A DNA stretch of 52,458 nt from Candidatus Sigynarchaeum calidifontis. GTDB lineage: Archaea; Asgardarchaeota; Lokiarchaeia; Sigyniarchaeales; Sigyniarchaeaceae. The position numbers and the translations under genes were made by a program. The stretch spans positions 1 through 52,458 of the forward strand of contig JAUQYZ020000122.1 in the NCBI GenBank assembly GCA_030587475.2. Direction: 5' to 3'. Numbering within the stretch: the first letter of the stretch is position 1; every line of letters begins with the position of its first letter. Shown here piece after piece: positions 1-52,458 of this stretch. The notes under the pieces were generated by a model that saw only the letters and a list, made by a program, of their open reading frames with translations, was not told the DNA's origin and ran no database searches.

Positions 1-744
1 AACATCCAACCCGTAAACGACCCAATGTACTGTATCAACAACGAAAAGTAAGTGAACCACCTACAAGAATGCCTGTAAAACGCGAACTATGCCCGGGACG
101 AGGCAAGATCCAGGGGAATCCAAACGCCCGTGTATTGCACGCTCCAACCTGCAACGGCGCGCGCTGCCGAGACCTGGTTCCAGCGGGCGATCGACGCGGG
201 GCACGTGCACCTTTGCATGGGCGTTTCAGAATTCCTGCGCTCGCCGAGGCACCGCAATGAGGGAACGAGACGTGTCCTCGAGATCACCCATGCGGTCAAG
301 CAATTGCTTGGCAAGAAAAAAGGCTTCATCCATCTCTCAGGCCTCACGAGCTATGCATTGCTCCCCGTCGTCGCTGCCCTCGGTGCGACGAGCACTGACG
401 GTTCGACCCCGGTTCAATCGGCATTAGCGTATGGCACGGTCTTTTTTCCAGGAACAGGCAAAGGCATGAGTGCTAGCACGCTATGGGAGAGGAGAGAAAG
501 TGTGGTATGGAATTGTCCATGTGACTCGTGCCGTGGAAGATCCAAAGAGACATCCCTACGCGCCTTCATGGACCCGGTCGAGCGGGTCACCCACAATTTG
601 ATCACGTGGGAGCGGCTCGTGCAGGAGATAAACGATCGCGTCTTGAAAGATCCGATGGCATGGTACAGCAAGCAGGAAAAAGGGCTATCGCCAGCCTCGA
701 AAAAAGTCTGGAGGATCGCGGCCGATCTCCTGGACAAGCAATAA
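1..744 (+). CDS. tRNA-guanine transglycosylase (TGT/arcTGT/DpdA)-family protein, C-terminal part; 5'-truncated, with in-frame TAA at 49-51 and 76-78
   Basis: Shows IHLSGL, ALGATSTDGST (catalytic Asp region) and the Zn site CPCDSC...THNL. The frame is open from 79 to 744. Possible pseudogene or edge sequencing error. Confidence 0.65.
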
Positions 745-783
745 GTGATACAAAAAGGAAATGTAAAGGAGATATACAATATT

Positions 784-3700
784 TTAAGTGGACCGGGCAA
801 CTTGTGGATTGTAGAAGGTTAAAAACCCTTGCTTCTTGAGCTGGTAGATCTCCCCGAGAACCTGGTCCTGGGACTCCTTCCGGCCGGCCTGCGCGTATGT
901 TAACAGCGTTGCGAGGTAGAATGCTTGCTTCTCTTTCTGGACCGCCTCGCCGACCTCGTACAACGCCTTGCCGAGGCCGGATTTGATATCCTTCTTGGTC
1001 TTCTTGGGATTGATGACGAGGGGGTAGATAAGCGTGATCTCGAAGGCCTCCTCGATGTACGTGTCAACGCCGTTGAAGATCTCGAGGTTGCCGCGCCAGT
1101 TCTGCAAGTCATACGTGGCCTCGAACCTGGTAACGAAACGCTTGGCACGATCCTTCAAGCCAGCCGTAGGCGGCCCGTTCAAGATCAAGGCAAGGCGGAC
1201 TTGTGAACCCTCCTGGAGCAGGATCTTGAAGTCCTGGTAGTCGAAAACGATGGCTTCGCCAGATTCTTTCTTTTGAGCACCCCGATCTCCGCCCACCTCC
1301 TTGCCAAAGGTGGCGATCGCGTGCAGAAAGCCGGAGATCAAGTCAGCATCGAGCTGCATCTGGGAGTATGCCCGGCTCACGACACATGCACCGCTGCTCT
1401 TCATGATGACCATGAGATGCTGGATCTTGACCACGTCTCGGATTTTATCAGCATCAGCCTTCCACATGCGCTTTTTCTTTGCGTCCGATCCCCGCTTCGC
1501 GATGGCTCCGATAAGGATGACTGCGATGGCCGGGACGATGATATACCAGTAACTTCTCAAGAGATATCCCATGAATTCCCAGTCGTTGTATACTGGAATC
1601 GACCGACTCGCCGGGACTGCGGATGGTCTGAATCGCGGGTCTGTTGGGATGTAGTTCACGCTGTATACAAAGGAATCCCAGCCATCATCGAACCGTATCC
1701 CGACACTCGCAATGCCTTGGGCATCCGTGAAGCCAGGGAACGTTACCGTGCCACCCGTGTTGAGATGAATGACGACCGATACGGTTTGATTCGCAACGCC
1801 GGAACCGTTTGAACCGTACGTGAGTTGTACTTGAATTCGCACCACGGAACCGGCCACGACATACTCGCCGTCGATGCCGCTGGTTAAGGTAAGTATTGTC
1901 GAGAACCTGTTGATGCTGAAATCGTCTTGGTAATACATGATATCCGTCCCGTTCGTCCAAGTCATCGTGTAATTGTAATCATCGTAATAATCGAGCACAC
2001 TCATCACGGGGATCGAAACGGTAAAATTGTTGTTGGGAGAGTCGTATAACGTCTCGCGTTGGCTCTCGTAGGACACGCCACCAGCGGAATTGTAGACGGT
2101 CTGGTTCCACGAGCTCCGCACATAGGACGTGTATGTCAAGTTCAGCATGATACGATCGATAGCCCACCAGACCGTGTTGACCAGAGGCGTTGTGGCCTCA
2201 GCCCCGATCCGCACCCTTACCTTGCCGGTCGCGGGATCGATGAGCCCGCTGAAGTTATTGGCGAAAGCCGGCCCCAAATGGACTACCGTCTGGGCCTTGC
2301 CAGCGGTCGGGTTGAACTTCATTATCGTAGATGCGTATTCACCGGCGGTCCAGTTGTGCACCTGCATATCGAAGCTCTTGAAGGTGTTGGAGTAGGTGAA
2401 GTTCAAGACAGCTTGATCGACGAAGAAATAGTGCTTTACACTTGGCCCTACGGGGATGGTAGTATCGTTATACGTGCGTATGCGCATTTCAACGATGTTG
2501 TTTATGGGAGAAATGAATTGCGTGATGTTCTGGATAGCAGGTTCGCTTGCACTGGACCAATGCTCGTGCAAGAACCATAACAATGCGGGTTGTTTTACCA
2601 AGCTGCTCATTTGAACCCAATCCTTCGTGGGGCTAGATTGATTCTTGATAAACAACACCTGGTGGTTAATAGATGCGGTGAAATTCGTCACGACATCGAA
2701 CGTCATGGACGTGATAGCGTCTCGAGCAATGGCGAGCTGGTCAAACACGTTGAGCGAGTAATTGAAATAGACGTCCGCGTAGTGTTTCTCGCCAGGCGAG
2801 TTGTTATAGGTGAAGTTCAAGACAATGGGGTCGAGATCGACTTCTAGCAATTTCTCGAACGCGCCCCCTGACGTTATAGGTGTTAAAATCCATTGCGAAC
2901 TCGGATTCTCAGGCATTGCCGCACCGGTCACGTTCCCCCACCACCAGCTGTCCTTGAATGACTCGTGATCGAACACGATCTCGATGTCCTGGATGTCGGA
3001 AATACGTAACTCGCGAGGAAAATCGACCCACAAGTCCATTGAATTGTTTAAAGTGAAGTCCTCGACGAAATCGCCAATGGCAACCTTTTCATAGATGTAG
3101 GAGATATCGAGGCCAGAAGCATTGAAGAATTTGATCCCCTTGCCATCAAGGCCAGTGATCGCGTTCGTCAGCGTCGTGTTTGCTTGTCCACCAAGCACTG
3201 AAAGGCTCGAGATGCCGCCCTCATAGTCCGATCGCAATGCAACGACGCGGCCGTTCGGGCCATTCACGATCGATGCAGTGCCGCTTATCGAGTCGCTGAG
3301 ATCTATCGTTCCCGAAGCGATGTTCAAGGTAATTGAAGGGCTCAGCACGGCCGACCGCGCGACGAGACGCCACGTGCCAGGCGTGATGCCGATCGCGGTG
3401 AAGGTCTTGTATTTTCCTGTCGGGGAAGGGGTAGTGGAGCCAGCGATCTGTACCGGGATCGCACCTGTAGCGTTGTACAATGCAATCGATGTCCAGGAGT
3501 TAGGGACTTGGATTGAGATCGTGGCGGTCGCTTGTCCTTTTATCTTCGCTTGCGTGAAAGTATAGGTCGAGGTCCACGCCACCGACGAATTGGACGTGTA
3601 GAAGTTAGCAACTACTTGGGGGACGATGGAGTCCCTCACGGTGTAGTTGATGCTCGCGTCGCCGGAGAATGAACCGCCAGGATACCGTCCCCATGCGCTT

Positions 3701-4722
3701 TCGACATTATATGTCACGATGTCACCTACGGGGACGAGAGGCTCTGCGGTTGTATAGATTCCAACCCCGTTGCCGGCATCTAACACGGGTTCGTTATTAA
3801 CGGTCAAGCCGATATCCGAGGGTTGCGGGCTCGCGCTCACGGGGAACAACCTCGTGATGCACGTGAAATCGATGCCCACGGCCTCGTCTAATGATAGCCG
3901 TTGGTCTGTATATGGAAAGGTCATCGAAATGTAAGCTTTTCCATAGTCATCTGCGAGGCCCGCCGTGTCGTTGGAGAACCACCAGAGATGCCCGAATACA
4001 GGCGGGAGCAAGACTGCCACGAAAAAATGGTAATAACCACCATGATAGAGTGTTTTAGAGCTATCGAGGAGGACGTTTCCGAGCGTGATGTTTTCCCAAT
4101 GGCCTAGATATTGCTCGAAACCGCTCGTGGCGTACCGGGGATCAACCGCGACGGATGAGCCGGGGATCATCTCGTGTGGAGTCGGGGACATGTCGGGGAA
4201 GGAGCTCGTGGCATTGTAGATCGAGACGTTCCATCTGTTCAACAACGTTATTGGCGACGTGATGTTGACGTATTGGATGTACAAGCTCAACCACTGGACA
4301 TAGCAGCTCGCCGGGACCTTCAATTCTTGAAACAAGAGCGTGCCGTATACCCAATTCGATCCCCCATATTGTTCGCTATACGTCTCGACGGGCACGGTGA
4401 TTGGTTGGACAGACATGTTGCCAAAGGACACAGTCGTCTGGGTAACAGGCAATGCGGTCGAGACGACGATGTCGTCACCCGCACCCAAGCCCGGCACGTC
4501 TTTATGGAGGGTATATGATAACGTCGATGGCAAGATACCCGGCGACCAGTTCACTGGTGCATCGCTGCTGTGCATATCGCCTGGCTTGAAGGTCATGTAC
4601 GAAGTGCTCACGTTCGACGCAAGCATCATCAAGATGAATAGACAAGGAACGGGCGATGCGAAGAGGAATGATCGCAACCCATATCTTGCATTTACGCGGA
4701 TTTTATTCATATGCAAAGACAC
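784..4722 (-). CDS. 1312-aa single-pass cell-surface protein: signal peptide, beta-rich ectodomain, TM helix, cytoplasmic longin-like domain and winged-helix tail
   Basis: N-terminal hydrophobic stretch, many N-x-S/T sequons and TM YWYIIVPAIAVILIGAIA. After the TM comes IQHLMVIMKSSGACVV...LDADLISGFLHAIATFGKE...FVTRFEATY, a typical Asgard longin-like pattern. Start is GTG 4722 or ATG 4710. Confidence 0.8.
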   Translation of the reverse strand: MSLHMNKIRVNARYGLRSFLFASPVPCLFILMMLASNVSTSYMTFKPGDMHSSDAPVNWSPGILPSTLSYTLHKDVPGLGAGDDIVVSTALPVTQTTVSFGNMSVQPITVPVETYSEQYGGSNWVYGTLLFQELKVPASCYVQWLSLYIQYVNITSPITLLNRWNVSIYNATSSFPDMSPTPHEMIPGSSVAVDPRYATSGFEQYLGHWENITLGNVLLDSSKTLYHGGYYHFFVAVLLPPVFGHLWWFSNDTAGLADDYGKAYISMTFPYTDQRLSLDEAVGIDFTCITRLFPVSASPQPSDIGLTVNNEPVLDAGNGVGIYTTAEPLVPVGDIVTYNVESAWGRYPGGSFSGDASINYTVRDSIVPQVVANFYTSNSSVAWTSTYTFTQAKIKGQATATISIQVPNSWTSIALYNATGAIPVQIAGSTTPSPTGKYKTFTAIGITPGTWRLVARSAVLSPSITLNIASGTIDLSDSISGTASIVNGPNGRVVALRSDYEGGISSLSVLGGQANTTLTNAITGLDGKGIKFFNASGLDISYIYEKVAIGDFVEDFTLNNSMDLWVDFPRELRISDIQDIEIVFDHESFKDSWWWGNVTGAAMPENPSSQWILTPITSGGAFEKLLEVDLDPIVLNFTYNNSPGEKHYADVYFNYSLNVFDQLAIARDAITSMTFDVVTNFTASINHQVLFIKNQSSPTKDWVQMSSLVKQPALLWFLHEHWSSASEPAIQNITQFISPINNIVEMRIRTYNDTTIPVGPSVKHYFFVDQAVLNFTYSNTFKSFDMQVHNWTAGEYASTIMKFNPTAGKAQTVVHLGPAFANNFSGLIDPATGKVRVRIGAEATTPLVNTVWWAIDRIMLNLTYTSYVRSSWNQTVYNSAGGVSYESQRETLYDSPNNNFTVSIPVMSVLDYYDDYNYTMTWTNGTDIMYYQDDFSINRFSTILTLTSGIDGEYVVAGSVVRIQVQLTYGSNGSGVANQTVSVVIHLNTGGTVTFPGFTDAQGIASVGIRFDDGWDSFVYSVNYIPTDPRFRPSAVPASRSIPVYNDWEFMGYLLRSYWYIIVPAIAVILIGAIAKRGSDAKKKRMWKADADKIRDVVKIQHLMVIMKSSGACVVSRAYSQMQLDADLISGFLHAIATFGKEVGGDRGAQKKESGEAIVFDYQDFKILLQEGSQVRLALILNGPPTAGLKDRAKRFVTRFEATYDLQNWRGNLEIFNGVDTYIEEAFEITLIYPLVINPKKTKKDIKSGLGKALYEVGEAVQKEKQAFYLATLLTYAQAGRKESQDQVLGEIYQLKKQGFLTFYNPQVARST

Positions 4723-4996
4723 CCGTGAATGTTGTCTTTAGAACGCCTAGGATGTATCTTCGAGGTCTTTTATTCCCTTATGTGGAAGGTATATAATATC
4801 ACATGATGAATGATTTTTTGCCCAGGAGTGCCCTTTGCCGATATTATTTCAATACAAATTGTTTAAAGGCGTGGAGATAGAGATCAAGATCAGAACGATA
4901 TAGGAAATTTATCGACAATTGGTCATCGTCGCGTTGGCCAGCCCGTACGCGGCGAGACCGTGGAAAATATAAACCAGAAATCCCCGAGGAATACGC

Positions 4997-5650
4997 ATGA
5001 GCCTTCTCCCAGAAGATGACGACGAGCCCATTTCCTTGCTGCCCCCGGAGGAGCAAAATGCCCCCACACCAGACATGTTCGTGGAAGGCGGGGGATCTAT
5101 CGATTACGAGGAGCGGAAGAAGATCGCGATTCCGAAATACAAGCATTTACTGCCGAAAAAGGTGATCGCGCGGCAAACCGGTGCCGCGGCACTCGTGTTC
5201 GATCTTTTGTTCGGAGTGCTGGTATACTTCGACATCAAACCATATCTTGACACGATAACCAATTTCGAATGGTCGCAGCTCCTCAATTATATAATCAACA
5301 GCTTTACCACCCTGGTTGCCAAGATAACCGCATCGACGAGAGAGCTGATCCTTTTTGTGATGCTCGGTTTCCTCGCCTTGCTCATGACGTGCATGTGGGC
5401 TTATTCGGATCACATGGTATCGTCGTGTCCGGTATGCAAGAAGAAAAACTTGAAAAATTTTAACACTTGCAGCAAATGTGAATATATCTTTTACGATCGC
5501 GAGATAATAACCCGGGAAATCATGTCCATCAAGCTCAACAACCTTGATTTCAAGCCGGAAGACATCTGCGCCGATCTGAAAGAGCGACACCTTGCGGACC
5601 TGAGTCCTAAATACGTTAAAAAAATCCTCGTGAAGAACCATTTTCTCTAA
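4997..5650 (+). CDS. 2-TM membrane protein with double zinc ribbon (CPVC...CSKC)
   Basis: 217-aa ORF with GAGGA upstream, two hydrophobic segments and two CxxC pairs. Confidence 0.75.
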   Translation: MSLLPEDDDEPISLLPPEEQNAPTPDMFVEGGGSIDYEERKKIAIPKYKHLLPKKVIARQTGAAALVFDLLFGVLVYFDIKPYLDTITNFEWSQLLNYIINSFTTLVAKITASTRELILFVMLGFLALLMTCMWAYSDHMVSSCPVCKKKNLKNFNTCSKCEYIFYDREIITREIMSIKLNNLDFKPEDICADLKERHLADLSPKYVKKILVKNHFL

Positions 5651-5696
5651 AATGGTCTTCTTTTTCCTTCTTATCTATTTCTGCGAGAAATATTAA

Positions 5697-6206
5697 TTAT
5701 ATGTTGAGGACTTCCACGCTCGACTTTCCACCAGGCCCGAGTTCAACGAGCATTGCCGTCCCGCCGTTCCCGAGATAACCGCACGCCTCCCCGGGATTGA
5801 GCACGAGTGTCTTTCCCACCATCTCGTTGCGCACGTGGTGGTAGTGGCCATACACGATGATGTCGTAGCGACCACCCTTGGCGATGTCGGTGATGCAGCT
5901 CTCGGGCATGGCATGGCCGTGCAAGAGCAAGACCTTCCGGCCTTCAATATCGAACTCGATATATGGTTCCTTGATAGGACCGAGCTTGGCAAACGTCGTG
6001 TTCAAGAAGGAGATGTCCCCGTCATTGTTCCCGCGAACCGCGTAGAACGGGATACCCTCGATCGCCGCCAATTTTCGTGCCACGAACGGCGAGCAATAAT
6101 CGCCACAATGGATCACCGCACCCAAGCCGGCTTTCTTGAATATCGAGACGATTTTTTCGACATTTTCGAGGTTGTCGTGCGTGTCCGACATTATACCGAT
6201 CTTCAT
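5697..6206 (-). CDS. Metallophosphoesterase, YfcE/MJ0936/Vps29 family
   Basis: Motifs SDTHDN, HCGD, VRGNND, LLHGH, YGHYHH and NPGE. GGAGG precedes ATG 6206. Confidence 0.92.
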   Translation of the reverse strand: MKIGIMSDTHDNLENVEKIVSIFKKAGLGAVIHCGDYCSPFVARKLAAIEGIPFYAVRGNNDGDISFLNTTFAKLGPIKEPYIEFDIEGRKVLLLHGHAMPESCITDIAKGGRYDIIVYGHYHHVRNEMVGKTLVLNPGEACGYLGNGGTAMLVELGPGGKSSVEVLNI

Positions 6207-6320
6207 GGTGGAACCCTCCAGTCTAGTTGTAGATCCAGGGTACTTGCACAAGGAATAATAAGCTGATTCGTGTAAGGTTCTATTAAACGTGTTCTCGCAT
6301 GATCGAGCAGAGGGCTAACC

Positions 6321-7811
6321 GTGGCGGAACTCATCTTCATCGAAAAAATATTCGGGCTTATCGAAAAGAAAAAACGCGTGGACTTGAGGGTGCTCTTTGA
6401 AAGCTTGTACAACCCCATCTTGGAACCGTATGTGGGGGATTTCGACTCGTTCAAAAATATCTTCTATCGGCTCAATCAAGAAGGGGTTATCAAGTCACAT
6501 CTCGAGGGTGATTTCCTCTGCATCGATCAAATCAAGACAAGCTCCCATGTTCACGAGAACATCGACGCCTTGTTTCGCGCGTACAATGAGTGCTCTACGG
6601 TTGAAGAATTCGAAAAGGTGGTTCACACGAGCAAGCTCAACCGTCATTTTATGGACGACGAGGAAATCAAGGCAGTATATTTTCAAATCGAGAGCGAACG
6701 GGGCAAGGAAAAGCACCCTCCTCCGAAAAAAAGCAGCTCTTCAAAGCTTGGCAACAGTAACGCATCGCCTCCGGCATCCTTGACCGCCACATCTTCCGCC
6801 GCTCCAGCCACCATTCCAGGATCCCAAGCCCCGGTGCAAGATACCCTTTCGGAGCCCGTGTCAACTTCCGAAGACGAAAGGACCAAGCAAACTGTAAAGA
6901 TCGAGGAGATGCGCGGCATTTTCGAGAAAAAAGTCGACAAGCTCAAGACAATGGCAAAGGATTACGTCGAATCGCTGCTTGCCAAGCAAAACGAGATGGA
7001 TCTCGTCGTCTTGCGATTCTTGCTCAACGATCTTCTACCCTTGCGTGACTTGAACTTGGACACTGACTTCCTGATCCGTGATGCCGTGCGCGATCGCAAC
7101 TTGCCATTCGAGCTCGATGGCACCGTTTACAAGCGCAAGGGTGCACAGATTAAGACCGCAGGGCCGGAAATCGAGTTCCAGGAACGCACGATGCTGCAAC
7201 GCTTCGGACTCATACTATCACGCGGGTTGATGGATGCGAAATTCATCGGGATGCCCGACCTCGAGCGTTTGTTGGAAGCGGAGAAGTTCACGATCCCGGA
7301 GAACGAGACGCTCGAGACCCTTTTGGAAAAAACCATCAAGCATGGCTTCTTCAAGGGTTACGTCGACCTCGTCGAGCAACGGGTATATCGAGCCAAGACA
7401 CAAGCTGAACAGTACCAGGAAGAATTCATGAGAGAGTTGAACAAGATGGCCAAGGAGATTGCATCCGATGCCAAGAAATTGGAAGATCTCAAGAAATCGG
7501 AAAGCAAGATCCCGGCCGGGCTCGAACTTTTGCTGTTGAGCGGGAAGAAGGATATCACGGGCGTCCTCGACAAAGCAGAAGCACTTTCTCAACATATCCA
7601 GGATTTCATCATGAACCAGCTGCCAGTCGGGAAGAAGACGAACATCGCCGAGTTGAGCAAGAGCTTGAAAGACCACGTCCGCCGGGATCGCGTGGACGTC
7701 CCGTACACGATCGACGAGGAGGCGGTGGAACGCATCCTCGAGGAAATGGTCGAAAAACGCAAGATATCAGGATTCTTCGAGGACCAGTCCACGTTCGTGC
7801 GGAAAAAATAG
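6321..7811 (+). CDS. Hypothetical protein with repeated PCI-like winged-helix modules, an S/P/A-rich linker and coiled coils
   Basis: Wing-like segments GVIKSHLEGDFL, GFFKGYVDLVEQRVY and KISGFFEDQSTF. Confidence 0.65.
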   Translation: MAELIFIEKIFGLIEKKKRVDLRVLFESLYNPILEPYVGDFDSFKNIFYRLNQEGVIKSHLEGDFLCIDQIKTSSHVHENIDALFRAYNECSTVEEFEKVVHTSKLNRHFMDDEEIKAVYFQIESERGKEKHPPPKKSSSSKLGNSNASPPASLTATSSAAPATIPGSQAPVQDTLSEPVSTSEDERTKQTVKIEEMRGIFEKKVDKLKTMAKDYVESLLAKQNEMDLVVLRFLLNDLLPLRDLNLDTDFLIRDAVRDRNLPFELDGTVYKRKGAQIKTAGPEIEFQERTMLQRFGLILSRGLMDAKFIGMPDLERLLEAEKFTIPENETLETLLEKTIKHGFFKGYVDLVEQRVYRAKTQAEQYQEEFMRELNKMAKEIASDAKKLEDLKKSESKIPAGLELLLLSGKKDITGVLDKAEALSQHIQDFIMNQLPVGKKTNIAELSKSLKDHVRRDRVDVPYTIDEEAVERILEEMVEKRKISGFFEDQSTFVRKK

Positions 7812-7841
7812 ACCGTCTCGTTTCAATTCGTTCTGCTCTCG

Positions 7842-9083
7842 TCAAGATTTCTCGAGCGTGGCGATGAAGAAGCCGATGGTGTCATCGATGTGGGGATAAA
7901 AACGACGCAGTCGTGACAGCTCTAGCTTGGAAAGCCGGTCGATTTGAACGCCAGGATGGCCCGCATCAATGCATGGATCCACGACTTTAAGCCCGTGTTT
8001 TTCGATCAAGTCGGCCACGAGTTGTTCGTTTTCTTCCCGCGTGACGGTACACGTGCAATAGACGATGCGCGTGCCTTGGAAAACGAAGCCGGATTCCAGC
8101 ACGTTACCGAGGATCCGTGCCTGGTTCGCGCGGAAGTTATCGAGATCCTTCCTCGATTCATCGACGCACAGCTTCAGCCGCAAGCCAAGCGCCGAGCAAG
8201 GGGGGTCGACGAGCACACGAGCGGCGTGGAACGGGGCGATTTTGTCTTTCATTCGCTCGCTGCGAGCCAAGACGGGCGTGATGCAAGTGATGCCCATGCG
8301 TATCGCCCGCTCGCGAAGACGGGAAATCTTTTCCGATGCCCGGTCGACAGCAATAATGGTACCAAGGTTATTCATCAATTGGGCAAGATGCGTTGTCTTC
8401 CCGCCCGCACCGCAGCACACGTCCAGCACGGCATCGCCCGGGGCGGGGGCGAGGGCACGCGCGGCGACCATCGACGGGAGATTCTGGTCAACGATCATGC
8501 CGTCCTGGTATTCTATCCAAGACTGGATAGGAGGCGACGAGTACCATGACTCCGTTGTCGCCACGATCACGCCGCGGGACTGCTCGTGCATGACGTTCGA
8601 TGGAAACGCCGCGACCCCGTTCCCGCAGTGAACCTCGTACTCGCGGCCGTCCCACGATGTCTTGAACCGCGTGACCAACCCGACGTTCTCGCCGGCGTGG
8701 AACCTTGCCAGCGGCTGCTTGAGGCCGGGGGCGAATAACGGCGCGGACATGGCAATGGACTCTGCAGAATACTTGTCAACGAGGACCTTCTTAGCTATCT
8801 CGTCGATCGGCCGTGGACCAGAAATATTGATCGAGATTGCTTCAGAAACACGTGAATCAAGTTTGAATGACCAATCAGGGTGATTTTCCCGCAACTTGGC
8901 CAGGATCCTGGCCGGTTCATCCTTGATCGTGTTTGCTCTCACGTGGTAACGCGTGCCAGGGTGCGATATCGCGTCCAGATAGGCGTCGAATCCACCGCCC
9001 TCGATTTCGTCGAGGAATTGGAGGCGCTCCCTCGCGTCGGGATGGATCAAGGTCGTAGAAGGATGTCGGGACATTGGTGGCAT
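7842..9083 (-). CDS. RsmB/NOP2/NSUN RNA m5C methyltransferase with PUA-like insertion (NSUN6-like)
   Basis: LDVCCGAGGKTT (SAM binding), DPPCS (motif IV) and YCTCT (motif VI), plus a PUA-like AESIAMSAPLFAPG segment. Confidence 0.9.
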   Translation of the reverse strand: MPPMSRHPSTTLIHPDARERLQFLDEIEGGGFDAYLDAISHPGTRYHVRANTIKDEPARILAKLRENHPDWSFKLDSRVSEAISINISGPRPIDEIAKKVLVDKYSAESIAMSAPLFAPGLKQPLARFHAGENVGLVTRFKTSWDGREYEVHCGNGVAAFPSNVMHEQSRGVIVATTESWYSSPPIQSWIEYQDGMIVDQNLPSMVAARALAPAPGDAVLDVCCGAGGKTTHLAQLMNNLGTIIAVDRASEKISRLRERAIRMGITCITPVLARSERMKDKIAPFHAARVLVDPPCSALGLRLKLCVDESRKDLDNFRANQARILGNVLESGFVFQGTRIVYCTCTVTREENEQLVADLIEKHGLKVVDPCIDAGHPGVQIDRLSKLELSRLRRFYPHIDDTIGFFIATLEKS

Positions 9084-9086
9084 GGT

Positions 9087-9848
9087 TTATCCAGCGTCGC
9101 TTTCAAGGTTCTCGGCGATGATTTTCTTTATTCCCTCGACATGACCGAAGCCCGTCACGAGGACGATTTTTCCACTGGATGCCTTGAGCATGGCAACGAG
9201 CTTCTCGGCCATGTACCGGTTCCGCTGGTCGACGAGGATGTCCTTGAACACGGGGTTTTCATCCATTTTCTTGAGATATGGTTGGATTACCTTTAGAAGT
9301 GCCTTGTATTCCTTCTGACCATAGATGCTGGTGAGGGTGTTGAATGTCTCTTGCCACTCGCTAAGGGTGGACGCGATTACCTTCGTGATGGCTGAAAAAC
9401 CAGGCAAGGTCATGACGGGCAAGGTGAAACCGGGGAATATCTCGACGGGTTTCTGGAACAAGTTGGCCATGGTCTCGGCCATGAACTCGCGGAAAATGCG
9501 CTCCCTGCGCATGTCGATGAACTCGACCCGTGCATTCACCTTCTTGGCAGCCTCGATAGCGGCGAGGAACTCGAACCCTTGCATGGCGAGGCCGATCGAG
9601 AGATCCTCGAGCTTGTCTGCGTATTTGCTCGGTAACCCCAAGGATTTCAACAAGTTAAAGAAATTTCGATAGTTACTGGAGATGCGATCCATTACGTCGT
9701 CTAAATTCTCGACTGTCGTGCCGGGAAGGTTGGGCGGCAACTCTATGGCGACGATCAGCGGCCGTTCCGCTTCTATGACGCGGCGGACTTCCTCGATGCA
9801 CGATTGCTGGCCGTGCACGACGCCGAGGATGATTAGCTTGTCGAGAAT
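9087..9848 (-). CDS. TraB/PrgY/GumN-domain protein
   Basis: Motifs LIILGVVH, IVAIEL, EFLAAIEAA...FIDM, LVDQRNRYMA and VTGFGHVEGI. The conserved N-terminal strand lies upstream of GTG 9818, so ATT 9848 is proposed as the start. Confidence 0.82.
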   Translation of the reverse strand: MLDKLIILGVVHGQQSCIEEVRRVIEAERPLIVAIELPPNLPGTTVENLDDVMDRISSNYRNFFNLLKSLGLPSKYADKLEDLSIGLAMQGFEFLAAIEAAKKVNARVEFIDMRRERIFREFMAETMANLFQKPVEIFPGFTLPVMTLPGFSAITKVIASTLSEWQETFNTLTSIYGQKEYKALLKVIQPYLKKMDENPVFKDILVDQRNRYMAEKLVAMLKASSGKIVLVTGFGHVEGIKKIIAENLESDAG

Positions 9849-9944
9849 CTCAACCCGCCTCCAACATCCAGCTCAAAATTGATTTTTTTGGGCAATAAAC
9901 ATTTCCCGAACCGAAAAGAAGAAACTATTAAATAGTTCGATGGT

Positions 9945-10640
9945 TCAATCCGTGAGCTGGATGAGGCCTTGGCGCGCCAGGGCGAGCATTTTTTCCCGCA
10001 CGGCGGGGACTAACACCGGTAGGGAACCATCCGTGCTTTGGATCAAGCCATTAACCTTCAACCGATTCATATGCCACGTGATGGCCTGGCTGGTCACGCC
10101 GCAGTCAGCCATCACGCTCTTCATGATGCCAGGGTTATCGCTATCCATGGCGAGCGAAGAGAGGATGCGCCGTTCCACCGGCCGCTGCCAAGATGCGAGT
10201 ATGTTTTTCGCAATCCCGTCGAAATGGGCACTTTTCACAAAGAACCGGGTAAAACGGCCATCCCGTTCGCTTGTAACGAGGTTAAAACGTTCCAGGACGC
10301 GTAAATGATATTGGATAACGCCGATTTCCTTGTTCAACCGCCGGCAAATGTCGCGGAAGTGGATGCCCGGATTCGATGCGATCAAGGCAAAGATGCTTTC
10401 ACGGGTACTCGCGTTGCCATCGATCTCGGTCCTCATCACCAAGTTGTTATCGCGATCCGTGATGCGCGTGAACGACGCCGCGATCACGATCGGCACCATC
10501 GTACTGCCCGAAATGGTGATTCCAGCCATTCCTTGGGATTGCACCTTCACCTCGGGTGGCTTGAGAGCGAACAGCACAGGCCAGAACGCCGCGCAGAGCA
10601 CCATGGTCAGCATTATGCGGATCCAGCGTGAATGGTTCAT
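9945..10640 (-). CDS. Membrane-tethered winged-helix transcription regulator (archaeal ArsR/MarR-like double HTH)
   Basis: Two N-terminal hydrophobic segments. HTH regions RESIFALIASNPGIHFRDICRRL...IQYHLRVLE and VTSQAITWHMNRL. Confidence 0.85.
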   Translation of the reverse strand: MNHSRWIRIMLTMVLCAAFWPVLFALKPPEVKVQSQGMAGITISGSTMVPIVIAASFTRITDRDNNLVMRTEIDGNASTRESIFALIASNPGIHFRDICRRLNKEIGVIQYHLRVLERFNLVTSERDGRFTRFFVKSAHFDGIAKNILASWQRPVERRILSSLAMDSDNPGIMKSVMADCGVTSQAITWHMNRLKVNGLIQSTDGSLPVLVPAVREKMLALARQGLIQLTD

Positions 10641-10803
10641 CTTGACCCCTTTGGAAGCATTGCTTCAAAGGATCTTCAGTAACTGCGGGATATTTATACC
10701 ATGTATAGTACAAACGTTAGTAAGACGAAAAAAATGGGCCAATTGGATGCTTCACTCGGACCGGGTAATGTTATTAAACTTGTTTAACGATATCCTTTGG
10801 TGA

Positions 10804-11385
10804 TCAAGATCTTTTGGCCTTCCATTCATCCGAAAACATCTCGAAAACGAGGCCATCGACGTAATGGCCATCGACGAAGATTTCGTCCTTGTTGATCCCT
10901 TGCAATTTGAAACCGAGTTTTCTGGCAACTCCCTGGCTCGCCTTGTTCGGGGAAAAGATGCCAACAAGGACTTTGTGCAAGCCAAGTTCCCCGAACGCGT
11001 AATCCAAGATCAGAGATCCGGCTTCAGTCGCGAACCCTTTTCCCCAGCAAGCCTTGTCGCCGATCAGGAGTCCCATCCAGCAATTCTTATCGGCGTATGA
11101 TATGGCGAAAAGACCGATTGATCCGATGATGCGCTTCTCTTCGATGAGCCAAATGCCGAAGCTCATGGCATCGGACTATTGTGAATAGGTACTGTTGTCG
11201 ACGAGCCATTTTTTCTCCGAATCGAGGGTTTGTGGCATCATGTTCCGGGAATAGTGGCGACATTCGGGATCGTTAACCCACACGAGGAACGGCGGGATGT
11301 CCTTTTCGTCGTGAGGCTGTAAATAGACTAGATGCCCTTTTAAGAAGGGGGCAGTGAGTTGAGGCTTGTTTTGCTCGCCGATCAT
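10804..11385 (-). pseudogene. RimJ/RimL-type GNAT N-acetyltransferase interrupted by one in-frame TAG (11176-11178)
   Basis: ORFs 11176-11385 and 10804-11166 share a frame (...DNSTYSQ*SDAMSFGIW...). Joined they give about 193 aa with WGKGFATEA, YAFGELGLHKV and NKASQGVARKLGF. Confidence 0.8.
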
Positions 11386-11544
11386 GAATGCTCTCCTCGA
11401 TATTCCTTTAATAGCGCCTCGATCTTCCCTCGATTCGCAATCCAATCGTCTTGCATCATCTCGAAAATGAAAGAATCGACGGATTCTTTCCCCGACGGCC
11501 GACGAGGAACGGCATTGCCTTGCTGCTTTGCATGGAGAACGACC

Positions 11545-13029
11545 TCACTCGCCAGCTACGCTCGGACTGCCGAAGGAGATCTTTTTCTTGCACGACGGGC
11601 ACGTGCCACGCAAGCTCACCCACGAATAAAGTTCATCGACGTGGGCCATCGCGCCGCATTCGGGGCATGCGAGCTCGCCGACACGATCGGAATCGTCCTT
11701 GTTCAGCTTGCGCTCGACCTTCCGGGCGAGCTGTATCAAGCGATCTTGCTCGCCAGCACCTTCCTTCCCGTGCGCGTGATCATACCCGCTCGTGACGAGC
11801 ACGTCACCACAGATCATACACTTCACGATCGGCTCGGCGCACTTGGAACACTTGTCGTCGTGGATGAAATCGAGCAGCTGGCCGCACGACGGGCAGTAAT
11901 AGAACTGCGGGGCGAGGCGCATCTGCCGGATGGGAAGCAAGTACTTTTGCTTGAGATGCTCCTTGAACTTCAGCTTGAACTCGGCATGGTAGTAATTATT
12001 GAATATGGTCGTGAATATCAATATCCAGGCGAACACGATGAGAACGAGACTGAGGATCACGATGATGTATCCACCAAGGTTAGAATCGATGATGATGATG
12101 GACGTGAGCAAGATATCCACCGCGGCAAATAATTGTAGTGCCGAATCAAGCCATTCGCCGACATTCTTGGTGTCTCGACTTTTCTTGTTGTGTGCATACA
12201 AGTTGACTTCTTTCGTGATGATGGGAGACACGTACAAGTAAATGATGATCAGTGGAAAGGCGATCAAGATGGCCACGACCGTGATATACGCAGCGTCCCA
12301 CTGGTAAGGCCTGAGATCAGGGATCGTGAAGAAATTCTCGATGACCAGGATGCCGATGCCCAGGACCAAGATGGCCCCGTAGATCGACCGTACGACGGAC
12401 GCTTTAAAGCTCACTTGCTCGCGCTCGCTGGAGTATTCGAAGAAATACATCTTGTCATCGCCCATGGCGCGGTGGAGCTTGAAGTTGAATTCGAGGATGA
12501 AGATCCGCTTCTGGATCAGTTTCAAGAGGGCATAACTCGACAAGATGAAAAGCAAGATTGCGGCAGCCGTGATGACAACGATGAGCACGATGACCTCGTT
12601 GGTGAAGCCCGGGAGCCCGGCAAGCAGCTTGATGTCGACGGATTGGGGATGCCCCTCGGAATCCAATATGTTCAGCGTCACCCAGTAAAATTCGGCCCAT
12701 AAAATAACAAGGATCCCTACTAAAGTGCAAATCGTACCGATCGCGATGCCCACGGCTAGACCCTTCCCACTTTCCCGCTTCTTGCGCAATTTCGTCTTTA
12801 CGAGCGATTCCTTGCGTTTAAAGTCCACGATTTCTACGAGCCCGCAGGTTTTACAACAGAGGATGAAGACGTTATTCCGCTCTTCCTTGAAACTGGGCAT
12901 CTCGTAAATTTTTGGCAGCCGTACCTTCTGATATTTCAATAAATCGTATATGATGGCCTTTCCTTCATCTGAATCGAGCGCGATCTTCTCGACATCACGG
13001 GCCTCGCACGATGGACACTTGAGTGGCAT
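11545..13029 (-). CDS. 6-TM membrane protein with N-terminal Zn ribbon and C-terminal Zn ribbon plus RING-like domain (putative E3 ligase)
   Basis: CPSC...CKTC, six hydrophobic helices, CPSC...CSKC, then CMIC-x(n)-CPEC-x4-HVDE-x3-W-x6-CPSC. Confidence 0.75.
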   Translation of the reverse strand: MPLKCPSCEARDVEKIALDSDEGKAIIYDLLKYQKVRLPKIYEMPSFKEERNNVFILCCKTCGLVEIVDFKRKESLVKTKLRKKRESGKGLAVGIAIGTICTLVGILVILWAEFYWVTLNILDSEGHPQSVDIKLLAGLPGFTNEVIVLIVVITAAAILLFILSSYALLKLIQKRIFILEFNFKLHRAMGDDKMYFFEYSSEREQVSFKASVVRSIYGAILVLGIGILVIENFFTIPDLRPYQWDAAYITVVAILIAFPLIIIYLYVSPIITKEVNLYAHNKKSRDTKNVGEWLDSALQLFAAVDILLTSIIIIDSNLGGYIIVILSLVLIVFAWILIFTTIFNNYYHAEFKLKFKEHLKQKYLLPIRQMRLAPQFYYCPSCGQLLDFIHDDKCSKCAEPIVKCMICGDVLVTSGYDHAHGKEGAGEQDRLIQLARKVERKLNKDDSDRVGELACPECGAMAHVDELYSWVSLRGTCPSCKKKISFGSPSVAGE

Positions 13030-13113
13030 AGTAGGTCTGGAAAAAAGTTGTGTTATAGGATTTGTGTAGGCGCGGTGGCCATTTAACCATTCATTCGAGC
13101 ATCGAAAAGGGAT

Positions 13114-14208
13114 TCAACGCCGCGGTATGCAATTTTCCTCGAAAGCCTCGCAGATGGCTTGAATATTTTCAAGAGGAATGGCAGGATCACCAATTTCAGC
13201 TTTCATCATGAATCCACCTTCTGGCGAGCTCAGCAGCGCGACTGCTTGCTTGATCATGCCCTTGATTTGCTCGGGAGACATGAACGGGAAGCCTTGCCGG
13301 TCGAGGTCGAGATCAATGCACATTTTTCCCTTGTAATGTTTCTGGATGCCCTCGATCGTGTTTGCACGCTGCTGGGGGTCGTGCGTGGTCACGCCCACCT
13401 CGACGAGGTCGTCGACGATGTCGAGCAGGTACCCGTCCGAGGAAAGGTACACGGGCACGCCGGCATCCTTGCAAGGCGCGAAGATCGCCGCGTACATGGG
13501 CTTGATGTGCTTTCGGAAGGATCGCGGGCTGATCATCAGCCGGTCTTGCATGCCGATGTCCGTGTGAAAGCTCATCTGGTCAACACCGACGGAAAGCCAT
13601 TTTTTGACGAGGACGAGCTCGTGCTCTATGAACCGGTTGATTAAAACCTGGAGATTCGGGTCGTTCGAGGCGATGTCGTGCATGAGGTTGTCGAATCCAC
13701 GAAGAAAATAGAGCCGGTCGAATAACCGCTCGCCGCTGCCACTAAACAAGATGCCCGTCTTGTTCGCGAGCCACGAGCCGAGTTTTACCACGTGCCAGCT
13801 CGCCCGCTTGCCGCGTTCTGTATACTTGAGAGGATCGGGAAACTGGTAAGTGGCAAGCGCGCTCCAATTTGCGAGCGGATGCACGATCACCTGGCCTTCA
13901 TATCCCTCGTGCACGACCTGCCACGTACAACCCCAGTTGTCCGAGTGCAGACCGACCTTGTGCCAGTCGGATATCCGGTCGTAATTAAACCGCTTGTTGA
14001 GGATCTTGGAACCGAAAATGAACGGGTGCTTCTCGACGATCGCGGCGAGGCGTTCCCGGTACTTCCGCCACACCGCGCCGTAGATGCTCATGCTGCACGG
14101 TATCCATTCGGGGCTTTGAAACTTGACCGCTTTCAAGTAATTCGTCTTGTCCGACTTGTTGGGATAGACTGCGCGCCAATCATGCGGGTCGTTTTTCCTT
14201 CGGGTCAT
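13114..14208 (-). CDS. Uroporphyrinogen decarboxylase (URO-D)/MtaA-CmuA superfamily protein
   Basis: Motifs DNWGCTW, FLRGFDNLMHDI, DIGMQDRLMISPRSFRKHIKP, SSDG and IPLENIQAI. Confidence 0.85.
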   Translation of the reverse strand: MTRRKNDPHDWRAVYPNKSDKTNYLKAVKFQSPEWIPCSMSIYGAVWRKYRERLAAIVEKHPFIFGSKILNKRFNYDRISDWHKVGLHSDNWGCTWQVVHEGYEGQVIVHPLANWSALATYQFPDPLKYTERGKRASWHVVKLGSWLANKTGILFSGSGERLFDRLYFLRGFDNLMHDIASNDPNLQVLINRFIEHELVLVKKWLSVGVDQMSFHTDIGMQDRLMISPRSFRKHIKPMYAAIFAPCKDAGVPVYLSSDGYLLDIVDDLVEVGVTTHDPQQRANTIEGIQKHYKGKMCIDLDLDRQGFPFMSPEQIKGMIKQAVALLSSPEGGFMMKAEIGDPAIPLENIQAICEAFEENCIPRR

Positions 14209-14253
14209 TTCGTTTCACGTTCTGGAAGGGAGCCGGTGCATTTCAAGCAAGCA

Positions 14254-15237
14254 CTATAACACATCGGGAGGCCGTGTTTCCTTGCGAACAGGATCTGATG
14301 CACTGGCCTCCTTTCCTTGCCACAACAAGCCAAAGAGGCCAGCGAACGAGGCTGCCATTCCGACGACATGGTACCATTGGATGGGACTACCGAGTAATGT
14401 TACCGCGAGCAATGCCGTGACGATGGGGCTCGGGATGCCGATCCCCGTTGCGAGGCTCATGTCGATGCGTTGTAGGGCTTTATACCAGCAGTAGTGCATC
14501 GCCGCGTAGTTGGTACCCATTAGAATCATGAAGATCAAGTACGAACCGTTCGTGATCTGCCACGCGCTGCTTCCCCCGGTCGCGAGGAGATACACGACAA
14601 GGAGAATCGTGCCGGAGATGCTCGTGCGGATAGCGATCATCTGCGTCGCACTGACTATCCCCCGCGTGAGCAATTTCTTGGACAACGCGTGTCCGACGCT
14701 CCAGAATGCCGGAGGGACGAGTAACAAGATGGCACCGATCGAAAGCTCGCCGAGTGAAAAAGTACCCTTGGTCGCAACGAAGATCACGGCAACGAGCATC
14801 AAGGCGATGCACGCCACGTGCCGCCACGTGAGCCGTTCGCCGAGGAAAAAATAACCGATGATGACCGATGAAATGGGCATGGTTTTCATCGCCACCGAGC
14901 CCGTCGTAGGATCCGACATTGAAAGGCCAACCACGAGAAGATACGTGGCGACCGCAAAGATTGCGCCGATCAGAACAAACCAGATCCAGTACCGTCGCCA
15001 GTTAACCTTGGAGCTCAAGAACTCGCGCATCGGTTTGCTGTTGTGTCGCTGTTCGAGGAATACAAATGGCGTGATGGTCGCCAGCTCGACCACGACCGTC
15101 ATGAGCGTGAACAAGATTTCCTCCAGGTCGGACGGGCGGGCGTTGTTAATAACGGGGAGGAAACCATTTCCCAGGAGCACGACCAACGCGTACACTATCC
15201 CGGCAGCCGCGAAGCGGGGTTTTGTGCTTGCATTCAT
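14254..15237 (-). CDS. DMT/EamA family transporter
   Basis: About 10 TM helices in two repeats, with FFLGERLT and LLGSPIQWYHVVG. Confidence 0.88.
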   Translation of the reverse strand: MNASTKPRFAAAGIVYALVVLLGNGFLPVINNARPSDLEEILFTLMTVVVELATITPFVFLEQRHNSKPMREFLSSKVNWRRYWIWFVLIGAIFAVATYLLVVGLSMSDPTTGSVAMKTMPISSVIIGYFFLGERLTWRHVACIALMLVAVIFVATKGTFSLGELSIGAILLLVPPAFWSVGHALSKKLLTRGIVSATQMIAIRTSISGTILLVVYLLATGGSSAWQITNGSYLIFMILMGTNYAAMHYCWYKALQRIDMSLATGIGIPSPIVTALLAVTLLGSPIQWYHVVGMAASFAGLFGLLWQGKEASASDPVRKETRPPDVL

Positions 15238-15314
15238 CGACGTGAGTCGAAAAACGCGCCCTTACCTATGAATGGATGGTCGCGGTTAAATAACGTGCCG
15301 CCATACATCCCGTG

Positions 15315-16181
15315 ATGGCGTCCAAGAGAATTAGGCTCAAGAGTTTTCCCGCGGCCATGTTCGCGGAACAGTACAGCGCGGGATGCAAGGAGCTTGTCCA
15401 GGCTCGCCAAGTCCAAGTGCGCGCGTTACGCAGCAAGAAGCACGCAACCGTGGAGATATCCCTATGCAATGACGAAAAAGAAAACGAGACACAAACTCGA
15501 AACATCATCATCGCGAAATATTTCCCGGATGCGGACAAGGAACTGTTGTGCCAGGAATCCATGGTGTATGCCCACGCCGCGAGCGCTGGCATCCCCGTTC
15601 CGAAAATCTTGCACGTTCTTGATAATTTCATCGTGCTGGAGCGCGTGAACGGGACCATACTCATGGACTTGATCAACGATAACAACGTTCCCCTGGAACA
15701 GAAAAAGGATGCAATTCTAAGCCTTGGTGCTTGGTTAGGTTCTTTCCACGTCGCATTCGCTACCCACCCTAGCGTCCGGCGAAGAGGGGATGCGAACCTC
15801 AGGAATTTCATCATGGCAGCTACTGGCACCATCATCGGCCTCGATTTCGAGGAAGCAAGCCTGGAAAATCCGTTGAATGACTTGCACGAGGTTTTTGATT
15901 CAGTCTTGCAATCGAACCCCGGCATCTACACGGACCCGTTAATGGTCATCGGGTGGAAGTTCGACTTGTACGAATGCCTGCTCCGTGGTTATGCCAAGGC
16001 TGTAAGAAAACCATTGAATAACATCATCGGCGATCCCGAGGGGTTCATCGATGCCCAACTGCAAGTCATGTTGGATCTCGCTGCCATCAGGGGAAGCACC
16101 CGTGCTTTGCTACCGCTTGTGCCAGAGATAAAAAATGAACTCGCATTCCGCGTGTCCATGCAATTAACAAGAAGAGGCTGA
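15315..16181 (+). CDS. Atypical kinase/phosphotransferase (Bud32/RIO/Kdo/APH-like)
   Basis: Motifs IIAKYF, GIPVPKIL, IVLERVNG, RGDANLRNFI and GLDFEE. Its 3' end overlaps tupC. Confidence 0.8.
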   Translation: MASKRIRLKSFPAAMFAEQYSAGCKELVQARQVQVRALRSKKHATVEISLCNDEKENETQTRNIIIAKYFPDADKELLCQESMVYAHAASAGIPVPKILHVLDNFIVLERVNGTILMDLINDNNVPLEQKKDAILSLGAWLGSFHVAFATHPSVRRRGDANLRNFIMAATGTIIGLDFEEASLENPLNDLHEVFDSVLQSNPGIYTDPLMVIGWKFDLYECLLRGYAKAVRKPLNNIIGDPEGFIDAQLQVMLDLAAIRGSTRALLPLVPEIKNELAFRVSMQLTRRG

Positions 16182-16976
16182 TGAAGAACCTTTCGCTTGC
16201 GTCTCGCCGCCTTCGAGATGCCTGTCCAACAAGATCTCGCCGTTGACGAACTTCCTCGCGATGTCACTTTTCGGGCGGTTGAAGAACTCATCCTTTTCGA
16301 CGGCCTCGATCATTTCGCCCTTGAAGAGAAGCACGATATCATCGGCCAGGCGGCGCGCTTGAAACAAGTCGTGGGTGGACATCAAGAGAATCGTGCGTCC
16401 CTCGGCACGCAAATCCTTGAGATATTGCTCGACCATGTAGGACGCTTCTGGATCGATCGACGCGGTTGGCTCGTCGAGCATAAGCAAGTGGGGTTCGGTC
16501 ACGAGGGCCCTTACCAAGCCAACTCTCTTCCGCTCGCCACTCGAAAGCCGGAAAGGCTTTTTTTCCGCGATATCCGCGAGGCCGAACCTTTCAATGGCGC
16601 TTTGCACGATCTGGTTGATTTTACTTCCCTCGACCTTGCGCATCTTGAGAGGTACGGCCAGGTTTTGGCGGATGCTCATATTAAAGAAATAAGGCTCTTG
16701 CATGACGAAACCTATCGACTGGCGCCATTCCCGCGATTCTGCTGCATTCAGCGACAAGATATCCTTATCCCCTGCCATTATCTTGCCAGAATTCGCACGC
16801 ATTAACAAGTCGATGATCTTGAAAAGGGTCGTCTTCCCCGCCCCGTTCGGGCCGATGACCGCCGTTATACGTCCCATCCTCGCGCACATGCACACGTTTT
16901 TCAGCGCGGGCTTCCGGTCGTATCGAAAACAGAGGTTCTCGATCCGAATCTCGTCATAATTCACGTTCACCATCAT
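16164..16976 (-). CDS. tupC: Tungstate ABC transporter ATP-binding protein
   Basis: Walker A GPNGAGKT, LSSGE, LMLDEPT and STHD. ATGA overlap with the permease. Confidence 0.88.
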   Translation of the reverse strand: MMVNVNYDEIRIENLCFRYDRKPALKNVCMCARMGRITAVIGPNGAGKTTLFKIIDLLMRANSGKIMAGDKDILSLNAAESREWRQSIGFVMQEPYFFNMSIRQNLAVPLKMRKVEGSKINQIVQSAIERFGLADIAEKKPFRLSSGERKRVGLVRALVTEPHLLMLDEPTASIDPEASYMVEQYLKDLRAEGRTILLMSTHDLFQARRLADDIVLLFKGEMIEAVEKDEFFNRPKSDIARKFVNGEILLDRHLEGGETQAKGSSSASSC

Positions 16977-17626
16977 AACCGCCTTGCCCGCATTTGCAAG
17001 ATAGTGAGCGCAAACATGATGATGAACGTGGTGATGATGAGGATCAGCCCAGTTAAAAGTGCATCTCCTGCCCGTCCCTGGCCCGTGTAGGTGACGATGG
17101 CCGTTGTCATCGTTTGAGTGAAGAACGAGATGTTGCCGCCAACGATCATGCTAGCACCAACCTCTGAGAGGTTCTGGCCGAAACCAACTATGACCCCGCT
17201 CAAGACGGGAACGAGGTTCTCGGAAAAGACGTTCTCGTAGACATCGGATCTGCTTCCCCCGAGGGCAAGCGTGGTTTCTATGATCTTTTTGCTATGGTTG
17301 GTAATAGAAGATAACGTGATGCCAGTAATGATGGGAATACAGAGCAAGCATTGCGCGATGATGATTGCGGTTGGTGTATATATGAGGTGGAGAAAACCGA
17401 GCGGGCCAGCCTTGGAGAGGAGCAAGTAAACGAGAACCCCCATCACGACCGGGGGAAAACCCATGAATGAATTTGTAAGGTTGATGATGATGGTCTTGCC
17501 CTTGAACTCGCGCATGCCCATGAATATACCGAGAGGGATAGCAATGGCAGCCGCAATGGCCGTCGCTATCGCGGAAACCCCAAATGAAAAGCCAAGCAAG
17601 GGCATTATTTCAGATTGCCAGCTCAT
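16973..17626 (-). CDS. tupB: Tungstate ABC transporter permease
   Basis: NSFMGFPPVVMGVLVYLLLS-GPLG, SEVGASMIVGGNI and TMTTAIV. Confidence 0.9.
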   Translation of the reverse strand: MSWQSEIMPLLGFSFGVSAIATAIAAAIAIPLGIFMGMREFKGKTIIINLTNSFMGFPPVVMGVLVYLLLSKAGPLGFLHLIYTPTAIIIAQCLLCIPIITGITLSSITNHSKKIIETTLALGGSRSDVYENVFSENLVPVLSGVIVGFGQNLSEVGASMIVGGNISFFTQTMTTAIVTYTGQGRAGDALLTGLILIITTFIIMFALTILQMRARRL

Positions 17627-17732
17627 CAATCACGCCCGCTATCCGGGTCTTTTGATTCGATCGAAATATACTAGAAAACATTACGTGCCTTTTACGAATG
17701 AAAATAAAGGAACCAAATTAATCCTTATGATC

Positions 17733-18680
17733 CTATACCAGCGAGAACATGCCCAATTCCTTGACCTTGGCATTCCACCAGTCGAGGTCAGCTTGCGTAG
17801 AATTGCACACGGTATATTGAGGCGCCGTGTTGTTCCAGCAACAAGTGAAAAGCGGGTGGCCATTTATCATGAATGTCTCGATCTTGTGTTTTACATGGCC
17901 ACTCAAGCAAAATGCGACGAACTTTTCGGCAAGCGCCTGGTTCGTACCGGGATGCTTCGTGGAATTCACGAGGATGAACGAGTACGGGTTGATCAGGTCT
18001 GCATCGCCCGAGGACAAGACAGAAAAACCAGTCAAGCTGCTTTCAAACGCGTACCATGTGCCTTGATCAGAAAGCGTGTACCCGTTCTTCTCCCAAGCCA
18101 ATGTCAACGTCGCCCCCATGCCTGCGTTTGCGCACACGTACCAGGCGTTCTCGGTGGGATTCGGCCGCCCAGACGGGGGCGCTTTGTCCCAAATGGCTTT
18201 CTCCTTGGAGTGTGTCCCGGAGCTGTCATTCCGGCTCACGAAAGGGTGAGCAATCGTGCAATTATAATACATGTCCACGAACGCTCGAGTGATGTTAGTA
18301 TCATGAACGCGTGCAGGATCCGTCGACGGTCCAACGAGGATGAAGCTGTTGTACATGAAGCAGGCCCGGTGATAACCATGGCCGGCCTCGATCCATGCCA
18401 TCTCAGCCGGATAGGAATGCACCAGGATCAAGTCTGCGTCGCCATTCGTCCCGTCCGCGATCGCCGCGCCGGTACCTTTGGAAGAAAGCCGGACATCCAC
18501 GCCAAACCTTTTCTCAAAGTCGGGAATGATTACATCCATCAAGCCGGAGTCGTTCACGGAAGTGGTCGTCGACAAGCGGAGCACGGGGACGGGAGATAGC
18601 ATTATTCCCGCGGTGATCGCGGCCATAATTCCCGCTCCGATAATGCCGATGAGGATCACGGCTTTTAGTTTGTTTTCCAT
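17733..18680 (-). CDS. tupA: Tungstate ABC transporter substrate-binding protein
   Basis: TupA signature LSTTTSVNDSGL, plus GTGAA, LVHS, MYNSFILVGP, FVSRNDSSGTHSKE and GMGATL. N-terminal membrane anchor. Confidence 0.92.
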   Translation of the reverse strand: MENKLKAVILIGIIGAGIMAAITAGIMLSPVPVLRLSTTTSVNDSGLMDVIIPDFEKRFGVDVRLSSKGTGAAIADGTNGDADLILVHSYPAEMAWIEAGHGYHRACFMYNSFILVGPSTDPARVHDTNITRAFVDMYYNCTIAHPFVSRNDSSGTHSKEKAIWDKAPPSGRPNPTENAWYVCANAGMGATLTLAWEKNGYTLSDQGTWYAFESSLTGFSVLSSGDADLINPYSFILVNSTKHPGTNQALAEKFVAFCLSGHVKHKIETFMINGHPLFTCCWNNTAPQYTVCNSTQADLDWWNAKVKELGMFSLV

Positions 18681-18721
18681 GCGTAATTCAACCCAAGACA
18701 ATTGACATAGAATATCCCGCC

Positions 18722-18771
18722 CGATGTGTGCGATCGAACATAACGACTTCTTATGTTTCTCGTTATTTAAA
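18722..18771 (-). promoter_or_regulatory. tupABC promoter: TATA-like TTTAAATA (18764-18771, minus strand) and ModE-like 24-bp box (18722-18745)
   Basis: CG-a-TGTGTG-N6-AACATA-a-CG has ModE-box geometry. It overlaps an inverted repeat AACATAA-N7-TTATGTT at 18737-18757. Confidence 0.5.
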
Positions 18772-18906
18772 AAATTTTTTTACCCGGCAGGTCATAAAAT
18801 GGCGCCTTTCCCGGAAATGAATCAATTAAAATCAAGAAAGTTCATAGAATGAAAAAGTAAACCCTAATTTCAAGAAAATAAGCATTGATAAAAAAGATCG
18901 GATGCA

Positions 18907-19497
18907 TTATCCCGATTTTTCTATTTTTTTTTTCTTGCCAGGAGCCGCCTTGCCCCATCCGGTCAAGCCGGCCATGTAGTTCCAGCAATCCGATTCGACC
19001 GCCATCGTTCTTTGATCCATCGTGGCGATCATCTTCATGAAAGCGGCGGGCGTGAGCCAAAAATGCTGGATGTCCTCGGTCTGCTCCATCTCGGTCTTGC
19101 CGACGGCGGCCGGGTCCACCATGCAAGAAACGACTGTCGTGGTTTCCGACGTGAGGCCGGCACTTTTCGGCATGAACATGCTCGTGGCCACCACCTTCCC
19201 GTCGTACCCGGTCTCCTCCTTGAGTTCCCGCAGCGCCGCGACCTCGGCAGACTCGCCAGCGTCGACGAGCCCCGCGGGGAAGCTGATGACCACCTTGTTC
19301 ACGGGAACGCGTGGTTGCGAGATAAAGAGATATTTGTTGCTTCCCTTTGCTTTACAAACCACGGTAACGACCATGGTATCCTTCTGGCGCTCGATGTACT
19401 GCCATTTCTGCTCGGCGCCGGTCTTGTCGAGATAAATTGCCTCCTTGAACGATAACCACTTGGTGCCGGCGATCTCCTTAATTTCTTTAACCTTCAT
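18907..19497 (-). CDS. NUDIX hydrolase (ADP-ribose pyrophosphatase-like)
   Basis: Nudix box FPAGLVDAGESAEVAALRELKEETGY. Confidence 0.92.
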   Translation of the reverse strand: MKVKEIKEIAGTKWLSFKEAIYLDKTGAEQKWQYIERQKDTMVVTVVCKAKGSNKYLFISQPRVPVNKVVISFPAGLVDAGESAEVAALRELKEETGYDGKVVATSMFMPKSAGLTSETTTVVSCMVDPAAVGKTEMEQTEDIQHFWLTPAAFMKMIATMDQRTMAVESDCWNYMAGLTGWGKAAPGKKKKIEKSG

Positions 19498-19603
19498 AGT
19501 TAATTCATGCCCCCGAACATGTGTCGTTAGGAATCGATCCACGCGCCGGGTTCATAAACATGCCGGAAAAGAAAAAGGAGCGATCGAGAGGGAGCTTTGC
19601 CGC

Positions 19604-20584
19604 TTATTGTTTTACGATCTTCTTGAGGAGCCACGTATAAACGAGAGATACGAGCAGGCCAAGGATCGCGTACCGCAAGAAGCGCCAGACGTGCGGGACC
19701 GCGGCGATCTTCCCAAGTGCAAGGGACAAGGCGAGATACGTGCCGATCGTGAGGAGCGACCCGATGATGCCCGCGAGACCGCGCTTTTGGATTGGTAGAG
19801 AAGCCGGGTTGAACTTGATCTTCATTTCTTCTATGGGAATCCCGATTGTAATGCCCAGGAGCAGCCCGCACGGCTGTCCGAAGTCGTTGGCCGCGTCCGG
19901 CACGACGATGATGCTGAACACCCACAAGGTCATACACGCGGCAACGCCGATGCTGATCCTGGCAGTCCAGTCAAGCTCAAACATTGGCATAAGCCGTTCT
20001 TCAACGAGCAAGTATGCGAGCAAGACGACGAGCCCGATGACGAAACCACCCATCACGTCTTGCACGTCGTGAACGCCGAGCACGAGCCGGGAAATCGGCA
20101 CGAGCACGAGCATCGCAGCCCCCACGACCTTGACGATGGTGGAATCGGGGCGATCGCGAGTCGTCGCGATGCTGTACCCCCAGAACGCGACCGTGGACTG
20201 CGCATGGCCGGAGGGGAAGCCAAATCCTTCCTCGTAGTAGGGGTTTGAATCCTCGGTGCCATTGGTGGGCGGGCGAGGATCCCTGACGATGGCCTTGGCG
20301 AGCAGGTTCACGTGCGTGCTGATCAAGAAGCCGTAGAGTAGCCTCCGGCTGAAGACCTTGTCCACGCCGAAGTAGAGGAACGAGATGACGACGATGAAGA
20401 ATAGCTCGTCGCCGGCTTGGGTAATGACTCCGAAAATGCCATTAAGGATTGGATCGGTCGAATAGATGGGCTCGTTCAAGCCCGAGGCGATCAAGATGAG
20501 TCCCAACACGAGCACCGCCGCGGCGGCGATTGCAAGCCACGCGACGAGCCTCGCGTCGACATGTCGTGGTTGTTCGCTGGTCAT
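19604..20584 (-). CDS. PAP2-family membrane phosphatase
   Basis: KAIVRDPRP, GFPSGHAQ and SRLVLGVHDVQDV. The start is set at MTSEQ because the longer ORF overlaps the divergent gene. Confidence 0.9.
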   Translation of the reverse strand: MTSEQPRHVDARLVAWLAIAAAAVLVLGLILIASGLNEPIYSTDPILNGIFGVITQAGDELFFIVVISFLYFGVDKVFSRRLLYGFLISTHVNLLAKAIVRDPRPPTNGTEDSNPYYEEGFGFPSGHAQSTVAFWGYSIATTRDRPDSTIVKVVGAAMLVLVPISRLVLGVHDVQDVMGGFVIGLVVLLAYLLVEERLMPMFELDWTARISIGVAACMTLWVFSIIVVPDAANDFGQPCGLLLGITIGIPIEEMKIKFNPASLPIQKRGLAGIIGSLLTIGTYLALSLALGKIAAVPHVWRFLRYAILGLLVSLVYTWLLKKIVKQ

Positions 20585-20635
20585 GGTTCTCGGTATAACA
20601 AGTAAGTGGAACCCCCTTATAAACGCGCACGCTGC

Positions 20636-20884
20636 ATGCTGAAATACCACCCGAGGCTCCGGGATCACATGAAACAGACAACCAAGACGATCCTCGAGGA
20701 GATCATCTTGCTCTTCTCTTCCATCATCGTCTTCCGCAGCGGCTGGACGCTGCTCGATCACGTGCCGTGGCTGCACGAGGACGCGGCCTTGTGGATCATG
20801 CTGATCGCGGGCTCGCTGGCCATCATCGCAACACTCTACTTGCTCAACAAGCGGGACGAGAAGCAATCGTCATCGACCGCGTGA
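20636..20884 (+). CDS. Small 2-TM membrane protein
   Basis: About 82 aa, two hydrophobic segments around FRSGWTLLD. A TATAAA lies about 20 nt upstream. Confidence 0.65.
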   Translation: MLKYHPRLRDHMKQTTKTILEEIILLFSSIIVFRSGWTLLDHVPWLHEDAALWIMLIAGSLAIIATLYLLNKRDEKQSSSTA

Positions 20885-20891
20885 ACGGCAC

Positions 20892-20916
20892 GTTGAATTG
20901 CTTGGGACAATTCAAC
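20892..20916. terminator. Perfect 9-bp hairpin just after the small membrane gene
   Basis: GTTGAATTG-CTTGGGA-CAATTCAAC. Confidence 0.4.
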
Positions 20917-21219
20917 AAACCAGACCACGACCGAACCAGCATCGGTTCTCTCGGCACCTATAACACGAGCAGCTCCAAAAAAATCATACCCCATTCAAAA
21001 CGAAATAATTCGGCCTTATCTCGAATAATCTGGAGCGGATTGGTCACGAATGTTTTATCAAGTGCGCCCGATTCTGATGCTTTCGATGAGCACCTCACTA
21101 AGTTCAGTGCACTGCCGCTATCCACGCCGGCCGGACGTGCTCCTAAAAACCGTGTACTCGTGATAAGGTTTTAAACCCAGAAAAGGTTATCTTGCGTGCG
21201 TAAATGCCAAAAAACAAGC

Positions 21220-21296
21220 GGCAACGTGGCTTAGACAGGTATAGCGTTTGCTTGGTAAGCAAAAGGTCCCGGGATCAAAGCCCGGCGTTGCCTCCA
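21220..21296 (+). tRNA. tRNA-Thr(GGT), encoded CCA, U73
   Basis: Acceptor GGCAACG/CGTTGCC, anticodon arm TTTGC-TTGGTAA-GCAAA, T arm CCGGG-ATCAAAG-CCCGG. Confidence 0.92.
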
Positions 21297-21310
21297 TTTC
21301 CCAAAAAAAT

Positions 21311-21433
21311 GCCTCCCTGGCTTAGTCTGGTTATAGCGCAAGACTCATAATCCATGGCACAAAAATAGGGTCAAACTCAAAACCTGGATACGAAATCTTG
21401 AGGTCCGGGGCTCGAATCCCCGGGGAGGCACCA
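21311..21433 (+). tRNA. Elongator tRNA-Met(CAT) with 45-nt intron at 37/38 (21350-21394), encoded CCA
   Basis: Acceptor GCCTCCC/GGGAGGC, anticodon stem CAAGA/TCTTG, T arm CGGGG-CTCGAAT-CCCCG. Confidence 0.9.
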
Positions 21434-21437
21434 TCTC

Positions 21438-21446
21438 TTTTTTTTT
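21438..21446 (+). terminator. Oligo-T terminator of the tRNA-Thr/tRNA-Met pair
   Basis: Run of 9 T directly after CCA. Confidence 0.6.
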
Positions 21447-21672
21447 CCCCGCTTGGAGGAAGGCAAGATAAGAACGAAGTATGATAGTTCGATGCACCGC
21501 AACATTTCCTTGAGCCCGAGGTTTCAAGATGTATCTCGCGCTGGGTTTCAACCGCTATCACCTTCCATGTTTCCGATCTGGTCGGGATGGCGGGAATTGT
21601 CCATGACCTTTGAGGCGACCTCCATCTTCGAGAGAAAATATAAGTTCCCATCGGTCTAAACCATCCGTGATC

Positions 21673-22005
21673 ATGAAGCGCCACGAGAAAAAAGACGAGG
21701 CTTGGGCCCAGCGCATCATAGACCGGTTGAAAATCGACCTCTGGAGCGATCTGCAGCCCGGCGCGCCCAGGAAACTCGATGATAACCGTTTAATGACCAT
21801 CTTGAAAAAGATACACGACGAGTTATGGGCACCCTCGATGGATCCGAAGGATCGCGACATGTGGGCGAATCGCATCATCGACAAGCTGCGCTCCGAGCTG
21901 TGGTCAGTCACTGGCGGCGGCCCGAAGAGGCAGCCGTCCCCGGACGAGCTGAAACGTGTCGATGAAATCCTGGCGAGGCTCAAGCAAGAGCTCTGGTCAC
22001 CCTAA
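21673..22005 (+). CDS. Small tandem-repeat protein (4 helical repeats ending E/D-L-W)
   Basis: RIIDRLKIDLWS, TILKKIHDELWA, RIIDKLRSELWS and EILARLKQELWS. Confidence 0.7.
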   Translation: MKRHEKKDEAWAQRIIDRLKIDLWSDLQPGAPRKLDDNRLMTILKKIHDELWAPSMDPKDRDMWANRIIDKLRSELWSVTGGGPKRQPSPDELKRVDEILARLKQELWSP

Positions 22006-22041
22006 GACCTTGCATTGCACGATCTGTTCTTCCGTTTATCT

Positions 22042-23307
22042 TCACACCTTCCCGCGTTTCTGGTCGATCCGCTCTAATAATGCCTCGATCCGGAGAAACA
22101 CGCTACCCTCGTCATACTTTCGCACGTCCGCGTGATCCACGTCGATCAGGATCGTGGGAATGCCGTGCTTTTCCTCGATCATCCGCTGCAAGTCCATTTG
22201 CATGATGCTATAGACCTTGCACGATCGATTGCTGGCGAAGATGACCCCGTCGATGCCGATGTGCTCGATGATGGCCGACATGGCCTTGAACCGTAGCTGC
22301 AACCCGTACGGGCACACCGAGAAGTTCTGCGTGCGTGCCATGTAAAGAAACGGATCGCCACCGTCGTAGGGATAATGCGCGTAACCGCCCTCGACCGTCC
22401 CCATGCACGACGTGTACGTCGCGTGGACGAGGTTGGCACCCAACGCGGCGAGCCGGTTCTTCATGGCGCGCAACTGGTGCCACGGGGCGATGTTGTCCCA
22501 GAGCAGGCGGTATTTCTCGTTCGGGACGGGGTAATCGCCGGCATCGATGCGCGCCCTGGCCTCGTTGAGCAGCATTTTGTAGTGCAGCGCGGTTTGTTTT
22601 TCCCCGCGTGCGAAAACGAAGGGTGCCATCTGCGCGAACGTGTCAAATGCCGTGATGGGCGATGGCCGATGAGCCGCCAGGGCGAGGAAAGCTTTCCAAT
22701 GCACCAGGGCCTCGTTCGTGCGCGCCAGCGCTTTCTTGACCTTGTCCGGGTCGAATTTCTGGCCGGTCATCGACTCCACGAGGGCGACGAGATCGTGGAG
22801 CTGGCCGACGATCCATTCCCTGTCCGTCTCCTTTTGTGCCTCGTAGCAGAACGGCACGTCGATGACGAAGTGGGGCACGCCCCAGAGCCGGTGGTAGATG
22901 TCGAACCACTTGATGAGCAGGGAGCAATTGTTCGTGTCAGACACGAGTAGATCCGGGCGGGGCAAGCCACCAGCAGGGGATGTTTTCGGGTCGCCGAGCT
23001 CGGTGCCCAGGTCGATGCGGGCATAGGAGCACAAGTCCATCGAAAAGCCGATGGCCTCGGCTTGCTGCGCGAGCGGGACTCCAGCGTTTTTCGCCGCGGA
23101 CATGGCCGCGTGGTTTTCCGGTATCGCCACGATGACGTTTTCAAAACCCTTGAATATCTCCGTCGGGACGCTGATGGATGCCCAGACGACGAATTGCTTG
23201 TCCTTGGCAGCATCGTGCAACATCGCATAGTGGTTCATGATGAGCGCGGTCAAATTCTGGCCGGCCCTCGATTTGATGGTGTTGGATTTTTTTTCGGTCT
23301 CTATCAT
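22042..23307 (-). CDS. 2-hydroxyacyl-CoA dehydratase / benzoyl-CoA reductase-like subunit (HgdA/BzdO-like)
   Basis: PENHAA, GFSMDLCSYAR, GGLPRPD, NNCSLLIKWF, YRLLWDNIAPW and NRSCK. Confidence 0.88.
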   Translation of the reverse strand: MIETEKKSNTIKSRAGQNLTALIMNHYAMLHDAAKDKQFVVWASISVPTEIFKGFENVIVAIPENHAAMSAAKNAGVPLAQQAEAIGFSMDLCSYARIDLGTELGDPKTSPAGGLPRPDLLVSDTNNCSLLIKWFDIYHRLWGVPHFVIDVPFCYEAQKETDREWIVGQLHDLVALVESMTGQKFDPDKVKKALARTNEALVHWKAFLALAAHRPSPITAFDTFAQMAPFVFARGEKQTALHYKMLLNEARARIDAGDYPVPNEKYRLLWDNIAPWHQLRAMKNRLAALGANLVHATYTSCMGTVEGGYAHYPYDGGDPFLYMARTQNFSVCPYGLQLRFKAMSAIIEHIGIDGVIFASNRSCKVYSIMQMDLQRMIEEKHGIPTILIDVDHADVRKYDEGSVFLRIEALLERIDQKRGKV

Positions 23308-23316
23308 TTCTAGTCT

Positions 23317-24516
23317 TCACGATCCAGTTTTACCAAGCAGTTCCGAAAATGCCTCGATACGGCTCTTGAGCGGGGCGATGTTGTCCTTATCGTCGATGGA
23401 TAGCTCCAGCGAGAGCACGCGGATGCCACTTTGCTTGAGAGCTTTCTCAATAAAAGGGAATTCGAGGTATTCATACTCGCAGAACTTTTCTCCAATGAAA
23501 ATCATCCCTTCCACCTTGTTGCGCCTTGCCAGGTCAAATAGGTAATTTGCACGCTGGTCGGCGGTGAAGAGTAACGTGGGACACGGGCAATGGCGTGTAT
23601 AAAAGTCCACGTAGTAATCACCGATGTTGCCGTTAAAGCGAGGCGTGTGCCAGAATGACCTGTGCATAGACGCGATGTCATTGGCGACCACCACGAGGCC
23701 GGCATGCTCCATAGCATCCATCAGGTCGGGTGGCGGCGGCAAGATGCCTGTGAGCATGACGCGATGCGATATATCGCGGCGCGGCGGCGCGGCCGGTTCT
23801 TGAATTAATGATCGAAGCATGTCGATGGTTTTATCCACTGGCTGGAGATACCCCTCGTGGACAGCCCGGGCATACCGCCCGAAACCGAGCTGCCCGCTTG
23901 CCACTCTTTCTTGTAATACTAAATATAGATCGCGCATTGTACGGAATTTTTCCACGCTTTCTTGGAAAGCACGATTTGAGAAGGTAACGTGATAGTCTTT
24001 CTCCAGCGATGCGACGAGGCGGCCAATCTCCCCCTTGAAATACGCCTGGCCCGGTTCCGCGCCAATACCTTGCATCGGCACGTGGTAATGGTAAAATTTC
24101 ACTTGGTGCCCGTCGCCGCGCATGTTTCGATGGAGAATCTCGGGCAGGTTCCGCAGCGTGTCGCAAGCATTGTAGAAGAACACGCCGTCCACCAAGGTCC
24201 TCCCGCCCGATAGAAGGAACTCGGTCAAGTGTCGACTGATAGAGCACGCAAACATCTGCACGTGCTTGTCACTCGCCGATGTCGATGCCATGTAGGGCTT
24301 TAATCCCCACAAAACGATCGGGTTGAGGCCCATGGCATGGAACAGCTCGAGCGGGGGATACAAGGGGAAGCATCCGATGACGGGTTGCCCAGACTCGCTC
24401 AAGCTGCGTTCAATCACGCACAAATCATTCATACACCGATCATTTCGATACTCCGTCGCCAAGGTATTAATTATCTGTATCAAGCATTGCTCGGCAGGAA
24501 GGGATGATATCTCCAT
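23317..24516 (-). CDS. 2-hydroxyacyl-CoA dehydratase / benzoyl-CoA reductase-like subunit (HgdB/BzdN-like)
   Basis: PLYPPLELFHAMG, FACS, NACDTLRNL, KFCEYE and SRIEAFSE. Confidence 0.88.
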   Translation of the reverse strand: MEISSLPAEQCLIQIINTLATEYRNDRCMNDLCVIERSLSESGQPVIGCFPLYPPLELFHAMGLNPIVLWGLKPYMASTSASDKHVQMFACSISRHLTEFLLSGGRTLVDGVFFYNACDTLRNLPEILHRNMRGDGHQVKFYHYHVPMQGIGAEPGQAYFKGEIGRLVASLEKDYHVTFSNRAFQESVEKFRTMRDLYLVLQERVASGQLGFGRYARAVHEGYLQPVDKTIDMLRSLIQEPAAPPRRDISHRVMLTGILPPPPDLMDAMEHAGLVVVANDIASMHRSFWHTPRFNGNIGDYYVDFYTRHCPCPTLLFTADQRANYLFDLARRNKVEGMIFIGEKFCEYEYLEFPFIEKALKQSGIRVLSLELSIDDKDNIAPLKSRIEAFSELLGKTGS

Positions 24517-24578
24517 TGACCAAGAACAGCGCTATTAGCATCCAGATTACGTGTTGAAAAAAAAATGAGAAGGAATAT

Positions 24579-24947
24579 CTATTTATTGACAAGCGTCAAG
24601 ATGCCACCAGTGATACCGACAGCCAGCGGTATGAAATACCAAAATAATGCAAAGAAACACCCGACCGCCGAGCCCACGATCATAATAATGCCACCAGGCT
24701 TTGTTTTTCCCACCGCAGTCAAGATGGCACCGGTTATCACCAACCCGAAGACAACGATGGCCAAGACTTTCAAGAATATCAAGATTGGCAAGAACGCGAT
24801 GGTTAATAAAAACATGACCAAGCCTTCCACCAAAGTACCCGCGGCCTCCAAGAATATAAGAGGATCTACCAGGGCAAACATCATACACAAGATGGAATAT
24901 AGCACGGCTGCGCCGATCGACACGATAGTTCCGGCAATTGCTTTCAT
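24579..24947 (-). CDS. Small multi-pass membrane protein
   Basis: 122 aa, highly hydrophobic, with a GGAGGAG SD-like motif upstream. Confidence 0.7.
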   Translation of the reverse strand: MKAIAGTIVSIGAAVLYSILCMMFALVDPLIFLEAAGTLVEGLVMFLLTIAFLPILIFLKVLAIVVFGLVITGAILTAVGKTKPGGIIMIVGSAVGCFFALFWYFIPLAVGITGGILTLVNK

Positions 24948-25041
24948 AGGACACTCCTCCGTGGAAAGAAATCGTCCGACGGACTTATCGTGACCCGCAC
25001 ATAAAAACCTTTTTTAAAGTGTTGAGGCAAAAGAATTGATC

Positions 25042-26190
25042 CTATTTCTTGATAGTGAGTAGGGGCTTTATCTCGTCTTCTAGCTCGTATCTCGATGTCG
25101 AAATCGTGATGCAGCCGAGCGTCTCGAAAATCTTGGCGATGTCGTCGCTGAAGCAGCGCACGATGACCTTCGCGGAAGGATTCACGTCCCGGATTATTTT
25201 CGCCACGTGGATAAGGTCATCCTTGATGTCCTCCGTGATGATGATGACCTGGGCGTTCAAAACCCCGGAATTTTGCAAGACGTCCCTGACCAGGTAGTCC
25301 CCTTTCGTGAGCGAGAGCAATTTCCGTGCTTGTTCGGTCTTCGAGGAATAAAAGCCTTCGAAATCGGTGATGTCTCCGCTATCTTTCTCGACGCAATGAC
25401 ACTCGATGCCCTTGGCAATGGCCATGTCGATGAATGCTTTCACGTAATCGTTGAAGCCAATGAAATGCATGGCTTTGGTACCGGGTGTCACGTACTCCTC
25501 GAAGACGTTCCGCGCGGCCAGGCCAGACGTGGCGATCGCGTGGCAGCCGTACGATTCATAGATCGGCACGAGGTGGTCGTCGAGCACCCTGGCCACGACC
25601 GTGCACGACTTGTTCACCTTCCGTATCTCGATGAGGATGTTGAGGTTATAGAAGTTGTTGTTATCGCACAAGAAGACGTATTTTGCCTTTGCCATTCTCG
25701 TCTTGGCCATCAATTCCTCGTCCGATTCGTCGTGGATGATGACGGGGGCTTCATTCGCTATGAGGTCCTCGACGGCACCGTCATTAGGGGATACGACTAT
25801 CCACGGCACCTTGTTTTTTTCGAGGAAGGACTTGATACGCATCCCGAGGTCCGTGTAGCCGAAGACGACCGCGTGGTTCTCCATTTTACTCGCCAGTGTC
25901 TCGCAAGTCTTGCGCGGGTGATAATGACGGAATATTTCCACGTTCACCATCCCCAAAACGAGACTGAACATCACGTAATCGCCGTAACGGTAATAGAACG
26001 TGTCGTAATCGGACGGGCCCTCGGTAATGTAAAATGTAAGTTCCAAAGCGCGAAACGTGTTGAATCCGTTCTCGATGTACAATATCACATAATTGATAAC
26101 GAACCAGAGAACGACCGTGATGAAAATAGCAACGTTTTGCTTGAAGAGTATGAGAAATTTCACGGACTTCTTCGTTACCATAACCTTCAC
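25042..26190 (-). CDS. Potassium-channel-like protein: 2 TM plus two TrkA-N/RCK domains
   Basis: MENHAVVFGYTDLG, NLNILIEIRKVN...VVAR, MHFIGF and IRDVNPSAKVIVR. No canonical TxGYG filter. Confidence 0.8.
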   Translation of the reverse strand: MKVMVTKKSVKFLILFKQNVAIFITVVLWFVINYVILYIENGFNTFRALELTFYITEGPSDYDTFYYRYGDYVMFSLVLGMVNVEIFRHYHPRKTCETLASKMENHAVVFGYTDLGMRIKSFLEKNKVPWIVVSPNDGAVEDLIANEAPVIIHDESDEELMAKTRMAKAKYVFLCDNNNFYNLNILIEIRKVNKSCTVVARVLDDHLVPIYESYGCHAIATSGLAARNVFEEYVTPGTKAMHFIGFNDYVKAFIDMAIAKGIECHCVEKDSGDITDFEGFYSSKTEQARKLLSLTKGDYLVRDVLQNSGVLNAQVIIITEDIKDDLIHVAKIIRDVNPSAKVIVRCFSDDIAKIFETLGCITISTSRYELEDEIKPLLTIKK

Positions 26191-26361
26191 TTAGCAAGGT
26201 AGCAAGTCAAGGGAATCAACCACGCCCACTATTGATTAATTGACACCCCGGTTTTTGATGCTGCTCTCCATTTCCCGATCTCGATGCTGGCTCCTTCCGT
26301 GTTATAATCCCTCATCGAACGCTTTATATCACGCCACGGCAATACCGAAGGTGGAGAGAAT

Positions 26362-26994
26362 ATGCAGGTCACGAGAAACGGATACCTTGTCATTATCGGG
26401 TGGATCGCCTTATACGCCACGATCACGGTTGTTTATTTCCTGACACAATTTCACTCGGATGACGTGCTCGTGCGGTTTTTCGCACTCTTCGGTATCACGT
26501 CCTTGCTGAACGCTGCGATTATGAGCGCCTTCACCCGCCAGCTCTATAAGAATCTTGGCGTCGCGTTTCTTAAATTACACCACCTTTTCGCGATAGCCGG
26601 TCTCGTGCTTATAACCTTGCATCCCGTCGCTCTAACCTTTATACGCGGCTTGCAAGTGTTTATTCCCGATTTTTCGTCATGGTACACGTTCTGGAGTCTC
26701 GCTGGCCGGCCAGCCTTGTACATCGCATACGTGGGAGTAGTTTCCGTCTTGTTGAGAAAACTTCTAAAGAAACATTGGAGAATCGTCCACGCGCTCTTGT
26801 ACATCGCCTTGATTTTCGGCGTCGTACACGGGGTCTTGCTCGGCCAGGATCACGCGAATCCGCTCATCGATGGAATATACATCGGACTGCTTGCGTTGAT
26901 GATGCTCGCGTTCATCTACAAGCGATATTTTGCATACTTGCAAGCCCAAAAAAGAAAAACGTCGCAGAACAAGGAGATGGTCAGCACATCTTAG
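26362..26994 (+). CDS. Ferric-reductase-like (MsrQ-type) di-heme transmembrane protein
   Basis: About 6 TM helices with His pairs KLHH...TLHP and WRIVH...VVHG. Confidence 0.78.
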   Translation: MQVTRNGYLVIIGWIALYATITVVYFLTQFHSDDVLVRFFALFGITSLLNAAIMSAFTRQLYKNLGVAFLKLHHLFAIAGLVLITLHPVALTFIRGLQVFIPDFSSWYTFWSLAGRPALYIAYVGVVSVLLRKLLKKHWRIVHALLYIALIFGVVHGVLLGQDHANPLIDGIYIGLLALMMLAFIYKRYFAYLQAQKRKTSQNKEMVSTS

Positions 26995-27067
26995 ATAACC
27001 GGCGTGTAATGAAAAACGTAGGATCTTGAAAGCCGGCATGATTTGCTCGTCCGGGGTGAAAAAAAAA

Positions 27068-27916
27068 ATGGTAGAAATAATCATCGCGTTCTTGTTAATA
27101 TTCTTGATAGGCTGCGCGAGCCTGGCCGGGGTTTTATTCCTTTCCGTGAAAGAAAAGACCTTGGACAAGATATTGTTTTACCTGGTTGCATTTGCCACCG
27201 GCACGATCCTCGCCACTTCTATCTTCGATCTTATCCCAGAATCGATACATGGTTTCGAGGAACTCGTAGGTGACGGCTTTTTCATCGAGGAAGACATGTA
27301 CTTACTCTTCGTGATCATCATGATCGGGTTCATCACCTTCTTCGTGCTGGAGCGGTTTATTTACTGGTTCCACGGCCACGCGCACGAGGAGGAGAAGGAA
27401 AAGTTCGTGTGCTACGACACGTTCGGGAAGCAGGTGGAGATCGAGCGGGAAAGTGGGAAAGGGAAAAAGATCGCCCTACTCAATTTGATCGGCGATGCAT
27501 TGCACAATCTGCTCGACGGCATCATCATCATGGTATCATTTCTCCAAAATATTGGATTGGGCATCGTGGTGACCATTGCTGTATTCATCCATGAGATTCC
27601 ACAAGAGATCGGCGATTTCGGCATATTGCTCTACGGCGGCTTCACGAAAAAGAAAGCATTGCTAGCCAACTTCGCCAGCGCGATGATAGCCATACTTGGC
27701 GGCTTGATCGCGCTAGGATTATCGAGTACTATCGCCTCGTTCAACACGTTCTTCCTTGGCTTCTCGGCAGGCGGTTTCATCTATATCGGAGGAGTGGAAC
27801 TCATGCCAGAACTCTTGAAAGAAAAGAACTTGAAGCGTTCCATCGTGCAATCGATCATATTCTTCGGGGGCATTGCGACGGTATTCATCTTGCTACGCAT
27901 CTTGCCACATGTATGA
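27068..27916 (+). CDS. ZIP-family metal transporter
   Basis: HGHAH loop, GDALHNLLDG, HEIPQEIGDFGILL and SAGGFIYI. Confidence 0.93.
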   Translation: MVEIIIAFLLIFLIGCASLAGVLFLSVKEKTLDKILFYLVAFATGTILATSIFDLIPESIHGFEELVGDGFFIEEDMYLLFVIIMIGFITFFVLERFIYWFHGHAHEEEKEKFVCYDTFGKQVEIERESGKGKKIALLNLIGDALHNLLDGIIIMVSFLQNIGLGIVVTIAVFIHEIPQEIGDFGILLYGGFTKKKALLANFASAMIAILGGLIALGLSSTIASFNTFFLGFSAGGFIYIGGVELMPELLKEKNLKRSIVQSIIFFGGIATVFILLRILPHV

Positions 27917-27966
27917 TAAATTCATGTATTTCATTTTATTTCTCTTAAAATTGAGAGTAAAAAGGT

Positions 27967-30168
27967 TTACTCGATTTCCCGGATACCGTTACAAGTTGGA
28001 CACGCAAGCGAGAGTTTTTCCTTGCACGCGTCGGCCGCGACCTCGGCGACGAGCGACTTCCAGCAAACCAGTTCCCCGTCCTTTTGCACCATCTCCCTGC
28101 CATGATGCTGGGGGTATACATTCGTCGTTTTGCACGTCTTGCAGATGATCTTGGTTGCTTCTACCTCGAGCTCGCTTGCCGAGATGTCCTGGAATTTACT
28201 CTTGTACCCGAAGACCCGGAACCCGTTGAATATGACGAGCAGCGATACGCCCATGTCACCGATGCCGACGGCGATGGCGAGGTTCATGAACCCCAGCACC
28301 GTGAGAATGGCGAACAAGACCTTAATGATGATCGAAAGCCAGATGTTCTGGCGGACGATTCGATTAGCAATGCGCTTGACATCCAACAGCACGAGGATCC
28401 GCGTGAGATCGTCGTTCATAATCGTGATGTCGGCAGCTTCGAGGGCAATATCCGTGCCGGAGGAGCCCATCGCGATGCCCACGTTTGCTTGCGTGAGAGC
28501 GGGGGCGTCATTGATACCGTCGCCGACCATGGACACGTGCATCCCTCGCTCTTGCACTTGCTTGATACGCTCCAGCTTTTGTTCAGGTAACAAGTTTCCA
28601 TATCGCTCGTCGATATACAAGCAATCACCGATGGAATCGACCGTCGATTGCGTGTCGCCTGATATGATCATGCTCTTGATGCGCCGGTTCTTCAAGCCGC
28701 GCACCAAGACGGGCGCTGATACGCGTAAATTATCCCGGATCGTGATCAAGCCAAGATATTCTTTCCCACGAGCCAATAGTACGGGGGTTTTTCCAACTGC
28801 CGTATATTGCTTTGTAGATTCTTCAGGAACATCGATCCCGAGTTCTTTTAGATACCCTATAGAGCCCGCGTGATATTCGATGCCGTCGATCTTGCCCTTG
28901 ATGCCCTTGCCCTTGATTTCCAAGAATTCCGACACGTGCAGCAAGGATGCACCTTTGAAACCTTTGACTATAGCCTTGGCTATCGGATGTTGGGAATTCG
29001 CTTCCAGACTTGCGACCAATTGTAATAATCTGTCAGGATGCAGCTTTTCACCCGATGGAACGACGTCGTGCACCTTGAGCTTGCCTTCGGTCAAGGTTGC
29101 CGTCTTGTCGAACCCGAACATGCTCACCTTGTCGAGTTCTTCGATGTATCTGCCACCTTTCACGAGTACACCCTCGCGCGAAAGTTTCGTGAGCGCGGCG
29201 ACCATCGAAAGCGGCGTGGATAGCGTGAGGGCGCACGGGCACGAGATGACCAGCAAAATCAATGCCCGATATATCCACGGGAGCGGGGCTTGATGGAACA
29301 CGAGCCACGGGACGACCATGAGCGATAGCGATGCAATGAATATGATCGGGGTGTAATAGCGGGCGAATTTCTGGATGAAAACCTCCATCTGGCTCTTGTT
29401 CTTTTGGGCTGCCTTGATGCTGTTAGTAATCCGGTCGATTAACGTGTCGCCAGACGCTTTTATGACCTCGATCTCCACGAGAGAATCGCCATTGATGCTT
29501 GAAGCATACACAATATCCCCGATAGCCTTCAATCTGGGCATCGACTCGCCCGTGATCGCGTGCGTGTCGAAATATGATTCCCCGGCCACGATCCTTCCAT
29601 CGAGTGCCACTTTCATACCAGGCTTGACCACGAGCACGTCCCCGACCTTCACGTCCCGCGTAGGGATCTGTCGTATTTCTCCCCCAACTTTCAGCAACGC
29701 CACGTCTGGCGCGAGCTCCATAAGCTTGGAAACGGCGTCCCTTGCGCGATCTGCAGACAAGTCTTCGAGCTTCTCTGCCACGGAATATAGCCATATAGCC
29801 ATGGCGCCTTCTTGCGCGTGCAAGATAAGAAACGAACCAATGGCCGCAACGAACATTAACGTAGATGCACCCAACCGCTTTTCCTTGATCTCGGATATCG
29901 ATGCCAAGACCACGTCGTGACATGATAAAATGACCGATATAATGGCGAAACCTTGAGCGAGACCGAGGTCTGCAGCTTCAATCCCCATCGTGAGCCACGA
30001 GAACTCGATGGCGATCGACAAGCCAAGCAGGATGCCCGACACGGTCAAAAACCACCAGAAATGTGTCTTGAACGCCGATTGCTTCCGGGCCTCCCCGCTG
30101 GTGCTTCCTGGTGCGATATTACAACAGCTATCGCAATGCCCACACGCATTTTCTTGCATAGCAGCCAT
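27967..30168 (-). CDS. P1B-2 heavy-metal (Zn/Cd/Pb) translocating P-type ATPase, ZntA/CadA-like
   Basis: TGES, SCPCAL, DKTAT (variant), SQHP, GDGINDAP, a TM Lys and GDMG. Cys-rich N- and C-termini. Confidence 0.92.
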   Translation of the reverse strand: MAAMQENACGHCDSCCNIAPGSTSGEARKQSAFKTHFWWFLTVSGILLGLSIAIEFSWLTMGIEAADLGLAQGFAIISVILSCHDVVLASISEIKEKRLGASTLMFVAAIGSFLILHAQEGAMAIWLYSVAEKLEDLSADRARDAVSKLMELAPDVALLKVGGEIRQIPTRDVKVGDVLVVKPGMKVALDGRIVAGESYFDTHAITGESMPRLKAIGDIVYASSINGDSLVEIEVIKASGDTLIDRITNSIKAAQKNKSQMEVFIQKFARYYTPIIFIASLSLMVVPWLVFHQAPLPWIYRALILLVISCPCALTLSTPLSMVAALTKLSREGVLVKGGRYIEELDKVSMFGFDKTATLTEGKLKVHDVVPSGEKLHPDRLLQLVASLEANSQHPIAKAIVKGFKGASLLHVSEFLEIKGKGIKGKIDGIEYHAGSIGYLKELGIDVPEESTKQYTAVGKTPVLLARGKEYLGLITIRDNLRVSAPVLVRGLKNRRIKSMIISGDTQSTVDSIGDCLYIDERYGNLLPEQKLERIKQVQERGMHVSMVGDGINDAPALTQANVGIAMGSSGTDIALEAADITIMNDDLTRILVLLDVKRIANRIVRQNIWLSIIIKVLFAILTVLGFMNLAIAVGIGDMGVSLLVIFNGFRVFGYKSKFQDISASELEVEATKIICKTCKTTNVYPQHHGREMVQKDGELVCWKSLVAEVAADACKEKLSLACPTCNGIREIE

Positions 30169-30515
30169 TTGAAATCATTCATGAATCCATTCTTCTCTTG
30201 CCAATGAAACTCACTGCGGGAATCACTTGAATGTGATCATTATCAATCGAACATCTTGATCGAGAATGACTTATGAAAACTCAGAGAGATAGTCATCATG
30301 GATACGAATTCCCAACTTTTATCTATCCAGTTGACCAGGAGAGGTATTCCTTGGCCTATCGGGAGATTCCCTATCACGGAGACTCGCCGAGCCATTCTCA
30401 AGGGAACACTATATGATAGGCCAAGATAAGATCCCGGTTGGTGCCTTTTGTATGTTGCCCCGGGCACAATCGCCTTTAAAAACGTGACCTGGACAAGGAA
30501 ACACGTGATACCCGC

Positions 30516-32255
30516 CTAGTAATAGGACGGCGGCAACAATTCCTTGGGATCCACGACGACATCGACGATCTGCAGGCCTTTCGCGTTCACGGCGTCGGAG
30601 ATAGCCTTGTCCAACTCCGCCAATTGATCGACGCGAGTTCCATGACCGCCAAAAGCATCCGCGATGCGGGCAAAATCGGTGAGCGGCCGGTCGGTCTCGT
30701 AAAATCCGCGATTAATTTGCCCGAGCTTCACGAAACCGAGGGAAGCATTATTGATCACGACGATCGTGCAATCCAAACCAAGTTTTACAACGGTTTCCAG
30801 GTCTGATAAACCGCCATTCATCAACCCCCCATCACCCGTTAGCAAGATTTTCCTTGGCTTGCGGGTGCCAGAGTCATAGGCATCGGATGCAATGCATGTA
30901 CCGATAAGAGCACCGAGCCCGAAACCGGTCGGCCCCACGCCCCGTGGCGTGATAATCTTGCGACCGAGAGCCTTCACGGGAAAATACGGCCCGATCCAAC
31001 GCGAGCTCGCGCTCGCATCGGTTACGAGATAGTCGCCAGCTTCCAACGCGAGCGAGATTGCCCGAAGCACGCGCTGGGGTTTGATGGGCTGCGCGCTGAT
31101 CCATTTCGCGTTGTCCTTCTCCCTGTATATAAGGTGCTCTTCACGTAGCCCGGCGATACTTTTAGCCCTTGAAGTGAGAATGGCAGATACATCACCATTG
31201 TATATACCCTTGAGTTGTATTTCCTTGATGATCATTGCGAGAGCGAGCTTCGCATCGCCAGCAATACCCCAGGAATGGTAATATTTTCCGATTTCGGCGG
31301 GATCGATATCTATCTGGATCATCGGCTTGCGATCCGGGGGATACTTGAAGTAGGCCGTGTCATCTTCCGTGAGGCGACTGCCAACGACGATCACGAGGTC
31401 CGCGTCTTTCCGCAAGTATTTATTGTTTGGAGCCTCGCCGAACAAACCGATGGTACCGAAATGAAAGATGCCTCCCTGCTCGCTAGGCATCGAGATTCCT
31501 TTTCCCGTTATCGTCGTGAAGACAGGTGCCACGAGCATCTCGGCAAGTTTTGCAACCTCTGGAAATGCGCCAGATTCAACAGCACCCCCACCCGCAATAA
31601 TCGCAGGTTGGGACGCAGCGCGGATCATGGTAACGGCGCGCTCGATCTCGTGTTCGGCAGGACCCGGCCGGCAGCCGTTGATGGAACAAGCCCCGCCACC
31701 TTCCACGAGAAAGTCTCCGAGCTGATTCTCGTCGGACGAGAAGAGATCCTCGGGAATCACCACCGCGGCTGGCCCGGGTCGACCGTTGATCGCCTTGCGC
31801 ATCGCGTAGATCAAGAACCGGGGCACGTGATCCGCCGAAGACGCCATACCCGCCCATTTCGTCACGGGTCTTAACGTGTCGACCACGTTCACGTCGTGCG
31901 GGATGTTGAGGAGCACGTGCTGGAGTTTCACCATGCCGACGATGGCTAGCACGGGACTCGATGCACCCATTGCCTCGGCAAGAGCGACGGGAAAATTCAG
32001 CGCGCCGGCGGCGCCGGCGTCGCACACCCCGAGCGTGCCCGTCACTCGAGCGTACGCGTCGGCCGCGAACGCTGCAGTTCGCTCGTCATTTACCAATACA
32101 TGTGTTATTTCCTTCGTTATCGAGAAGCCATCGTACAAGTCAAGCGTGTGACCGTCAGGAATGCCGAAAATATGCTTTACCCCGCGATTTGCGAGCATGC
32201 GGGCAATCCCCAGGCAGTTCCGCACCTTTTGTTTCACGTCCAATTCAGATGCCAT
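30516..32255 (-). CDS. Thiamine pyrophosphate-dependent enzyme (acetolactate synthase large subunit-like)
   Basis: GVKHIFGIPDG, NDERTAAFAADAYAR, GRPGP and the TPP motif GDGG...INN. Confidence 0.9.
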   Translation of the reverse strand: MASELDVKQKVRNCLGIARMLANRGVKHIFGIPDGHTLDLYDGFSITKEITHVLVNDERTAAFAADAYARVTGTLGVCDAGAAGALNFPVALAEAMGASSPVLAIVGMVKLQHVLLNIPHDVNVVDTLRPVTKWAGMASSADHVPRFLIYAMRKAINGRPGPAAVVIPEDLFSSDENQLGDFLVEGGGACSINGCRPGPAEHEIERAVTMIRAASQPAIIAGGGAVESGAFPEVAKLAEMLVAPVFTTITGKGISMPSEQGGIFHFGTIGLFGEAPNNKYLRKDADLVIVVGSRLTEDDTAYFKYPPDRKPMIQIDIDPAEIGKYYHSWGIAGDAKLALAMIIKEIQLKGIYNGDVSAILTSRAKSIAGLREEHLIYREKDNAKWISAQPIKPQRVLRAISLALEAGDYLVTDASASSRWIGPYFPVKALGRKIITPRGVGPTGFGLGALIGTCIASDAYDSGTRKPRKILLTGDGGLMNGGLSDLETVVKLGLDCTIVVINNASLGFVKLGQINRGFYETDRPLTDFARIADAFGGHGTRVDQLAELDKAISDAVNAKGLQIVDVVVDPKELLPPSYY

Positions 32256-32419
32256 GCTATAAACCTTGGATCTGTCTTTTGTAAGGCTTCTGACCCGCTT
32301 CTATTTCAATTCGACGGCGATGATCCAAACGCGTGAACGTTTTTTTAGAAATAAAAATGGGATGCATTGAAAAGCATATCATTCATGCAAAGCGTTGTTT
32401 AGAAGTTAAAGAGTGAGAA

Positions 32420-32523
32420 CGGGCGCGGGCGGATTTGAACCGCCGGAAACCGGCTTTCTCCAAGGAGAGTTTTCAGCCATCTTACCGAAGGCCGGCACCC
32501 TATCCGTGCTAGGTGACGCGCCC
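32420..32523 (-). tRNA. tRNA-Arg(TCG) with 29-nt intron at 37/38 (32456-32484), CCA not encoded
   Basis: Acceptor GGGCGCG/CGCGCCC, anticodon stem CCGGC/GCCGG, T arm GGCGG-TTCAAAT-CCGCC. Canonical BHB with central helix CTTC/GGAG and outer helix AAG/CTT. Confidence 0.92.
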
Positions 32524-32650
32524 CCTAGTCGTAAAGAGAATATTTCCAAGTCCATTTACCATTGCCACGTGTTCCACGCGCGTGAATGCGTTTCGGTATT
32601 GACCGGTACTATCTCATATCATGCGGGGTTACTTTATCGAAACGATGAAT

Positions 32651-32908
32651 TCATTCCTCCTCTTTATGCTCGGACGCCCACCACGCCTCATACTCCTTAT
32701 TTCTCGCCTCTTTAGATTCTCTCTTTATTCTTTGGCGTCGATTGTCGTCGTACATGGCGATGTCCTCCTTGAGCTTGTCGCGCATCTTGTCGAACTCGTC
32801 ACGGGTAAATGACAAACCGCACGACTCGCAAATGATCATTTTACGAGCAGGATTGAACCGCGTCGTTCCGCCGCATTCGGGACAGCTAACAGCTTTCCTT
32901 CCTGACAA
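32651..32908 (-). CDS. Small TFIIB-type zinc-ribbon protein with charged helical tail
   Basis: CPECGG...ICESCG; TTG start. Confidence 0.75.
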   Translation of the reverse strand: MSGRKAVSCPECGGTTRFNPARKMIICESCGLSFTRDEFDKMRDKLKEDIAMYDDNRRQRIKRESKEARNKEYEAWWASEHKEEE

Positions 32909-33115
32909 GGGTTGACCACTGTTGGTTCGCTCATCGGCATTTGAGTGCTAGGGCCACGGATGGTCGCTTTTCCAAATTGCAAGCACCACGTGGCACGAAA
33001 GAAATAGGAATCCGCGTTAAATAAATCTATGCGAATATTGGCACGCTCCCGAAGATTCGGGTGCTTCTTTTCGACAATAACCCGTCCTAGCAGTGAAGAT
33101 GCGAAAAATCTGTTC

Positions 33116-33853
33116 CTACACGTTATTATCCGCGATAGCCTTGATATCATCAGCCAACTTGTTCAGATTAAACTTCATAAGGCCTTCCTTCACATCTTTA
33201 CCATAATAAACGAGGATCAAGACCTCACCTGCCTTCTTCACGGTAATTTTCGCGGTCTCGCTAGTTATCGTGAAATCCGTGAGCCCCGAGAGCTTCAAGC
33301 TCTTGCCTATGACCGATGATTGCGACATCATGGATCCGGCTAGTAATGACACGTCCTCGAGTTTCACCTCCTCGGCGAGAGCCTTGGCGATGATGAACCC
33401 CTCGTAATCGAAGCATGCGACGGCTTTCACGTGCGGCGTGCCCGCGGCGAATTTCCGGATGATGTCTTGCAAGTTGTCACGAAGTGCTTTTTCAGCATCA
33501 GAGAGCGCAGCCTCATCGCGCTCGTCGAGCGATCGTCCCTTGAAGAAAGAGGAAGTCATCACGTGTCCCGTGGTGCCCCTTTTCAACTCGGTCTCGGACA
33601 TGGATTCCTCGGTCACGTAGTCGATCCGCGTGTACCCGCGCACCCGGTAGTTCTGGTCTAAAAATATCTGCAAAGCATGGCCACACGGGGTGACCGTGTG
33701 CGGGATCAACACGTTCGTCAGACCACCAGATCCAAGATCCTTGACGCTCAATGGCATGGTCACGGTGACCGCCGCTTTACATGTCGGACACTTGAGATTG
33801 AAGACCTTGGACGCGGACGTGTTTTGCGGCGTGGCACTCTTCGGCGCGGACAT
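33116..33853 (-). CDS. N-terminal Zn-binding domain fused to roadblock/LC7 domain
   Basis: CPTC...PCGH..QIFLDQNYRVRG, then VKAVACFDYEGFIIA...SLLAGSMMSQS...EGLMKFNLNKLADDI. Confidence 0.85.
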   Translation of the reverse strand: MSAPKSATPQNTSASKVFNLKCPTCKAAVTVTMPLSVKDLGSGGLTNVLIPHTVTPCGHALQIFLDQNYRVRGYTRIDYVTEESMSETELKRGTTGHVMTSSFFKGRSLDERDEAALSDAEKALRDNLQDIIRKFAAGTPHVKAVACFDYEGFIIAKALAEEVKLEDVSLLAGSMMSQSSVIGKSLKLSGLTDFTITSETAKITVKKAGEVLILVYYGKDVKEGLMKFNLNKLADDIKAIADNNV

Positions 33854-33893
33854 GTTCCATGACTCCCGATATCGTCGATCGATCAGTGGAATT

Positions 33894-33917
33894 CCACGTG
33901 ACTATTTAAACACGTGG
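33894..33917. promoter_or_regulatory. TATA box bracketed by an inverted repeat in the divergent roadblock/MBL intergenic region
   Basis: CCACGTG-ACTATTTAAA-CACGTGG. Confidence 0.4.
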
Positions 33918-34026
33918 TTTGCGGGAAAAAAATTTATCTCTCCTCGCCGGATGTCGAGGTACCGCAATCATGATTAATCGATTGATTATTTGCAGAATCC
34001 AATCATCGATGGAGAGGCAATAAATC

Positions 34027-34665
34027 ATGGAAATCAAATGGATCGCGCACGCATGCTTCCAGATCACGGCGGGAAACGACGTGATCTACACGGATCCATA
34101 CGAGGTGCCGGCAGGCATGCCGAAGGCGACCATCATCCTGGTATCGCACGATCATTACGACCATGCTGATGACCACTGCATTGCTTCGCTCAAGGGCGAT
34201 GCTACGGTTGTGGTCTGCCCGAAATCGTGCCAAGGCAAGCTCGCAAAGTTCAAGCCGCGGGCTATAGAGCCTGGGGAATCGATCGAGATAAACAATATCA
34301 AGGTCCAGGCGGTACCCGCGTACACGTTCCCTGGAAAGCCGTTCCATCCGAAAGCGAACAAGTGGAACGGTTACGTCGCCGAGATCCAGGGCAAGAAGGT
34401 GTATCACGCGGGTGACTGCGACATCATGGACGACATGAAAGCCCTCGCCGCGCTGGCCATCGACGTAGCCATGCTCCCTGTTGGTGACAAGGGCTTCACG
34501 ATGGATTTCAAGGACGCGGCGAAGGCGACGGGGTACATCAAACCCAAGATCATGGTTCCCATGCACGACTGGGACCAGGATCTCGCCCCGCTCGCGAAGC
34601 TGGTCGCGAAGGAGGCACCGGGCGTGAGGGTGGAGGTGTTAAAAGGGAGATCCTTGACCTTATAG
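34027..34665 (+). CDS. Metallo-beta-lactamase-fold hydrolase
   Basis: WIAHACF, YTDPY, SHDHYDH, YHAGD and VPMHD. Confidence 0.92.
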   Translation: MEIKWIAHACFQITAGNDVIYTDPYEVPAGMPKATIILVSHDHYDHADDHCIASLKGDATVVVCPKSCQGKLAKFKPRAIEPGESIEINNIKVQAVPAYTFPGKPFHPKANKWNGYVAEIQGKKVYHAGDCDIMDDMKALAALAIDVAMLPVGDKGFTMDFKDAAKATGYIKPKIMVPMHDWDQDLAPLAKLVAKEAPGVRVEVLKGRSLTL

Positions 34666-34671
34666 GCAGAT

Positions 34672-35247
34672 TCAGAGCAAGTTCTTCAAGGATTTTTCGA
34701 TCTTTTTTATCTCGGCTTGTAGCATGTTGATCTTGTCATAAATGATGGAAATATACTTCAATTTCATCTCTTTGGTGGGCAATTCGCTAATTTTCTGTCG
34801 CAAGTCGTAGAGAGTGAGGTTGAGTAGCTTGTTGTCGAGATTTCCCTCGAGCTCATCGAGGTTAACGTGGAACGAGATTTTCAACCCCTTCTCTGCGAGG
34901 CCCGAGAAGAACATGCGGATCTTGGAATTGAAAAACATGTACTGACGTTCCATCTCGGGTAGCAATTCCTTGCCGCGCTCCGTGATGTAATATTGCTTCT
35001 GCGTGCGGCCCGAGACGATGCGCTCGTGGAAATCGAGCAACCCTTTCTTCTTCAGATCTGTGAGCACAGGGTAGATGCTGGAATCCGTCTCGAAAAACTC
35101 CTTCGTGTCGCCAAATTCTGCCTCGATCCGCTTTTTCAACTCGTAGCCGTGGATCTCGGCGTCACCCGAGTTCAATATGGACAAGATGATGAAATGCGAG
35201 AAGCTACGCCGCATCTTCTTGAAATACTTGGCGATCTCGTCTTGCAT
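34672..35247 (-). CDS. PadR-family transcriptional regulator
   Basis: ILSIL...HGYELKKRIE...SIYPVLTDL...KQYYITERG. Confidence 0.9.
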   Translation of the reverse strand: MQDEIAKYFKKMRRSFSHFIILSILNSGDAEIHGYELKKRIEAEFGDTKEFFETDSSIYPVLTDLKKKGLLDFHERIVSGRTQKQYYITERGKELLPEMERQYMFFNSKIRMFFSGLAEKGLKISFHVNLDELEGNLDNKLLNLTLYDLRQKISELPTKEMKLKYISIIYDKINMLQAEIKKIEKSLKNLL

Positions 35248-35377
35248 GGTCGTCCATCGGGTCAATCCTCGCAGCGTGCGAGGAATGTTGCTATGCACGG
35301 TAATAAGAACGTGGGGCTATTAATTGGATATACCTTTTAACGAAAACCCACGGGGATTCGGGGAGGTGCCGAAGACC

Positions 35378-36976
35378 TCAACCGAAGTGGCCATGCAGCT
35401 TCCCCATCCATTGCTCGAGCCGCTTCAGCTCTTTCTGTGCCCGCGAATCCCCGTGCTTGAAGAGCTCTTCCTGAATCATCTTTGCCTTGTACACGCGGTT
35501 GTATGCCGTTTGAAAATCCTTGTTTTTTTCAGCAATCTTCGCCTCCTTCACGTAAGCGTCGTACATGGCCTTGTAGTTCCGGATGAGCCGCTTCACCTCC
35601 TTCGATATGAATTTTTCCATCTCGCTATCCTGGAGCACGAGTGATACGATGAAATTGAGCGCTTTATCGAGATTGTAATTGCCCTTGACCGAGATCTCGA
35701 AGATCGCCTTTGGGGAACGGTCGATCTCGTCGTAGTCGAGGGCACTCTGGACGAGGACGAGAGGTTTTGCGTCGGGCAAGTCGACCTTGTTCACGAGCAC
35801 GAGGAGCGGCTTGTTTCGCGTGTCGGGGTGCCTCAATATCGACCACAATGCGTCCTTGGCCTCGTCGAACCTGGCGGCATCCGCCGCGTCGATGATGAAG
35901 ATCATGAGATCCTGGTTCTGCCAATAATTCATCCAGGCCGAGCGGAACGCCTTCTGCCCCCCAAGATCGTTGAAGGCGAATCGAACGTTGCCAAGGACGA
36001 GATGCGTGAGGTTAACGCCGAGGGTAGGCGTTTGATCCTTGAAACCATCATTCTTGAGGTATTCGACGAACGTCGTCTTGCCAGCCCTGTCCAAACCGAA
36101 TAAAAAAATGGAAACGACCTTGAGCGCCTTCTTGCCGCTTTGCTCGGCCGCCGCGGCCTCATCCTTCAGAACCCCGAGGTACGAGCGGCTCGGTTTCTCC
36201 GCTTCGGCCTTTTCTTTATCTTCGATCGCCTTCTGCACCTTTATGATGGTCGTGGTTAGCTTCTGATATTCCTTGCCGCTCGGCAAGATGCCGAATTGGA
36301 ACAAGTTGGAAGAGATCTCCTTTGCCAGGTTCAAGCAAGCGAGCGCATCCTCGAGATTGCCGTTTTTAAAATGGTCGGCTCCTTTTTGGGAAAATTCCTT
36401 GTAACTAGATAGCATAATACGGGATAGTTGCTTGATCTCCTCGCTGACGAAATATTCGATGGCCTCGTCCTTGAGGACGATGCTGGTCATGGCGTTCAGC
36501 ACGGCGTCCATGTTCGTGCCCGTTTTTGCCGATACCTCGTAGATGGCCCAGTCCCGGTCAGCGTATTCGCGCAGCTGGTACCGTTCCATCACGGCCATTT
36601 TTGACATGGCCAGGGGCTCGTCGATCTTGTTGATGAGAATGAGCAGCGGCGTGCCCGCGACCTTCGGGTTCTTGAGCATCCGGTCCAGCTCGCCTTTCGC
36701 GTCGTTGATGTGGTTTTCGTCACGGTTGAGCCCGTCTATGACGAATACCAGCACGTGCGGCCGTGCCAGGTACGAGTTCCACTGCTTGCGGAAAATTTCT
36801 TGCCCGCCGACATCCGTGAATTCGAGCACGAGCTTTTGGAAGATGAGCTGGCTGATCGACACGCCCATCGTCGGTGTTTGTGGCACGAACTTTCGCTGGC
36901 GGAAATATTCGATGATCGTGCTCTTGCCGGCACGAGACAGGCCGAAGACGAAAACTCCGATTTTTTTCGCCGACAT
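35378..36976 (-). CDS. Tandem double Arf/Sar-like small GTPase, each G domain followed by a helical-bundle module
   Basis: Unit 1: GLSRAGKST, PTMG, DVGGQ, NKID, SAK. Unit 2: GLDRAGKTT, PTLG, DLGGQ, NKVD, SVK. Confidence 0.92.
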   Translation of the reverse strand: MSAKKIGVFVFGLSRAGKSTIIEYFRQRKFVPQTPTMGVSISQLIFQKLVLEFTDVGGQEIFRKQWNSYLARPHVLVFVIDGLNRDENHINDAKGELDRMLKNPKVAGTPLLILINKIDEPLAMSKMAVMERYQLREYADRDWAIYEVSAKTGTNMDAVLNAMTSIVLKDEAIEYFVSEEIKQLSRIMLSSYKEFSQKGADHFKNGNLEDALACLNLAKEISSNLFQFGILPSGKEYQKLTTTIIKVQKAIEDKEKAEAEKPSRSYLGVLKDEAAAAEQSGKKALKVVSIFLFGLDRAGKTTFVEYLKNDGFKDQTPTLGVNLTHLVLGNVRFAFNDLGGQKAFRSAWMNYWQNQDLMIFIIDAADAARFDEAKDALWSILRHPDTRNKPLLVLVNKVDLPDAKPLVLVQSALDYDEIDRSPKAIFEISVKGNYNLDKALNFIVSLVLQDSEMEKFISKEVKRLIRNYKAMYDAYVKEAKIAEKNKDFQTAYNRVYKAKMIQEELFKHGDSRAQKELKRLEQWMGKLHGHFG

Positions 36977-37175
36977 TGATGATCCCCCAGTTTGCTAGAC
37001 CGGCACACCTTTGTTTATAGGAATATGGTAGCACCAGTACAAAAGAACTAGTCAAGGATATAGCGGTTACCATCTTGAGATATACAAAATCAGCAGTGCT
37101 GGATCAAAGTTGATTTCATGCCGGTGAAAAAAAGGTGGAGAAAGAGGCTGTCGAGCTTGAACCGGGTGGATTTCG

Positions 37176-37862
37176 TTACTTTCCTTTTCCTTTCGTGAAT
37201 CCAAGTAGGATTATGAAGTACAGCACGCCGATAAACAGCCCCATGACGAACAACAAGTCCGACATTAGGACCCACACGTAGATCATATAGATCGTCGGGA
37301 GCGCGAAGATAATCGCCAAGAAGATAACTGGCCACACGGGTATCCGTGCCTGGGTTATCTTGATCTCGTAGAGCATGGGCAAGATCATCATGAGGATGTC
37401 AACCGTGATCATGAGCTGGAACGGGGGGAGCATTGGGTTCGAGCGATCCAACAGCGGCAACCACACGATGCCCCCGAAATTTTGCGTGAGGGGTCTCGTC
37501 CTGAGATCCCCGTTGAATGCAGGAAGAATAGCCCCCATCAAGAACAGCACCCCGACACCGACGGCGTAGAGAATGATCGAGTTCGCGTAATCGGAGTCCT
37601 TGCGCTTATCCTTCCCTTTCATGGCGTAATTCGTGATCATGTCACGCACGAGAGCGATCGTCCATAACACGAGTAATATGACCACCGAACCAAGATAATC
37701 GAAGCCTATCCACCAGACATATGCAAAAACGATGGTGGCGATCACGTAAACGAGGCTATCGAGTCGTTCCCTTCGCTTGAATAGCTTGTAGAGGAGAAAG
37801 ACCGCGTATATCAGTAGCAAAACGAGGATCATTGCGATCTGGTCGGGAGCTTGGAGTATCAT
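37176..37862 (-). CDS. Multi-pass membrane protein of unknown function
   Basis: 228 aa with about 7 hydrophobic segments. Confidence 0.75.
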   Translation of the reverse strand: MILQAPDQIAMILVLLLIYAVFLLYKLFKRRERLDSLVYVIATIVFAYVWWIGFDYLGSVVILLVLWTIALVRDMITNYAMKGKDKRKDSDYANSIILYAVGVGVLFLMGAILPAFNGDLRTRPLTQNFGGIVWLPLLDRSNPMLPPFQLMITVDILMMILPMLYEIKITQARIPVWPVIFLAIIFALPTIYMIYVWVLMSDLLFVMGLFIGVLYFIILLGFTKGKGK

Positions 37863-38041
37863 GATGGGTGCACCCTTGAAAAAATGTGCTTTTTGTATTA
37901 TTTTACGTCAGATCAGTGTAATAAAAATAACCACTACGACCTGGAAGGAAAAACCACTTGGTGTCGAAAATGACCAGAAACAGAAACAGAGATAGTGAGG
38001 CAAAAAAGAGAAAGAAGACCAATTAAAAATTTACATGGCAT

Positions 38042-40066
38042 TCAAGTTGATGCCTGTTTATTCATTTCTGTCAAGGCATCGCCGGAAATCGCATCGGCTT
38101 CCATCCGCTTCACGAGCTGCTGGTTTATCATGACGTTCAGATCGTGCGTGAGCAAATAGATCTCGACGATCGTGCCCAGCAGCCACGATCCGATGATGAT
38201 GCAGACCATGCTTCCCACGATGACCTTGAACGACGTGAGAGTTCCACCTGTCACCCACTGTTCCCCTCCGCTCCACTGGTCGGCGGGTCGTAGCCAGTTG
38301 ATGTAACAGACCATGAACACGGCCACGATGATCGACACGACGATCGCGATGGACATGTACTTGCGCCTGGCCATGGCACTGAAAACCAGCGCCAATAACA
38401 TCCCCAAGGCACCGTACCCGGCGAAAAATGACAGCTGCTCGAGCCATTCATGGAAGCTGGTAAAATCAGCCGTGACGGCATTCGTCCCGTGGAAAAGCAC
38501 GTAGATGTTATACCCGTACGCCCCGATCGCCACGAACGCGAGGATCACGCCAGTCACGGCGCTCACCCACCGCTGCTTGGTCATCTTGTCGACCTTGCCG
38601 TCCCGGATGTCCGTGCTGCCGAAGAACTTCGATGGTGCCGAGATGCCCTCCTTTTTCATGTCCTCGTCGAGTATATAGCAGTACAAGAAAGTTACATACA
38701 CGATGTCGAGGTTCTTGCCCATGATCCATGCCGGCGCGCCGCTGAACACGCCGAAGATGGCCGCGAAGACGATCATGGCGGTCTTCGAGTCCATGCCGAA
38801 CCGGTCCATGAACCACAGGCCGACGATCGCGCCCGCGCCGGCGCACAACAATACAAAGATCACCTTCGTGAAGCCGAAAACCCCCCGGATCGACGTCTTT
38901 CGAATGAACACGTCGACCGCGTTCGCCCCGACGTACTCGACAGATTTCTTGATCGCGGAAGGGGCATTCCGGTTTTCGATGACGATCGAGGGGAGCGTGA
39001 AGAAATTGACGAGCAACCACAGCTTCTCGAGCATCTTGATCGCCCAGTCGGCCATTTTTTGGCTGATAGATTTCTTGTTGATGAGGCCGGGCATGAGCTT
39101 GCCCTTTAGCACGACTTTGATACCGATTTTCGACAACTTCTCAGTATCCTTGGATCGTTTTGCCATCTGCGTGAGGATCCACTTGATCGTGTAGATGATG
39201 GCCGAAAAAACGGCGTACGTGAAGATCGGCCTGAACCGGCGGTTCATGACGCGGAAGCCATCGAGGTGCCCTTCGGGGGCACCGCGGTAATACGCGTGCG
39301 CCATGTGCACGGTGGCCCCGTAGTAATAATTGTAGGAGATCGAGACGAGGAAGTAATAGAGCAGCGTCATGCCCACGACGAACCAGCTGCCCGACATGTC
39401 GGTCGATTGGATTTCCATTATGAATTTCTCAAAGTCGGCCGTTATTTCGATGAATTTATCAATATAAACTGCCCAAATGCCGGATGTTAATACAAGATAG
39501 ATGATACCAAAATACAAGCCGTTCCAGAAGATGCGCTTGTTTTTCATGAGCAAATCCGCGGTGAGGTTTATAAGGCGGCTTGCCACCTTCAATTTTTTCC
39601 AGAAAAAGGCCAGGACGGCGGGTGGGACGATAGCTCCTATCAGGAAGAGATATTCATAGCCCTGGAAATCCTTCGCGAGGTAAACGAGCAGGATGGAGAG
39701 CCCCGCGGTCAAGGCCGTGAGGAGCCAGATGAATAGCGCCCCGATGAGCTTAAGCAAGTTCAATGCCATCAATGAAGCGATGTAGCTCATGAATATGGCT
39801 AGAATAACAATGACAAGTACTTCTGTCTTGTGGCTCATCACGAGCTGGGTTATACCCTGAATAGGAACGGTTATCACGGGGATAACCCCCGCGACCTTGT
39901 GATACACACTCATCCCGCTAAGTGCCGTGTAATAAATAAAAACGCCGATGGCAACCACGAACAACAAGCCAGCCCCGTAGTAGAGCCGCCCGAGCTTGAG
40001 GTACTCCTTGTACTTGAACGTGCCGTTCTCGAAAACACCCTTGTATTCGTCTTTGACGTCACCCAT
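38042..40066 (-). CDS. Multi-pass membrane protein resembling the choline transporter-like (CTL/SLC44/Pns1) family, with extra C-terminal TM module
   Basis: KKLKVASRLI, GATVHMAHAYY, AIIYTIKWIL, LEKLWLLVNFFTLPSIVIE..APSAIKKS and DIVYVTFLYCYILD. Confidence 0.6.
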   Translation of the reverse strand: MGDVKDEYKGVFENGTFKYKEYLKLGRLYYGAGLLFVVAIGVFIYYTALSGMSVYHKVAGVIPVITVPIQGITQLVMSHKTEVLVIVILAIFMSYIASLMALNLLKLIGALFIWLLTALTAGLSILLVYLAKDFQGYEYLFLIGAIVPPAVLAFFWKKLKVASRLINLTADLLMKNKRIFWNGLYFGIIYLVLTSGIWAVYIDKFIEITADFEKFIMEIQSTDMSGSWFVVGMTLLYYFLVSISYNYYYGATVHMAHAYYRGAPEGHLDGFRVMNRRFRPIFTYAVFSAIIYTIKWILTQMAKRSKDTEKLSKIGIKVVLKGKLMPGLINKKSISQKMADWAIKMLEKLWLLVNFFTLPSIVIENRNAPSAIKKSVEYVGANAVDVFIRKTSIRGVFGFTKVIFVLLCAGAGAIVGLWFMDRFGMDSKTAMIVFAAIFGVFSGAPAWIMGKNLDIVYVTFLYCYILDEDMKKEGISAPSKFFGSTDIRDGKVDKMTKQRWVSAVTGVILAFVAIGAYGYNIYVLFHGTNAVTADFTSFHEWLEQLSFFAGYGALGMLLALVFSAMARRKYMSIAIVVSIIVAVFMVCYINWLRPADQWSGGEQWVTGGTLTSFKVIVGSMVCIIIGSWLLGTIVEIYLLTHDLNVMINQQLVKRMEADAISGDALTEMNKQAST

Positions 40067-40306
40067 GGATCGATCACCACGATTCGTGAATATAATAAAG
40101 CCTTGTTTTTCCCAAAGAAGCTATTCACCACGCGGCTTTAAACACGACGGCGGCCATTGCGCGTGCTTGCCCGTTGAAGACTGGTGACTTGTTAAAAGGC
40201 CTTCATTCATGCTCGAGCCTTATTTCTCCCGTGAAGAGCCAATGCATAAATAGCCCGTCATGGTTATTCCATCCACACTACCATCCCTTTTTTCACGTGA
40301 CGCAAA

Positions 40307-41005
40307 ATGGACGAAGAGACTTCCAGATCAATGCAATTGGCTATGCTCGCGACCGCGGCATCGTTTGTTGTGTCGCTGGTCGCATATGCAATGATGACCA
40401 TATTTTCGCCGATTTCTTCATATATTGGGTATGCCAATTTCATCCAGGTTCTCATCGTGGCGATGATCATACAATTCATCGTCATGCCAGTGCTGCTCAC
40501 CTTTTTCGTGAACGATGCGGGCGAGCTGGAGAATTTCACCAAGGAAGGGCCGATGGAGAAGGCCTGGCTGGTCAATGCCATCGGCCTCTTGATCATGATC
40601 GCCGGTGGCGTTTTTCTCGGCATCGGGCTCGCGGAGCTCTTCACGGGATGGACGATCCCCTCGGGAACCGCGTTTGGAATCGCCTTGACGACGATGACGT
40701 GGGGCATGCTCTTGCAAGCAGCAGGCTTCGGCTTCCCGGTGTTCTTTTTCTTGTACGCCAAGAGCCTTGCCAAGTCGATCATTCCATTCAAGAATGACGA
40801 GCTCGCCAGCGACAAGATCGGCATCGTCTTCTCGATCGCCATTCTTGGCCCGCCCGTCGTACTCGTTGCCTCCCCCGTCTTCGGCACGCTCGTCGCGGGC
40901 CTGATCGGGATCGCAGCGAACGGCATTGGCGTGGTATGGATGCTCGTTTACTTCATGGCAATCAAGAGACGTGAACTTCCGGATATTCCCGAGGATAACG
41001 ATTAG
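40307..41005 (+). CDS. 6-TM membrane protein of unknown function
   Basis: 232-aa hydrophobic ORF ending 13 nt before the M6 protease. Confidence 0.75.
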   Translation: MDEETSRSMQLAMLATAASFVVSLVAYAMMTIFSPISSYIGYANFIQVLIVAMIIQFIVMPVLLTFFVNDAGELENFTKEGPMEKAWLVNAIGLLIMIAGGVFLGIGLAELFTGWTIPSGTAFGIALTTMTWGMLLQAAGFGFPVFFFLYAKSLAKSIIPFKNDELASDKIGIVFSIAILGPPVVLVASPVFGTLVAGLIGIAANGIGVVWMLVYFMAIKRRELPDIPEDND

Positions 41006-41018
41006 GAAGGGAGGCACC

Positions 41019-43415
41019 ATGTATCGCACGAAAAGAACACGTCTCCTGGCGCTCGCGACGTGCGCCTTCGTGGCCGGCATTCTCGCCTTGCCGTGCGTGC
41101 TCCCGGACTCGTCGGTCTACATCATTGAACCCGTGATCAGGCGCGATGCCGATGCCAGCCGACCGATCAGGCCGTCTGCCGCGACGGGAAACAAGAAAGT
41201 CGTCGTCATCCTGATCAAGTTCACGGACAAGAGCTACAGCGCGGGCCATACACCATCGTATTACAACGACCTCTTGTTCAACTTCGGGAACCCGCTGAGC
41301 ATGGCGAGCTATTACCGCGAGGCATCTTATGGACGTCTCAACTTGACGGGAACCGTCACGTCCTGGGTTACCTCGAGCCGAACGATGAGTTACTACGGGG
41401 CGGATTCGGGGCCCTTCCCGAACATCGACGACGAAAACGGGAACATCTTCGAGCTAGCCCGGGAGGCAGTCCAGCTGGCAGACCCTTCCGTTAACTTCGC
41501 GCCGTACGATCAAGATGGCGACGGTTACATCGACAACTTGATCGTGATCCACGCGGGGAATGGCCAAGAATCGAGCGGCGTCGCCAACGATATCTGGTCG
41601 CACCAGTGGGACATCACGCCCGCGTACACGACGAGCGACTCGGGCAAGAAGGCGAAGCACTATGCGCTGTTCGCGGAGAACAGCCCGGTCGGGGTGATCG
41701 CCCACGAATTCGGCCACGTCCTCGGGCTCCCGGACATGTACGACTACACGTACAGCGGCAAGGTGTTCGTCGGGAAATGGGCGCTCATGGACGCGGGTTC
41801 CTGGAACGGCGACCCGGCGGGAACGAGGCCGAGCCATCCCATGAGCTGGTCGAAGATGAAGCTCGGTTTCATCACCTCGGTCGACGAGAAAGAGTACATC
41901 GGCGTTAATGAAATCAAGAACGTGACCATCATCCCCACGCACGTGCAAGTATTGCCTTCCGGATCCAAGCGCGTCGCGGTCATCAACATTTCCGCGGGTA
42001 TTTATTATACGGTCGAAGTTCGGAACAACACGGCTTCTGCCAGCAACCCGTTCGATCAAGCCTTGCCGGATAGCGGCGTGCTTATCACGTTCTGCAACGA
42101 TTCCGCCACGGACGAGGTCTTCGAGGGCAGGCCCGGCGTTTGCGTCGTGCAAAACGCGAAGCCATCCGATCCCAGCAAAGACCACGCGCCCTACGATCTC
42201 GGGCCGGGGGAGGTCTCGCAGTTCAGCGACCCGCAACGCAACATCAAGGTGCGCATTCTCTCCAAGAACGCGACGAACGGGGCCTATACGGTGGAGATCA
42301 GCCACATCCAGCTGGAATTCGGGTGGATGTACATCGACGGGTCGCCATTATGGCAGACGCATGAGAGTTCCACGTTCCAATTGCTCGTGACGCTGAAGAA
42401 CACGGGCAGCACGGGATTGAGCACCGTCAGTGGCACACTGAGCTCCACGACTACCGGCGTCACTGTGAACACGCCATCACGATCCTGGGGAACGATATCA
42501 GCAGGAACCAGCAAGAACAACACGTCCCCGTTCAGCGTGACCCTCGGCACGGTTAACGGCACGCCAATGAACTTCTCCTTGACGGTCACCGCGGCCGGCA
42601 TGTCAGCATACACCTTCGCGCTGCGAATCCCCGTGCAAAAAGAAAGCATGAAACCATCCGTCTCGATCCAGGCGCCGGCAACCAACGGGACGATATATCA
42701 GTCATCCGAACCTATTTCGATGTCTGCTCCCGCGAACGACACGGGGAGCACGAATCCTGGCATCTTCAAGGTCTGGTACTGGTACAAGAACGCGATCGGT
42801 TCGGTCGATTCGTGGTGGATCGAGATGAGTTACGACGGGAGCATCGCTACCGCGATAGTTAATATCCGGCCAATCGGGGTTTTCTCCATCGTCGTCCGCG
42901 CCATGGACAACAGCGGGAACATCGCGGAGGACACGGTCACGGTCGAGATCATCGACACGACGCCGCCGATCGTGCTGCTGAGCGTGAACCTTCGCGATAC
43001 GGGCGATCCATCCCACTTCACCATCCTTGGCACCGAGTTTGACATCGTCGCGGTAGCCCTCGACAATAACGAGATCGCCGAGGTCGAGCTTTCAATTAAT
43101 GGTGGTAGATTCTTCAGCATCCTCGCATACCCTGCAATCGTGAACATGGGCGTGAATGGCACGATTAACGGCTATGCATACCCGTGGACGCCGAGCATCG
43201 AAGGGAGTCAACTCATTCGATTACGAGCCAGGGACGCCTCCGGAAACGAGGCGAGTACCGAGTGGCAGATCACGACGATCTCGATGCAGACGATCACGAC
43301 AATCCTCATCATCGTCGTCGTTATCGTCATGGTATTCTCGTGCATTGCCAACATGACCAGAAGACGCTATCGCTATTACCGGACGCAATATTACTACCGC
43401 CGGTATCGATATTGA
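41019..43415 (+). CDS. Membrane-anchored M6 (immune inhibitor A-like) metalloprotease with Ig-like domains and Arg/Tyr-rich tail
   Basis: Signal peptide, VIHAGNGQE, IWSHQW, HEFGHVLGLPDMY, WALMDAGSWNG and a C-terminal TM. GGAGG precedes ATG 41019. Confidence 0.92.
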   Translation: MYRTKRTRLLALATCAFVAGILALPCVLPDSSVYIIEPVIRRDADASRPIRPSAATGNKKVVVILIKFTDKSYSAGHTPSYYNDLLFNFGNPLSMASYYREASYGRLNLTGTVTSWVTSSRTMSYYGADSGPFPNIDDENGNIFELAREAVQLADPSVNFAPYDQDGDGYIDNLIVIHAGNGQESSGVANDIWSHQWDITPAYTTSDSGKKAKHYALFAENSPVGVIAHEFGHVLGLPDMYDYTYSGKVFVGKWALMDAGSWNGDPAGTRPSHPMSWSKMKLGFITSVDEKEYIGVNEIKNVTIIPTHVQVLPSGSKRVAVINISAGIYYTVEVRNNTASASNPFDQALPDSGVLITFCNDSATDEVFEGRPGVCVVQNAKPSDPSKDHAPYDLGPGEVSQFSDPQRNIKVRILSKNATNGAYTVEISHIQLEFGWMYIDGSPLWQTHESSTFQLLVTLKNTGSTGLSTVSGTLSSTTTGVTVNTPSRSWGTISAGTSKNNTSPFSVTLGTVNGTPMNFSLTVTAAGMSAYTFALRIPVQKESMKPSVSIQAPATNGTIYQSSEPISMSAPANDTGSTNPGIFKVWYWYKNAIGSVDSWWIEMSYDGSIATAIVNIRPIGVFSIVVRAMDNSGNIAEDTVTVEIIDTTPPIVLLSVNLRDTGDPSHFTILGTEFDIVAVALDNNEIAEVELSINGGRFFSILAYPAIVNMGVNGTINGYAYPWTPSIEGSQLIRLRARDASGNEASTEWQITTISMQTITTILIIVVVIVMVFSCIANMTRRRYRYYRTQYYYRRYRY

Positions 43416-43445
43416 GAAGGAATGGTGAAGGTGCCTTTTTTCCAT

Positions 43446-44774
43446 TCATTTTTTTTCTGATCCTTCTGGATGTGATATCTTCTTTTTCACGTAGAAATCT
43501 TTCAAGTCGCGCCACTTGATGTAGACCATCGTGTCTGGCTCGATGTCCTCGGAGACCGTGACGTTCGGGCCGATGATGCAATTGGCACCTATGCGAACGC
43601 CAGGTTCGAGGTTTGCATTCGAACCGACGCTAACGTTATCCCCGCACAAGACACCGAGCTTGCGGAGACCCGTCGGGATCAACTGCCCGTTTTCCCCTCT
43701 TAACGAGATTTCCTTGTGATCCAGACGCAAGTTTGCCGCGATGGTGGCCGCGCCGAAATTCACGTTCTCGCCGATCACGGAATCGCCGACATAACTCAAG
43801 TGCGAGATCTTCGTCCCTGACATGATGATGCTCCCTTTGACCTCGCACGCGTTCCCGATGCGGCACTTGTCACCGATGTACGTGTTCGGACGGATGTACG
43901 CGTTCGGCCCGATCTCGCAGTCCTCGCCAATGTAGACAGGCCCCTCGATATATGTCCCGCTGCGAACGATCGTGCGGGCACCGATGTAGACCTCTCCCTT
44001 GATCTTCACGTTGCTCTCTATCTTGCCGCGCAGCAATTTGCGCATCTTCGCGAAGTAATGCTGGTTCGCGTCGAGCAAATCGTGCGCCCGGCCGATGTCG
44101 CACCACCATGCCGAGCCCATGTCGAAGCCCTTGACCTTCCGCTTCTCGTCGATGAGGTTCTGGATCGAGTCCGTGATGTCTATCCCGCCCCGGGCGTTGG
44201 GTTTCGTGCGAGCGATGGCATCGAAGATGAGAGGCTTGCAGATGTAAATGCCCGCGTTCGTGAGCTTTGATGAAGAAACCCCGGGCTTTGGTTTCTCGAT
44301 GATTCGAGACACGAATCCTTGCCCGTCGAGCTCCACGACGCCGTATTCGGTCGGGTTATCGACATGAGATATAGCGAGGAGGATGTCTGCGTCGCAGTTC
44401 TGCCATTCCTTCACCATGTCCTTGATCGTGCTCGCCTCGTACTGCAAATCGCCGTTAACGAGCAAGAAAGGCTCTTTTCCCACGAAATCCTTGGCCAGCG
44501 ATGCAGCGTAGCCGGTTCCTTTTCCTTTTGAAAAGTCCTGGTCGATATACTTGATGTTCAGGCTGTGGATCGATCCGTCCTTGAAGTATGCCTTCAATAC
44601 CTCGGCCTTGTACCCGACAACGAGGAGGATATCCTTTATCCCGGCGTCCTTGAGTGCGATGATCGATTGCTCCAGCAGTGGCCTGCCGGCTACTGGAATC
44701 ATGTGTTTGGAACGGCCGTGGTCGAAGGGAAACAAGCGCGAGCCGCGCCCGGCGACGAGGAGGACGGTTTTCAT
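43446..44774 (-). CDS. glmU: Archaeal bifunctional sugar-1-phosphate nucleotidylyltransferase/acetyltransferase
   Basis: LVAGRGSRL, GTGYA, VNGD, YGVV, IEKP, hexapeptide repeats and HLSYVGDSVIG...ANLR. Confidence 0.88.
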   Translation of the reverse strand: MKTVLLVAGRGSRLFPFDHGRSKHMIPVAGRPLLEQSIIALKDAGIKDILLVVGYKAEVLKAYFKDGSIHSLNIKYIDQDFSKGKGTGYAASLAKDFVGKEPFLLVNGDLQYEASTIKDMVKEWQNCDADILLAISHVDNPTEYGVVELDGQGFVSRIIEKPKPGVSSSKLTNAGIYICKPLIFDAIARTKPNARGGIDITDSIQNLIDEKRKVKGFDMGSAWWCDIGRAHDLLDANQHYFAKMRKLLRGKIESNVKIKGEVYIGARTIVRSGTYIEGPVYIGEDCEIGPNAYIRPNTYIGDKCRIGNACEVKGSIIMSGTKISHLSYVGDSVIGENVNFGAATIAANLRLDHKEISLRGENGQLIPTGLRKLGVLCGDNVSVGSNANLEPGVRIGANCIIGPNVTVSEDIEPDTMVYIKWRDLKDFYVKKKISHPEGSEKK

Positions 44775-44875
44775 CTGGAGGCCTCGATAAAGTGCATCCT
44801 TGCGCGACCTCAACAAACCTTGCCTATAAAATGTTGTTGCAAGAAAGTTGGGAAAAATACGGTTTTTTGTTAGGT

Positions 44876-45853
44876 TCAAGCCTTCCCTTCGGATCCAAGA
44901 ACCGTCTTGTTCTTTTCCATGATCATCTTGATGAGCTCGTCGCGAGCAGGACCGAGATATTTCCGCGGGTCGAACTCGGCTGGCTTTTCTGCGAAGATCT
45001 TCCGGATGATGGCCGTGACGACGAGGCGGCCATCGGAATCGATGTTGATCTTGCAGACACCCATGGATGCGGCCTTGCGCAGCTGGTCTTCGGGAACGCC
45101 GATGGCATTCTCCATCTTGCCACCATACTTGTTAATCATGTCTACATATGCCGTGAGCACGGACGACGCGCCGTGCAAGACGATGGGCAGGTCCGGGAGG
45201 CGCCGGCGAACCTCTTGAAGTATATCAAAACGAAGTTCGGGCTTTTGACCAGGCTTGAACTTGTACGCGCCGTGGCTCGTGCCGATAGCGATGGCGAGCG
45301 AATCGACACCCGTGCCCTTCGCAAATTTCTCGACATCCTCGGGCCTCGTGTAGGTCGTCTTGTCGGCGGAGACGTTGTCCTCTTTGCCGGCAAGGATGCC
45401 CAGCTCGCCTTCCACTTGCACGCCGAATTTATGCGCGTAATCGACGACTTTCTTGGTTTCCTCGATGTTCTTCTCGATCGGGTCGTGGGACCGGTCTATC
45501 ATGACAGAGCTGAAGCCGTTGTCGATGCATGCCTTACAGATCTCGAAATCCTCGCCGTGATCGAGATGGAGCGAGATCGGGATGTGCTTGAGCTTGAGCG
45601 AGTCCGCGAGCTCGTTCGCCATCTTGACCCCACCTTCAGCCATGTAACGCAGCATCGTTCCGTTCGCGTATTCCCTCGCACCTTTCGACACCTGGAGGAT
45701 GACAGGCGATTGACTGCGGACGCAACCCGTCAGTATTGCTTGCAATTGCTCCATGTTGTTAAAATTGTATCCAGGGACCGCGTAACCACCTTTTAATGCG
45801 TTCTGCAGCATTTGCTTGTGATCCGCGAGTCCGAGTTCTTTCCACGTGACCAT
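44876..45853 (-). CDS. fba: Class II fructose-1,6-bisphosphate aldolase
   Basis: GYNFNNMEQ, LHLDHG, SSVMID, VEGELG, IGTSHGAYKF, VLHGASS, KINIDSD and FDPRKYL. Confidence 0.95.
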   Translation of the reverse strand: MVTWKELGLADHKQMLQNALKGGYAVPGYNFNNMEQLQAILTGCVRSQSPVILQVSKGAREYANGTMLRYMAEGGVKMANELADSLKLKHIPISLHLDHGEDFEICKACIDNGFSSVMIDRSHDPIEKNIEETKKVVDYAHKFGVQVEGELGILAGKEDNVSADKTTYTRPEDVEKFAKGTGVDSLAIAIGTSHGAYKFKPGQKPELRFDILQEVRRRLPDLPIVLHGASSVLTAYVDMINKYGGKMENAIGVPEDQLRKAASMGVCKINIDSDGRLVVTAIIRKIFAEKPAEFDPRKYLGPARDELIKMIMEKNKTVLGSEGKA

Positions 45854-45970
45854 GTGCTCCAACCTTGTGATCCTTGTATGTTTCCTTGGATAATGCGGCA
45901 TTCGATGCTTTATCTTTTTTCGCAAGTCTATCAGCTTTGTTTTTGAGGCCAGACCGCGGACATCCCGATC

Positions 45971-47302
45971 ATGAATCGATCGAGCATTCCTCAAAGTCAT
46001 GCACGACACCTTGCGTCCGCGCAACTCGCCGCTGCCATCGGGATCCTCGTTCCCCAAGCGCTCACGATGCAGCGTTCCTTGAAGAGCCCGGGCATCTTCG
46101 ATTACATCGGTATCGGAGTCTGCTGGGTTTTACTGCCGATCCTCGTTACCCTTATCTGGTTCAAGTGGCGGGACTCGAAGTTCACCACGTATGGTGATGC
46201 GTGGTGCCTTTCCATCGGAGCGCTCGTGCAGTCGGTCATGCTCGTCGCCTGGCCAGCCACGACCATGCCGAGTACCTTGTTTTTCGTGGTAAACGGCACC
46301 CTCGTCACCCTCACGGGCGGGTGGATCCAGTCGGCGATCATCGGCATCGCGCTGTGTCTCGGCGTGCACGCTGTCGTGTTCTCTGGCACGAGGAAAGAAA
46401 ACAGCACCGCGAATTCCCCCGCGTGCTTCGCGCTCGCGATCGGGACTGGAACTGCGCTCGGCGGTTTCGGTCTGCTGCTCGCCACCTATTTTGGCTGGAC
46501 AATGTATCTTTTCCCATCGATTCTGGCCTGGCTCGCGGCGGGCACGCTCCGGTTTTACCAGATATTAAAGGTACAAAAAGGATCGCAGGGCACCGACGTG
46601 GTTTACCAAGCCGGGAGGGAAGATAAAGTTCCAAAACCCAAAGATATTCCAGCACGCTTGTCCGGCTGGGCCGGAGCCATCCTGGCGGCCATTCCAGTGC
46701 TACTCTTGTCGATGAATTTCCAGCGCCATCGCTATGCCGCGGGGTACTGGTTCCCGCTGGTTCTCGTGGGTATAGCATCGGCAGGATGCGTGGTCGCCAG
46801 CAGCGGGATATCCATTGCTTTCAAGAAAAAAGGCATAATCAGCGGGAATGTTGGCACGGTTTTCCTAGTACTGATTTATAGCGGGTTGATCACGGCGCTG
46901 TGCATCGATGCTTCGTTGTTGATCCCGCTCCTGCTCTTCACGCAGGTTGAAGCTGCTGCCTTTTTCAAGTCATGGCTTTATCTGTTTTTAACGTGCGTTT
47001 CGGTCGTGTCGTGCTTGCCGGCTATCGGGAAATCACTGTTCGTTTTATCGGTACATGAAACGTATCAGGAATCGCCAGGACGGGCACTCGGCCGGATTTT
47101 TTTCTCCGGAACATTGCTCGCTGTCATCATGGTCGTGTTCTTGCTTGAAGGTACATCCATGATCTACAGCTGGAACTTCGGGGATGAGGAGGCATGGATC
47201 GTGGTAGCGATCGCTGTTGGCCTAGGGGGAGCAATCCTCGCTCCAGCAATTACCTTGGATATCTTTGGTGCTGTGAGACAGGCAAAGGAGAAGCATCGAT
47301 GA
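45971..47302 (+). CDS. About 12-TM membrane protein of unknown function
   Basis: 443-aa hydrophobic ORF. Its stop overlaps the next start (ATGA). Confidence 0.72.
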   Translation: MNRSSIPQSHARHLASAQLAAAIGILVPQALTMQRSLKSPGIFDYIGIGVCWVLLPILVTLIWFKWRDSKFTTYGDAWCLSIGALVQSVMLVAWPATTMPSTLFFVVNGTLVTLTGGWIQSAIIGIALCLGVHAVVFSGTRKENSTANSPACFALAIGTGTALGGFGLLLATYFGWTMYLFPSILAWLAAGTLRFYQILKVQKGSQGTDVVYQAGREDKVPKPKDIPARLSGWAGAILAAIPVLLLSMNFQRHRYAAGYWFPLVLVGIASAGCVVASSGISIAFKKKGIISGNVGTVFLVLIYSGLITALCIDASLLIPLLLFTQVEAAAFFKSWLYLFLTCVSVVSCLPAIGKSLFVLSVHETYQESPGRALGRIFFSGTLLAVIMVVFLLEGTSMIYSWNFGDEEAWIVVAIAVGLGGAILAPAITLDIFGAVRQAKEKHR

Positions 47303-48834
47303 TGGTCGATTCACAAAGGAAAACGACGTTTGCATATGTCCTGTTTGCGATGGCATTCGTCATGGTCTTGCTTCCAAGTGTTCTAGCCGCCACGACGGCG
47401 AGCACGGGTAGAAATGGCAGGCCTGCCTATCCGGTTGACCAGCAAATCCCGATCGGGTCGCCGTTCGGCGTGTGCCACGGCGAGCTGGAGAACAACACGA
47501 TCATCGCGCAATCCGCCATCGCCCAGACCGGTATGGCGTGGAACCGAAAGGATTTCCCGTGGAGTTATTTCCAGCCAGTCCCGACCGACAATTTCACGCG
47601 CATAACCGACCCGAACGATTACTACCAGAAGTTCATCGCCAACATGACCACGCTCGGCATCAAGATGCTTCCCATCCTCGATTACGGGGTGTGGTGGCTC
47701 GATCCCAACGGCTGGTACATTCCCCCGGCGAACATCTCGCGCTGGCAGCAATTCGTGCATGCAGCCGTGACCGAGTATCAAGACCGCATGCAGCTCTGGG
47801 AGGTTTGGAACGAGCCAAACAATCAATATGGCAACGATAAAGGCACGTGGGAGGATTTCTTTCTCGTGCTTATCACCGCCGCGCGCACGATCAAGCTCGT
47901 GAACGATTCGCTCGACGTGCTCGTGGGCGGGCTCGGCGGCACCCGGGAATTCGAGTTCCTGGAAGCACTGATGAAAAACCTCACGGGCACCCCGGCGAAC
48001 GTGCCGGGTTATGCTACCGCAAAAGAGCTCTTCGTCGGTATCGCATTCCACCCATACAACGGCGTTCCCGAGGACCTCGCATACAGCTTGTCACGGTACG
48101 ACGAGATCCTTTCGCGGTACAACTGGACAACCCGGCACGGCGCCCGCCATTGGATCACGGAGATCGGGGGCGAAACGGATGACCCGGAAGATGGCACGGG
48201 CGGATTCCTCGTCGATCCCCAGCGCGAGCTCGCGACGATGGTCATCAAGCAAGCCACGATCGCGACGACGTGGCGTGTCGACGGGCTGATCTGGTACGAG
48301 TACCGGGACGATAACCCGCCAGGCGTGTTCACGTCGGATTTCGGACACATGGGCATCATTTTCAACGATGGCACGTGGAAACCGGCTGCTCATGCATGGA
48401 ACTGGACGAATAAATTCCTCGGAAATGGCCACGTGGACATGATGCCCGTGCCGCTCCCCGACAGCATCACGGGGCTCGTGGCGAAAGATCAGCAGCTATA
48501 CGACGGGCTGGAGCGCTGGATCGTCGTGGCGTGGAATCCCCGCCATCACGGGGCGGTCCAGACCAGCATCCAGTTCACCACGAGCATCGTGAAAGCCATG
48601 TTGTACGATCACGCATCGACACACTCCGTCCAGGTGACGCCGGCGGGCAACACGATGATCATCGACGTCGGGCACGAGCCGGTACTGCTCGTGGTCGATT
48701 GCGCGCCCGGATCGAGTTGCACCTTCGTGGCGTGTTTAGACTTGCTGGGCGGCCTCTTTTGGATGCTACTTGGCGGTTCAGCTATGCTCGTGGGGCTAGT
48801 CGTGGTCGTCTCGACACTGCGCCGAAATGCTTAA
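47299..48834 (+). CDS. Membrane-anchored clan GH-A glycoside hydrolase (GH39/GH5-like)
   Basis: Signal peptide, RKDFPWSYFQP, WEVWNEPN (acid/base), IAFHPY, WITEIG (nucleophile) and a C-terminal TM. Confidence 0.85.
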   Translation: MMVDSQRKTTFAYVLFAMAFVMVLLPSVLAATTASTGRNGRPAYPVDQQIPIGSPFGVCHGELENNTIIAQSAIAQTGMAWNRKDFPWSYFQPVPTDNFTRITDPNDYYQKFIANMTTLGIKMLPILDYGVWWLDPNGWYIPPANISRWQQFVHAAVTEYQDRMQLWEVWNEPNNQYGNDKGTWEDFFLVLITAARTIKLVNDSLDVLVGGLGGTREFEFLEALMKNLTGTPANVPGYATAKELFVGIAFHPYNGVPEDLAYSLSRYDEILSRYNWTTRHGARHWITEIGGETDDPEDGTGGFLVDPQRELATMVIKQATIATTWRVDGLIWYEYRDDNPPGVFTSDFGHMGIIFNDGTWKPAAHAWNWTNKFLGNGHVDMMPVPLPDSITGLVAKDQQLYDGLERWIVVAWNPRHHGAVQTSIQFTTSIVKAMLYDHASTHSVQVTPAGNTMIIDVGHEPVLLVVDCAPGSSCTFVACLDLLGGLFWMLLGGSAMLVGLVVVVSTLRRNA

Positions 48835-48864
48835 TTCCTTTTTCGCGCCATCATCAAACGATTC

Positions 48865-49770
48865 ATGCTTGAGGCGAGCATCACGCGCGTTCGATTGAAA
48901 TCCGATTTCATATCGGTCATCATCGCGGATAACGAGAGATCCTTTTTCAAGCACCAGCGGGGTTATAACGGCATTGCAAGCCTCGCTTTGCGAGGTGGCA
49001 TCAGGGACTTAAAAAGAAGAAGGAATATTTTCGTTCCAGCATATGCGGGCTTGAATCTGGAGCATTATTTTGACGAGCATAACAGGGAACGGGACATCTT
49101 ATTCCACCCGAGGCGACATCCCATGCTCGTCGCCCGGTGGAAGGAAGCAAACAGCGCCGTGCTCACGCAAGACCCGTTCGCGCCGTGGCACGTCTCGTAC
49201 GCAGCGACCTTCGTTGTCTCTGGTAACAATCGCATCGATTTCTCGATGGAAATCACGCCGCATGGCAAGGAGATCGAAAAATCCAGCTTTCTCGGCGTGT
49301 TCTGGGCGAGTTATATCGACCATCCGGCACATTGCGGCATCAATTTTATGGGACACGGACGTGGCGAGAAAGCCGCGGACAAGCGCTGGATCTATCTCGA
49401 AACCGCAGTGCACGGCGAGAAGAGCTCGGTTATGCCGGCCGCGGCGAGCTTCATCCCTGCATTTGCCCCAGAACTCCCGAAAAACTGGCTCTTCGCGAGC
49501 AAGGGTGACTACGTCCACGATATCCCGCTCTTCTACGGCGTGTCGGGGGGTACCATGCTGGCTTTCATGTTCAAGGACAAGGAAAGGGTCTGGTTCGCGC
49601 ATTCGCCATCCGGCGGCGGCCCGGGATGCCCAGCATGGGATTTTTTCGCCCTTTTCCCATCGCCGCGAGCTGGCGAGACGTATAAGGTGCGAGGCCGGCT
49701 CATCGCGAAGCCGTTCATCTCGGCGGGTGATGTCCTCGCGGAATACGATGCTTTCGAGCACGGGACCTGA
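48865..49770 (+). CDS. Hypothetical aromatic-rich beta protein (possibly galactose-mutarotase-like)
   Basis: 301 aa with YNGIASL, YAGLNLEH, FWASYI and SPSGGG..PAWDF. The fold call is tentative. Confidence 0.6.
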   Translation: MLEASITRVRLKSDFISVIIADNERSFFKHQRGYNGIASLALRGGIRDLKRRRNIFVPAYAGLNLEHYFDEHNRERDILFHPRRHPMLVARWKEANSAVLTQDPFAPWHVSYAATFVVSGNNRIDFSMEITPHGKEIEKSSFLGVFWASYIDHPAHCGINFMGHGRGEKAADKRWIYLETAVHGEKSSVMPAAASFIPAFAPELPKNWLFASKGDYVHDIPLFYGVSGGTMLAFMFKDKERVWFAHSPSGGGPGCPAWDFFALFPSPRAGETYKVRGRLIAKPFISAGDVLAEYDAFEHGT

Positions 49771-49855
49771 AATACACAGCAGCACGCGTATATTATGAGC
49801 CCTTAAGATGTACCTTTTTATAGGGCCATCATTGCTACGCTCCGTGCCCCGGTTG

Positions 49856-50749
49856 ATGACCATGACGACTGCGCGCCAAGCGATCCATTGGGACGACGGG
49901 AAAGTGCCGTTCCCCTGGCTGAACTCGTGGATGCACCAGCGGATCCCCCTCCAGGAGAACATCAAGGGCACAACGGAAAGGAAACATGGCCATCACCACG
50001 AAGGACTACATCTCGCGGAATCATTGCTCACCCGTTTCGTGAAACGCACGCACCTTCTCCGGCATCGATGGGTCACCTACCGTATCGTCATGGGCGTTGT
50101 CCACGTGTACATGAGGATATTCCATCGCCTTCAGATCCGCGGGGAAGAAAACATCCCGAAGGGAGGCGCAATCTTCTACTTGCTCCACAATGGTGATAAC
50201 GATGTCATCATCTTCCTCGGCGCTTTCAAGAAACCAATCGGGGTCTTCACGGACATCGGGACGGGGCTGTTTCCCGACTTCATGGAACGGTTTTTCGGGT
50301 TCGTGACGCGCCGGGGCACGCGGGAAGTCATGGTCGAGAAGATGATCCGCACGATCTGGCAAAAAAACAAGTACTTCGTCATATGGCCCGAAGGAACACC
50401 GAGCCGCGACGGGCGACCGCAGCAGGGCTTCTCCGGGATCGTACGCGTCTACGCGACCTTGAACGCGAGGAAAGACATCATTCCCTTCGTGCCCGTGCTC
50501 GCGCGCGGCGGCGAGATCTTCAGAAACAAGAATTCACGCAGGTTGCAAAAATACCTCGTCGAGTACCTCAAGCCGATCTACATCCCTCGAGGCTGGCTGG
50601 CGAAACCCGAGGACGGGGGAAAGACACCACGGGAGATCATCGACGCGCTCATGCTCGTGCTTGCGCGCAAGGTCGGGTACACGACGCTCAAGCAGAACTA
50701 CGCGCTCGAGCGACGTCGACATGCCGGGGGCCGCCCGTGGCGGGAATGA
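49856..50749 (+). CDS. plsC: PlsC-family lysophospholipid acyltransferase
   Basis: IRGEENIP, HX4D motif (HNGDND), FVTR, IWPEGT and PFVPV. Start is uncertain (49808 or 49856). Confidence 0.8.
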   Translation: MTMTTARQAIHWDDGKVPFPWLNSWMHQRIPLQENIKGTTERKHGHHHEGLHLAESLLTRFVKRTHLLRHRWVTYRIVMGVVHVYMRIFHRLQIRGEENIPKGGAIFYLLHNGDNDVIIFLGAFKKPIGVFTDIGTGLFPDFMERFFGFVTRRGTREVMVEKMIRTIWQKNKYFVIWPEGTPSRDGRPQQGFSGIVRVYATLNARKDIIPFVPVLARGGEIFRNKNSRRLQKYLVEYLKPIYIPRGWLAKPEDGGKTPREIIDALMLVLARKVGYTTLKQNYALERRRHAGGRPWRE

Positions 50750-50768
50750 AGCGAACATGTAGCGGGAT

Positions 50769-51890
50769 CTATTCTTGATCGAACGGGTTTTCCTCGGGCT
50801 TCTTTACTTCCGCGAAAAACAGGCCGGTGTCAACCCCGTTCTCTTTCAACGCGACCATAACTGCCCTGCTGGCAGGCTGGAGGGGGTTACCCTTGACCTC
50901 GATGTGCTTCAAGTCGCCCAGCTCTTTCAAGTCGTCTGGGAGCGCCGTGATCCGGTTCGCGAGCAAATCGATGCGCTGGATGCCCCTCGGAAACATGGGC
51001 ACGGCCTCGAGCAGGTTCATGTTTGCATCGAACACCCGCAAGGATGACAGCTCGTGGAACGGCTCGGGCACAGACGACAAGTAGTTCTTGCTCACGTTCA
51101 ACACCTTCAGCTCCTTCAAGCCAAGAAATGACGCTGGAAGCGACTCGATCTTGTTTTCCTGGATGTTGAGTTCCTTCAGATGTTGAAGCTGGCCAATACT
51201 CGAGGGAACGCCACGGAGCTCGTTTTTATACAAGAGCAACTGTTCCAGCATCTTGAGACCGCCGATGGAATCGGGCAGCTGCTTGAGATGGTTCTTGCCG
51301 AGTTCCAGGACTTGCAAAGACTCGAGATTGCCGATGGATTCTGGAAGGGTCTCGATCGCGTTGTCTTGAAGGTACAAGCTCTTCAACTTGGCGAGCCGTC
51401 CGATCGATGCTGGCAAGCTGGCAAGCTTGTTACCCGACACGTAAAGCAGCTCGAGCGATTGTAGGTTGCCGATGCTCGCTGGCAGCGACGTGAGGGCGTT
51501 CCCCACCACGTCCTCCTCGCCCCGTCCCTTTTCGTTGCCCGTGAGATAGAGCTTCTTGAGCTGGGTCAATTTCCCGATGCTCTCGGGGAGGGAAACGAGC
51601 TGGTTTTGCCACAAGTCAAGCTTCTGAAGGCTGGAAAGCTGGTCGATGCTATCCGGGAGCGATTTTATCCGGTTGCCGACGAGGTACAAGATCTTGAGAG
51701 CTTTCAAGTCCAGGACGGCAGACGGGATGTCCTCGATGCCCAAACCGTGCAAGCTGAGCCCGATTGCCTCGCGCTTGGAATTGTACATGACCCCCGTGGC
51801 TTCCTCGGTGACAAAACGACGTTCTGGTATGGGAATGCCGAATTCCTTTGTTAATGTCGCTATCACTTGCTCGTCGGGCATATTCGCCAT
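50769..51890 (-). CDS. Leucine-rich repeat protein
   Basis: About 11 repeats of roughly 23 aa, consensus LxxLPxSIGxLxxLxxLxLxxN. Confidence 0.93.
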   Translation of the reverse strand: MANMPDEQVIATLTKEFGIPIPERRFVTEEATGVMYNSKREAIGLSLHGLGIEDIPSAVLDLKALKILYLVGNRIKSLPDSIDQLSSLQKLDLWQNQLVSLPESIGKLTQLKKLYLTGNEKGRGEEDVVGNALTSLPASIGNLQSLELLYVSGNKLASLPASIGRLAKLKSLYLQDNAIETLPESIGNLESLQVLELGKNHLKQLPDSIGGLKMLEQLLLYKNELRGVPSSIGQLQHLKELNIQENKIESLPASFLGLKELKVLNVSKNYLSSVPEPFHELSSLRVFDANMNLLEAVPMFPRGIQRIDLLANRITALPDDLKELGDLKHIEVKGNPLQPASRAVMVALKENGVDTGLFFAEVKKPEENPFDQE

Positions 51891-52077
51891 GACCTTTCCT
51901 CATGGAAGCACGTTTAAAATGCATTGCGATGACCGGCCTCAACTTCTTGATGCCAGCCGAGCCCCCTCAATGAAAAAAAGGGGAATCAACCTTGAATCGC
52001 GCGAAATAAACATGCAATTAAACGAGAACGACGACTGCATCCCTTTTTTTTGCAACGCGCATGCAATTTAAACTCGA

Positions 52078-52458
52078 TCACCCGGCATCTTTCGTCTTGG
52101 TATCCCCCGCCGATCCTTTCGTTTCCGAGACGCGCTCGGGAACGACACCACCAGCCGTTTTTGCATCCTTCTTTCGTAATCTCGAGTGAAGCCAGAAGAT
52201 CACGACGACCAGCGCGCCGGTCACGATGAGCAACGGCCACGGCATCTCACCACCAAAACCAATGGAATACGGCCATTCCGCCCACGACTCGATGAACTCG
52301 TCAGAATAATTGTTCATCGCGTGAAAGGTGCAGACGTACATCAAGTACGCGAAATAGGGAAAAGACGTGAAGAGAAAATTATGGTTGGTGATCTCCATCG
52401 AGAAAAACATGACACTAGAATCATTGTCGCCGATAAACCATTCCGCGAGGACGGTCTC
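52078..52458 (-). CDS. Membrane protein, 5'-truncated by the window edge
   Basis: The frame is open to 52458 and has a C-terminal TM, MPWPLLIVTGALVVVIFW. Confidence 0.6.
   Translation of the reverse strand, partial: ETVLAEWFIGDNDSSVMFFSMEITNHNFLFTSFPYFAYLMYVCTFHAMNNYSDEFIESWAEWPYSIGFGGEMPWPLLIVTGALVVVIFWLHSRLRKKDAKTAGGVVPERVSETKGSAGDTKTKDAG

What the first reader, a model, noticed from the sequence alone, without database searches (positions are those of the whole stretch)
35378..36976. Internally duplicated Arf/Sar-like GTPase: (G domain + helical bundle) x2
Seen: two complete G1-G5 sets, both with the catalytic Gln and the Arf-type RxxWxxY. The helical modules align (VLKDEAIEYFVSEEIK...AKEISSNLFQFG vs VLQDSEMEKFISKEVK...AKMIQEELFKHG). 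There is no N-terminal amphipathic helix or Gly2, and G1 differs between units (GLS vs GLD). Established: Arf-family proteins are normally single-domain, and Asgard Arf-related GTPases are known. Inference: an intramolecular pseudo-heterodimeric switch with MIT/TPR-like helical modules that may couple to membrane remodelling.
Basis: partly seen in the sequence, partly recalled or inferred. Interest (0 to 1): 0.78.

Follow-up and report, generated by a model that had tools for sequence, protein, structure and literature searches.

The report
Tandem Arf GTPase with helical bundles
This is a real, conserved gene of one Loki-type Asgard archaeal lineage that joins two different Arf-like GTPase switches in one protein, each followed by a small MIT/TPR-like three-helix bundle; the layout seems undescribed, but it is a lineage-restricted variant of a known protein family and its function is untested.

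Summary
Observation confirmed. ORF 35378-36976 (-) encodes 532 aa. It has two Pfam Arf domains and a (G domain + three-helix bundle) unit present twice (34% identity over 245 aa, E 6e-49). Both G domains keep all G1-G5 motifs and the catalytic Gln.

It is not an assembly artefact. About 28 full-length tandem homologues come from independent assemblies. Among the genomes sampled, they occur only in the window's own GTDB family (Sigynarchaeota-type Lokiarchaeales).

Trees show that G1 and G2 are old, separate lineages. Two related forms exist:
- A paralogous subfamily, also in this genome, keeps G1 but has turned G2 into a pseudoGTPase.
- A ~350-aa bundle-G-bundle family matches residues 188-532.

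Other points:
- G1 has no Arf-type N-terminal helix.
- The bundles resemble MIT/TPR domains in fold, but homology is unproven.
- A Zn-ribbon-Roadblock gene is conserved nearby and occurs in the same genomes.

My reading is a two-headed switch. G1 is the core GTPase, G2 a second or regulatory head, the bundles the output modules, and the Roadblock protein the likely regulator. All of this is inferred.

The main texts of the key Asgard Arf papers do not describe the architecture. One supplementary table has a column for two-GTPase-domain proteins. This scan had already noted the two paralogous forms elsewhere in the same genome. Verdict: new variant of a known kind, moderate interest.

The parts
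35378..36976 (-). Whole gene: 532-aa tandem Arf-family GTPase (P0001), stop codon at 35378-35380
   Evidence: There are 27 aligned full-length homologues. An upstream stop lies 7 codons before the ATG.
36473..36976 (-). G domain 1 (aa 1-168), Arf type, complete G1-G5 with Gln59, no N-terminal helix
   Evidence: The G1 clade has 100/99 support.
36200..36472 (-). Helical bundle 1 (aa 169-259): three helices 171-204, 208-227, 234-259. The junction motif VLKDEAIEYF (aa 167-176) is the most conserved non-G segment
   Evidence: Net charge is about 0.
36122..36199 (-). Variable linker (aa 260-285) holding a conserved short motif SYLGVLKDEA (aa 265-274, nt 36155-36184)
   Evidence: Linker identity is 32% but the motif is kept in most subfamily A members. 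AF2 pLDDT here is 43-45.
35633..36121 (-). G domain 2 (aa 286-448), Arf type, complete G1-G5 with Gln341. Best solved relative is HodArfR1 (8oul)
   Evidence: The G2 + bundle-G-bundle clade has 100/99 support.
35381..35632 (-). Helical bundle 2 (aa 449-532): three-helix bundle, strongly basic
   Evidence: The model has pLDDT 91. MIT/TPR-like fold matches appear. Net charge is +6 here and +4 to +13 across the family.
34672..35298 (-). PadR-family regulator with a long C-terminal extension, directly downstream and conserved in this position
   Evidence: Pfam PadR E 8.8e-13. The same position is seen in L001, L003, L007, L008.
34027..34665 (+). Metallo-beta-lactamase-fold protein on the opposite strand, present in 4 of 5 syntenic loci
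33116..33853 (-). Zn-ribbon (CPxC...CxH) + Roadblock/LC7 protein (P0002, 245 aa): candidate regulator of the GTPase
   Evidence: The A4 profile hits Roadblock/LC7 structure 9jue_D at E 6.8e-6 over residues 122-241. Pfam Robl_LC7 is sub-threshold. It is syntenic in all five loci. It appears to lie on the same contigs as the tandem Arf homologues. Full-length orthologues occur only in the 3 genomes that have the tandem Arf.
32651..32908 (-). Small zinc-ribbon protein (85 aa), downstream of the Zn-Roadblock gene
   Evidence: Equivalent ~80-aa Zn_Ribbon genes are in L003 and L008.
37176..37862 (-). 228-aa polytopic membrane protein upstream. Genes of similar size (229-232 aa) lie upstream in L003, L007 and L008
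   Evidence: This rests on size and position only; homology was not aligned.
38042..40066 (-). 674-aa membrane protein with a choline-transporter-like (CTL/SLC44) domain, upstream. Genes of 664-686 aa lie upstream in L003, L007 and L008
   Evidence: Pfam Choline_transpo E 1.1e-8, 35.2 bits against cut-off 26.9. L008 has the same weak Pfam hit.

Best explanation
Shown: this is a genuine gene of a Sigynarchaeota-type (Lokiarchaeales) Asgard lineage. It encodes two non-identical Arf-family G domains on one chain. Each is followed by a three-helix bundle of about 85-90 residues. Both G domains keep every nucleotide-binding and catalytic motif, and orthologues conserve them equally. G1 and G2 are old, separate lineages. 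A whole-gene paralogue keeps G1 intact but has degraded G2 to a pseudoGTPase.

Inferred: the protein is a two-headed molecular switch. G1 is the indispensable GTPase. The G2 unit is a second head with a regulatory or scaffolding role. It is nucleotide-gated in this subfamily and nucleotide-independent in the paralogue. The Arf-type interswitch is kept but the Arf-type N-terminal amphipathic helix is absent. The nucleotide state is therefore probably read out through the C-terminal bundles. The G-domain/bundle junction is the most conserved non-G segment. The bundles would act as partner-binding modules, and the strongly basic second bundle could contact an acidic surface such as the membrane. 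The conserved neighbouring Zn-ribbon-Roadblock protein is the most likely GAP- or GEF-type regulator, by analogy with MglB-MglA and Ragulator-Rag.
For: - Two Arf domains and an internal repeat.
- Intact motifs in both domains in 14 of 14 subfamily A proteins.
- Equal conservation: G1 64% and G2 66.5% mean identity in subfamily A. In subfamily B, G1 is 73% and the degenerate G2 is 50%.
- Subfamily B G2 has lost the P-loop Lys/Thr, the switch I Thr, DxxGQ and the G4 Lys (GTDxxGxx, NNFD), while G1 stays intact.
- The G1 clade has 100/99 support and the G2 clade 100/99. The A/B split is congruent in both halves, which indicates duplication of a gene that was already tandem.
[quoted passage not shown] G1 lacks the 14-16 N-terminal residues of those proteins.
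- The invariant columns V167 L168 K169 and the nearly invariant D170 I173 E174 sit at the G-domain/bundle junction.
- Bundle 2 carries a net charge of +4 to +13 in all 27 proteins.
- The Zn-Roadblock gene keeps its position in five loci at 54-100% identity.
- Contig lengths and adjacent locus tags point to shared contigs for about seven homologue pairs. G130 has both genes on contig C172.
- Phyletic co-occurrence is 3/3 genomes with both genes against 0/148.
Against: - No confident inter-domain geometry: the full-length AF2 model has pTM 0.44 and a linker pLDDT of about 45.
- All carriers belong to one family-level lineage. Synteny and co-occurrence are therefore not independent observations. 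Flanking housekeeping genes (TPP enzyme, P-type ATPase) are also syntenic in the closest relatives.
- The Roadblock gene is separated from the GTPase by PadR and an opposite-strand MBL gene, so they are not one operon.
- Three-helix bundles are generic.
- There is no direct evidence for membrane binding, for read-out through the bundles, or for any crosstalk between G1 and G2.
Confidence: 0.5

Rival explanations
1. Two independent Arf-type switches share one chain without crosstalk. The tandem simply provides bivalency, for example a tether or adaptor that recruits two different partners. The pseudoGTPase paralogue is then a version active on one side only.
For: AF2 gives no confident contact between the units. 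The linker is poorly conserved and, in subfamily B, long and Pro-rich. Single-unit G+bundle proteins (P0085, P0086) and bundle-G-bundle proteins exist on their own, so a unit can function alone.
Against: The order G1-then-G2 and the fusion have been kept through the A/B duplication and all later divergence. A short conserved motif persists inside the otherwise free linker. In B the degenerate G2 is still 50% conserved, which suggests a retained structural or partner role next to G1.
Confidence: 0.27
2. The G2 unit is a built-in activator of G1 and acts as a GEF or co-GAP. This would be a single-chain version of the eukaryotic Arl13B-to-Arl3 cascade, in which an Arf-like G domain plus its C-terminal helix activates another Arf-like GTPase.
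For: The top solved relatives of G1 are Arl3 (5di3_A). Arl13B (4m9q_A, 5di3_B) ranks second to fourth for G2. Arl13B is the solved Arf-like protein whose match extends into a C-terminal helix: 193-210 aligned columns. G2 can lose nucleotide binding and still be retained.
Against: The rank differences among Arf/Arl hits are within noise (E 1e-22 to 1e-25). No interface is predicted. The function of Arl13B is cited from my own knowledge and from PMC8358228, not tested here.
Confidence: 0.12
3. The bundles are true MIT domains that bind MIM motifs of Asgard ESCRT-III. The protein would then couple an Arf-type switch to ESCRT or Vps4 membrane scission.
For: MIT domains are the commonest natural class among the best structural matches. 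Examples are archaeal CdvC MIT 2w2u_B (Z 10.8, rmsd 1.1 A over 69 residues), MITD1, katanin and VPS4A. An archaeal MIT cluster gives TM 0.73. hhalign aligns the helix 1-2 hairpin in the same register as the Asgard Vps4 MIT domain.
Against: Z below about 13 is not distinctive for helical bundles (note). Foldseek finds nothing at E <= 0.001. Pfam MIT finds the genome's Vps4 and other MIT proteins but not these modules. The hhalign probability is only 25%. No ESCRT gene was seen among the neighbours examined (32.6-40.1 kb of the window) or in the syntenic loci.
Confidence: 0.07
4. The fusion is an assembly or gene-calling artefact that joins two neighbouring Arf genes.
For: None found. One relative (G139) has the gene split over two contig ends, but that is fragmentation, not fusion.
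Against: The 532-codon frame is uninterrupted. There are 27 aligned full-length tandem proteins, plus P0012, from independent NCBI, JGI, ENA and Logan assemblies down to 40% identity. The fusion was re-read from DNA in four other loci.
Confidence: 0.01

Closest known systems
Asgard ArfR / AArf GTPases (HodArfR1 8OUK/8OUL, GerdArfR1 8OUM/8OUN; bioRxiv 10.1101/2024.02.28.582541; PMC11914678)
   Same: Both have an Arf-type G domain with GLDxAGKT, PTxG, DxGGQ, RxxWxxY and NKxD. [quoted passage not shown] HodArfR1 is the best solved sequence relative of G2 (E 8e-25). Both are Asgard proteins.
   Different: This protein has two G domains per chain. G1 has no N-terminal amphipathic helix, which is the membrane switch those papers demonstrate. 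Each G domain carries a C-terminal three-helix bundle. Placement inside the ArfR clade, as opposed to ArfL, was not tested with reference sequences.
Paralogous families in the same lineage: GTPase-pseudoGTPase tandem (subfamily B, e.g. G000:C252:106-1821) and bundle-G-bundle proteins (~350 aa, e.g. G000:C200 and C126)
   Same: They use the same building unit, and their G1 and G2 lineages are orthologous.
   Different: Subfamily B has lost all nucleotide motifs in G2, has a longer Pro-rich linker and sits in a different neighbourhood (CitG, LysR, IF-2B). The ~350-aa form lacks G1.
Eukaryotic Arl13B and multidomain ARF proteins, including the Euglena 'Arl13Triple' (PMC8358228)
   Same: Both have an Arf-like G domain followed by a helical C-terminal extension. 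Tandem repetition of Arf-like G domains has a precedent. Arl13B structures align beyond the G domain.
   Different: Those proteins are eukaryotic and ciliary, their extension is a coiled coil plus a Pro-rich tail rather than a compact bundle, and there is no repeat of a G+bundle unit. The resemblance is in architecture. Specific relatedness was not shown.
MglA-MglB and Rag-Ragulator (small GTPase with Roadblock/LC7 regulators; Asgard examples in PMC10933270)
   Same: A Ras-superfamily GTPase is genomically coupled to a Roadblock-domain protein.
   Different: The G domains here are Arf type, not MglA or Rag. The Roadblock protein carries an N-terminal Zn ribbon. Binding was not shown.
Der/EngA (bacterial tandem-G-domain GTPase)
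   Same: Two non-equivalent G domains sit in one polypeptide.
   Different: Der/EngA belongs to a different GTPase class (TRAFAC Era-like), has a KH domain and acts in ribosome assembly. Here MMR_HSR1 scores far below Arf. It is an analogy only.
MIT domains (Vps4/CdvC, katanin, MITD1) and single TPR hairpins
   Same: Both are three-helix bundles of about 70-85 residues. They superpose at rmsd 1.1-1.7 A over 65-69 residues. There are TPR-like sequence hints: PICH TPR 5jno_B at E 5.6e-5 and TPR_1 at E 0.0028.
   Different: There is no significant sequence or profile match to MIT. Helix 1 is about 34-40 residues long and follows on directly from the G domain's last helix. No MIM partner is known.

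Membership tests
Arf family (Pfam PF00025) | Profile score above the curated cut-off | tested here: met
   Both domains score above the cut-off. The whole protein scores 249.8 bits. The six-frame search gives 122.9 and 133.1 bits against a cut-off of 22.3.
Arf family (Pfam PF00025) | Complete G1-G5 motifs with catalytic Gln in DxGGQ and switch II RxxWxxY | tested here: met
   Both domains have them, and they are conserved in 14 of 14 subfamily A orthologues.
Arf family (Pfam PF00025) | [quoted passage not shown] | tested here: met
   G1 aligns without gaps to Arl3 and Arl1 from PTxG to DxGGQ. G2 aligns to HodArfR1 with single-residue gaps outside the interswitch.
Arf family (Pfam PF00025) | N-terminal amphipathic helix (myristoylated Gly2 in many eukaryotic members) that docks on the GDP form | tested here: not met
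   For G1, only 4 residues precede beta-1, there is no Gly2, and a stop lies 7 codons upstream. For G2, a short conserved linker motif (aa 265-274) lies upstream but was modelled with pLDDT of about 45, so this is inconclusive.
Arf family (Pfam PF00025) | GDP/GTP interswitch toggle (two-residue register shift) | not testable with these tools
   It needs structures in both nucleotide states.
ArfR clade sensu Vargova et al. (as opposed to ArfL) | Phylogenetic placement with ArfR and eukaryotic Arf/SR-beta reference sequences | not tested
   Reference sequences could not be loaded. There are leads only. The best solved relatives are eukaryotic Arl/Arf and HodArfR1/GerdArfR1. Table S1 of the preprint lists 'numerous ArfR' for a Sigynarchaeota-type MAG. 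The rows of Table S3 for that MAG are cut in the stored file.
MIT domain (PF04212) | Sequence or profile match to MIT | tested here: not met
   None of 8 helical modules hit Pfam MIT at E <= 10. A six-frame PF04212 search of the own genome finds Vps4 and five other sites but none in this gene or its paralogues. hhalign against the Asgard Vps4 MIT alignment gives 24.8% probability over 33 columns.
MIT domain (PF04212) | Asymmetric three-helix bundle fold | tested here: inconclusive
   Many MIT domains score Z 9-10.8 (2w2u_B rmsd 1.1 A over 69 residues), but this is below the level that is distinctive for helical bundles. Foldseek gives E >= 0.2. An Atlas MIT cluster gives TM 0.73.
MIT domain (PF04212) | Binding of MIM peptides of ESCRT-III | not testable with these tools
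   It needs a binding assay.
TPR repeat | Pfam TPR score above the cut-off | tested here: not met
   TPR_1 gives E 0.0028 and 17.8 bits against a cut-off of 27.8, for bundle 1 only. The profile hit to the PICH TPR 5jno_B is E 5.6e-5 over 34 residues. At most there is one TPR-like hairpin.
Roadblock/LC7 (neighbour P0002) | Profile match covering the Roadblock domain | tested here: met
   The family profile A4 hits Roadblock/LC7 structures 9jue_D (E 6.8e-6, residues 122-241) and 7f8m_A (E 4.7e-4). The single-sequence Pfam score is sub-threshold at 17.3 against 23 bits.
Der/EngA-type tandem GTPases | Two Era-like G domains plus a C-terminal KH-like domain | tested here: not met
   The G domains are Arf type. 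MMR_HSR1 gives E 1.6e-10 against Arf E 1.3e-74, and there is no KH domain.

The most novel reading that the evidence does not exclude
The protein is a self-contained, single-chain small-GTPase circuit. The Arf interswitch toggle of each head is read out by its C-terminal MIT-like bundle rather than by an N-terminal membrane helix. The G2 unit regulates G1 in cis, in an Arl13B-to-Arl3-like way. The conserved linker motif or an ESCRT-III-type MIM peptide docks on a bundle. The Zn-ribbon-Roadblock protein resets the switch at the membrane. This would be a prokaryotic example of a G-protein cascade, and of an Arf-MIT link, not known in eukaryotes.
Probability: 0.1. Interest if true: 0.8.

Novelty: new variant of a known kind. 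Interest (0 to 1): 0.5.

Why it matters
Asgard archaea carry very large expansions of small GTPases, and what these proteins do is largely unknown. This family has three useful properties.

- It provides a natural series within one genome: a single G+bundle unit, a tandem with two live G domains, a tandem with one live and one dead G domain, and a form without G1. The series shows which part is indispensable and suits biochemical dissection.
- It is an Arf-type switch that has given up the N-terminal membrane helix. It therefore tests whether the interswitch toggle can drive a different output.
- It has a candidate regulator, a Roadblock protein, encoded nearby.

The family is restricted to one lineage that is not on the line to eukaryotes. 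It therefore says more about the evolvability of Arf switches than about eukaryogenesis itself.

Tried and rejected
- Complex prediction of the full-length GTPase (alignment A1) with the Zn-Roadblock protein (A4) gave no verdict, with a score of 0.00 in both runs. It is not used as evidence either way.
- The look-up of sequencing runs listed no run for the gene, DNA or RNA. Read continuity and expression could therefore not be checked, and read laying was not used.
- Foldseek of the full-length model returned only Arf-fold chains.
- Foldseek of the bundle alone found nothing at E <= 0.001.
- The ESM Atlas feature search on the bundle gave no usable hit.
- Pfam on eight isolated helical modules gave only sub-threshold TPR and scattered chance hits.
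- The first phylum-wide genome search failed technically and was repeated with fewer genomes.
- I looked in the Vargova et al. supplement for the classification of Sigynarchaeota tandem proteins. The stored table is cut before those rows.
- The supplements of PMC11914678 are not held.
- I considered and rejected an assembly artefact, membership of Der/EngA, and a hidden upstream N-terminal helix.
- I considered that the linker motif SYLGVLKDEA is a leftover of the G-domain/bundle junction (VLKDEA recurs there). The single-unit proteins have no such N-terminal element, so this remains unexplained.
Full report
**The object.** The minus-strand ORF at 35378-36976 encodes 532 residues. Pfam finds the Arf family twice, with E 1.3e-74 for the whole protein. 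A six-frame search of the genome gives 122.9 and 133.1 bits for the two domains against a cut-off of 22.3. The two halves align at 34% identity over 245 residues (E 6e-49). The alignment runs through the G domain into the helical tail, so the repeated unit is G domain plus helices. Both units have a complete P-loop, switch I Thr, DxGGQ with the catalytic Gln, RxxWxxY, NKxD and an S-A/V-K G5.

**It is not an artefact.** A word-indexed search of 5.8 billion proteins returned about 28 full-length tandem proteins of 521-606 aa, from NCBI, JGI, ENA and Logan assemblies. Twenty-seven of them align end to end. I re-read the fused frame from DNA in four other contigs. No public sequencing run could be listed for the stretch, so read continuity itself was not examined.

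**Family structure.** The alignment separates two subfamilies.
- Subfamily A (about 520-590 aa, 52-87% identical to the query) has two intact G domains.
- Subfamily B (550-606 aa, 40-46% identical) has an intact first domain. Its second domain has lost the P-loop Lys and Ser/Thr, the switch I Thr, DxxGQ and the G4 Lys (GTDxxGxx, NNFD). That makes it a pseudoGTPase.

The window's own genome holds one of each: this gene and C252:106-1821. One protein, P0018, has an A-type first domain and a partly decayed second domain.

A third family of about 350 aa matches residues 188-532 at 43% identity. That stretch covers bundle 1, the linker, G2 and bundle 2, without G1. The genome has two such genes, on C200 and C126. 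Complete single-unit G+bundle proteins of 265 and 281 aa also exist in Asgard MAGs.

In an exhaustive scan of 1.84 billion cluster representatives, only 23 proteins reach E 1e-30. The family is therefore small.

**Evolution.** In trees of the isolated G domains, all first domains (A and B) form one clade with 100/99 support. All second domains, together with the bundle-G-bundle proteins, form another clade with 100/99 support. The two clades are sisters relative to other Arf-like proteins of the same genome, with weak support (72/84 in the careful tree, SH-aLRT 93 in the quick tree). The A/B split appears in both halves. So the G1 and G2 lineages separated first. The tandem gene then duplicated as a whole, and one copy let its second head decay. 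The single-unit proteins sit beside the G1 clade with moderate support (91/69). The relation of the ~350-aa proteins to the tandem second domains is unresolved.

Within subfamily A the two G domains are equally conserved (64% and 66.5% mean identity). The bundles are somewhat less conserved (56% and 60%) and the linker little (32%). In subfamily B the live head is 73% conserved and the dead one 50%.

**Distribution.** Among 151 genomes sampled from the same class, matches at E <= 1e-60 occur only in the three genomes of the window's own GTDB family. None of 200 genomes sampled across the phylum has a match at E <= 1e-50, apart from the window's own genome. Source names of the homologues include Sigynarchaeota, Lokiarchaeota and Promethearchaeota. 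A few are labelled Hodarchaeota or Bathyarchaeota. The Vargova preprint's Table S1 reassigns one such 'Bathyarchaeota' MAG to Lokiarchaeales.

**Relation to Arf proteins.** The best solved sequence relatives are eukaryotic Arl3, Arl1, Arl2 and Arf1 for G1. For G2 they are HodArfR1 (8oul, E 8e-25), Arl6, Arl13B and Arl8. Foldseek of the full model gives the same Arf-fold list. For G1, switch I, the interswitch and switch II align to Arl3 and Arl1 without a gap. For G2, HodArfR1 aligns with two single-residue gaps outside the interswitch. The Arf-specific interswitch length is therefore kept.

The defining Arf N-terminal amphipathic helix is missing from G1. Residues 3-7 correspond to residues 16-18 of Arl1 and Arl3, and a stop codon lies seven codons upstream of the ATG. 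I therefore file the domains as Arf-family G domains. I do not claim that the protein works by the Arf membrane-helix switch. Membership of the ArfR clade rather than ArfL was not tested, because reference sequences could not be brought in.

**The helical modules.** AF2 models each as three helices: 171-204, 208-227 and 234-259, then 451-484, 488-507 and 512-531. Bundle 2 modelled alone reaches pLDDT 91.
- An alignment of all 48,161 representative PDB chains puts many MIT domains near the top. Examples are archaeal CdvC 2w2u_B (Z 10.8, rmsd 1.1 A over 69 residues), MITD1, katanin, VPS4A, Vta1 and spartin. De novo designs and TPR proteins score the same, and Z under about 13 is not distinctive for helical bundles.
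- Foldseek finds nothing at E <= 0.001.
- The ESM Atlas search returns TPR proteins and one archaeal MIT cluster.
- At sequence level there are only a sub-threshold TPR_1 hit and a 34-residue profile match to the PICH TPR.
- Pfam MIT detects Vps4 and other MIT proteins in this genome but not these modules.
- A profile-profile comparison with Asgard Vps4 MIT domains gives 25% probability.

'MIT/TPR-like three-helix bundle' is thus a fair structural description. Homology to MIT is unproven, and nothing links the protein to ESCRT.

Two further features may matter.
- The junction between the G domain and the bundle (VLKDEAIEYF, aa 167-176) holds the most conserved non-G positions of the family.
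- Bundle 2 is strongly basic in every member (+4 to +13), whereas bundle 1 is about neutral.

The otherwise variable linker keeps a short motif: SYLGxLKDEA in A and SLxxQLKAPNxLxP in B. Its role is unexplained.

**Neighbourhood.** Five loci with 54-100% identical GTPases share the same order. A PadR-family gene lies directly downstream. A metallo-beta-lactamase-fold gene follows on the other strand in 4 of 5 loci. Next comes a 245-268-aa protein, and then often an ~80-aa zinc ribbon. Upstream, 4 of 5 loci have a ~230-aa membrane protein and a 664-686-aa membrane protein with a choline-transporter-like domain.

The 245-aa protein has an N-terminal CPxC...CxH zinc ribbon and a C-terminal Roadblock/LC7 domain (profile hit to 9jue_D, E 6.8e-6 over residues 122-241). 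Its family is as small as the GTPase's, with 24 clusters. Matching contig lengths and adjacent locus tags suggest that about seven homologue pairs share a contig. G130 carries both genes on contig C172. Full-length orthologues occur only in the same three genomes.

Roadblock proteins are established partners of small GTPases (MglB-MglA, Ragulator-Rag). That makes this the best candidate regulator.

There are caveats. All carriers are close kin, and in the nearest relatives unrelated flanking genes are syntenic too. The genes are not one operon. A complex prediction gave no verdict. Subfamily B sits in a different neighbourhood without a Roadblock gene.

**Mechanism.** What is shown is a conserved protein with two non-equivalent, apparently competent Arf-type heads. 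It has a sister gene in which only the first head stays competent. From this I infer the following.
- G1 is the indispensable switch.
- The G2 unit is a second or regulatory head whose structural role can survive loss of nucleotide binding.
- The nucleotide state is read out through the C-terminal bundles rather than through an N-terminal membrane helix.
- The Roadblock neighbour regulates the cycle.

I put this at about 0.5. The main rival, at 0.27, is a bivalent adaptor with two independent switches. A cis GEF-like role of G2, modelled on Arl13B-Arl3, gets 0.12. An ESCRT link through true MIT domains gets 0.07.

**Novelty.** The main texts of the two Asgard Arf papers do not mention tandem G domains or these bundles. 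One notes that Asgard Arfs carry diverse extra domains. Table S3 of the other has a column for 'proteins with two GTPases domains', so such proteins were catalogued but not described. Multidomain ARF proteins, including a triple-G Arl13 relative, are known in eukaryotes. Earlier notes of this scan had already flagged the subfamily B gene and a bundle-G-bundle gene elsewhere in this genome, and the gene cluster here. My trees and alignments agree with them. I rate the finding as a new variant of a known kind, of moderate interest.

Noticed in passing
window 38042-40066 (-): A 674-aa polytopic protein has a Pfam Choline_transpo (CTL/SLC44) match above the cut-off (35.2 against 26.9 bits, E 1.1e-8). 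Proteins of similar size lie upstream of the tandem GTPase in three other loci, and one of them has the same weak Pfam hit.
   Followed up: partly
G000:C252:106-1821 (locus L004): This is the paralogue in the same genome. The first Arf domain is intact and the second is a pseudoGTPase (no GK[ST], no DxxGQ, NNFD). The linker is longer and Pro-rich. The neighbourhood (CitG, LysR, IF-2B) is conserved with L009.
   Followed up: yes
P0018 (549 aa, metagenomic homologue): This is an intermediate form. G1 groups with subfamily A. G2 is partly decayed (GLDKTGKE, QFSND, NKFD) and groups with subfamily B on a long branch. This points either to independent decay of the second head or to long-branch attraction.
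   Followed up: partly
window 36155-36184 (aa 265-274) and the equivalent place in subfamily B: A short conserved motif sits in an otherwise variable linker: SYLGxLKDEA in A and SLxxQLKAPNxLxP in B. The A form repeats the VLKDEA of the G-domain/bundle junction. Its function is unknown.
   Followed up: partly
window 35381-35632 (bundle 2): The C-terminal bundle carries a net charge of +4 to +13 in all 27 tandem proteins, whereas bundle 1 is about neutral. It may be a surface for membrane or nucleic-acid contact.
   Followed up: partly
window 34672-35298 (-): A PadR-family protein has a C-terminal extension of about 90 residues. It lies directly downstream of the GTPase in all five loci examined.
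   Followed up: no
P0089 (Acanthaster planci XP_022097941.1, 390 aa) and P0087-P0100: Eukaryote-type proteins carry two Arf domains in tandem, without helical bundles and with N-terminal MG... starts. They appear among the weaker hits. Some may be merged gene models of neighbouring Arf genes.
   Followed up: no
G139:C21:16610-17353 and G139:C288:83-814: In the third genome of the family the subfamily A gene is split over two contig ends. This is assembly fragmentation, and it accounts for 'partial' database entries such as P0079 and P0081.
   Followed up: partly
G000 whole genome: A six-frame search found 67 Arf-profile matches in a 5.0-Mb genome, many in proteins of 300-600 aa with extra domains.
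   Followed up: no
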